A stretch of 63,753 nt of DNA, the filler included. It is 19 parts of 19 records of this genome, joined end to end, with 100 filler letters (N's around TTAATTAATTAA, not from the genome) between each part and the next. Parts side by side here need not be neighbours in the genome. Positions count along the whole stretch, not along the records: positions 59,401 to 61,613 come from SRR11831580_6825; 18 more parts are not named here. The stretch is one strand, 5' to 3'. Under the pieces are notes generated by a model, which searched no databases, was not told where the DNA came from, and saw only the letters and a program-made list of their open reading frames with translations. Of this stretch, positions 1 through 63,753 are shown piece by piece (position 1 is the stretch's first letter; the number at the start of each line of letters is the position of its first letter). Both the position numbers and the translations under genes were made by a program.

Positions 1-1025
1 TGCCGCTGACGGCGATTAATCAGTTTCTCACGGTTGGCGGTGAATGGCGTCACGACAAACTTAGCGATGCGGTGAACCTGACCGGGGGAACCAGCTCCAA
101 AACGTCTGCCAGCCAGTACGCGCTGTTTGTGGAAGATGAATGGCGGATCTTCGAGCCGCTGGCGCTGACGACCGGCGTGCGTATGGACGATCACGAAACC
201 TACGGTGAACACTGGAGTCCGCGTGCCTACCTGGTTTATAACGCCACCGACACCGTAACGGTGAAAGGGGGCTGGGCGACGGCATTTAAAGCACCTTCTC
301 TGTTGCAACTTAGCCCTGACTGGACGAGCAATTCCTGCCGTGGCGCATGTAAGATTGTGGGTAGCCCGGATCTGAAACCAGAAACCAGCGAAAGTTGGGA
401 GCTGGGGCTTTACTACATGGGTGAAGAAGGCTGGCTGGAAGGGGTTGAATCCAGCGTTACCGTTTTCCGTAACGATGTGAAAGATCGTATCAGCATCAGC
501 CGTACGTCTGACGTCAACGCTGCACCGGGCTACCAAAACTTTGTTGGTTTTGAGACGGGCGCTAACGGACGGCGCATACCGGTATTTAGCTACTACAACG
601 TTAACAAAGCTCGTATTCAGGGCGTGGAAACCGAACTGAAAATTCCGTTCAACGATGAATGGAAACTGTCGATCAACTACACCTACAACGATGGTCGTGA
701 TGTCAGCAACGGCGAAAACAAACCGCTATCCGATCTGCCGTTCCATACTGCTAACGGTACGCTGGACTGGAAACCGCTGGCGCTGGAAGACTGGTCATTC
801 TATGTTTCTGGGCACTATACCGGGCAGAAACGCGCCGACAGCGCGACGGCTAAAACACCGGGCGGTTATACCATCTGGAATACCGGCGCGGCCTGGCAGG
901 TGACTAAAGACGTCAAACTGCGCGCAGGCGTGCTGAACCTTGGCGACAAGGATCTCAGTCGTGACGACTACAGCTATAACGAAGACGGACGTCGTTACTT
1001 TATGGCAGTGGATTATCGCTTCTGA
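1..1025 (+). CDS. cirA: Colicin I / catecholate siderophore TonB-dependent receptor, 5'-truncated by window edge
   Basis: Frame open from window start; beta-barrel receptor C-terminus ending [10 protein letters not shown]. coli order cirA-yeiG-folE. Confidence 0.95.
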
Positions 1026-1056
1026 TGAGAAGATGCCCGGCGAACCGGGCGGACTT

Positions 1057-1926
<870 letters not shown>

Positions 1927-2150
1927 TCATCATACCGTTTATTCAATGTGCTGTGAGTAACTTTCACTTCCGTATTTGCATAACGATGTTTTAACATCTG
2001 CTGATGAAAGGCAGCGGCAATTACAATAATTATCGCTGTGAATACTGGATTATGTGCGCCGCCTCACGCACAATAATCAGGCTGTAAATCAGCTTAATAA
2101 CTTTGCCCCCACGCAGGGCGGAGGCGTCACACCTGCAGGAGAAATCATAA

Positions 2151-2819
2151 ATGCCATCACTCAGTAAAGAAGCGGCCCTGGTTCATGAAGCGTTAGTTGC
2201 GCGAGGACTGGAAACACCGCTGCGCCCGCCCGTGCATGAAATGGATAACGAAACGCGCAAAAGCCTTATTGCTGGTCATATGACCGAAATCATGCAGCTG
2301 CTGAATCTCGACCTGGCTGATGACAGTTTGATGGAAACGCCGCATCGCATCGCTAAAATGTATGTCGATGAAATTTTCTCCGGTCTGGATTACGCCAATT
2401 TCCCGAAAATCACCCTCATTGAAAACAAAATGAAGGTCGATGAAATGGTCACCGTGCGCGATATCACTCTGACCAGCACCTGTGAACACCATTTTGTTAC
2501 CATCGATGGCAAAGCGACGGTGGCCTATATCCCGAAAGATTCGGTGATCGGTCTGTCAAAAATTAACCGCATTGTGCAGTTCTTTGCCCAGCGTCCGCAG
2601 GTGCAGGAACGTCTGACGCAGCAAATTCTTATTGCGCTACAAACGCTGCTGGGCACCAATAACGTGGCTGTCTCGATCGACGCGGTGCATTACTGCGTGA
2701 AGGCGCGTGGCATCCGCGATGCAACCAGTGCCACGACAACGACCTCTCTTGGTGGATTGTTCAAATCCAGTCAGAATACGCGCCACGAGTTTCTGCGCGC
2801 TGTGCGTCATCACAACTGA
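2151..2819 (+). CDS. folE: GTP cyclohydrolase I
   Basis: 222 aa, CEHH and HYCVKARG zinc motifs. Confidence 0.98.
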
Positions 2820-2835
2820 TTAAAAGGCAGGAACC

Positions 2836-3993
2836 ATGGAGCGCAACGTCACGCTCGATTTTGTTCGCGGCGTCGCCATTCTGGGGATCCTGCTATTAAA
2901 CATCAGCGCCTTTGGGCTACCAAAGGCGGCTTATCTCAATCCCGCCTGGTACGGTGCTATTACGCCGCGGGATGCATGGACTTGGGCATTTCTTGATCTC
3001 ATCGGCCAGGTGAAATTCCTCACGCTTTTTGCGCTACTGTTTGGTGCGGGCCTGCAAATGTTGCTGCCCCGTGGCAGACGCTGGATCCAGTCGCGGTTAA
3101 CGCTGTTAGTCTTGTTGGGCTTTATTCACGGTTTATTGTTCTGGGACGGCGATATTTTGCTGGCTTACGGGCTGGTGGGCTTAATCTGCTGGCGGCTGGT
3201 GCGCGATGCGCCATCGGTAAAAAGCCTGTTTAATACAGGCGTCATGCTTTATCTGGTGGGGCTTGGCGTTTTGCTGTTATTGGGGCTGATTTCCGACAGC
3301 CAGACCAGCCGCGCCTGGACGCCGGATGCATCGGCTATTTTGTATGAAAAATACTGGAAGCTTCACGGCGGCGTTGAAGCGATCAGTAATCGTGCCGATG
3401 GTGTTGGCAACAGTTTACTGGCACTGGGCGCACAGTATGGCTGGCAACTGGCAGGGATGATGCTCATTGGTGCGGCGCTGATGCGCAGCGGCTGGCTGAA
3501 AGGGCAGTTCAGCTTACGTCACTATCGTCGTACTGGTTTTGTGCTGGTGGCGATTGGGGTGACCATTAACCTTCCTGCCATCGCCCTGCAATGGCAGCTG
3601 GACTGGGCGTATCGCTGGTGTGCCTTCTTACTTCAAATGCCGCGGGAACTGAGTGCGCCGTTTCAGGCGATTGGCTATGCGTCGCTGTTTTATGGCTTCT
3701 GGCCGCAATTGAGCCGCTTTAAGCTGGTGCTTGCGATCGCCTGCGTCGGACGGATGGCGCTGACCAACTATCTATTGCAAACGCTGATTTGTACCACGCT
3801 TTTTTACCACCTCGGTTTGTTTATGCATTTTGACCGCCTGGAGCTGCTGGCGTTTGTTATTCCGGTATGGCTGGCGAATATCCTCTTCTCTGTTATCTGG
3901 CTGCGTTACTTCCGCCAGGGGCCGGTGGAATGGCTCTGGCGTCAGTTAACTTTGCGTGCTGCCGGACCGGCAATATCTAAAACATCAAGATAA
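2836..3993 (+). CDS. yeiB: DUF418 inner-membrane protein
   Basis: 385 aa hydrophobic protein, LDFVRGVAILGI and GPVEWLWR; follows folE. Confidence 0.93.
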   Translation: MERNVTLDFVRGVAILGILLLNISAFGLPKAAYLNPAWYGAITPRDAWTWAFLDLIGQVKFLTLFALLFGAGLQMLLPRGRRWIQSRLTLLVLLGFIHGLLFWDGDILLAYGLVGLICWRLVRDAPSVKSLFNTGVMLYLVGLGVLLLLGLISDSQTSRAWTPDASAILYEKYWKLHGGVEAISNRADGVGNSLLALGAQYGWQLAGMMLIGAALMRSGWLKGQFSLRHYRRTGFVLVAIGVTINLPAIALQWQLDWAYRWCAFLLQMPRELSAPFQAIGYASLFYGFWPQLSRFKLVLAIACVGRMALTNYLLQTLICTTLFYHLGLFMHFDRLELLAFVIPVWLANILFSVIWLRYFRQGPVEWLWRQLTLRAAGPAISKTSR

Positions 3994-4023
3994 CGATCTG
4001 GATCACATTCGTTAACAAAACGG

Positions 4024-4058
4024 CTGTAACCGTTTCCATTGCTGTGACTCGATTCACG
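4024..4058. promoter_or_regulatory. gal-operator-like site plus CRP site upstream of galS
   Basis: CTGTAACCGTTTCCAT (4024-4039) followed by TGTGA-N6-TCACG (4043-4058). Confidence 0.65.
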
Positions 4059-4134
4059 AAGTCCTGTATTCAGTGCTGACAAAATAGCCGCCAGCAAGCA
4101 GTCATTTACTGCAATCTCATAACAGGTAGTGAAT

Positions 4135-5175
4135 ATGATCACCATTCGTGATGTAGCGCGTCAGGCTGGCGTCTCTGTGGCAACGGTTTCCCGGGTGCTC
4201 AATAACAGCACGCTGGTCAGTGCCGACACGCGTGAAGCAGTAATGAAAGCCGTGAGTGAGCTGGATTATCGGCCAAACGCCAATGCCCAGGCGCTGGCAA
4301 CTCAGGTTAGCGACACCATTGGCGTGGTGGTGATGGACGTTTCTGATGCGTTTTTCGGCGCGCTGGTAAAAGCGGTGGATCTGGTCGCTCAGCAGCATCA
4401 GAAATACGTGCTAATCGGCAATAGCTATCATGAAGCGGAAAAAGAGCGTCACGCCATTGAGGTGTTAATTCGCCAGCGTTGTAATGCGTTGATTGTTCAC
4501 TCAAAAGCATTGAGTGACGATGAACTGGCGCAATTTATGGATAACATTCCCGGTATGGTGTTAATCAACCGCGTTGTGCCGGGGTACGCCCATCGTTGCG
4601 TTTGCCTGGATAATCTCAGCGGTGCCCGAATGGCGACGCGCATGTTGCTGAATAACGGTCATCAACGTATTGGTTATCTTTCTTCCAGCCACGGCATTGA
4701 AGATGACGCCATGCGTAAAGCAGGCTGGATGAGTGCGTTGAAAGAGCAGGATATTATTCCGCCGGAAAGCTGGATTGGCGCTGGTACGCCGGACATGCCG
4801 GGCGGTGAGGCGGCGATGGTTGAACTGCTGGGGCGCAATCTACAACTTACCGCTGTATTTGCTTATAACGACAATATGGCCGCTGGCGCACTGACAGCAT
4901 TAAAAGATAATGGCATTGCGATTCCGTTACATCTCTCAATCATCGGTTTCGATGATATTCCCATCGCCCGTTACACCGACCCGCAATTAACGACCGTGCG
5001 TTATCCCATTGCTTCAATGGCGAAATTAGCCACCGAACTGGCCTTGCAGGGGGCAGCAGGCAATATTGATCCTCGTGCCAGCCACTGTTTTATGCCGACG
5101 TTAGTGCGTCGCCATTCTGTCGCAACACGCCAGAATGCGGCGGCGATCACTAACTCAACAAATCAGGCGATGTAA
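4135..5175 (+). CDS. galS: LacI-family galactose isorepressor
   Basis: [24 protein letters not shown]; 346 aa from ATG 4135. Confidence 0.96.
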
Positions 5176-5203
5176 CCGCTTTCAATCTGTGAGTGATTTC
5201 ACA
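5170..5203. promoter_or_regulatory. gal-operator-like site plus CRP site of the mgl promoter
   Basis: ATGTAACCGCTTTCAA followed by TGTGA-GTGATT-TCACA (5188-5203). Confidence 0.7.
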
Positions 5204-5454
5204 GTATCTTAACAATGTGATAGCTATGATTGCACCGTTTTAACGTTGTAACCCGTATGTAACAGTGAATAATCACTTTTGCCGAGGTAACAGCGTCATA
5301 ACAACAATTAAAGCCGTTTTCTGGAGCGTTACCGGGCATGGAAGAACGAATTTTAAAAAGTGAGCTTCGGCGTTCAGTAACACTTCATTAACTCTACTGC
5401 CCCGCCGAGCATTTATCTCAAGCACTACCCTGCATAAGAAAAACCGGAGATACC

Positions 5455-6435
5455 ATGAATAAGAAGGTGTTAACCCTGTCTGCTGTGATGGCCAGCATGT
5501 TATTCGGTGCCGCTGCACACGCTGCTGATACTCGCATTGGTGTAACAATCTATAAGTACGACGATAACTTTATGTCTGTAGTGCGCAAGGCTATTGAGCA
5601 AGATGCGAAAGCCGCGCCAGATGTTCAGCTGCTGATGAATGATTCTCAGAATGACCAGTCCAAGCAGAACGATCAGATCGACGTATTGCTGGCGAAAGGG
5701 GTGAAGGCACTGGCAATCAACCTGGTTGACCCGGCAGCTGCGGGTACGGTGATTGAGAAAGCGCGTGGGCAAAACGTGCCGGTGGTTTTCTTCAACAAAG
5801 AACCGTCTCGTAAGGCGCTGGATAGCTACGACAAAGCCTACTACGTTGGCACTGACTCCAAAGAGTCCGGCATTATTCAAGGCGATTTGATTGCTAAACA
5901 CTGGGCGGCGAATCAGGGTTGGGATCTGAACAAAGACGGTCAGATTCAGTTCGTACTGCTGAAAGGTGAACCGGGCCATCCGGATGCAGAAGCACGTACC
6001 ACTTACGTGATTAAAGAATTGAACGATAAAGGCATCAAAACTGAACAGTTACAGTTAGATACCGCAATGTGGGACACCGCTCAGGCGAAAGATAAGATGG
6101 ACGCCTGGCTGTCTGGCCCGAACGCCAACAAAATCGAAGTGGTTATCGCCAACAACGATGCGATGGCAATGGGCGCGGTTGAAGCGCTGAAAGCACACAA
6201 CAAGTCCAGCATTCCGGTGTTTGGCGTCGATGCGCTGCCAGAAGCGCTGGCGCTGGTGAAATCCGGTGCACTGGCGGGCACCGTACTGAACGATGCTAAC
6301 AACCAGGCGAAAGCGACCTTTGATCTGGCGAAAAACCTGGCCGATGGTAAAGGTGCGGCTGATGGCACCAACTGGAAAATCGACAACAAAGTGGTCCGCG
6401 TACCTTATGTTGGCGTAGATAAAGACAACCTGGCT
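5455..6435 (+). CDS. mglB: Galactose/glucose-binding periplasmic protein, last codons replaced by linker
   Basis: [18 protein letters not shown] signal peptide; native sequence stops at DKDNLA where linker begins. Confidence 0.96.
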
Positions 6436-6459
6436 CGTAATAACTTCGTATAGCATACA
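6436..6459 (-). other. 454 Titanium paired-end (loxP-containing) linker remnant
   Basis: CGTAATAACTTCGTATAGCATACA matches the reverse complement of the linker TCGTATAACTTCGTATAATGTATGCTATACGAAGTTATTACG; sits at contig end. Confidence 0.9.
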
Positions 6460-6559
6460 NNNNNNNNNNNNNNNNNNNNNNNNNNNNNNNNNNNNNNNNN
6501 NNNTTAATTAATTAANNNNNNNNNNNNNNNNNNNNNNNNNNNNNNNNNNNNNNNNNNNN
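6460..6559. other. Artificial contig spacer (first of 18). Others: 10312-10411, 13474-13573, 16565-16664, 18708-18807, 21958-22057, 26647-26746, 30745-30844, 33018-33117, 36157-36256, 39902-40001, 42273-42372, 45771-45870, 48005-48104, 52093-52192, 54466-54565, 59301-59400, 61614-61713
   Basis: 44 N + TTAATTAATTAA (stops in all six frames) + 44 N, identical each time. Confidence 0.99.
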
Positions 6560-6665
6560 AAGATCATGGAATTGGTAGGTTGTCCTGTCTGCATGCACGC
6601 GAACAGGTATCGAGGAGTGGATAGCGGCTGTGAATAGGCAGAGAGAGTGCACGGCGAAATTTTGT

Positions 6666-7140
6666 CCGGGATTATCCGTCGCATTCTGATATAATCCGAC
6701 CATAGAAAATATAATCTGAATCAAATCTACCAAATGTCCCCTCGCAAACCTGTATTCTGAGATAGTTCGAGATAATCCGAGAATTTCGCAATCTGTATCG
6801 GAAGTAGTGAGAGCGGCCAATTTCGCCAATATCGTGCTGATATTCTTTAATACCGGGAGTAACACGTATGTGAATGCCAGCAGAGATAGTTTCCATGTTT
6901 TCGAGTGCGTTATATTGTCGATTTAGGATAAACTAATAGCGAGCTGCGCAATCCCGGACTATGATTTCTCGGACTATGTCAAATGTCGGACTATGAGATA
7001 TAGTCGTAAATAGGTCTGGTGTGACTATTTCGGAATATCTCAGACTATTTTGCAATCAAGTGCCGTGGTACGTTTGTACTTCGGATTATATCGAACTGTA
7101 CCGCATTCACTTCCAGCGAACAGGGTACTCAGCTCGGATT
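6666..7140. repeat. Subterminal 9-10 bp repeats TCGGA(C/T)TAT in both orientations
   Basis: ATAATCCGA at 6691 and 6772; (T/C)CGGACTATG at 6954, 6969, 6986; TCGGATTAT at 7081; variants at 6711, 6762, 7030, 7040. Confidence 0.8.
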
Positions 7141-7626
7141 GTGCCGTCGTATAGCTTATGCTTGATTAGTTATAGTGCACGGTGTACGTGCATCCTTCGG
7201 TGTATATGTATAGGTCTGCGTCTGCTTGTTTGTGAACGTTCTGCATGTGTTTGTAAGTATTGTGTGTGTTCAATGCTGTGCATGAGTGCTGTATGTATGC
7301 GTGTATATGAGCGCGTGTGTATGCATCCTGTATATTTATGTGCATGATTGTGTGTGTCCGCGTGCCATGTACGGCCCATATATACATGTATATGATACAT
7401 CTATGTGGTGTATCCGTGCATATCTAGCTATGCATGTCTGCAATGAGTCAACAAGTTTGTATATACATATATACTGCATGCCCGGAGTGCGTCTAATGTC
7501 TATGTATGTATGCATGTTTACGCGTGCACTGTTGAATAGCATGAATAAAGTAACATTGTACAGATTTTGCATACAGACATCAATATATTCATACGTATAT
7601 AAACCTAATAGACGCATGCTTCGATT

Positions 7627-10311
7627 CTACTCCTGAACCACACATACATAGGGAGGTAAATGAACGACGACAATGGGTAACATGCAATCACGCACCGACT
7701 GCGTTACCGGTATCACCCGCGGCTCTCCCTCCACAACGAGCTTGACTGGATAAGCGGGGAAGTCGTCGAGATCCACGTTGGTTGAAACAAGACGCAGGCA
7801 TTCGATCAGTTCAATCCTGTCCGACACATCTACTACACACATTTACACATATACATGCATTAGATATGACTGTTTGTAGCTGCATGCATCGTAGACATTG
7901 TGTGTTATAGGATCATCACCGCACTATGGAGCACTATATATGGACATGTAATTCAGTAACTTGTTGCATAGATGCACATGTATATATACATATACATCCG
8001 CGTACCCAGCGACAGGCGCACAAGCTTTTTGCAGTGGAAGTATTGCCCATCGTACGCGAAACAGCATTTCGAGCCGAGGCTGCCCTTCGCAACAGGCAAT
8101 AGGCTGAACTTTGCAATCCTGGCACACTCTGGAAAGTGTTCCGTCACAAATTGATGTAGTTGTGGTGATGTTGACAGTAAACAGGTATCGGAGGGCGGTT
8201 GTAGCTGGGGCGTGATTGCGGCAAACGCATCTCTCTCCACCATGAGCTCCATCGCCCTATTCATACACATGCATACAAAATGAGAATAAATTGGGTATGC
8301 GCGTGAGTAGTTCGGACATACCGGTGATGAACGCTGCGGTTGTTACGGACCAGGCGCGACAGAGTCTTCACTTCTCGATTGATACTCTCGAACCTCATGC
8401 ACCACTGCAATCTGACTGGACCAAACCTGCAATAAGGTATCCAGAATTCGATCAGATACAATTCGCAATCCTTGAAAACTTACCAGAACATACTTAACAT
8501 ACTTGAAAACTCACCTCTCAATCATTAGTGGTACATGTGTGAAATAATGCATCTTCGGAGTGTACACGTCCGGGCGCTCCTCCTTCCAGCAGCGGAGGAA
8601 GTCGATCGTGATCTGCTTCATCAATGAAATGTCAGTAGGGCGAAGTGTGGTCTTGAGACTGAGCACCGTGTGCGCCACCAGAAGTGACACTGCACGCGTG
8701 ATAGTAACGTTCGGACGACGAAACTCGGTTGCAAAAATTGAAGGAAGACTCACAAGCAGCTGCAGATGCTCATAGGCTGCACACAATCACAGCGCAGCAA
8801 CGTATTAGACAAGCGCGCATAGTCAACCCATTCACAGAAAGCTCAACACAATGCATGCAGAGCTAGAGACGGCGCGCGTACCTGAACCCGTCAGAGTCCA
8901 CCCTCCGTCCCCTTTGACAATTAAAGGGAACTCCACGCGCCTGTTTTTCTTCCATATTGCATCATACATGCAACAGCGGTTCACTATGTCCCGATCGGAG
9001 AGACGGGATTCCATAAAACGAAAAGTGCGTCCAATACCTGAATGAATACCCTCATGCAAACATTCATGAGCATACCTACACGTATATAGAGAGACATGCA
9101 ATATACATACATAAATGCATGTAAATACCTCATGATTCCATATATACATACGGAGAGACATCCATCCATCTGTCCATATACATACATTTACATACATACA
9201 TATAGAAGAAAACATATGCATGCACGTTCACATACCAACGGTATAACCCCTTCCAACACGTCGTGCATAAAGTCTTGCGGGAGGCACTGCGCCATGTTGA
9301 AAAACGGAACGTCCCGGAGAGGGGATATGCCCTTGATACCAGTATCCTCCTGTACTTTCGCCCTGCCCACACTCATTGTTTCACACAGCACAAGTCGGTC
9401 CCACGCCTGCTCAAACTCGCGGTGCGTTCGCAATGCAGATGGCTGCTCAGAGCGGATGTTCGAGCGGTGTACCACACATTGTCTGCAAAAGCCGACGCTG
9501 GCGGAAGAGGTAGTCAGCTGTCCCACAAACTGTTGAGCCTCGTTGTCGGCAAGATGAGCCAACAACGCAGCACGAACGCAAACTTCACCAATCTGCACCC
9601 CGACTGCAAGTGACTTGAGCTCATCAACATATGCACGGATGATATTCCCGTAACCCACCGCTGTAATGATTGACTTGGGTACAATAGCTAGGACAGTCGT
9701 TGCTTCCCTCTGATACAGGAGCGAGGGCACGTTGCAAATGGTGGCCATAACGATACCATAGTTGCGGTTGCTCTTCGCTGATTTGCCTAGTGCGTTCATG
9801 GTTGTTACGGCAAAGTCAAAGTAAAGACACAAAGCAATATGCGACCCACGCGATAGGAGCGGATGTGCCCGATAGATACCGCCGGATGCCATCGATGTCA
9901 TATCGGGGGAAGCGGAACATGTCACCGTGTGCGATGCAATCTCCGCCATAAGTGCTGGATATCGTGTTAACATCTGCACCAGCCAATCTTGTAAGCGAAT
10001 ATACGAATACCCGCCACATTCCGAGCGGGACACCGGCTATACAGGGCACAAACAAATGTTAGAACTCGATTGGCACGGGTCAGACACGCCTGCATCCATG
10101 CAGACAGAGCAAGTATAAATATGTAAGGCGCAGTGCATGAGTGCGCAGGGCGACACCAGCCTTTGCATTCATGCACATATATGCCCAGCAGTGTTCCCTA
10201 CAAATTAAGACAATAAGAACCCCGAAATCAAACAAAGACAGGACCATACAGAAACACAAACAAACACAATTAACGGAACACAGGCGTACCATAACAACAA
10301 TCGTCCATGGG
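7627..10311 (-). CDS. Intron-containing CACTA/En-Spm-like transposase, 5'-partial. Exons 10311-10290, 10036-9236, 9037-8882, 8776-8515, 8426-8322, 8256-8006, ~7829-7627
   Basis: Spliced motifs LYFD, NVP, LADN, FCRQC, PQDFMHDVLEG, LTGSAYE..LP, TPKMHYFTH..IERFGP..WCMRFE; GT-AG junctions keep phase except for one 1-nt shift at ~9015-9024. Confidence 0.85.
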
Positions 10312-10411
10312 NNNNNNNNNNNNNNNNNNNNNNNNNNNNNNNNNNNNNNNNNNNNTTAATTAATTAANNNNNNNNNNNNNNNNNNNNNNNNNNNNNNNNN
10401 NNNNNNNNNNN

Positions 10412-10489
10412 GCTACTGAAGAAGTTGCTACTAAAAAAGTACTGCTGAACAAATTACTGACAACGCAATTATTGAATGAGCCAGAATAA
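10412..10489 (+). pseudogene. yabQ: 3' end of the yabP/yabQ locus
   Basis: ATEEVATKKVLLNKLLTTQLLNEPE*; expected neighbour of rluA. Confidence 0.6.
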
Positions 10490-10490
10490 G

Positions 10491-10528
10491 CTAAGGTTGA
10501 AGGGGCTGGAACGCCCCTTCAACCTTAG
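10491..10528. terminator. Long hairpin after yabQ
   Basis: CTAAGGTTGAAGGGGC...GCCCCTTCAACCTTAG perfect inverted repeat. Confidence 0.55.
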
Positions 10529-10896
10529 CAGTAGCGTGGGATGATTTCACAATTAGAAAGACCTGCATGATGAGCTAGAGAAGAGGCTAGTGACGCAAGG
10601 CGTCGTGCAGGACACGGATCACCGAGATGGGCATCGCCAACCAGACTGCTAATTAGCCCATGAATAACAATCAGAAAGGACCATAACAGACCCGTTAAAA
10701 TGAAATATAAGAGACGGTCAACGGGTGAAGAAAAAGTTCAAAAATTCGCTGTGGAGCAGGAAGGGAATTACCGAATGGAAAGCGTAGCCACACGCAACAA
10801 CTGAAAGCAGTTTGGCAGAAACAAAAAATCCCCGGACTCGGGGATTTATGTACAAGAGGCAGCCCTTAGGATGAGGGTATAAACGTACAGGAAAGG

Positions 10897-11556
10897 TTAA
10901 AAATCCGCTGGCGCTTTAAACGTCATACTATTGCCATACGCCGGATGGGTAATCGTCAACATCTCTGCATGTAGCAACAAACGTGGTGCCATCGCTCTCG
11001 CTTCTGGTGATGCATAAAAACGATCGCCGAGAATCGGATGACCCAGCGCCAGCATATGCACACGCAATTGATGCGAACGCCCGGTAATCGGTTTTAACAC
11101 CACTCTTGCCGTGTTATCCGCCGCATACTCCACCACTTCATATTCCGTCTGCGCAGGTTTACCCGTTTCGTAACAGATTTTCTGTTTCGGGCGGTTTGGC
11201 CAGTCGCAAATCAGCGGCAGATCCACCAGACCTTCTGCGGGGGATGGATGCCCCCAGACGCGGGCCACATACTGCTTTTTCGGCTCGCGCTCGCGGAACT
11301 GGCGTTTTAACTCCCGCTCCGCGGCTTTGGTCAGCGCCACTACAATCACGCCGCTGGTAGCCATATCCAGACGATGCACCGATTCTGCCTGCGGATAATC
11401 ACGCTGAATGCGCGTCATCACGCTGTCTTTGTGCTCTTCCAGACGACCCGGCACTGACAACAAACCGCTCGGCTTGTTGACCACCATAATATGGTCATCC
11501 TGATACAGGATAACCAACCAGGGTTCCTGCGGTGGATTGTAGTTTTCCATCCCCAT
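10897..11556 (-). CDS. rluA: 23S rRNA/tRNA pseudouridine synthase
   Basis: HRLD catalytic motif, GRSHQLRVH; start MGMENY. Confidence 0.96.
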   Translation of the reverse strand: MGMENYNPPQEPWLVILYQDDHIMVVNKPSGLLSVPGRLEEHKDSVMTRIQRDYPQAESVHRLDMATSGVIVVALTKAAERELKRQFREREPKKQYVARVWGHPSPAEGLVDLPLICDWPNRPKQKICYETGKPAQTEYEVVEYAADNTARVVLKPITGRSHQLRVHMLALGHPILGDRFYASPEARAMAPRLLLHAEMLTITHPAYGNSMTFKAPADF

Positions 11557-11567
11557 TTTCGGCTCCG

Positions 11568-13473
11568 TTACTGATGCGTTACAACGATCAAACGCAGGGC
11601 ATCCAGACGCCAACCTGCCTGATCCAGGCTTTCCATTACCTGCTGACGGTTGCTCTCAATGGCGGTCAGTTCGTCGTCACGAATGTTCGGGTTCACTGCA
11701 CGCAGAGCTTCCAGACGAGACAGCTCGGCAGACAGTTTTTCGTCGGCTTCGTTACGCGCTGCATCAATCAATGCACGGGCAGATTTCTCGATCTGCGCTT
11801 CACCCAGTTGAAGGATAGCGTGAACATCCTGCTGCACGGCGTTAACCAGTTTGCTGCCGGTGTGACGGTTAACCGCGTTAAGCTGGCGGTTAAAGGTTTC
11901 AAACTCTACCTGCGCCGCCAGGTTGTTGCCGTTTTTATCCAGCAGCATACGTACCGGCGTCGGTGGCAGGAAGCGGTTGAGCTGCAACTGCTTCGGAGCC
12001 TGGGCTTCAACCACATAAATCAGTTCCACCAACAGCGTACCTACCGGCAACGCTTTGTTTTTAACAGTGAAATCGTGCTGCTACCGGTATCGCCAGAAAG
12101 GATCAGATCCAGACCGTTGCGGATCAGCGGATGCTCCCAGGTAATAAACTGTGCATCTTCACGCGCCAGCGCCACTTCACGATCAAAGGTGATGGTGATG
12201 CCATCTTCCGACAGGCCAGGGAAGTCCGGCACCAGCATATGATCGGACGGCGTCAGCACGATCATGTTGTCGCCGCGATCGTCCTGATTGATACCGATAA
12301 TATCGAACAGGTTCATGGCGAAGGCGATCAGGTTGGTATCGTCATCCTGCTCTTCAATGCTTTCTGCCAGTGCCTGGGCTTTTTCGCCACCGTTGGAGTG
12401 GATTTCCAGCAGGCGGTCACGACCCTGTTCCAGCTGTGCTTTCAGCGCTTCATGTTGCTCGCGGCAGTTTTTGATCAGATCGTCAAAGCCTTCGGTTTGA
12501 TCCGGTGAAGCCAGATAGTTAATCAGATCGTTGTATACGCTATCGTAAATAGTGCGTCCGGTCGGGCAGGTGTGCTCAAATGCATCCAGACCTTCGTGAT
12601 ACCAGCGCACCAGCACCGACTGAGCGGTTTTCTCCAGATAAGGCACATGGATCTGAATATCGTGCGCCTGGCCGATACGATCCAGACGACCAATACGCTG
12701 CTCCAGTAGATCCGGGTTGAATGGCAGGTCAAACATCACCATGTGGCTGGCGAACTGGAAGTTACGTCCTTCAGAACCGATTTCTGAGCACAGCAGTACC
12801 TGTGCGCCGGTGTCTTCTTCGGCAAACCAGGCGGCAGCGCGGTCACGTTCGATAATCGACATACCTTCGTGGAACACCGCAGCGCGAATACCTTCACGTT
12901 CGCGCAGTACCTGCTCCAGTTGCAGCGCAGTGGCAGCTTTGGCGCAGATCACCAGCACTTTCTGAGAGCGATGGCTGGTCAGGTAGCCCATCAGCCACTC
13001 AACGCGCGGATCGAAGTTCCACCAGGTGGCGTTATCACCTTCAAATTCCTGATAAATACGCTCCGGGTAGAGCATATCGCGAGCACGATCTTCCGCACTT
13101 TTACGTGCGCCCATAATGCCGGAGACTTTAATAGCCGTCTGATACTGCGTCGGTAGCGGCAGCTTAATGGTGTGCAGCTCGCGTTTCGGGAATCCTTTCA
13201 CACCGTTACGCGTGTTACGGAACAGCACGCGGCTGGTGCCGTGGCGATCCATCAGCATCGAAACCAGCTCCTGACGGGCGCTCTGGGCATCTTCGCTGTC
13301 GCTGTTTGCTGCCTGCAACAGCGGCTCGATATCCTGCTCGCCGATCATCTCGCCGAGCATGTTCAGTTCGTCATTGCTCAGTTTGTTACCTGCCAGCAGC
13401 ATGGCAACGGCGTCCGCAACCGGACGATAATTTTTCTGCTCTTCAACGAACTGCGCAAAATCGTGGAAACGGT
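11568..13473 (-). CDS. rapA: RNA polymerase-associated SWI2/SNF2 ATPase, 5'-partial, with 1-nt homopolymer frameshift at ~12058-12062
   Basis: SEGRNFQF and [12 protein letters not shown] helicase motifs; the two ORFs join if one A is restored. Confidence 0.95.
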
Positions 13474-13644
13474 NNNNNNNNNNNNNNNNNNNNNNNNNNN
13501 NNNNNNNNNNNNNNNNNTTAATTAATTAANNNNNNNNNNNNNNNNNNNNNNNNNNNNNNNNNNNNNNNNNNNNTAAAAATGGTACGCATCACACATTTAA
13601 CTGATTCATGTAACAAATCATTTAAGTTTTGCTATCTTAACTGC

Positions 13645-13765
13645 GTGCGGCCTGAAAAACAGTGCTGTGCCCTTGTAACTCATCATAATAATTTACGGCG
13701 CAGCCAAGATTTCCCTGGTGTTGGCGCAGTATTCGCGCACCCCGGTCTAGCCGGGGTCATTTTTT
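13645..13765 (+). ncRNA. arcZ: ArcZ Hfq-dependent sRNA
   Basis: GTGCGGCCTG...TTTCCCTGGTGTTGGCGCAG...CCCCGGTCTAGCCGGGGTCATTTTTT, convergent with arcB 3' end. Confidence 0.92.
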
Positions 13766-16093
13766 AGTGGCTTTTGCCACCCACGCTTTCAGCACTTCTA
13801 CGTCGTGACGCCACTCTTCTTTCATCTCTTCAATCCATTCACCGACGTTATCTTCCCAGGCCGGAAGGTCAGGAGACTGAATTTGCTGACCCAGCTGTTG
13901 CAGATGGCGTAACCCCACTGACCCCGCCGCACCTTTAATTTTATGTCCTTCCTCAACAATGCCTTTTTTATCCTGCGCCGTCAGATTCGACTCCAGCACG
14001 CTGACATAGCCCGGCATCATCTTCTCAAACACCGCTAACCCGTCGGTGATCAGCTTCGGTCCTACAAGTTCGAGATACTGTTCCAGCATGGGAATATCGA
14101 GCAATGCTTCTGATTTACTGTTCTCTTCTGTCGTCACCGTACTCTCCTCATCATCCTGGGTATCCCAGAATTTCTTGATCATCGCGGTTAGCGCCGGAAC
14201 AGAAAGCGGCTTACTCAGCACATCATCCATTCCAGCATTGAGGTACTCTTGTTTGTCTTTCAGCACGTTAGCGGTTAAGGCCACCAGCGGCGGTAAATCC
14301 TCGCGCGGATAACGTTTCGTCAGTTCACGAGAGATATCCAGCCCGGTCATATCTGGCAACTGAATATCCAGCAACACCAGGTCGTATTCGCCCGGTTTAA
14401 ACATCTCCAGCGCCGCCTTGCCGGTCATGGCGACATCAACGCTGTTACCTAATTTTTCCAGCACAGAACGCGCAACAATCACGTTCAGTTCAATGTCTTC
14501 CACCAGCAGCACATTCAGCGCCGGTAAAGGCATATCGTCTTCATCAAACGCATCATCGACCTCTTCTGCTACCGACGGTGCGTGGATCGTCAACGTAAAG
14601 GTTGAACCTTTGCCCTGTTCGCTGGTAACCGTAATATCGCCGCCCATATTTTTCGCCAGACGACGAGAAACGGCCAGACCAATACCGGTGCCGGTGGCAG
14701 GTTTACCGCCATGACTGTCTTTCACCTGGTAATACATGGCGAAAATTTTATCCAGCTCATCCTGCGGAATGCCGATACCAGAGTCTTCCACTTCAAAATG
14801 CAGCATATCGCCTTCATCGTAGCGCACGCGCACGGTAACCTGGCCTTGCTGGGTGAATTTGACGGCGTTACTGATGAGGTTCCACAGGATCTGCCGTAAA
14901 CGCGTCCCGTCGGTAATGACCTGATGCGGTAATGGCAGCGTCGGCTCCAGGTTAAAGCGCAATCCTTTTTGTTGCGCCTGCAATGCGGAGAGATTTTCCA
15001 GATCGGCAAGGAAGCTGGTGAAATCAACCGGTTGATTATCAAGCTGGACCTTGCGCCGTTCCATCTTATCCATGTCGATAATATCGTTAAAGATATTCCC
15101 CAGCGTGACGGCCGAAACATGGATGGTCTTGAGATATTTTTCCTGCTCGGCGGTGAGTTCGGTATCCAGCAGAATGCGGCTCAGACCGACGATACCGTTC
15201 AGCGGTGTACGCAATTCGTGACTGATGGTGGAGATAAACGTCGTTTTGTCGCGGCTGGCCCGTTCAAGCGCATCCTGATACCGCTTACGCTCGGTAATGT
15301 CGCGACCAAAGCCCATCAAACCGTGACGTTTACCCACGCGGTCGTAGTACGGCACTTTACGGATTTCAAAGCAGGCTTTGCGCCCGTCCGGGTAATCCAG
15401 CCACTGTTCATAGGTCAGTGACACATTATGACGGAACACTTTTTCATCGGTTTCAATGACTTTTGCGGCGGCTTCCGGTGAGTAAACATCAGCAGGTTTC
15501 AGGTGAACCAGTTGTTTTTCGCTTTTTCCGGTCAGCAGCTCCATCGCGCGGTTACAGCCGGAAAACTCTTTATCTTCGTTACGATAAAAAACCAGGTCGG
15601 GTGAAGCATCAAGGAAGGAACGTAAGAATGAGGATTGCTGCTCGAGCTGAATTTGTGTCTCTTCGCGCTCTTTGATTTCAATTTTCAGTTGGCCGAAGGT
15701 TTCCTGCAGTTCTGCTTCCGCTTTTTCACGAACGGCAATTTCCTGATTTAGCTGGGCAATATTATCTTTTAACTGAACGTTGAGGCTCAAATCGCGCTCG
15801 CGCATCTCCTCCAGTTTTTGCACCAGCCGTGACAGACGTTGTCGTGACTCCTCCAGTTGCTCGACGACCACCGATAGAAAGTAGACCGCCCACGGCGTAA
15901 TCAGCAAACCAAAGAAGATAGAACGAATAACATCAATGCTTTCGACCTGACCATGCAGCACCATGGTTACCGCCATTTGTACCACAATGGCAAGAACGAC
16001 GAGGGCCAGCGCCAGCAACATTGAGAAGCGCACCAGACCTAACTTCATCATCAGGTCAACATAATACTGCGCCAGCAGACGAATTTGCTTCAT
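13757..16093 (-). CDS. arcB: Aerobic respiration hybrid sensor kinase
   Basis: 778 aa; ISHELRTPL, receiver LLDIQLP, HPt HKIKG. Confidence 0.98.
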   Translation of the reverse strand: MKQIRLLAQYYVDLMMKLGLVRFSMLLALALVVLAIVVQMAVTMVLHGQVESIDVIRSIFFGLLITPWAVYFLSVVVEQLEESRQRLSRLVQKLEEMRERDLSLNVQLKDNIAQLNQEIAVREKAEAELQETFGQLKIEIKEREETQIQLEQQSSFLRSFLDASPDLVFYRNEDKEFSGCNRAMELLTGKSEKQLVHLKPADVYSPEAAAKVIETDEKVFRHNVSLTYEQWLDYPDGRKACFEIRKVPYYDRVGKRHGLMGFGRDITERKRYQDALERASRDKTTFISTISHELRTPLNGIVGLSRILLDTELTAEQEKYLKTIHVSAVTLGNIFNDIIDMDKMERRKVQLDNQPVDFTSFLADLENLSALQAQQKGLRFNLEPTLPLPHQVITDGTRLRQILWNLISNAVKFTQQGQVTVRVRYDEGDMLHFEVEDSGIGIPQDELDKIFAMYYQVKDSHGGKPATGTGIGLAVSRRLAKNMGGDITVTSEQGKGSTFTLTIHAPSVAEEVDDAFDEDDMPLPALNVLLVEDIELNVIVARSVLEKLGNSVDVAMTGKAALEMFKPGEYDLVLLDIQLPDMTGLDISRELTKRYPREDLPPLVALTANVLKDKQEYLNAGMDDVLSKPLSVPALTAMIKKFWDTQDDEESTVTTEENSKSEALLDIPMLEQYLELVGPKLITDGLAVFEKMMPGYVSVLESNLTAQDKKGIVEEGHKIKGAAGSVGLRHLQQLGQQIQSPDLPAWEDNVGEWIEEMKEEWRHDVEVLKAWVAKATKK

Positions 16094-16188
16094 TAGGGAA
16101 TTCCTTCACGACAACCTGCCCCAATAATACCCAATTCTGACAGTTACGTTATAAATTGTGTGAGAAATGCGGAATTCCCCTCAACGAC

Positions 16189-16564
16189 CTACTCCGTTGG
16201 AGGTAGCCACGGACGTCCCAGCGCCGATCCCTGTACGCCATGTTCATTCAGATAGCGATCCAGCTCGACCATTCCCGTCCATCGATTTTCGCACCACAGC
16301 GGAGCAAGCAGCGTCGGGCGACGGGCGCTGGCGGAAATGCGGTGGTAGATCACTTCCGGTGGCGTATGGCGAATCATTTCTCCGGCAGTGAGCGTGTAAT
16401 CCTCCAGTTCAATACCGTTCAAACGCCCCGCTTCCCAGGCTTTCGCCATAATGCTGCCTTTCACAATATGCAGCGGATGCAGCTTTATGCCGTCCACGCC
16501 GGTTTCAACCACTCGCTCCAGCGTTTGCAAACATTCAGCCTGCCCTTCGCCAGGCAGGCCGACA
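16189..16564 (-). CDS. yhcC: Radical SAM family protein, 5'-partial
   Basis: GIKLHPLHIVKGS; upstream neighbour of arcB. Confidence 0.88.
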
Positions 16565-16664
16565 NNNNNNNNNNNNNNNNNNNNNNNNNNNNNNNNNNNN
16601 NNNNNNNNTTAATTAATTAANNNNNNNNNNNNNNNNNNNNNNNNNNNNNNNNNNNNNNNNNNNN

Positions 16665-17221
16665 TGCGTCTTTCCAGCACCCGCCAGGAAACCGGGCGTT
16701 TCAAGGCGCTGCGCGTTTCTGGTCAAACCTGGGGGTTGTTCTTCGAACGCCTGAATGTATCGGTACAGAAACTGGAAAACGCCATCGAGTTTTATGGCGC
16801 GATTTCGCATAACAAACTGCACGGCCTGTCAGTGCAGGTTGAAACCAATCACGTCAAATTACCGGCGGTGGTGGACGGCTTTGCCAGCGAAGGGATCATC
16901 CAGTTCTTTTTCGAAGAAACGCAAGACGAGAATGGCTTTAATATCTACATTCTCGACGAAAGCAACCGGGTTGAGGTATATCACCACTGCGAAGGCAGCA
17001 AAGAGGAGCTGGTACGTGACGTCAGTCGCTTCTACTCGTCATCGCATGACCGTTTTACCTACGGCTCAAGCTTCATCAACTTCAACCTGCCGCAGTTCTA
17101 TCAGATTGTGAAGGTTGATGGTCGTGAACAGGTGATTCCGTTCCGCACAAAATCTATCGGTAACATGCCGCCTGCCAATCAGGATCACGATACGCCGCTA
17201 TTACAGCAATATTTTTCGTGA
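16665..17221 (+). CDS. cyaA: Adenylate cyclase C-terminus, 5'-partial
   Basis: Ends [12 protein letters not shown]...PLLQQYFS; convergent with cyaY. Confidence 0.95.
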
Positions 17222-17260
17222 TGAACGTGCCGGAAAGCGAGGCTTATCCGGCATGCAATC

Positions 17261-17581
17261 TTAGCGGAAACTGACTGTTTCACCCGCCTGCTGCGTCGCC
17301 GCCTGTTCCAGCAAATCCCAGAAGGTTTCGCCGCTGCGATCACAAATCCACTCATCGCCTTTCAGGTCAAAATGGTAGCCGCCCTGTTTGGTTGCCAGCC
17401 ATACCTGGTGCAGCGGCTCCTGGCGGTTGATAATGATTTTGCTGCCATTCTCAAAGGTAATGGTCAGTACGCCGCCGTTGATTTCGCAGTCGATATCGCT
17501 GTCGCCATCCCAGTCGTCCAGGCGTTCTTCAATGGTCAGCCAGAGTTGATCAGCCAGGCGATGAAATTCACTGTCGTTCAT
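17261..17581 (-). CDS. cyaY: Frataxin homolog
   Basis: 106 aa, [14 protein letters not shown]. Confidence 0.97.
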
Positions 17582-18043
17582 TGTTGTATCCTGTTTTTAA
17601 GTGATGGCGGCAGTATAGCGGCATGGGGTCAGGGCTTCAAAGTTTGCACCTCTGCGGCTGCGTTCCGGCACGATTCATCCGTCACCGGAATAATGATGTC
17701 TCTGTGTAGCGAAAGATTTGTCTCTTCATTAGGGCGCAGTTACACCACGTCTTTCCCTGTTTCTGGTAAACATTATGATCAGGTTTACCGAGCGAGCATC
17801 CTCACGCTGACGGAACTAAAAAAGACAACAAACAAACCACATTGCGATAGTGCATAAAGCCATCCTGGCGCGAGGTGCCGATCACGAAACTACCAGCAAA
17901 ACATAAATCCCCACGAGTAAGCGTTATACTCGCAGCATTTCCTCACTTTTCAGACTTCATAAAGAGTCGCTAAACGCTTGCTTTTACGTCTTCTCCTGCG
18001 ATGATAGAAAGCAGAAAGCGATGAACTTTACAGGCAATCCATA

Positions 18044-18247
18044 ATGAAAAACGTGTTTAAGGCACTCACTGTATTACTTACTCTCTTCAGCCTGACGGGC
18101 TGCGGTCTGAAAGGTCCGCTCTATTTCCCGCCTGCAGATAAAAACGCACCGCCGCCGACCAAACCGGTAGAGACGCAAACGCAATCCACGGTGCCGGATA
18201 AAAACGATCGCGCCACTGGCGATGGTCCATCCCAGGTGAATTACTAA
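18044..18247 (+). CDS. yifL: Small lipoprotein YifL (LptM)
   Basis: Lipobox LTGC followed by GLKGPLYF. Confidence 0.93.
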   Translation: MKNVFKALTVLLTLFSLTGCGLKGPLYFPPADKNAPPPTKPVETQTQSTVPDKNDRATGDGPSQVNY

Positions 18248-18283
18248 AAGTCAGTTTCTGTACCCGCGTGATTGGAGTAAATG

Positions 18284-18680
18284 ATGCAGTTCTCGAAAAT
18301 GCATGGCCTTGGCAACGATTTTATGGTCGTCGACGCGGTAACGCAGAATGTCTTTTTTTCACCGGAGCTGATTCGTCGCCTGGCTGATCGGCACCTGGGG
18401 GTAGGGTTTGACCAACTGCTGGTGGTTGAGCCGCCGTATGATCCTGAACTGGATTTTCACTATCGCATTTTCAATGCTGATGGCAGTGAAGTGGCGCAGT
18501 GCGGCAACGGTGCGCGCTGCTTTGCCCGTTTTGTGCGTCTGAAAGGACTGACCAATAAGCGTGATATCCGCGTCAGCACCGCCAACGGGCGGATGGTTCT
18601 GACCGTCACCGATGATGATCTGGTCCGCGTAAATATGGGCGAACCCAACTTCGAACCTTCCGCCGTGCCGTTTCGCGCTA
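18284..18680 (+). CDS. dapF: Diaminopimelate epimerase, 3'-truncated by linker
   Basis: [21 protein letters not shown]. Confidence 0.96.
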
Positions 18681-18707
18681 TCGTATAACTTCGTATAATG
18701 TATGCTA
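18681..18707 (+). other. 454 Titanium paired-end (loxP-containing) linker remnant
   Basis: TCGTATAACTTCGTATAATGTATGCTA at contig end. Confidence 0.92.
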
Positions 18708-18807
18708 NNNNNNNNNNNNNNNNNNNNNNNNNNNNNNNNNNNNNNNNNNNNTTAATTAATTAANNNNNNNNNNNNNNNNNNNNNNNNNNNNNNNNNNNNN
18801 NNNNNNN

Positions 18808-18856
18808 CGTCATCATACTGGTTGTGTTGTTACTGTTAAGTTTCCCGACTTACTAA
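18808..18856 (+). CDS. ibsE: Type I toxin IbsE, 5'-partial
   Basis: VIILVVLLLLSFPTY*; lies next to hldE. Confidence 0.85.
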
Positions 18857-18896
18857 CAACTCATCAGAGGGGGGAGAAATCCTCCCTTACCCTTGT
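18808..18896 (-). ncRNA. sibE: SibE antitoxin RNA, partial; 5' end approximate
   Basis: Antisense to ibsE; minus strand begins ACAAGGGTAAGGGAGGATTTCTCCCCCC. Confidence 0.72.
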
Positions 18897-18975
18897 TCCT
18901 TTACTCTAGGTTGAAAAAACAACAGCGTCAATAGGCCTGCCATGTACGAAGCGAGATCTGTGAACCGCTTTCCGG

Positions 18976-20409
18976 TTAGCCTTTTTTATCCTGTTGGATC
19001 TTCTTGATGATGTTGGTCGTCGAGCAACCGTCTTCAAAGTTGAGCACCAACACTTCGCCACCGTTGGCCCAGACTTCTTTACTCCCGGCAATCTCTTCTG
19101 GTTTATAGTCGCCGCCTTTCACCAGCAGATCTGGCAAGATCCCGGCGATCAAGCGCTGCGGCGTGTCCTCTTCAAACGACACTACCCAGTCGACCGCTTC
19201 CAGTGCGCCCAGCACAATCATACGCTGTTCGAGTGGGTTTACCGGGCGGGAATCCCCTTTCAGCCGTTTGGTGGAGGCATCGCTGTTGACGGCAACAATC
19301 AAGCGGTCACCCAGCTTGCGGGCATTTGCCAGATAAGAGACGTGCCCGGCGTGCAGGATGTCAAAGACACCGTTGGTCATCACCACTTTTTCACCACGTT
19401 TACGCGCTGCCGCTACGGCCAGCTTCAGTTCCTCTTCGGTCATCACGCCAAAGCCTGTATCTGCACGTCCACGTACAGCATTTTCCAGCTCGATCGGCGA
19501 AACCGTGGAGGTTCCCAGTTTGCCGACCACCACGCCAGCCGCCGCATTGGCAAAGAAGCAGGCTTCTTCCAGCGAATTACCCGCTGCCAGCGTTGCCGCC
19601 AGGACGCCAATCACCGTGTCGCCCGCACCGGTAACGTCATACACTTCCTGCGCTTGGGTTGGCATATGCAGCGGCGCTTTACCCGGTTGCAGCAGCGACA
19701 TACCCTGTTCGGAACGGGTCACTAACAGAGCCGAGAGTTCGTAATCGGCAATCAGTTTCATGCCGCGCTCAACAATCTCTTCTTCGGTCTTACATTTACC
19801 GACAACAGCTTCAAATTCCGAGAGATTCGGCGTTAACAGCGTAGCGCCGCGGTAGCGCTCAAAATCGGTACCTTTTGGATCAATCAGCACCGGAACACCC
19901 GCTTTACGCGCCAGTTGGATCATCTGCTGTACGCTTGCCAGCGCACCTTTGGCGTAGTCAGAAAGCACCAGCGCGCCAATCGAACTCAGCGCCTGATTAA
20001 TCCGCTCGTGCAGCGGCTGCGGATCAACACCTTCGAAACCTTCTTCAAAATCCAGACGGATCAGCTGTTGGTTGCGGGAAAGTACCCGTAATTTGGTAAT
20101 GGTCGGATGCGTCGGTACAGAAACGAAGTCGCATTTGACGTTGACGTCGGCCAGAGATTTACTCAGCGCGCGCGCTGCATCGTCAATGCCCGTCAACCCG
20201 ACCAGGCGTGCATTAGCACCGAGAGAAGCGATATTCATCGCCACGTTAGCCGCGCCGCCCGGACGTTCTTCGATGGTATTCACTTTAACCACGGGCACCG
20301 GCGCTTCCGGCGAGATACGACTGGTGGGGCCGTACCAGTAACGATCCAGCATCACATCACCAACCACCATCACTCCTGCACGTTCAAACTCTGGCAGCGT
20401 TACTTTCAT
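18976..20409 (-). CDS. hldE: Bifunctional heptose-7-phosphate kinase / adenylyltransferase
   Basis: 477 aa; DVTGAGDT and [10 protein letters not shown]. Confidence 0.97.
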
Positions 20410-20456
20410 TCCTGTCTCCTGAGAGATTCAAAATTTGCGCGCGATAATACCATACT

Positions 20457-21957
20457 TCATTCTTCCACCAGCCACTTCTGCCAGCTTGCCCGCACCAGTT
20501 CACGCTCTGCGGTGAAGCAATCCTCCGACACATGGCCCGGCAATTCCTGTAATGCCAGATGATGAAGTTCATCGCGAAGCGTAGTGTAAGCACGGGTCAG
20601 CGCCATCGCTTCCTGCTCTTCCATAATGTCGTTTTGCGCCAGTAGTTCCAGAATACGCACGTTGTCTGACCAGCGCGTTAACTTCGGTTTTTCATGAGCG
20701 TAGCGCAACACCAGATATTGGGTAATAAATTCGATATCGGTAATTCCCCCTTCATCAGCTTTGATATCAAAGCGATCGCGATGTTTATTGCCGAGATGAG
20801 CGCGCATTTTCTCGCGCATTTCCCGCACTTCCGTTTGCAGAGTTTTACCTTCACGCGGCAGCGTCATAATCTCGCGACGCACTGCGTCAAAGTGCGCGGT
20901 GAGCTGCGGATCGCCGTACACTACACGCGCACGCACCAGCGCCTGATGTTCCCACGTCCAGGCCTCGTTTTTCTGATAATCGGCAAATGCTTCTGCGGAT
21001 GTCACCAGCATTCCCGCCGCCCCGGACGGACGCAGTCGAGCATCCACTTCATACAAAATGCCGGAAGAGGTACGCGTACTGAACAGATGCATAATGCGTT
21101 GCGCCAGACGCAGATAAAACTGCCGCCCGTCGATTTCCCGCTCACCGTCAGTCATCGCATCCATTGGGCAATCATGGAGGAAGATAAGGTCAAGATCGGA
21201 ACTGTAGCCTAACTCCCAGCCGCCCAGCTTGCCGTAGCCGACCACCGCAAAACCACGCCCTTCGCGTTCGTTCAGGTGATTCGGCTTACCGTAGCGGGCA
21301 ACCATTTGAACCCACGCCTGCTGAACGACGGCATCTATCATGGCTTCCGCCAGCCAGGTTAAGTGATCGCTCACTTTCATCACCGGTAGCGTACCGGCGA
21401 TATCCGCTGCGGCGATGCGTAACAGCTGCGCCTGTTTGAACTGACGCAGCGCCTCAAGCTGTTGCTCTTCGTCATCTTCCGGCACGCGCAGCAAATACTG
21501 GCGCAACTCATCGCGGTAGGCATCGGTCGCCGTCGGCTGGTAAAGGGTGTTTGGATCGAGCAATTCATCCAGCAATAATGGATAACGCGCCAGCTGGCTG
21601 GCAATCATCGGCGACGCGGCACACAGAGAAATCAAATGTTTAAGCGCCGCGGGGAATTCACTGAGCAATTCTAAATAGGTGGTGCGGGTAACAATCCCCA
21701 CCAGCAAGGCGGTAATGCGCGACAGCGTAACGGCAGCGTCTTCACGCGCACAGACATCACTTAGCAGATGCGGCATCAGATGGTCGAGCACCTGACGTCC
21801 TCGCGGCCCGATGGTGCGCTTATCCAGCTCTTTGCGGAAATCGGCAATCAGCGTTAGCACCTGTTTGCGATCATCCTCGCTAAGATGCGCCAGCACTGGC
21901 GTAGTGTCATCTTCCTGCAACGCATCCTGCCACAGCTCACGCCACTGTTCCGACAGC
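20457..21957 (-). CDS. glnE: Glutamine synthetase adenylyltransferase, 5'-partial
   Basis: [17 protein letters not shown] nucleotidyltransferase motif. Confidence 0.96.
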
Positions 21958-22057
21958 NNNNNNNNNNNNNNNNNNNNNNNNNNNNNNNNNNNNNNNNNNN
22001 NTTAATTAATTAANNNNNNNNNNNNNNNNNNNNNNNNNNNNNNNNNNNNNNNNNNNN

Positions 22058-22083
22058 CCCTGTGTGCCTTGCCTCCCACGACT
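22058..22083 (+). other. 454 adaptor B remnant
   Basis: CCCTGTGTGCCTTGCCTCCCACGACT contains the 454 primer B core (CCTATCCCCTGTGTGCCTTG) and replaces the ygiQ 3' end. Confidence 0.85.
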
Positions 22084-24163
22084 TATTGCGGTTCTGGCGA
22101 CGAGCTTCACGCATCTCTTCAATGGTTGGCGCAGGCACTAAGCAATCGCGACGGCTGCCAATCAGATGCTTTTTGCCCATCGCTTCCAGCGCCTGGCGGA
22201 TTAACGGCCAGTTTGCCGGATCGTGGTAACGCAACAACGCTTTATGCAAACGACGCTGTTTGTCGCCCTTCGGTACGAAGACGTCTTCGCTCTTATAACC
22301 AATCTTCGCCAGCGGGTTTTTCCCGGTGTAATACATGGTGGTTGAGTTCGCCAGCGGCGACGGATAGAAGTTCTGCACCTGGTCGAGGCGGAAGCGGTGC
22401 TTTTTCAGCCACAGCGCCAGATTCACCATATCTTCATCACGCGTACCGGGGTGCGCGGAGATGAAATAGGGGATCAGATACTGCTCTTTACCTGCCTGTT
22501 TTGAGTAAGTATCGAACAGCTCTTTAAAGCGGTCATAGCTGCCCATGCCCGGCTTCATCATCTTCGATAACGGCCCTTCTTCGGTATGTTCCGGGGCAAT
22601 CTTCAGATAACCGCCGACGTGATGGGTCGCCAGTTCTTTGATATAGCGCGGATCTTCTACGGCTATGTCATAACGCACACCAGAGGCAATCAGGATCTTT
22701 TTAATGCCTTTCAGATCACGCGCACGGCGATAGAGGTTGATCGTTGGTTCGTGGTTCGTGTCCATGTGCGGACAAATATCCGGATAAACGCACGACAAAC
22801 GGCGACAAGTTTGTTCAGCGCGTGGCGATTTGCAGCGCAACATATACATGTTGGCAGTTGGCCCACCAAGATCGGAAATCACGCCCGTAAAACCTGGAAC
22901 GGTGTCGCGGATCGCTTCGATCTCATTAATGATCGAATCTTCGGAACGGCTCTGAATAATGCGCCCTTCGTGCTCGGTGATAGAACAGAAAGAGCAGCCG
23001 CCAAAGCAGCCACGCATAATGTTGACCGAAAAACGGATCATTTCGTAAGCCGGAATACGGGCATTGCCATAGGCCGGATGTGGCACGCGCTTGTATGGCA
23101 GCGCAAAAACGCTGTCCATCTCTTCGGTAGAAAGCGGAATAGCAGGCGGGTTGATCCACACATAGCGGTCGCCGTGTTTTTGCATCAATGCGCGGGCACA
23201 GCCTGGGTTGGTTTCGTGGTGCAGAATACGCGAAGCATGGGCGTACAGCACTTTATCGCCCTTCACTTTCTCGAAAGAAGGCAGCAACACGTAGGTTTTT
23301 TCCCACGGTTTCGGGCGCGGTGGCTGCACGGTTACGGCTTTGGCTTCCTGCTTTTTCGGTGCCACCGGTTTGTTATCCGCGCACGGCAAATCTTCACCAT
23401 ACGGATGCGGGATTGGGTCGATTTTTCCAGGGGTATCAAGACGGGTGGAATCCACGCCGCTCCAGCCAGGCAGCGCCTCTTTCACGATAATCGCGGTATT
23501 ACGCACATCGCGGATTTCACTAATTGGCTCGCCCATCGCCAGACGATGCGCCACTTCCACCAGCGGACGCTCACCGTTACCAAACATCAGCATGTCGGCT
23601 TTCGAATCCACCAGCACGGAACGGCGCACGGTATCGGACCAGTAATCATAATGCGCGGTACGGCGCAGACTAGCCTCAATACCGCCGAGGATCACCGGTA
23701 CATCTTTCCACGCCTCTTTACAACGCTGGGTATAAACCAGTGTGGCGCGATCCGGGCGCTTACCCGCGACGTTATCCGGCGTGTAGGCATCGTCATGACG
23801 TAAACGGCGATCGGCGGTATAACGGTTGATCATCGAATCCATGTTGCCAGCAGTAACACCGAAAAACAGATTCGGTTTACCCAGACGCATAAAGTCGTCT
23901 TTGCTGCTCCAGTCCGGCTGGGCGATGATCCCGACGCGAAAGCCCTGCGCTTCCAGCATACGACCGCAAATCGCCATCCCGAAGCTTGGGTGATCGACAT
24001 ACGCGTCGCCAGTAACCAAAATGATGTCGCAGCTATCCCAGCCAAGTTGATCCATCTCTTCACGAGACATCGGCAAAAACGGTGCCGGTCCAAAACAGGC
24101 GGCCCAGTACTGCGGCCAGGAGAACAGGTCGCGATCCGGTTGGATCAGGGAGATAGAGCTCAT
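22084..24163 (-). CDS. ygiQ: Radical SAM protein YgiQ, 3'-truncated
   Basis: CFGGCSFC (CxxxCxxC); downstream of ftsP. Confidence 0.94.
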
Positions 24164-24272
24164 TTTGCTTCCAGAAATGATAAAAAATAATCAAAGGCCG
24201 GGGATTATAAGCCGGAACGAAAGAGAAATCGAAAGGTATTCCATACTCGCCCTCCTCGGGCGAGTATGAAGA

Positions 24273-25685
24273 TTACGGTACCGGATTGACCAACAGTTGC
24301 CCAATCGAGCCACGGTCCGCCATTTCCAGCGTCTGACTGTTGAAGTAGAACGGGAAGTGCGCCCAGGAAGGCTGACCGAAATAAACAAGCAGCTCCACTT
24401 GTCCGTCAACCCAAACGGTATCTTTCCAGCCTCTGTCTTCCGGGAACGGCATCGCGCCATTCACGTTACGGATCTGGAACATTACGCCTTCAATATGGAA
24501 CGCTTGCGGCTCGTCCGCGCGTACCGTCCAGCGTTCCCACGTTCCTTGCTGCGCGGTGACATCAATACGGTTGACGTCCCACAGCTGTCCATTAATACCC
24601 GGGTCATCACCCAGACTGATATCGCGACTGCGAATTGGCGAACCAGCCATGATTTCAGTTGGCAGCAAGCGCATCGGAAGACTGTCTGTGACCAGCGGCA
24701 GAAGGCCGGTTGGGCGCAGCGTTAGCACCAGGGTAGAAACCAGAATACTGGATGGCTCAAAGAAGCCACGAATACGATCAACAATGCTCGCCGCTTCGCC
24801 ACAGGTGATCGACACTTCATCGCCGTTGCTCATATCCACCAGAATCTCGCGGCGCTCGCCCGGTGCCAGCGAAAGTTGCTTCACCGATACAGGAGCAGGC
24901 AGGAATCCCTGATCGCCAGAAATCACATGTAACGGGCGACCATCGTTCATCTGTAGTTGATAGCGACGAGAGTTCGACGCGTTCAGCAGTCGCAAGCGCA
25001 CCCAGCCACGCGAGACTTCAACGTACGGGCTTTGTACACCGTTAACCAGCAGCGTATCACCAACAAAGCCGCCGCTTCCCGGTTCGTTGTATTCTGGCGT
25101 ACCAAAGTTATCCAGCCGTTTATCCTGGATAATGACCGGAAAATCATCCACACCATAATGGTTGGGGATAGGCAGCGACTTGCTGACTTCATCTTCCACC
25201 AGCCACATTCCGGCAAGGCCGTTATAGACCTACTGAGCCGTGCGGTTGGGAGTATTGGCGTGATACCACAGAGTAGCTGCGTTCTGGCGAATGGGCAGTA
25301 CGGGTGCCCAGTCAGCGTTTGGCGACATCATCCGTGCCGGACCGCCCATCAGCGGGCCTGGTACCTGTAGCCCGGCCACCGTCATTGAGACATTTTCTGT
25401 CAGGCGGTTGCTGTAAATAAGCTTAACATCGTCGCCCTTCCAGACGCGGATAGTCGGCCCCAGGTAACGACCATTGATTCCCCAGACCGACGCGCGTGTC
25501 CCTGGCGTAAATGACCAGTGCGCACGTTGTACAGTCATAAACAGCGGTTGCCCACGGCGAGATTCAAGTAGCGGCGGAACGGGTAGCGGTTGCTGTTGCC
25601 CGGCTGCGCTGGCCTTCAGGGGAACAGCGCCTGCACAAAGTGCAATCCCCGATGCCTGAATGAACTGACGCCGACTGAGTGACAT
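24273..25685 (-). pseudogene. ftsP: Cell division protein FtsP/SufI with an in-frame amber stop at codon 152 (25230-25232)
   Basis: Tat signal SRRQFI; both ORF pieces are in the same frame, separated by CAG TAG GTC. Confidence 0.9.
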
Positions 25686-25759
25686 ATTTGCTCCATGTAA
25701 AACTGGCTAAAGTAATACCGTGCAGGAAAGTGTTCCCCGCAAAAATACAGATTGCCGAC

Positions 25760-26496
25760 TTAAACTTTTCCGGCGGCTTCGCGTTCTGCGACTTCTTTAT
25801 CGAGCTCGGCGATTTTTTGTTCCATTATCGAACGACAATGGGCAGCCAGCTCACGAACCTGATCTTTGCCATACTGACTGACGTCAATTGGCGGCAGCAT
25901 TTCGACAATCACCAGACCGTTGTGCAGTCGATTAAGATTAATCTTATTCGAAGTTGTAGAGACGCACACGGGAATAATCGGGACGCCCGCCGCAATTGCC
26001 GCGTGAAATGCTCCAGTCTTGAACGGTAGCAGGCCGCGACCACGGCTGCGGGTTCCTTCCGGGAACATCCAGATGGAAATACGGCGTTTTTGAAGTGATT
26101 CACTACTTCCGCAATGGTGCCGTGAGCTTTAGTGCGATTGTTTCTGTCGATCAATAAGTTGCCGGTTAACCAGTACAACTGCCCGAAGAAGGGGATCCAC
26201 AGCAAGCTCTTTTTACCTACCGTCACCGTCGGCGGTTGCACGATGTTCGATGCTGTCACCATGTCATAGTTGTTCTGGTGGTTAGCGATATAGATAGCAT
26301 TGCCGTAGCTTTCAGCGTCTGTAGGTTTACGGCACTCAACTTTCAGGCCAAACAGCGGCGCAAGACGGCCAAACATATGCCCAAAGGTGGCCACATGTTT
26401 CGGGTTACGCGGGCTGAAAAGGCAGTAAATGGAGCCGAATACACAGACTAAGATGCTGTAAATCACGGTAATAATAAGACGAAAGATATATAGCAT
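25760..26496 (-). CDS. plsC: 1-acyl-glycerol-3-phosphate acyltransferase with 1-nt homopolymer frameshift at ~26087-26091
   Basis: NHQNNYD and FPEGTRS motifs split over two frames. Confidence 0.95.
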
Positions 26497-26746
26497 AACA
26501 CCCTCTGAAGGTCTGAGAGACTGGCATTGTACGTCACCTGAAATCAGGTTAGGGCATTGTTAAAAGCCGCTCTCTGGAAAAGCGTATTGTTAATCGCAAC
26601 GCATGAATAAACAACGGTTTCAAGGGAATTTTTATCGTTTCCGGGGNNNNNNNNNNNNNNNNNNNNNNNNNNNNNNNNNNNNNNNNNNNNTTAATTAATT
26701 AANNNNNNNNNNNNNNNNNNNNNNNNNNNNNNNNNNNNNNNNNNNN

Positions 26747-27389
26747 AGGCGGAATCGTGAGAAGAATTCCGTGTTGGGGCACGCACACACACAGTCCACC
26801 CAAGAACACTGCTCGCGCCCTGCTAAGCGGTTCTCTGTCCACGCGCTGTAGTAACAGGGACAGACGCACGCACCAAGACCTACAGAACAGAGACGAGACA
26901 GCGATAGAGTTGCATGATGAGCAAATAGATACGTACGGGAACGTAACAAAGAAGTAGAGACAAAGACACGTAACCGCATCATAAAGGAGGCACGCCTATT
27001 TCCCGTGAGGACCGAGAGCACAATGTCGCTGCGCACTGTCGAACACAGACACAGTCAGTGGACGCGCACGTACACGTAGAAACAGATCCGCGGCAGGAGA
27101 GAGGATAAATCCACGTTGGGTGTCGGTGACCGCGCAATCGAGCGGCACGACGCATATCAGAGACAGCGTACAGGCGCCACGACGCGACGTGGGGAAGAGG
27201 TGTTTGGCCATCGAAGAACAGAGGGCGGAAGAGATATTCATCGTTGTCGGCGATGAGTTTCCGAAAGCGACGATTGACCTGTACGACAGACACCAGCGTA
27301 TGCGGATTGCGTGCTTGTTGCAAAATGTACAGCCAGACATCTTCCGGAATTTCAAGATCCCAGCGAACTGGACTGCCAGTTGAATTCAT
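26747..27389 (-). CDS. Eukaryotic F-box protein, 3'-partial. Exon 27389-27074, 38-nt intron 27073-27036, next exon from 27035
   Basis: LEIPEDVWLYILQQA..LVSVVQVNRRFRKLI F-box pattern, then LRGH (possible WD40 start); GTACGT...CTGAC...CAG intron. Confidence 0.7.
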
Positions 27390-27678
27390 GTTGTTGGTTG
27401 CCCTCTGCATGCATAATATAATAATGCGGCTCGTACATCGGATTCGTGGACAGCAGAAAGTTTCAGCTGTCACGTTTTTGACTCCTTAAGTTTCACTTGC
27501 AAATGTCGCCACTGCACCAACTGGTGTCATGTACCCGTGACCCAAAACCTTTGAGACCGCTGTTCCTCGCAAAGTATCTGTATTTTGGTCTGTCGTGATC
27601 TACTAGATAAGGCGGTCCTGTTCGCCCTCACATTTACGTCTACATCATTATGAATCGTCACACGCCTTGTGATCCGAC

Positions 27679-30435
27679 ATGCATATAATTTCGTGGGCTC
27701 TGCTTGTAACAGTAGCTTTCACGAGCATCCTCGGGTCATTTGCTGGTATGAAACTGGTCTTCTTGCGGTGTATGTGCAAAACATGACCGCTCTCTCGATC
27801 GTAGTGACTGTCACATCGTTATCCGCCCGATTCGGTCCCACGACTGGCGGTACTGTTATCACTGTAACGGGTAGCGGTTTTGTAGCAGGAACTGTGTATT
27901 GTTCGTTTGGCGGTCCTGATATTGTAGGAGGGTACTTGACTGCATCGACCATCACCTGCACCGCTCCGGCCACCGCTGCAGGCACAGTTTACGTGGAAGC
28001 CAGGAACAACGGTGATGTCTACTCGACCAATTACGTTCCGTTCACCTTCTACAGTACGCTTTCTTTTTCCATCGCACGAATCTGCATCACCTGATGCGCC
28101 GTTGTCCCCTACAGCAATAACCATCTCAAATTACGCGCCACGCTCCAGTATCACCACGGGCGGTGCGCGTGTGACCATCACGGGGTCTGGGTTTTTGGTT
28201 TCCCCTTCGCTGCAGTGCATGTTCGGGGCGACGGTGGCTGCTGCGACGTGGACGTCCGTATCGACAGTGATGTGCACCGCCCCGGCCGCCAGTACGTAGT
28301 CGCGTTATCATGTTTTTGTTATTTTTATTTTCCCACATGGAAATGGTATTCGCTTGTTTGCAGGTGCACGTAGAGTAGTTTTATGTGGGGTGTTGTAGTG
28401 TGAAGGAGAGGAGGGTGTCGGGTATGTGACATGGTCCCCTTAATGACGATATCGTGTATAGGTGCCGGGGCCGTGGCGCTGTCTATCACCAACAACGCGC
28501 TGCAGTACACGTCGGTTGGCACCTTTACGTACAGTACGTACCCATAACAAATCACCTACTGCGCTGTTCTGATGTTTGGTCTCTGCGAAAAAATAGTGGT
28601 CTGCTGTTGAGTTGTTTGCGGGTAGTGTTGTTTGCAGATGTGAACTTCATCTGTATGTCAGCATGTGTTCATACCTGTTGTCCTGCGTGTATATTTCATG
28701 CCTTGTCTTTCTACCGCTACTGTGTGACTGATGTATGTGTGTTTGTGTTTGTGTAGCTGCGCTGCCCACCGCTACCGCTGTGAACCCTACTCGCGGTCTG
28801 ATCGGTATGTCACCGCGTTTGTGTGAGAGGGACAGAGAGAGTGTGTGTGTTTGTATATGCACGTGCTCGTTTTGCTGCTTGTGTATGCATGCGAGATGTT
28901 ATAGAGTGTCGTCGTGCATATTGGTTCGGTGGAGGATACTGAGGAAAGGCTATATATGGTTGCATTCTTCTTCCTTTCGTCCTACAGTGGTGATATCTGC
29001 TTGTTCTGCTATGTGTACATGTAAATTTGATTGACTCATCTTCTTTTCAGCGGGTGGAACGACGGTGTCTGTGACGGGGGCGAATTACGTGGCCGACCCG
29101 GAGTCTCAGTGCATATTTGGCAGTACGTCGCCTTTAGGTGTTGGTGTTGTGCGTCGCTTTCATGTATCTGGTGTTCGTATTTGCTTGACATAGAAGTGAG
29201 TGTTCGTACTCATGTGGATTTTGAGAGAGGGCTGATCATTATATATTTTGTAGCTATGTATACAGGTGCTACCTACGTCTCCGCCACAATTTACCGCTGC
29301 ATTTCACCGGCACAAGCTGCCGGTGCAGTAACGGTCAACGTGGCTAATAACGGCATATCATATTCCGCCAGCGCCCTCTCATTCACGTACAGTACGTCTG
29401 CTTGTCATACGGGAGTAAGTGTGTGTCATATTCGTCCTGTTCGAGCACGTGGTCTAACTTTCTTTCTCTGTTTTACAGCCGATGCGATTGTGACGTCTCT
29501 GAATGTCTTAACGGGCGTACTGGCCGGTGGCACAACCGTTACGGTGCAGGGCTCAGGGTTCGTGTCCTCGCCTGCGCCTGTTTGTAAAGTGGGGACCATC
29601 GCAGCTTCGTGCTCGTATTTCTCGGCCGCTGCTATCACAGTACGCGCTCCTGAATTTGTGTTTGTTTCTATGTATGTTCAAATGTATGTGATTGTGTGTG
29701 TTGGTGTGTTTTGTGTATCTGTGGTGCCATTTGTTACAGTGGATGGTGTAAGCTGCTGCATGTGGAGGTGTGACATTCTGCAAGTATGTTTCTCTATTCG
29801 CGTTCATATTTGTCTAACGGTGGTGTCGGGTAGTTGACAACCCCTGCGTATGGCTCCGCTGGCACACAACCGGTGGAGATATCTGTGGACGGTGGTCTTA
29901 CATATACGAACGACCGTGTCTTATTCACCTATGCGAGTACGGCCCTTGTGTTCATCTATAATAGCAGATACATGAATAAGTGGTGGCTCCGCGTGCGTTT
30001 ATTTGCTGTTCGTGTGAGTTAGTTTCGAATCAGTGTGTTGTATTCTGTATGCGCTTCTCATTCTGTGTTGTGTGTGTTACTTTTTCTTCCAGCTCCCACG
30101 ATGTCAGGTCTAGCTCCAGCGTACGGTCCTACCACAGGGGGTACCGTGGTCACCATCACGGGGACAAACTTTTATGCGGTACGCTTGCTTACACACGTAC
30201 ACACACACGATAGTGTTGTCTCTTGTTCGAAGGGTTCATAAGGTGTTTATCCATATCACCTCCACATTGGGATCCCGCTTTCTCGTGGTCGGGATGCTCA
30301 TCGTCATCTCCCTCAGCTAACGTGTGTTCTGTGTGTCACAGACTGCGCTGACTCGATGTCTGTTTGGCACGGTGCCTCTGGTGGCGACTGCAGTCTCGTC
30401 CACCATCATTCAATGCACAGCGCCCGCCGTCGCTG
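27679..30435 (+). CDS. Eukaryotic secreted or cell-surface IPT/TIG-repeat protein, 3'-partial. Exons 27679-27745, 27805-28053, 28115-28291, 28462-28533, 28757-28804, 29051-29122, 29254-29391, 29479-29639, 29834-29936, 30093-30178, 30342-30435
   Basis: Signal peptide MHIISWALLVTVAFTSILGSFA, then five repeats of GG-T-V-T-x-x-G-x-x-F...C-x-FG...C-T-A-P...F-T-Y; all ten junctions GT-AG and phase-consistent. Confidence 0.88.
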
Positions 30436-30724
30436 GTACGGACCCTGAACCATGTGACAAAGGGGAAGGAAATGGTGGTGTTCGGTTGTGCGTGTGTGTG
30501 TGTGGTGGGTTGAATATGCGGGATATTTCGGATACGTGTGAGAACGTTAGTGCTGCCGACTTTTGGATGTCGCTGTTTGTTTCGATCCTTTAATATTGGT
30601 ATCGTGTGCATCACCTGATTTGACTCGTGGGATTGCATTGAAGTCACGAGTTCTTACGGCCGTGCTGGGTGTTGTTGTCGTTTCATCCGTGTGTGCGTGT
30701 GGTGTTTCTGTATCTGTATCTGTA

Positions 30725-30744
30725 TGTGTGTGTGTGTGTGTGTG
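30725..30744. repeat. (TG)n microsatellite at contig break
   Basis: Run of TG directly before the spacer. Confidence 0.85.
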
Positions 30745-30844
30745 NNNNNNNNNNNNNNNNNNNNNNNNNNNNNNNNNNNNNNNNNNNNTTAATTAATTAA
30801 NNNNNNNNNNNNNNNNNNNNNNNNNNNNNNNNNNNNNNNNNNNN

Positions 30845-30872
30845 GGATAAGGCGTTCACGCCGCATCCGACA
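30845..30872. repeat. REP element fragment. Others at contig ends: ~33118-33143, 39877-39901, 40002-40030, 42373-42400
   Basis: GGATAAGGCGTTCACGCCGCATCCG(A/G)CA consensus. Confidence 0.9.
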
Positions 30873-30911
30873 TTAATGGCACGTTTTACCCGTGCGCATC
30901 GCATCTGGTGC

Positions 30912-31832
30912 TTACTCGCCCTTTTTCGCCGCCTGAATATACAGCATTTCCAGCGCCAGCGTTGCCGCTGCCAGAGCAGTGATTTCCGACTGATCGTATG
31001 CCGGAGCCACTTCCACTACGTCCATCCCAACAATGTTGAGATCTTTCAGGCCGCGTACCAGTTTAATAGCGCGATCGGAGGTCAGGCCGCCAATCACTGG
31101 CGTACCGGTGCCTGGTGCAAAAGCAGGATCCAGGCAGTCGATATCAAAAGTCAGGTAAACCGGCATATCACCCACAATCTGTTTCACTTGGGCGATAACG
31201 TCATCCACGCTGCGATCGTTCACCTGGCAGGCGTCCAGCACGGTAAAGCCGTTGTCTTTATCAAACTCGGTACGAATACCAATCTGCACGGAATGATTCG
31301 GGTCGATCAGACCTTCTTTCGGCGCGGTATAGAACATAGTGCCGTGGTCAAATTCACAACCGTTCGCATAGGTATCGGTGTGGGCGTCAAAGTGTACCAG
31401 CGCCATTTTGCCGAAATGCTTCGCATGAGCACGCAGCAGCGGCAGCGTAACAAAGTGGTCACCACCGAAAGAGAGCATACGCTTACCGGCAGCCAGCAGC
31501 TTCTCGGCGTGCGCCTGCAGCTTTTCGCTCATCTCACGGGCATCGCCAAAGGCATATACCAGATCGCCGCAGTCCACGACGTTCAGACGCTCACGCATGT
31601 CGAAATTCCACGGGAAGCGGTTGTGTTCCCAGGCCAGATTCGTCGAAACCTGACGGATCGCTGCCGGACCGTGGCGACCACCCGCACGACCAGAAGTGGC
31701 CATATCGAACGGCACGCCAGTAATCACCCAGTCTGCATCGCTGTCATACGGCTGGAAGTTCATCGGCAGGCGTAAAAAACCAAAGGCATTGGAAACCAGT
31801 GAGTTATCGTATTGATGACCTAAGGTGCTCAT
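30912..31832 (-). CDS. speB: Agmatinase
   Basis: 306 aa; GGDH, DAHTD, DIDCLD. Confidence 0.97.
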
Positions 31833-31969
31833 GGATGGACTCCTATTACAAAGTCGATATAAAAAAACCCTTCCGCGTCGTTAGGCCCGACGAGGAAGGG
31901 TTGGATTTGTCACAATAAATTGTGGCGGATTATCACCGCTAAATTAAGCGGATTCAAGTAACACAGGAC

Positions 31970-33017
31970 TTACTCATCTTCAAGATAAGTATAACCGTAC
32001 AAACCTGCCTCGAACTCTTCAAGGAACTGTTGTTGCAGTTCAGCATCAAGATCGGTTTTCTTCACTTGATCGCGGAACTGGGTTAACAGCGTTTTCGGAT
32101 CGAGCTGTACATATTGCAGCATGTCCGCCACGGTATCGCCTTCGTCAGACAGTTCTACTTCTACGCTACCGTCAGGGAAGACGAACACGTCAACCGCTTC
32201 GGTATCACCGAACAGGTTGTGCATGTTGCCGAGGATCTCCTGATATGCGCCGACCATAAAGAAACCGAGCATCGGCGGATTCTCTGGATCGTACTCCGGC
32301 ATTGGCATTGTCGTGGCAATACCGTCACCATCAATATAGTGGTCGATAGCACCGTCAGAGTCACAGGTAATATCCAGCAGCACAGCGCGACGTTCCGGCA
32401 CTTGATCCAGCCCTTCCAGCGGCAGAACCGGGAACAACTGGTCGATCCCCCATGCGTCCGGCATCGACTGGAACAGCGAGAAGTTGACGTACATTTTGTC
32501 CGCCATACGTTCCTGCAGCTCGTCGATAATCGGACGATGAGCACGGTTTTGCGGATCCAGCTGCTTTTGCACTTCATGGCACATGCTCAAATAAAGCTGC
32601 TCAGCCCATGCACGTTCTTGCAGGCTAAAGATGCCGGAAGAGTAGCCGATATGAATGTCGTGCAGATCCATCTGACTGTCGTGTAACCATTCACGCAGAG
32701 AACGGCGAGTTCCCGGTTCGTGCATCTCCTGCCAGGTTTCCCACATGCTTTGCAGCGCGCGCGGCGCATCTTCTGCAGGCGCGGTCGGCACCGTGTATTC
32801 GTTACGTTCCACGCCGATGATATTAGACACCAGCACGGTGTGATGCGCAGTCACCGCACGACCCGATTCGGTGATTACCGTCGGATGCGGCAGACCGTTT
32901 TCTTCACACGCATCGCCAATCGCCCAGATAATGTTGTTGGCGTATTCATTGAGGCCGTAGTTCACCGAACAGTCGGACTGCGAACGAGTACCTTCATAAT
33001 CCACGCCCAGACCGCCG
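31970..33017 (-). CDS. speA: Biosynthetic arginine decarboxylase, 5'-partial
   Basis: [16 protein letters not shown], ends YTYLEDE. Confidence 0.96.
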
Positions 33018-33179
33018 NNNNNNNNNNNNNNNNNNNNNNNNNNNNNNNNNNNNNNNNNNNNTTAATTAATTAANNNNNNNNNNNNNNNNNNNNNNNNNNN
33101 NNNNNNNNNNNNNNNNNATAAGGCGTTCACGCCGCATCCGGCAAAAATTTGATTAACCGCACCTAACGGACACAACACC

Positions 33180-33953
33180 ATGAAATCTGCCACCTCTGCG
33201 CAAAGACCTTACCAGGAAGTCGGGGCGATGATCCGCGATCTGATCATAAAGACGCCGTACAATCCTGGCGAACGGCTGCCGCCGGAGCGTGAAATTGCAG
33301 AAATGCTTGATGTCACGCGGACGGTGGTACGTGAAGCGCTGATCATGCTGGAGATCAAAGGGCTGGTGGAAGTACGCCGGGGTGCCGGTATCTATGTTCT
33401 TGATAACTCAGGCAGCCAGAACACAGACAGTCCGGATGCCAACGTCTGCAACGATGCCGGTCCTTTTGAGCTGTTACAGGCGCGGCAGTTATTGGAGAGC
33501 AACATCGCCGAGTTTGCCGCTTTGCAGGCTACCCGCGAAGATATCGTCAAAATGCGTCAGGCATTGCAACTGGAAGAGCGTGAACTGGCTTCCAGTGCGC
33601 CGGGCAGCAGCGAAAGCGGTGACATGCAGTTCCATCTCGCTATTGCCGAAGCAACGCATAACAGCATGCTGGTGGAGCTGTTCCGTCAGTCCTGGCAGTG
33701 GCGGGAAAACAATCCAATGTGGATCCAGTTGCACAGCCATCTGGATGACAGCCTGTATCGCAAAGAGTGGTTGGGCGATCACAAACAGATCCTCGCCGCG
33801 TTAATCAAAAAAGATGCCCGAGCGGCGAAGCTGGCAATGTGGCAGCATCTGGAAAACGTTAAGCAACGTCTGCTGGAATTCTCGAACGTTGACGATATTT
33901 ATTTTGATGGCTATCTGTTTGATTCATGGCCGCTGGATAAAGTCGACGCCTGA
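33180..33953 (+). CDS. uxuR: GntR/FadR-family hexuronate repressor
   Basis: 257 aa, LPPEREIAEMLDVTRTVVREAL; order uxuR-yjiC-iraD. Confidence 0.93.
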   Translation: MKSATSAQRPYQEVGAMIRDLIIKTPYNPGERLPPEREIAEMLDVTRTVVREALIMLEIKGLVEVRRGAGIYVLDNSGSQNTDSPDANVCNDAGPFELLQARQLLESNIAEFAALQATREDIVKMRQALQLEERELASSAPGSSESGDMQFHLAIAEATHNSMLVELFRQSWQWRENNPMWIQLHSHLDDSLYRKEWLGDHKQILAALIKKDARAAKLAMWQHLENVKQRLLEFSNVDDIYFDGYLFDSWPLDKVDA

Positions 33954-34093
33954 CTTATTATAATAAGCGCAAGGGTAAACGTTCCTTGCGCTTTCTTAAA
34001 TTAAGAAGTCGCAATGAGTATTACTTTGTAAATTGCAGGGTATTGTTTAGCTATCTGTATAACCTGAATGTTAGTACTCATTCTTCCTGGTAG

Positions 34094-34924
34094 TTATTTA
34101 CCAATATAATTCCATTCACCATTTTTTAATTCAAACAGTTCTGGAAGAGATGACGGTTGCAGAGTCATACGTTTGAGTGGTGCATTTTCATCACCCGGGA
34201 TAACTTTATATCCCATTTTTGCATGGATCTCCGCGGTACCGGGATAGGCTTCTATACCAATTATTGGGTCATTACCCAACTCAATATTAGCATTAAGTAA
34301 TGCGGCAAGGGCGAATCCGGAAGAATTTGCTACCCCTGTTACCGTCATTATCTGATCAATATAGATATCAATCCTTGGCTGCTCATTGGTCCATCTTTTT
34401 GCCTGAGAAGCTGGAAGGGTTGAAATATATCCTATCGTGGTTCCGGCATAACCAGGAACATTGCAACCAGGGCCTAATGTTATTTCATGAACTGTATAGT
34501 CCTCAACAGGATCGAAAGGGCTCTTCATAAATAAATTTAGCCGTAAACCTTCTGCTAACTCTGTGGTAGCATGCGCCTTTTTACATATGCCACCATATAT
34601 TTCGTCTAAAGCTGAGGTGATTTTCAAGTTCCGATAGAGCATACGTCCTGTTGTTGTAATACCATCGGATTCTCTGCATGCTCCTGTCACATAATTAAAT
34701 GGCCAAGGCTCTTTACTAATATCAAGTTTTCTAATTTCGACAACGCTTTTTCCATCGTAATTATGGTTATTGCCACGAGTAAGAGGCGGAAGATAGATGT
34801 TTTCCGAATCCATGCGTGCATATTTTAATTTACGTGTAAACTCACTGTCGACTATTGGGTGATGAAGGAAGTGAGCATCTGTAATAATTTGACTCTGAAG
34901 GGCATTGCTTAATGGCATAGACAT
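34094..34924 (-). CDS. yjiC: Uncharacterised AT-rich protein
   Basis: 276 aa ORF between uxuR and iraD. Confidence 0.85.
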   Translation of the reverse strand: MSMPLSNALQSQIITDAHFLHHPIVDSEFTRKLKYARMDSENIYLPPLTRGNNHNYDGKSVVEIRKLDISKEPWPFNYVTGACRESDGITTTGRMLYRNLKITSALDEIYGGICKKAHATTELAEGLRLNLFMKSPFDPVEDYTVHEITLGPGCNVPGYAGTTIGYISTLPASQAKRWTNEQPRIDIYIDQIMTVTGVANSSGFALAALLNANIELGNDPIIGIEAYPGTAEIHAKMGYKVIPGDENAPLKRMTLQPSSLPELFELKNGEWNYIGK

Positions 34925-35177
34925 AATAGTTACCTTTTATGAGTATTTCACTGATGTTTAGAAAAATAGATAAATTTTTCTGTAGTAAAAAGAGAAGTAA
35001 ACAAATGACATGCATGTTTCTGTTGTAGTGATATCAACTCTACACGGTGATATTAAAGGGTAGGAAACACTCTAAAGTATCAAAAAACGCTCATTTAAAA
35101 TTATTTGCATGCAATTTAAAAGCATATCTTATTACTAATTGGAATTTGATGTTGCTATATTGAGGTCTATATTAATA

Positions 35178-35279
35178 ATGCCTGTGAATGGTATTTTTGA
35201 TGTATTTGATATGTTATCAATTTATATTATTTACAAACTAATTGTTTCAAATAATACATGGCTGATTATGCGGAAATAA
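35178..35279 (+). CDS. ytiC: Small protein (33 aa)
   Basis: MPVNGIFDVFDMLSIYIIYKLIVSNNTWLIMRK*; name recalled from K-12 annotation. Confidence 0.5.
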   Translation: MPVNGIFDVFDMLSIYIIYKLIVSNNTWLIMRK

Positions 35280-35517
35280 ATAATTTCCCACCGGAATTAA
35301 GTAGCAGCGGTGACAAGTATTTTCATCTACGTAACTATTCGGAATATTCAGAATATACTAGCGGTTTTTTTTTGAGTTTTGATGATTTTTATCAAATCAT
35401 GACTTTTTTCCTGAAAAGTCAGTAGATATTCATAGGCAAGTAAGGTTTTATACTTTGCTGACAGGATTCAGGCCTGTCTCAGACTGACATGGATGTAATG
35501 AACAAAAGGGAATGGCT

Positions 35518-35601
35518 ATGGAAAATGAGCATCAATACAGTGGTGCCCGGTGTTCAGGGCAAGCCGCATATGTTGCTAAACGTCAGGAGTGCGCAAAATG
35601 A
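35518..35601 (+). CDS. idlP: iraD leader peptide (27 aa)
   Basis: [27 protein letters not shown]; stop overlaps iraD start (ATGA). Confidence 0.75.
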
Positions 35602-35990
35602 TGCGACAATCACTTCAGGCTGTTTTACCTGAAATTTCAGGCAATAAAACGTCATCGCTGCGTAAATCGGTATGCAGCGATCTCCTCACTCTTTTTAATT
35701 CTCCTCATTCGGCATTACCGTCATTACTTGTTTCAGGCATGCCCGAGTGGCAAGTGCATAACCCGAGCGACAAACATCTCCAGAGCTGGTATTGCCGTCA
35801 GCTGCGTTCTGCACTGTTATTTCATGAGCCACGGATTGCGGCGTTGCAGGTTAATTTGAAAGAAGCGTACTGCCACACTCTGGCGATCAGCCTTGAGATA
35901 ATGCTGTACCACGACGATGAACCGCTAACGTTTGATCTGGTCTGGGATAATGGCGGTTGGCGCAGTGCGACGCTGGAGAATGTCAGCTAA
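35598..35990 (+). CDS. iraD: RssB anti-adaptor
   Basis: [12 protein letters not shown]..., 130 aa. Confidence 0.9.
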
Positions 35991-36156
35991 GCACAATCTC
36001 CAGCTCGCGCAGTTCACGCCAGAAGCGTTCGGCAACGGGATTCATGCGGGTATTCATCCGGTATGCATAGGCCTGAATCGGGATCACCAGTTCGTCCCGA
36101 TTCAGTACAACGAGCTTCCCGCTGCGAATTTCTTGTTGGATGGCGTACTCCGGCAG
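35983..36156 (-). CDS. hypT: LysR-family regulator HypT, 3' end only
   Basis: [20 protein letters not shown]; overlaps the iraD end convergently. Confidence 0.75.
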
Positions 36157-36256
36157 NNNNNNNNNNNNNNNNNNNNNNNNNNNNNNNNNNNNNNNNNNNN
36201 TTAATTAATTAANNNNNNNNNNNNNNNNNNNNNNNNNNNNNNNNNNNNNNNNNNNN

Positions 36257-48748: not shown

Positions 48749-49845
48749 TTACAACGTCGGGTAATCGGTATAGCCTTCCGCGCCGCCACCGTAGAAACTT
48801 TCGGCACGCTGTGGGTTAAGCTCAGCTTTGCGCTGCAAGCGGGCGACCAGATCCGGGTTCGCAATCCAGTCACGACCAAATGCCACCGCATCAATTAACC
48901 CTTTGCCGATCAGCGTTTCAGCTTTTTCTACTGTGTATGCACCTGCGCCGATAATCGGACCGTGGAAACGGGCGCGTACTTTTTCGCGGAACGCATCAGT
49001 ATACGGTTCACCCCCGCCCAATCTGGTTCTGACATATGCAGATAAGCAATGCCGCGTTTACCCAGTTGTTCAATCAGATACAGTGCATCGGCTTCTTCAT
49101 TCGGGCCGTTATCTGTGTTCTGGAAAGTACCGATTGGTGAAACGCGAATGCCAATGCGATCGGCACCCCATTCTTCAATCCCGGCATCGACCACTTCCAG
49201 TACCAAACGTGCGCGATTTTCCACGCTGCCGCCGTACTGATCGGTACGATGGTTTGAAGAAGGAGAAAGGAACTGATGCAGCAAATAACCGTGAGCAGAG
49301 TGGAGCTCTACCAGATCAAAACCGGCTTCACGCGCGTTAGCAATGGCCTGACGGAAATCATTGACGATACCTGGAATCTCTTCCAGTTCAAGCGCACGCG
49401 GCATGGATGTTTCAACACGGATCGCCTGACCATTTTCATCGCGCAGAGAAGTACGTGTTCCCGCGCTAAGTGCTGAAGGCGCTACCGGTGCCTGACCGCC
49501 AGGTTGCAGGCTGGCGTGAGAAATGCGTCCGGTGTGCCACAGCTGCACGGCCATATGACCATTTTCAGCATGAACGCCAGCGGTGATTTTTTTCCATGCG
49601 GCAATTTGCTCCGGACTATGGATGCCAGGCGCACCTGCATATCCTTTTGCCTGGGCAGAAATTTGCGTGGCTTCACTAATAATCAAACCGGCACTGGCAC
49701 GTTGGCGATAGTATTCCGCCATCAACGGGGTAGGAATGTCACCCGGTTCAATACTGCGCAGACGCGTCAGCGGTGCCATAAAAATACGGTTTGCCGCCGT
49801 GATCGCGCCCACTTTCAGTGGGGAATACAGTTTTTCAGATGACAT
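48749..49845 (-). CDS. nemA: N-ethylmaleimide reductase with 1-nt G-run frameshift at ~49011-49015
   Basis: Old yellow enzyme motifs APLTR and HSAHGYL; two ORFs join. Confidence 0.95.
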
Positions 49846-49881
49846 AAAGGCTCCCGGTCGTCTGGTGATAAAAAATGCCTG

Positions 49882-50481
49882 CTAAACGGCAGGCGTCGCA
49901 ATAATGTTTTTTACATGGGCCAGCGCGTTTTCCAGTGGCTCGAAACTGCGCGAAATTTTGGCCTGCAGATTCGCGCCAAGCCACAGTGCGTAAAGCACTT
50001 GTGCCTGTTGCAGCGGTTCGCCACAAAAGGTTAAACAATGGTTCTCACGGCCATTTTCCAGCGCCTGAGAGAGCAGGGCGATCACGCCGCGAGCACCTTT
50101 ATCCATCGCGCTGCGCATATCTTCTGACAGATCGCACACTTCGGCAGAGAGTTTTACTGTCAGGCAACCACTGATGGTTCCATGTTGGCAAAACTGGTTC
50201 AGTGTTTGCTGGTAATAAGCCAGTATGCGGTCGCGGTAGTTACCTTCGCCGGATTGCAGCAACTCAGTCAGTCGCTGGTGATATGCGGCGTAATGACGCT
50301 CAAGCATGGCAACGCCAAACGCTTCTTTAGAGCGAAAGTAGTGATAGAAGGACCCTTTCGGCACTTCAGCGGTTTTTAGTAATTCGCTTAGCCCCATCCC
50401 GGTGAATCCACGTTGCAGGCAAAGTTGCTCGCCCGTCGCCAGGAGATGTTCGCGAGTATCATGTTCGGTGTGTTTGTTCAT
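49882..50481 (-). CDS. nemR: TetR-family repressor
   Basis: 199 aa, VPKGSFYHYF. Confidence 0.95.
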   Translation of the reverse strand: MNKHTEHDTREHLLATGEQLCLQRGFTGMGLSELLKTAEVPKGSFYHYFRSKEAFGVAMLERHYAAYHQRLTELLQSGEGNYRDRILAYYQQTLNQFCQHGTISGCLTVKLSAEVCDLSEDMRSAMDKGARGVIALLSQALENGRENHCLTFCGEPLQQAQVLYALWLGANLQAKISRSFEPLENALAHVKNIIATPAV

Positions 50482-50583
50482 GCGTTGGAGTGTAGTAGAC
50501 CAGTCGGTCTAGTGCAAGCAAAGTTGCTACTTTGGACATTAACAGCTTCAATAATGGTAATAATCTTATCTGAGGAGGGCGAA

Positions 50584-50823
50584 GTGGCGGAGCAATTAGA
50601 GTTCTTTCCCGTCCAGAGCCCGTGCCGGGGAATTTGCCAGTCTGACGAACGCGGGTTTTGTCGCGGCTGTTTTCGTAGTCGTGATGAGCGTTTTAACTGG
50701 AATAAAATGAGCGATGGCGAAAAACAAGAGGTGCTGCGCCTTTGTCGGCAGCGATTAATGCGCAAATTACGCGCAAATAAGCCAGCGTCATCAGACGAAC
50801 CGGAGCAACCATCACTCTTTTGA
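50584..50823 (+). CDS. ydhL: DUF1289 small Cys-rich protein
   Basis: SPCRGIC...CRGCFR; GTG start after GGAGG. Confidence 0.85.
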   Translation: MAEQLEFFPVQSPCRGICQSDERGFCRGCFRSRDERFNWNKMSDGEKQEVLRLCRQRLMRKLRANKPASSDEPEQPSLF

Positions 50824-50871
50824 ACCTAATCTTGCGTATACTCCTCTCATATCTGATAAGAGGAAGCGATT

Positions 50872-51768
50872 ATGGTTCAGCGTATTACTATTGCGCCGCA
50901 AGGCCCGGAGTTTTCCCGTTTTGTGATGGGCTACTGGCGATTGATGGACTGGAATATGTCCGCCCGCCAGCTGGTCAGTTTTATTGAAGAGCATCTGGAT
51001 CTCGGCGTGACCACCGTGGACCATGCTGATATTTATGGTGGCTATCAGTGCGAAGCGGCGTTTGGCGAGGCACTGAAACTGGCACCTCACCTGCGTGAAC
51101 GGATGGAAATCGTCAGTAAATGCGGTATCGCGACGACCGCGCGTGAAGAAAACGTCATTGGTCATTACATCACTGACCGCGATCACATCATTAAGAGCGC
51201 CGAACAGTCGCTAATTAATCTCGCGACCGATCATCTGGATTTGCTGTTAATCCACCGACCAGACCCGTTAATGGATGCCGATGAAGTGGCGGACGCGTTC
51301 AAACATCTGCATCAGAGCGGCAAAGTGCGTCATTTTGGCGTATCGAACTTTACGCCTGCGCAATTTGCCCTGTTGCAATCACGTCTGCCGTTTACCCTTG
51401 CCACTAATCAGGTGGAAATATCCCCGGTGCATCAGCCGTTACTGCTGGATGGCACGCTCGACCAACTACAACAACTGCGTGTTCGTCCGATGGCGTGGTC
51501 CTGCCTTGGTGGTGGTCGTCTGTTTAATGATGATTATTTCCAGCCGCTGCGTGATGAACTGGCTGTGGTGGCAGAGGAGTTAAACGCGGGCTCGATTGAA
51601 CAGGTGGTTTACGCCTGGGTATTACGTTTACCATCGCAGCCGCTGCCAATTATCGGTTCAGGTAAAATTGAGCGCGTACGGGCAGCTGTCGAAGCAGAAA
51701 CACTGAAAATGACCCGTCAACAATGGTTTCGTATCCGTAAAGCGGCACTGGGGTACGACGTACCGTAA
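50872..51768 (+). CDS. ydhF: Aldo-keto reductase
   Basis: DHADIYG, LLIHRPD, GVSNF. Confidence 0.93.
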   Translation: MVQRITIAPQGPEFSRFVMGYWRLMDWNMSARQLVSFIEEHLDLGVTTVDHADIYGGYQCEAAFGEALKLAPHLRERMEIVSKCGIATTAREENVIGHYITDRDHIIKSAEQSLINLATDHLDLLLIHRPDPLMDADEVADAFKHLHQSGKVRHFGVSNFTPAQFALLQSRLPFTLATNQVEISPVHQPLLLDGTLDQLQQLRVRPMAWSCLGGGRLFNDDYFQPLRDELAVVAEELNAGSIEQVVYAWVLRLPSQPLPIIGSGKIERVRAAVEAETLKMTRQQWFRIRKAALGYDVP

Positions 51769-51848
51769 GCACTTTTAGGAATAGCCGCCGTTCAAAAATG
51801 TGTCACTGGTTTACACTTATTCAGGAATGCACAATGAACGGAGGTCCT

Positions 51849-52092
51849 ATGAAACGTTTTAGTCTGGCTATTCTGGCGCTGGTTGTTGCAACCGGCGCAC
51901 AAGCTGCCAGTGAAAAAGTCGAGATGAACCTCGTCACGTCGCAAGGGGTAGGGCAGTCAATTGGTAGCGTCACCATTACTGAAACCGATAAAGGTCTGGA
52001 GTTTTCGCCCGATCTGAAAGCATTACCCCCCGGTGAACATGGCTTCCATATTCATGCCAAAGGAAGCTGCCAGCCAGCCACCAAAGATGGCA
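51849..52092 (+). CDS. sodC: Cu/Zn superoxide dismutase, 3'-partial
   Basis: Signal peptide and HGFHIH. Confidence 0.95.
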
Positions 52093-52225
52093 NNNNNNNN
52101 NNNNNNNNNNNNNNNNNNNNNNNNNNNNNNNNNNNNTTAATTAATTAANNNNNNNNNNNNNNNNNNNNNNNNNNNNNNNNNNNNNNNNNNNNCCTACACA
52201 AGCACTCACCCTTCTTCCCCTGCAG

Positions 52226-54278
52226 CGACCGTCGCGGTATGCCTGAGGAACCGCTCAAGCACGAGGACGAACGCGGCACAGAACGCACCGAACTGATGCA
52301 CTTTGCACGCCTGCCCTTCCCCACGCTGCAGCGGGGTCGTCTCTCCCTCAGCGCACAGGCCGTTGCAGGAGGCGCCCCGACCAATGACAGGGTGTTTTCG
52401 GAGGAGCTGAGTGTGCACGAGTTTGTGAGTGTGTTCACAGAGGCGCTGCACACGGAATCGCGCATTCGCACCTCGTATGTTTGTTGTTGTAGTGGTGGTG
52501 GTATTTCGGTGGGGCGTGTTGCGATGCACAGTTATGTATTCACGTGTGTGTTTCTCTCGCTTTCCCGTGTGGTGTCGTACGATGTCGGTCCTCTCTGGTG
52601 TTGACGTGATTGCGGCAGGTACGTCCCGGAGGAGGACTCACTGCTTGTGGGTCTGACAACCAATGTTCCCAAGTCCAGACGCCGTGTCCGACGCATGGAT
52701 ATCGATGTATGTCTCGTGTATATGTAGATAGTGATATTCACATGTGTCGTACAAGTTTGTTGCTGTGTGTCAGCCGTGCGTGTGCGTATGTTCTTCTTCT
52801 TGCGGTCTCATCACCCGTCCGTAACAGGTACCCGTGGATCGAGGCTTTGCTAGTTGGCGTGAGGAACACGGCCCCACCGTGTCTGAGTATGTCGCAAAGG
52901 AGATTAAAGCAGCTACCCCGGCACCACATCCTCCCGCGTCCGTGTCAGCACCGCCGGAAGAGCAGAAGAAACCGGAGGGGAAACCAGGGTACGCAGGGAT
53001 CGCATGATTGCTGCTGTGTGTGGAGTGTTATCGAGATGTCTGTGTGCGGTAGCTGTGGGGACGTGTAGTGCAGATCTCAACGAGCCGGTGCTTGTGTATG
53101 TGTACAGGGCCAAGCCTAAGGAGGCGCCCGCACCGGCTCCGGTGGTGGAAACCAAACCTGTTGCACCGCCCCCGCCTCCTCCCAGTCAGACAGCGCAGCA
53201 GCTGCCTCAAGCGCCGCCGTATATGTACAAATCGAGATCGACGCTGCCTGATGTGAAGCAGCGTGTGTTGTTCCCCTTTGATGGTGCCGTTGTGCGCACG
53301 TTCAACACGGAGGAGGGTATGCGTGCTGTGGATTATCTCTGTCTCCGCGCACCCACATGTCGTTGTAAACAGGCAGAATCTGTTTGTGCGCATAGGATCG
53401 TTGCTTGGTCACATAGGCGTATCTGCGTGTTGGTGTTGTGTTGGCGGTCACTTCGAACGCGATAGTATACGTAATAATCATCTGTGTGTGCAGGTGTGCG
53501 TGCTGTTGTGGCTGTGGACAGCCTTACCTTTGGACTGCGCTCTGTCTCTGGAGGCGAACACGTGTTTAGTGTTTCGTTTATGGATAACGCAGCGGGCCAG
53601 TGTGTGTCTGAGGTGGAGCGTGTCGACAGTGCCTTGCGTGCTCTGGTGTCGTTGCCCTCCGGTCTGACTGTGGAGGTACGCAATCATTTTATGTGTGTGT
53701 GTGTCTTTACGCTAAGTGTCAGATGTGACTTCGGGTGCGTGCATGCATGTGCGTTCTCTGCGTTTTCGTCCTCGTGCTTGGTTCCTCGCTCCCTTCCTTC
53801 GGAGCTGCTTCGTATTATTGTTGCTGTACTCTTGTCGTTCGATCTTATCTGATGGAAAATCATTCAGAACTCCTCTGCTGGTTACGTGCAAATGTCCTAC
53901 TGTGACGCCCATGCACGTGCGGAGGCGGGGCCTGCTCCTCGTGTTGAGCGTGTCAGACGCATCCTGCCCAAGGTACGCGTTCGCGTCATGTGGTGTGCTG
54001 CTGTATTTGTTATGTTGCGAGTGTATACTTTATGCACGTTGCCTCGTGCCTTATGTGTGTAGATGTGTATAGATCTGTATGCGCGTGTGTTGTGTTATCC
54101 CCTCGCACACCCCCTGTACATTCCCTGTCATGATTTTAATTCTCCCACGCCCTCTCACACACTGCCTCACCAGGGCACCGTGATCTGTGCGATGGAGGAC
54201 GGGTCCACACACGTGCTGTGTGCGAACGGGAACGTGGCGATCCTGCGAGATGGCCTGTGGACGGTTACCAGCAATGAT
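52226..54278 (+). CDS. Eukaryotic SPAG17/PF6-like central-pair protein, internal fragment. Exons 52226-52474, 52619-52706, 52828-52988, 53108-53316, 53494-53675, 53868-53972, 54174-54278
   Basis: Seven phase-consistent GT-AG exons; blocks YVPEEDSLLV, LFPFDGAVVR, LPSGLTVE and RRILPKGTVICAMEDGSTHVLCANG..W resemble SPAG17 blocks in the same order (from memory). Confidence 0.65.
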
Positions 54279-54565
54279 GTACGTAATGGATGCGCGTCTG
54301 CTTTCGTGGTGTGTGGGGCCTGGACCACTAGGAGGGGGAGGGTTCCTGAGGAAGGGGAGGTGCCGGTGTGGGCACAGGTAGCATGTGTATCATACGGTTG
54401 ATGAAGCTATGTGGGTTTGCTCGTGAAAAGCGCTTGCCAGGCCCGTGTGTGTCTCTGTTTTTTTTNNNNNNNNNNNNNNNNNNNNNNNNNNNNNNNNNNN
54501 NNNNNNNNNTTAATTAATTAANNNNNNNNNNNNNNNNNNNNNNNNNNNNNNNNNNNNNNNNNNNN

Positions 54566-54924
<359 letters not shown>

Positions 54925-56169
54925 TTAACACAAGCGTTTTTCGATCCAGTCGGTGATTTCCTGAAGACCTTTGTCAAAATTCCGATACACCGGGTTAAAT
55001 GGGATCTCTAATAATTTACCGTCAGCAGATGATGAGGTGATTAAGCGTGAGTCCTCTTCCGGGCTGAACGGATCGTTCTTCCAGTAGCCTGATAACATTG
55101 GCGTTGGGCAGCGACGTCCCAGCAATCCTTGCACTTTTAATGAATAGCGATTCAGCTCCACGCGCAACGCTTCATCGGAAGCATCATGCATCCCCAAACG
55201 ACTGGCCAGAACGTCAAGATACATTTCCGGCACCTGTTGCTGGCACTTAAAATCACTCAACAGGGTATGAACTACCGGACCAAGACAGGCAACCGCTTTC
55301 AGACGCGGCGATTCAAGGTATGCCAGACGCACGGCAACGTTAGCGCCGAAACGGAAACCAAAGGCCGCGACGCGAGTGTGATCCACCCACGGTACGTTAG
55401 GCAGCGCCTTTAAGACGTGCTGATGCAACAGGCTGGAGTCCTGGGTGAGCTTCCATTTTGAAGAAAAGCCCACCGACGGCATATCAATAGTCAGCATCGC
55501 AATGCCGCGCGGCGCAAAATAACGTTCATACAGGCTGTAATAGTCCGTCTGCATCGCATCCAGACCACCACACATTAATACCGTCGGGAACGGGCCATCG
55601 CCTTTCGGCATATGCAAAAAGCCGGTGATGGGCGCACCGCCGGGTACGGTAAACTCCATCTGCCGCATCGTGCCCGGTAGACGCTGAGCGGCCTCTTCAT
55701 AGGCGCGGTTTGACAAAGCCTGCGCTTGCTCGGCCAGGTCATCTCCTTTCAGATGAGGATAGGCGGCAATGTTGTACAACGTAGCCGCATGCAGCCAGTG
55801 ACGACCACTGAGTTGCGGATCGTCTTCCGCACAGGCTTTTTGTTGCCACACCATCGCCTGGGTGGCCCACTCATAAATCCAGTTGCCGCCACGGTAGCCA
55901 ATCACCGTATCGTATAAATCATCGTCGGTACGTTCGGCATCGCTCATCACAATACGTGCCTGGACGTCGAGGATTTCGCGTGGGTCAATGCCGCGCCAGA
56001 TCCACATCAGACGGTTAATCATGCGATACCAGTGAGGGATGGTTTTACCATCAAGGGCCGACTGCACAGGCGGTTGTGCGCCGTGATTAAAGCGGCGGAC
56101 TAGCGTCGAGGTTTCAGGATGTTTAAAGCGGGGTTTGAACAGGGTTTCGCTCAGGTTTGCCTGTGTCAT
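54925..56169 (-). CDS. frsA: Fermentation-respiration switch esterase
   Basis: 414 aa, GFRFG alpha/beta hydrolase. Confidence 0.96.
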
Positions 56170-56260
56170 GGATGCAGCCTCCAGAATACTTACTGGAAAC
56201 TATTGTAACCCGCCTGAAGTTAAAAAGAACAACGCCCGGCAGTGCCAGGCGTTGAAAAGA

Positions 56261-56719
56261 TTAGCGACCGGAGATTGGCGGGACGAATACGACGCCCATA
56301 TCCCACGGCTGTTCAATCCAGGTATCTTGCGGGATATCAACAACATAGTCATCAACCAGCGGACGACCAGCCGGTTTTGCGAAGATGGTGACAAAGTGCG
56401 CTTTTGGATACATTTCACGAATCGCAACCGCAGTACCACCGGTATCCACCAGGTCATCAATAACGATGAAGCCTTCGCCATCGCCTTCTGCGCGTTTCAG
56501 CACTTTAAGCTCGCGCTGGTTGTCGTGATCGTAGCTGGAAATACAAACGGTATCGACATGACGAATACCCAGTTCACGCGCCAGTAACGCACCCGGTACC
56601 AGACCGCCACGGCTTACGGCAATAATGCCTTTCCATTGTTCAGAAGGCATCAGTCGGCTTGCGAGTTTACGTGCATGGATCTGCAACATGTCCCAGGTGA
56701 CGATGTATTTTTCGCTCAT
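56261..56719 (-). CDS. gpt: Xanthine-guanine phosphoribosyltransferase
   Basis: [11 protein letters not shown]. Confidence 0.98.
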
Positions 56720-56979
56720 GTGAAGTGTCCCAGCCTGTTTATCTACGGCTTAAAAAGTGTTCGAGGGGAAAATAGGTTGCGCGAGATTATAGAGATCTGG
56801 CGCACTAAAAACCAGTATTTCACATGAGTCCGCGTCTTTTTACGCACTGCCTCTCCCTGACGCGGGATAAAGTGGTATTCTCAAACATATCTCGCAAGCC
56901 TGTCTTGTGTTGACAACATTTTCTGCTAACCCTGTGACCTGCAATACTGTTTTGCGGGTGATCGACAAGGAGACTTAAC

Positions 56980-58437
56980 GTGTCTGAACTGTCTCAATTA
57001 TCTCCACAGCCGCTGTGGGATATTTTTGCCAAAATCTGTTCTATTCCTCACCCGTCCTATCATGAAGAGCAACTCGCTGAATACATTGTTGGTTGGGCAA
57101 AAGAGAAAGGTTTCCATGTCGAACGCGATCAGGTAGGTAATATCCTGATTCGTAAACCTGCTACCGCAGGTATGGAAAATCGTAAACCGGTCGTCTTACA
57201 GGCCCACCTCGATATGGTGCCGCAGAAAAATAACGACACCGTGCATGACTTCACGAAAGATCCTATCCAGCCTTATATTGATGGCGAATGGGTTAAAGCG
57301 CGCGGCACCACGCTGGGTGCGGATAACGGCATTGGTATGGCCTCTGCGCTGGCGGTTCTGGCTGACGAAAACGTGGTTCACGGCCCGCTGGAAGTGCTGC
57401 TGACCATGACCGAAGAAGCCGGTATGGACGGTGCGTTCGGCTTACAGGGCAACTGGTTGCAGGCTGATATTCTGATTAACACCGACTCCGAAGAAGAAGG
57501 TGAAATCTACATGGGTTGTGCGGGGGGTATCGACTTCACCTCCAACCTGCATTTAGATCGTGAAGCGGTTCCAGCTGGTTTTGAAACCTTCAAGTTAACC
57601 TTAAAAGGTCTGAAAGGCGGTCACTCCGGCGGGGAAATCCACGTTGGGCTGGGTAATGCCAACAAACTGCTGGTGCGCTTCCTGGCGGGTCATGCGGAAG
57701 AACTGGATCTGCGCCTTATCGATTTCAACGGCGGCACACTGCGTAACGCCATCCCGCGTGAAGCCTTTGCGACCATTGCTGTCGCAGCTGATAAAGTCGA
57801 CGTCCTGAAATCTCTGGTGAATACCTATCAGGAGATCCTGAAAAACGAGCTGGCAGAAAAAGAGAAAAATCTGGCCTTGTTGCTGGACTCTGTAGCGAAC
57901 GATAAAGCTGCCCTGATTGCGAAATCTCGCGATACCTTTATTCGTCTGCTGAACGCCACCCCGAACGGTGTGATTCGTAACTCCGATGTAGCCAAAGGTG
58001 TGGTTGAAACCTCCCTGAACGTCGGTGTGGTGACCATGACTGACAATAACGTAGAAATTCACTGCCTGATCCGTTCACTGATCGACAGCGGTAAAGACTA
58101 CGTGGTGAGCATGCTGGATTCGCTGGGTAAACTGGCTGGCGCGAAAACCGAAGCGAAAGGCGCATATCCTGGCTGGCAGCCGGACGCTAATTCTCCGGTG
58201 ATGCATCTGGTACGTGAAACCTATCAGCGCCTGTTCAACAAGACGCCGAACATCCAGATTATCCACGCGGGCCTGGAATGTGGTCTGTTCAAAAAACCGT
58301 ATCCGGAAATGGACATGGTTTCTATCGGGCCAACTATCACCGGTCCACACTCTCCGGATGAGCAAGTTCACATCGAAAGCGTAGGTCATTACTGGACACT
58401 GCTGACTGAACTGCTGAAAGAAATTCCGGCGAAGTAA
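56980..58437 (+). CDS. pepD: Peptidase D
   Basis: QAHLDMV, GADNGIG, TEEAGM. Confidence 0.97.
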   Translation: MSELSQLSPQPLWDIFAKICSIPHPSYHEEQLAEYIVGWAKEKGFHVERDQVGNILIRKPATAGMENRKPVVLQAHLDMVPQKNNDTVHDFTKDPIQPYIDGEWVKARGTTLGADNGIGMASALAVLADENVVHGPLEVLLTMTEEAGMDGAFGLQGNWLQADILINTDSEEEGEIYMGCAGGIDFTSNLHLDREAVPAGFETFKLTLKGLKGGHSGGEIHVGLGNANKLLVRFLAGHAEELDLRLIDFNGGTLRNAIPREAFATIAVAADKVDVLKSLVNTYQEILKNELAEKEKNLALLLDSVANDKAALIAKSRDTFIRLLNATPNGVIRNSDVAKGVVETSLNVGVVTMTDNNVEIHCLIRSLIDSGKDYVVSMLDSLGKLAGAKTEAKGAYPGWQPDANSPVMHLVRETYQRLFNKTPNIQIIHAGLECGLFKKPYPEMDMVSIGPTITGPHSPDEQVHIESVGHYWTLLTELLKEIPAK

Positions 58438-58493
58438 TTATTTGATTTGCTGCCGGATGGCGTTTAATCGCCTTCCGGCAGTTTCATCCTTCA

Positions 58494-58994
58494 TTATCCT
58501 TCGATAAAAGCCATCCCTGTAAATGTCCGTCGCGGGTTGCCACGTTCAATCTGGTGATGGAACATTCGCCGCTGCGATTTCAGCGCCGCGCTATTTTCCT
58601 GTTGCTGTTGCTCCAGCTTCCAGGCAATCAGCAATCGTGCCAGCCGCTTGTTAGCATGCTGACTACGCTCTGACTGAACCTTCACGCTAATACCGGATGC
58701 CAAATGCGTGGCGCGTACCGCCGAGTCGGTTTTATTGACATGTTGACCGCCCGGCCCCGACGAACGCAGCGTCTCATAACGGATTGCATCCGATTGTTCC
58801 TGCTCATCAGCGGTAAAACGCCCAATGCCCAGAAACCAGTTTTTGCGCCCATGATGAGGCCGATACGGACTCGGACAAATCCACTGAATAGTGCCACACC
58901 AGCTTTCGCTTAATGCCCATGCGTTATCGCCATCGAGAGAAACCAGCGCCGAACGCAGTGTGTCAGAGTAGCGGCCCGTTTCTGTTTCCAGCAC
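58494..58994 (-). pseudogene. prfH: Peptide chain release factor homolog, N-terminally deleted
   Basis: [15 protein letters not shown]; no proper N-terminus. Confidence 0.85.
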
Positions 58995-59229
58995 CGTTAC
59001 CGCGACGTCTTGCCGGGTAAAAACGACCAACAGAGAAGAACGCTGCGCCAATCGGGTAGCCGCGTCCGGGGTGTAAATCTGGCATCCCCACTACGCGCTG
59101 CATGTTGGGTAAATTTGCCGTGGTGTGTAATTGTTGGATCGCTAAACTCTCGATCCACAGGTCATCAGATGCGATGGTAAATACCGCATCGGATAAGGGA
59201 CGAATATATTTGCCCATGTACCATTCCAT
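58963..59229 (-). pseudogene. ykfJ: Truncated RtcB2-like RNA ligase remnant
   Basis: [13 protein letters not shown] RtcB motif, then runs out of frame into prfH. Confidence 0.85.
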
Positions 59230-59230
59230 T

Positions 59231-59300
59231 TATACTCGTCATACTTCAAGTTGCATGTACTGCGACTGCGTTCGTTCACCCCAGTCACTTACTTATGTAA
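59231..59300. repeat. ERIC/IRU element, partial at contig end
   Basis: TATACTCGTCATACTTCAAGTTGCA...CACCCCAGTCACTTACTTATGTAA. Confidence 0.8.
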
Positions 59301-59400
59301 NNNNNNNNNNNNNNNNNNNNNNNNNNNNNNNNNNNNNNNNNNNNTTAATTAATTAANNNNNNNNNNNNNNNNNNNNNNNNNNNNNNNNNNNNNNNNNNNN

Positions 59401-61613
59401 CAAAAGTCTGGGTATATTGTTGTGGACGGTCGTCACAGAGTCACGGCTGCAATGGAGCTCAAGATTCCCATTGTGTACGCCGCCTTCTTGCGTGCTGAAA
59501 CGCCGTTGGCTGTTGTATACCGCATCGCTTACAGTACGTACTGCGCGTGAGCTAGATGGTTATTCATTCACCTTTGAATAGTGCAGAACGAAATCAAGGA
59601 GACCACCGTTAAAACCACTTTCTTTTCAAGGTTGGAAGGAGTTCTGGGTGGCTGGAATATGCTTGTGAAAGTTTTTGCCGCCACTGGCGCGAAGCCCACC
59701 GAGAAGGACGTGGCTCAGTTCCTGTCCGGTGGGTTGTCGCCCAGCGAGGAAAAAGATAAGAAAGCAACTTCTACTGCCCGTGGCACTGTCTCACGGCACA
59801 GTGTTTTTCTGTCGTTCCTCTTGGACGACGGTTCAGGCTCCAAGTTCGGCTCAGTTGACCCCGGCGAATTCTGTCGCCAGCACCCAGACGAGCTGTCTGA
59901 GCCACCTTTGTACAAGCTGGTGCACGGTGCTAGTGAGAATGTTGAATCTCCACTTATCATTAAGGCGCATCTGGAGGTGATGACTGATTCGAAGTTCCGG
60001 CAGTACTTGACCTTCGCTGTGGCCCACGCGGTACGCCATATTTCTGTATTTGGGGAGCTGTATTGATTTTGTTGACAGTTCTTCGAAAATCTCATCCGTG
60101 AAGGGATGAAGTTCCAAAAGGCGCTGAAGGCCGACGCGGCTAGTAAAATTCTGTGGACCATCATCTGTCGCAACGAGGCTACAAAATGGGTCGGTCAAAG
60201 CAGCGACTGCCCTCCCGACTGGAAGCAACAAATCGAGGCTGGCGACTTCGACTCGCTGTTCAGCTGCAACGTGCAGCAAGTGGCCTCCGCCATGATGGAG
60301 AGACTTGCGCATCATCACAAAACCCAGTCAGCTCAGAGCGAGGCGGCAGAACTACTCCGCAAGCGGAAAGCGCAGCTTTCTGAGGAGGGCGGGTCGGTTG
60401 CTCTGTTGGAAACCGAGATGAATAGTGAGGGTGGGTGCTCGTGATCCGCGGATCGCCTCGGTTCTGACTTGTGATTGCATGCAGGTGAAACCATGACGCC
60501 CACGGAAGTCAAACGGAAGAAGCGAGAGCATCGCAAGTTGTTGGAAGCCGAGTTGTCAGAGCGGAAGGCTGAAGTTGAGAAGCGCCAGAAAGAGTTGGTG
60601 CAGGCGTCCCTCGAGGACAGAATCGCTGTCGTTCATTGTGCGGCTGGTGACGCGGCGCAAGAAGCGGCAATGAACAAGGGCTGGAATGTCGGAGGCAAGC
60701 GACGTGCGGCCAAACTGGTGATTTTGGACCCCCCTTTCGGCATAATGGGCAAGGACCACGACACCATCAACGATACAGAATTGGAAGCAGTGTTCTCCAA
60801 TTTGTACCACGACGACGTGACGGAGCCGTTGGCGTTCATGTACGTTTTCTGCGCTTGGCAAGATATCGGGCAGTGGTCAGCCATGGCCACCAAGCATCAT
60901 TGGACCGTGATGAAGAATCCTTTGGTTATGGTCTACAGCAATCCGCCTCGTCTGGTATGTCGGGATCGATCCGCGGATCCAGTACTCGTAGCTAACTTCA
61001 TGCACTGTAGCCTTCCTTCTCTGACGACCCTTTCCCTTCGGCCAACCCTATCCTTGTTATGCGTAAGGCGAAGGAGACGATCAAGGATGCTCGCTACTTG
61101 GGCGAGTCGATGCAGCAGCACCCTTTCCACCAAACTCTGATGACCAAATTCCAGAACAACAAACAACCGAGTCCTGATACAGTTGACACGGAGAAGGTGC
61201 GGGCATTCCGTGCGGAGGAAAAGCCGGACCAGGTGTACGTGGAATTGATACACCGTGATTCACGTCCAGGTACGTTCGATTGGCAGGTGCATGTTCGCTG
61301 TTTGCTTATGTTATGTAGGGGACTTGGTGGTCGACCTGTTTGCCGGTGCTGGGACCTGTGCATACGCTGCCATCATGACGCAGAGGTTCTGCTGGACCTG
61401 CGACAAAGATCCCATGAGCGTGGAGGTCACAAAGAAACGTGCTCTTCAGGCCCAGATGGAGATTGAAGCCAACTACTCCAAACTTCGCCTTTATGGTCCA
61501 CGTCGCACGATGGACGGTTTGGCACCGGTTACGTTACGCCGAGATGAAACGCCTGAGCGTGACGCGCCGCCTTATGTTCCAAGTGGTACTTCTGTCGGCG
61601 AGGGTGATGCAGG
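59401..61613 (+). CDS. Eukaryotic intron-containing ParB/Srx-like + beta-class N6A/N4C DNA methyltransferase fusion, partial at both ends. Exons 59401-59533, 59582-60030, 60079-60430 (or 60424), 60485-60954, 61011-61269, 61319-61613
   Basis: YIVVDGRHRVTAA (ParB/Srx), LVILDPPFG (motif IV), EKP..LI..SRPGDLVVDLFAGAGT..AA..R..CDKD (motifs X, I, II); five GT-AG introns give one continuous frame. Confidence 0.85.
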
Positions 61614-61713
61614 NNNNNNNNNNNNNNNNNNNNNNNNNNNNNNNNNNNNNNNNNNNNTTAATTAATTAANNNNNNNNNNNNNNNNNNNNNNNNNNNNNNN
61701 NNNNNNNNNNNNN

Positions 61714-61731
61714 TTATACGAAGTTATACGA
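61714..61731 (-). other. 454 Titanium paired-end (loxP-containing) linker remnant
   Basis: TTATACGAAGTTATACGA at contig start, cutting ygeY after MAKNIP. Confidence 0.88.
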
Positions 61732-61805
61732 GGAATATTCTTAGCCATTATTTTTCTCCAGATTTTTTACTCCCCGTTTTGCAGGGAGCAGTTCCAATAG
61801 GGTGA

Positions 61806-63002
61806 TTAAGGTGCTACAGCGTGTTTGCCTTCCCAGACAACTTCGCGGTAGTGCTTCACGTCGGTGTCGCCTTCAGTGCTGATAACCAGCACCACGGCAT
61901 CTTTGTTCAGCGCCAGTTTTTCCATCAGGCTTTGACGTTGCGGGTGATAATGAACCGCTGCGAGAACGCCCAAACCGACAGCGCCGGATTCACCGGAGAT
62001 GATGCGCGGGTCGTTGCCGTACGGATTACCCAGCACGCGCATACCTAATGCGGCAACGCTGTCCTGGCAGGAGATGAATTGGGTGGCGCAGTTACGTAGG
62101 ATTTCCCAGCCCAGCGGGTTAGGTTCGCCACAGGCCAGGCCTGCCATGATGGTGGCCATATCACCGCCAACGTTGACGATGTCGCCTTTGACGCCGGAGC
62201 GATAAATACAGTCAGCTTTGTCAGGTTCAACAATAATGCTGTGCAGATTTTGCGGGCTATAGACGTCGACCAGATAACCCAGCACACCACCGGCCATTGC
62301 TCCGACACCGGCTTGCAGCAGAACGTGCGTCGGGGTTACGCCCATTTCACGCATTTGCTCGACGGCTTCATCTGCCAGGGTTGCGTAGCCTTGCATGATC
62401 CAGGTTGGGATTTTGGTGTAACCTTCCCATGCCGTGTCCTGTACCACTTCCCAGCCGTGCTGCTGCGCGTGTTGCATGGTCAGGCGAACGGTATCGTCAT
62501 AGTTCATATCCGTGACGATGCACTCGGCACCGAGGTTCAGAATGGCGTCAACGCGTTCCTGAGCAGAACCTTTCGGCATGTAAATCACCGCATTCTGTCC
62601 GAGTTGCTGTGCTGCCCACGCCACACCGCGCCCGTGGTTGCCGTCGGTGGTGGTCGCGAAAGTCATTTTTTCGCCGATGGCATTTTTCAGGTGCTCAAAT
62701 GACAGCGTTTCGATATCAAGATGATATTTTTCACACAATAATTGAGCGATGGCGTACGCACCGCCAAGCATTTTGAAGGCGTTCAGACCGAATCGTTTTG
62801 ATTCGTCTTTGACGAGAATTTTCTTCACACCAAAAAGGTTTGCGAGATCGTCCAGCGCACAAAGCGGTGTTGGGCGATAACCAGCTATTTTCTGGTGGAA
62901 CTGGCGCGCCAGTTTGGCCTGGCTTTGCGAAAAGAGCGGTGATGTTTCGCCGTTGAAAAATTTGTTATCGGCGATATCAATCTTCAATGAGAAAACGGAC
63001 AT
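61806..63002 (-). CDS. ygeX: Diaminopropionate ammonia-lyase
   Basis: 398 aa; KDESKRFGLNAFK PLP lysine, TDGNHG. Confidence 0.95.
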   Translation of the reverse strand: MSVFSLKIDIADNKFFNGETSPLFSQSQAKLARQFHQKIAGYRPTPLCALDDLANLFGVKKILVKDESKRFGLNAFKMLGGAYAIAQLLCEKYHLDIETLSFEHLKNAIGEKMTFATTTDGNHGRGVAWAAQQLGQNAVIYMPKGSAQERVDAILNLGAECIVTDMNYDDTVRLTMQHAQQHGWEVVQDTAWEGYTKIPTWIMQGYATLADEAVEQMREMGVTPTHVLLQAGVGAMAGGVLGYLVDVYSPQNLHSIIVEPDKADCIYRSGVKGDIVNVGGDMATIMAGLACGEPNPLGWEILRNCATQFISCQDSVAALGMRVLGNPYGNDPRIISGESGAVGLGVLAAVHYHPQRQSLMEKLALNKDAVVLVISTEGDTDVKHYREVVWEGKHAVAP

Positions 63003-63059
63003 ATCCTATCCTTTTGGCCTCTGGAAATAGAGGGCCGACCAGCTGATCGGCCCGAGGGG

Positions 63060-63753
63060 TTATTTCACGCGTTCTTGCGCTTCTTTCAGCAGTTGCTCGA
63101 GCAGTGCACCTGGTTTGGCGTATTTACGGGACAGGATCATCGCGGCGATGATATAAGGCTTCCAGCTGGCTTCTTTGTAGGTAGCGATACGGATTTTTCG
63201 AATACGCCTTCAGTCACTTCACCTTCTTTACAGGATACGCCGCTGATATCAGCTGGCAGGCAGTGCATGTACAGGGCTTCGCCATCACGGGTCAGTTCCA
63301 TCATCTCTTCAGTACAATGCCAGTCTTTGTGTTGCGCGTTCTGTGCCAGACACTGTTTTTCCAGTGCTTTTAAGCCTTCGTGATCGTTCGCACGCAGCAA
63401 TTCAGTACGCTCTTCCATCACTTTGTAAGGTGCCCATGACTTCGGATAAACGATGTCTGCGTCTTTGAAGGCTTCTTCCATGCTGGTGACCTGACGGAAG
63501 CTACCACCGGAGGCTTTAGCATTGTTTTTCGCCACTTCAACCACATCCGGGATCAGGTCGTAGCCTTCCGGATGGGCCAGGGTGACATCCATACCGAAGC
63601 GAGTCATCAGACCGATGATGCCTTGTGGTACAGAGAGCGGTTTGCCATAGCTTGGAGAGTAGGCCCAGGTCATGGCGATTTTTTACCTTCAGGTTTTCCA
63701 GTGAACCAAAGTGTTCACGTAACCACGCGAGGTCAGCCATTGACTGAGTCGGG
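63060..63753 (-). CDS. ygeW: Knotted carbamoyltransferase YgeW, 5'-partial, with frameshifts at ~63192 and ~63679-63690
   Basis: TWAYSPSYGKPLSVPQ and YMHCLPAD; upstream of ygeX. Confidence 0.9.

Follow-up and report, generated by a model that had tools for sequence, protein, structure and literature searches.

Gene organization and genomic context

The window analysed here, a stretch of 63,753 nucleotides, is made up of 19 short contigs, one of which, 2213 bp long with a GC content of 0.537, fills positions 59401–61613 in its entirety. The contigs are joined by N44-TTAATTAATTAA-N44 spacers, which flank this one on both sides. The gene that it carries is truncated at both contig ends; excision of five introns, all of the GT...AG type and 48–56 nt in length, leaves 1958 nt, i.e. 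652 codons without a stop, in a frame that is open at either end (Table 1). This frame had been proposed in a first-pass annotation made from the sequence alone, the intron coordinates of which proved exact, and the peptides quoted there are present in the ORF list. The exons have a GC content of 0.544 (GC3 0.64), compared with 0.482 in the introns. The palindrome GATCCGCGGATC is present twice, at 60443–60454 in intron 3 and at 60968–60979 in intron 4.

Table 1. Exons, introns and conserved motifs of the gene at positions 59401–61613 (window coordinates)
Feature	Position	Strand	Description
Exon 1	59401–59533	+	Truncated at the contig start; encodes the C-terminal portion of the ParB/Srx-like domain; frame open from the start
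DGRHR (exon 1)	59425–59439	+	
Intron 1	59534–59581	+	48 nt, GTACGT...AG, phase 1
Exon 2	59582–60030	+	Last part of the ParB-like domain (QNEIK); helical region showing a candidate HTH-like pattern (PTEKDVAQFL ... RGTVSR)
Intron 2	60031–60078	+	48 nt, GTACGC...AG, phase 0
Exon 3	60079–60430	+	Family-specific helical region, then charged linker; aligns with P0001 and P0003
Intron 3	60431–60484	+	54 nt, GTGGGT...AG, phase 1
Exon 4	60485–60954	+	Charged coil-like linker; catalytic, N-terminal methyltransferase half
Motif IV DPPF (exon 4)	60727–60738	+	Followed by the family signature FCAWQDIG
Intron 4	60955–61010	+	56 nt, GTATGT...CTAAC...AG, phase 0
Exon 5	61011–61269	+	Variable middle of the methyltransferase, then EEKP...RDSRP segment leading into motif I
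Intron 5	61270–61318	+	49 nt, GTACGT...AG, phase 1; specific to the window copy
Exon 6	61319–61613	+	Truncated at the contig end; SAM-binding methyltransferase half and start of the C-terminal tail
Motif I FAGAGT (exon 6)	61339–61356	+	

The remainder of the window is largely enterobacterial, and the contig adjoining 59401–61613 is 99.9 % E. coli. Comparison of 59401–61613 with 5,426 E. coli genomes, and with the nearest genome (G001), returned no match, and the contig is regarded as stray eukaryotic DNA in an assembly consisting mostly of E. coli, co-assembled with DNA of an E. coli strain. The enterobacterial surroundings could suggest that the E. coli culture contributed a bacterial or phage gene, here misread as spliced. 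This explanation is scarcely credible, given that no frame is open throughout the unspliced contig (the longest stop-to-stop frame spans 221 aa), that the introns of relatives lie at the same places, and that, besides the E. coli genomes, signature-pattern scans of 185,579 prokaryotic species genomes (20 pattern matches) and of IMG/VR (33 pattern matches) yielded no confirmed relative.

Two further observations concern the rest of the window. The enterobacterial stretches of 75–81 % identity were considered as synonymously recoded E. coli DNA, an idea that was rejected since the protein identity found by tblastx reached only ~71–85 % in matching frames. A second eukaryotic contig (contig 2 of the window) contains a Transposase_21-like ORF, and its taxonomic assignment reached only 'Eukaryota', with mixed phyla. 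Besides 59401–61613, the non-bacterial contigs of the window lie at 6560–10311, 26747–30744 and 52193–54465.

Support for the splice junctions

The exon–intron structure, as modelled, is shown by the open frame and by comparison with homologues. A HMMER search returned 14 proteins, 13 of which could be aligned to the spliced product. Junction 5 is bridged in the alignment (RDSRPG|DLVVDLFAGAGT against RDSEPGDFVGDLFCGSGT of the protein P0008) and is crossed gap-free by P0008 and by two metagenomic relatives, L001 and L003, all of which lack an intron there; homologue alignments also cross junction 4. Intron 1 occupies the same alignment column, in the same phase, in all three metagenomic relatives (L001, L002 and L003), while intron 4 is matched in phase and to within 1–3 columns in L001 and L003; at the same site P0008 contains a read-through insert of low pLDDT. 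Intron 5 is common to none of the relatives compared. As to introns 2 and 3, the introns of relatives lie 15 and ~64 columns away, respectively, the former being a phase-0 intron of L001 and L003. The start of the protein P0001 coincides with the first residue of exon 3, which bears on intron 2, and homology support for intron 3 is weak because the junction falls in a low-complexity linker. These two introns are predicted mainly from the open frame.

The claim of a spliced eukaryotic-type gene is thus borne out by the homologues that cross the junctions and by the intron 1 and intron 4 positions common to relatives. An unexpressed pseudogene, or a frame that is an artefact of intron choice, might be suspected in a short contig truncated at both ends, with little homology support for introns 2 and 3, yet such an explanation is highly improbable in view of the 652 stop-free codons, the difference between GC3 (0.64) and intron GC (0.48), the intact conserved motifs and the homologue support for junctions 1, 4 and 5. 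L001 and L003, which stem from different metagenomes, have all seven intron positions and phases in common, a sign that the gene has long been inherited vertically.

The ParB/Srx-like module and the helical region

Of the ParB-like domain, no more than the last ~40 residues, including DGRHR, are present in the window. A complete ParB-like module is found upstream of the methyltransferase, within one gene, in L001, L002 and L003. The gene models of these relatives were built manually and frame-checked, and two of the spliced models encode 828 and 787 aa without stops. The DGRxR motif is invariant in the four family members (4/4). When the N-terminal profile was compared with the PDB, 12 of the 19 matches were proteins of the ParB/Srx fold, among them SbnI, a serine kinase and sulfiredoxin, aligned in register; the other seven were ornithine decarboxylase.

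Profile-to-profile comparison by hhalign matched the N-terminal family alignment with 13 bacterial ParB-methyltransferase fusions (prob 86 %, E 5.1e-6) and with 30 chromosomal ParB proteins (prob 53.6 %, E 1.3e-4); an initial hhalign run over the full length gave weaker ParB matches (prob 33 %, E 4.5e-4; prob 3.9 %, E 0.011). The register places DGRHR on GHxR/GERR and ANKTR on ENxQR, and QNEIK of exon 2 aligns with the ENxQR box of ParB. The canonical ParB box II, GERRxR, is absent; the family has DGRHR(V/C)xAA, in which only the G and the second R are retained, and its Arg motif resembles that of SbnI, serine kinase and sulfiredoxin.

The ParB-like domain is split by introns in every copy, and the curated profiles were scanned on the resulting pieces. 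All curated-profile ParB scores (Pfam, TIGR00180) fell below their thresholds. Pfam ParB_N (PF02195) gave no hit with window exon 1 and scored best with an exon of L002, one of six ParB-region pieces (15.9 bits, cut-off 26.3); the same exon matched TIGR00180 with an E value of 4.7e-4 (19.9 bits, cut-off 58.45), and PHROG ParB-like families were matched at E 0.0023 and 0.0051. The N-terminal part is nevertheless identified, at the superfamily level, as a ParB/Srx-like module, in agreement with the first-pass annotation: the module is complete in three relatives, and both halves of the protein match the bacterial fusions profile-to-profile.

The helical region encoded by exon 2 is conserved with L001, L002 and L003 and aligns in hhalign with ParB box III and the first HTH helix. 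Its AF2 model is all-helical (pLDDT 59.7), and a Foldseek search with this model returned no match at E<=0.001; the HTH reading, therefore drawn only from the sequence pattern and the partial hhalign alignment, makes exon 2 a candidate HTH-like element. The Pfam scan of exon 3 gave no hit.

The methyltransferase half

In the spliced product, motif IV (DPPF) lies N-terminal to motif I, FAGAG(T), with 169 residues between them, which is the beta-class order. Scanned singly against Pfam, exon 6 alone among the window exons gave a match, to PF01555 (E 0.0045, 17.4 bits, cut-off 26.7); exons 4 and 6 matched nothing in NCBIfam, and none of the window exons reached any curated cut-off. Exon 6 also matched three DNA-methyltransferase families of PHROG (E 8.7e-6, 1e-5 and 2.1e-4). 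The PF01555 cut-off was passed by three of the ten HMMER hits scanned (P0008, 31.4 bits; P0010, 68.4 bits, over profile positions 1–221; P0012, 43.0 bits) and by single exons of L001 (29.8 bits) and L003 (39.6 bits). The Pfam check that had been proposed thus succeeded for PF01555 in some relatives, whereas window exon 6 and, throughout, ParB_N remained below threshold.

Among solved proteins, the family profile matched M.MboIIA (2.1e-7), M.RsrI (4.4e-5) and CcrM (1.8e-3), and the motif IV region of M.MboIIA aligns with that of exon 4. The AF2 model of the relative P0008, which was used in place of the window protein (pLDDT 61.1, pTM 0.63), gave 188 Foldseek matches at E<=0.001, headed by CcrM, M1.HpyAVI, M.BceJIV, M.RsrI and M.MboIIA (E 1.5e-11 to 4e-9). 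Structure prediction therefore agreed with the earlier expectation in that P0008 resembles beta-class DNA methyltransferases. Exon 5 aligns with P0008, P0010, L001 and L003, and the variable middle of the methyltransferase, which it encodes, may, to judge from its position, be the target-recognition region.

The C-terminal part is thus a beta-class, PF01555-type amino-methyltransferase, its identity being defined at the superfamily level, as had been annotated: motif IV precedes motif I, relatives pass the cut-off and exon 6 matches phage DNA-methyltransferase families. The assignment outside MT-A70 also holds, since no window exon or scanned relative matched MT-A70 (PF05063) in Pfam and PF01555-type enzymes are the better match by both sequence and fold. 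Overall, the observation made in the first-pass annotation was confirmed, and its interpretation was supported in part.

Judged by its sequence, the window copy keeps motif IV and the SAM motif I intact. Across ten aligned members, motif IV reads DPP[FW] in six and DGPW in two, and it is lost in the remaining two; the DGPW form is also present in L001 and L003, and catalysis is therefore not universal in the family. The nearest solved proteins to the methyltransferase half are N6-adenine enzymes, and base or substrate specificity is, according to the part of the rotifer study consulted (PMC8885841), not readable from the methyltransferase domain. The enzyme is most likely a DNA methyltransferase acting on N6 of adenine.

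It is quite unlikely that the protein does not methylate DNA at all, and instead methylates RNA or serves in DNA binding or regulation with a methyltransferase fold that is non-catalytic. Such a role would accord with the members that have DGPW or lack motif IV, and eukaryotes have, in the account given in PMC4738411, several times recruited acquired N6A-methyltransferases for RNA. Against it stand the canonical DPPF and FAGAGT of the window copy, the fusion to a ParB-like/HTH module, a Pfam scan in which no RNA-binding domain was found, and the chromatin-linked SET domain of the sister proteins P0010 and P0012. To our knowledge, ParB-like/HTH modules are DNA-associated in all characterised relatives.

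Distribution and origin of the family

The gene belongs to a small, divergent and intron-rich family, the domain order of which recurs in three further loci (L001, L002 and L003). The family is very rare, with 14 HMMER matches among 1.84 billion representatives, which form at least nine clusters at 50 % identity; two loci from one metagenome show ~30 % identity to the query. Family members were found here only in microbial eukaryotes, and the SET-bearing proteins P0010 and P0012 belong to a sister clade.

For the phage origin hinted at in the first-pass annotation, the only match in favour was weak: a tblastn search with the methyltransferase half of L003 against 50,697 phage records matched a single phage (two accessions), with an E value of 7e-4 and 34 % coverage. 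Word-index homologue searches with exon 2 and with longer lengths of exon 4 and the L003 methyltransferase half returned nothing. A specific bacterial sister group was not recovered. In the tree, the family forms a clade on a long branch with no bacterial sister, and the AU test was neutral, grouping with the bacterial ParB-methyltransferase fusions not being rejected (p 0.277).

Comparison with known systems

The closest architectural parallel is provided by the bacterial and phage ParB-N6A methyltransferase fusions, such as Bce_0392 of Bacillus cereus, in which ParB_N is likewise followed by a beta-class methyltransferase. The comparison set comprised 13 ORFs of 442–483 aa from 61 Pseudomonadota genomes. 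In hhalign, the two groups matched over the C-terminal half of the methyltransferase at E 7.6e-9, in addition to the ParB match given above, and PF01555 scores are weak in both groups (~30–44 bits). Several features set the eukaryotic genes apart. Unlike the bacterial fusions, they contain 5–7 spliceosomal introns; motif IV lies near residue 395–400 in the L001 and L003 models, compared with 205–230 in the bacterial fusions, which amounts to ~200 extra residues between the modules; the Arg motif is DGRHR instead of GHxR; and a long, acidic C-terminal tail is present in L001 and L003. The two groups are not specifically united in the tree. The ParB domain of Bce_0392 is described as nicking in the sections of PMC5512222 consulted.

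That bacterial ParB-methylases are located in phages and conjugative elements, as the consulted portions of PMC4738411 and PMC5512222 relate, raises the question of whether the eukaryotic gene is cargo of mobile or selfish DNA, or a weapon for or against it, rather than a writer of host chromatin; an example would be a transposon- or virus-derived ParB-methylase present in many diverging copies. Such a role, which we consider rather unlikely, would mirror that played in bacterial phages and plasmids. It is consistent with the deeply diverged paralogues, as seen in the two loci of one metagenome and in the number of clusters, with the repeated loss or alteration of the catalytic motif, with a repeated palindromic element of which L002 is full, and with the Transposase_21-like ORF on another eukaryotic contig of the window. 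On the other hand, the intron positions and phases common to L001 and L003 point to prolonged vertical inheritance, the four family contigs (the flanks of which are short) showed neither a transposase nor a viral gene, and the IMG/VR signature-pattern scan confirmed no relative.

CcrM, M.MboIIA, M.RsrI, M1.HpyAVI and M.BceJIV, the best profile and fold matches, agree with the family in motif order, in a motif IV of the form D-P-P-aromatic and in FxGxG. Identity to solved N6-adenine enzymes in the fold alignments is just 15–18 %, and no chain was matched via the ParB part. The MT-A70 family (METTL3/14, METTL4, ciliate MTA1c) shares the permuted fold, and DPPW likewise occurs in many members of the window family, but MT-A70 proteins gave weaker fold matches (~2e-7 to 1e-6) than the PF01555 enzymes, and the clear FxGxG motif I of the window family is counted as a further difference. 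Phytophthora DAMT1-3 likewise write 6mA in eukaryotic DNA without belonging to MT-A70, and their motifs are DPPY or DPPF; identity with them was rejected, as the excerpted text of PMC6211444 assigns the DAMTs to N6-adenineMlase (PF10237).

The N4CMT of bdelloid rotifers is, in the passages of PMC8885841 drawn on here, likewise a eukaryotic gene interrupted by introns, with a bacterial N6_N4 methyltransferase domain in permuted form, and its structure is among the Foldseek matches of the P0008 model (E 9e-9). It differs in carrying a C-terminal chromodomain instead of an N-terminal ParB-like module, in being an N4-cytosine enzyme and in belonging to another clade; its methyltransferase is said in the same passages to have no eukaryotic homologues.

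An event of the same kind, the gain of prokaryotic R-M or counter-restriction methyltransferases by microbial eukaryotes, was described by Iyer, Zhang and Aravind in 2016 (PMC4738411), and the nearest descriptions, compared by description only and from part of that paper, are those of Group-1 permuted clade 3 and of clade 6. Clade 3 is there confined to Naegleria and derived from counter-restriction methyltransferases of mobile elements. Clade 6 occurs in haptophytes and is traced to phage ParB-Tls loci; unlike the window family, it is termed 'unpermuted' and is fused to FHA. The same source reports ParB-type HTH domains fused to Dam-type methyltransferases in some chlorophytes and chytrids, which are Group-2 enzymes and hence differ from the window family. 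This was the only paper in the literature search to bear on a eukaryotic fusion of ParB with PF01555, and a eukaryotic fusion of ParB_N with an M.MboIIA-type enzyme is not described in the parts of its text consulted. In the literature searched, a ParB/Srx partner on eukaryotic beta-class methyltransferases is undescribed.

Proposed function and significance

The reading that we favour, and consider fairly probable, is that the contig carries a fragment of a nuclear gene of a microbial eukaryote, probably of bacterial or mobile-element ancestry, the product of which would combine ParB/Srx-like and HTH-like parts, a linker and a beta-class methyltransferase, presumably one that modifies N6 of adenine in DNA. 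The predicted protein would run from the ParB/Srx-like module through the helical HTH-like region and the charged linker to the SAM-dependent amino-methyltransferase. The ParB-like/HTH part would bring the enzyme to DNA and, in view of its Srx/SbnI-type DGxHR motif, may also have a nucleotide-binding role, for ATP rather than CTP, or a DNA-nicking one, by analogy with the bacterial fusions. The two-module architecture was probably gained long ago, in one piece, from a ParB-methyltransferase gene of bacteria or a mobile element, and the acquired gene would later have taken up its introns and the ~200 residues between the modules.

A bolder proposal, and a very doubtful one, is that the protein represents a eukaryote-only ParB-type nucleotide switch joined to an adenine methyltransferase. 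The ParB/HTH module, controlled by its bound nucleotide, would load or slide on DNA and pass it to the methyltransferase, so that 6mA would be written domain-wide instead of at single sites, and the SET fusion of the sister clade (P0010 and P0012) would provide a link to histone methylation. If true, no earlier ParB-like DNA-loading switch is known to operate in the nucleus of a eukaryote, and the protein would constitute an independent 6mA system outside MT-A70. How 6mA is written in eukaryotic DNA, and which enzymes do so, is a matter of dispute except in ciliates, green algae and early fungi.

Every separate uptake of a bacterial methyltransferase constitutes a natural experiment, and the family would add one with a ParB/Srx partner. 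Part of the family is devoid of the catalytic motif, some relatives are fused to SET, and the contig at 59401–61613 carries a copy with intact catalytic motifs.

Source and exon–intron structure of the gene

The window is not one genomic stretch but 19 contigs of 2.0–6.5 kb separated by spacers of the form N44-TTAATTAATTAA-N44, and the gene-bearing contig corresponds exactly to 59401–61613 (2213 bp, GC 0.537). The adjoining contig (61714–63753) is 99.9 % identical to E. coli, counted from its 19th base, and nine contigs of the window match G001, the nearest genome used for comparison, at about 99–100 %. The gene-bearing contig found no match in 5,426 complete E. coli genomes or in G001 and is thus a stray piece of another organism, co-assembled with an E. 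coli strain. Its source is a microbial eukaryote.

The five GT–AG introns described in the first-pass annotation are borne out by several observations. Their removal leaves 1958 nt, or 652 codons, with no stops and with both contig ends open; the unspliced contig has no frame open throughout, and its longest stop-to-stop stretch is 221 aa. All five introns are bounded by GT...AG and measure 48–56 nt, three starting with GTACG and two containing CTRAY branch-like sites, while GC content is 0.544 in exons (GC3 0.64) versus 0.482 in introns. Exon 4, searched exhaustively with HMMER against 1.84 billion representatives (E<=1e-3), retrieved just 14 proteins, the closest at 42 % identity, of which 13 align with the script-assembled spliced product. 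Junction 5 is bridged gap-free by one of these proteins, P0008, and junction 4 by another, P0010; where intron 4 would lie, P0008 has extra residues that align with nothing and are modelled with low confidence, which is what a read-through intron should look like. Scanning metagenome contigs with a family pattern gave 28 matches, three of which were confirmed as relatives (L001, L002 and L003). Intron 1 is identical in column and phase in all three, intron 4 is identical in phase and lies within 1–3 columns in L001 and L003, and intron 5 was found in the window copy alone. Homology supports the exon junctions at the level of sequence comparison, and for introns 2 and 3 it gives a weak indication.

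Gene models built by hand for L001 (1625–4482; 828 aa) and L003 (355–3139; 787 aa) contain no stops and seven introns each (46–73 nt). Although these genes come from different metagenomes and their methyltransferase exons share only about 47–60 % identity with P0008, all seven intron positions and phases are common to both, which points to old introns and to vertical descent within one lineage.

The introns of every family gene also hold a genome-specific palindrome with the common form (T)GAT...ATC(A).

Palindromes in the introns of the family genes
Gene	Palindrome	Positions	Remark
Window copy	GATCCGCGGATC	60443–60454 (intron 3), 60968–60979 (intron 4)	chance expectation 0.15
L001	TGATATTCAAATATCA	2074–2089, 3417–3432	two copies and one variant
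L002	TGATGAGGNCTCATCA	500, 1742, 3113, 3161	four copies
L003	TTTGATACGGYCGTATCAAA	1109, 1829, 2710	three copies

In L001 and L003 the palindromes occupy mostly different members of the common intron set, and the palindrome therefore looks like a small repeat that colonises pre-existing introns. Inverted-repeat introner-like elements have been described in other lineages (PMC7789003).

The methyltransferase domain

When the window exons were scanned singly, PF01555 matched exon 6 only, at 17.4 bits, below the cut-off of 26.7; three PHROG DNA-methyltransferase families also matched the window (8.7e-6 to 2.1e-4). Ten of the 14 HMMER-matched proteins were scanned against Pfam: P0008, P0010 (over the entire profile) and P0012 exceeded the PF01555 cut-off, five had no match, P0011 had a single weak, unrelated match and P0006 is an unrelated repetitive protein. 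The three proteins above the cut-off align with the spliced product from upstream of catalytic motif IV to past SAM motif I. The family profile matches M.MboIIA at 2.1e-7, with both motif regions aligned, as well as M.RsrI and CcrM. The AF2 model of P0008 (pLDDT 61.1, pTM 0.63) has its first fold match in CcrM (1.5e-11), followed by M1.HpyAVI, M.BceJIV, RsrI and MboIIA, all beta-class N6-adenine enzymes; rotifer N4CMT and PvuII come next, and MT-A70 proteins rank lower. The window copy retains canonical DPPF and FAGAGT motifs. Among ten aligned family members motif IV reads DPP[FW] in six and DGPW in two and is lost in two; DGPW is also found in L001 and L003.

P0010 (854 aa) and P0012 (1106 aa) are long, Asn/Lys/Ile-rich proteins with a SET domain C-terminal to the methyltransferase, and beyond it another C-terminal stretch that matches nothing in Pfam. 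P0012 shows weak similarity at its start to the family's post-ParB helical region (E 0.0077), and its motif I is degenerate (YAGTA).

The ParB-like module

The contig begins within the ParB-like domain. In L001 and L003 a match to the DGRHR-containing exon 1 lies 1.1–1.2 kb upstream of the methyltransferase match, and L002 ORFs show the form DGRYR. The architecture originally proposed, a ParB-like module followed by a beta-class methyltransferase, recurs in all three relatives: a near-N-terminal ParB-like domain is followed by conserved sequence of the form 'ANKTR ... TQQxVAxYL ... RGTVSH', which a linker connects to the methyltransferase, with an additional acidic tail in L001 and L003.

Pfam ParB_N matched one of six pieces (E 0.014), and the ParB-like region was matched by TIGR00180 (E 4.7e-4), Noc (E 2.2e-3) and PHROG ParB-like families (0.0023 and 0.0051). 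The 19 matches of a PDB profile search comprised seven SbnI/serine-kinase/1vk1 chains, five sulfiredoxin chains and seven of ornithine decarboxylase. With hhalign, the module aligned to 13 bacterial ParB-methyltransferase fusions with a probability of 86 % (E 5.1e-6) and to 30 chromosomal ParB proteins with 53.6 % (E 1.3e-4); earlier full-length alignments had given lower values (33 % and 3.9 %). These tests, individually weak and concordant in register, suggest that the N-terminal module is ParB/Srx-like. The family motif DGxHR resembles that of Srx, SbnI and serine kinase, whereas CTP-dependent ParB clamps have GERRxR in its place.

Origin and relation to known systems

Fusions of ParB to a methyltransferase are common in bacteria: 14 candidate loci came from 61 sampled Pseudomonadota genomes, 12 of them with a 442–518 aa ORF carrying ParB_N, motif IV and motif I. 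The eukaryotic family matches these fusions through both modules (methyltransferase C-half, probability 95.8 %, E 7.6e-9). In a maximum-likelihood tree of 42 methyltransferase domains, from which one duplicate fusion and one doubtful motif call were left out, the window copy, L001 and L003 form one clade (98/98), P0010 and P0012 are its sister (100/98), and the entire eukaryotic group sits on a long branch separate from all sampled bacterial forms, fused or unfused. Constraining it to group with the ParB-fused bacterial clade lowers the log-likelihood by 0.67 units (AU p 0.277), so such a grouping is allowed. Scanned with the family signature pattern, neither 185,579 prokaryotic species genomes nor IMG/VR yielded a confirmed relative, and a phage collection gave one marginal match; a transfer, if any, would therefore be old, and the 'phage-type' label first suggested is not borne out by these searches.

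The accessible text of Iyer et al. 2016 (PMC4738411) reports at least 13 eukaryotic acquisitions of adenine methyltransferases. Among them are permuted clades of M.MboIIA type, a haptophyte clade that stems from phage ParB-Tls loci and, in some chlorophytes and chytrids, Dam-type enzymes that carry a ParB-type HTH as a fusion partner. No description of a eukaryotic ParB_N and M.MboIIA-type fusion was found in that text or in a literature search. The family may be identical with 'clade 3' of that study. Rotifer N4CMT belongs to a different clade and carries a chromodomain, and the Phytophthora DAMTs are PF10237 proteins, unlike the PF01555-type family.

Proposed function

The window copy combines this architecture with intact catalytic and SAM motifs, and the contig carries a fragment of a real and probably functional gene. 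The enzyme would methylate DNA in a SAM-dependent manner, most likely at N6-adenine, given the D in motif IV and the fact that the nearest solved relatives are all N6-adenine enzymes; for this methyltransferase domain, however, sequence does not reveal specificity (PMC8885841). The ParB-like/HTH module would bring the enzyme to DNA, and may bind nucleotide or nick DNA, as reported for Bce_0392, a bacterial ParB-methylase (PMC5512222). With its many diverged paralogues, the family could also have a role in a selfish element or genetic conflict.

Other contigs of the window

Contigs 6560–10311, 26747–30744 and 52193–54465 lack a match in G001 and are eukaryotic in appearance. One carries a 282-aa ORF (9191–10036, minus strand), and among the Atlas clusters closest to it are eukaryotic ones of Transposase_21/Plavaka type; another has repeated 'TVTGSGF'-type modules, which we take to be IPT/TIG-like, with TG-rich runs and splitting introns that start with GTACG(T/C); one of the three has no long frame. 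Such GTACG donors also occur in the ParB-methyltransferase gene, so the source may be the same.

Stretches 1–1972, 36257–39901, 40002–42272 and 48105–52092 show just 69–81 % nucleotide identity to G001, beside neighbouring stretches at about 100 %, and in the first contig the change from diverged to G001-identical sequence occurs at about 1972/2005, inside a single contig. Synonymous recoding of 1–1972 was rejected, since tblastx identity of about 71–85 % in matching frames indicates natural divergence. The diverged stretches could come from a second enterobacterium; alternatively, they may be replacement segments of heterologous origin.

At one end of three contigs that resemble E. coli (6435–6459, 18683–18707 and 61714–61731) lies ATAACTTCGTATA / TATACGAAGTTAT, presumably loxP arms, and the last contig fails to match E. 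coli over its first 18 bases. These ends suggest an engineered laboratory strain whose lox scars break the assembly. Contig 45871–48004, absent from G001, holds four consecutive ORFs of 170–200 aa that, in our estimation, resemble fimbrial subunits, and is probably E. coli accessory DNA.
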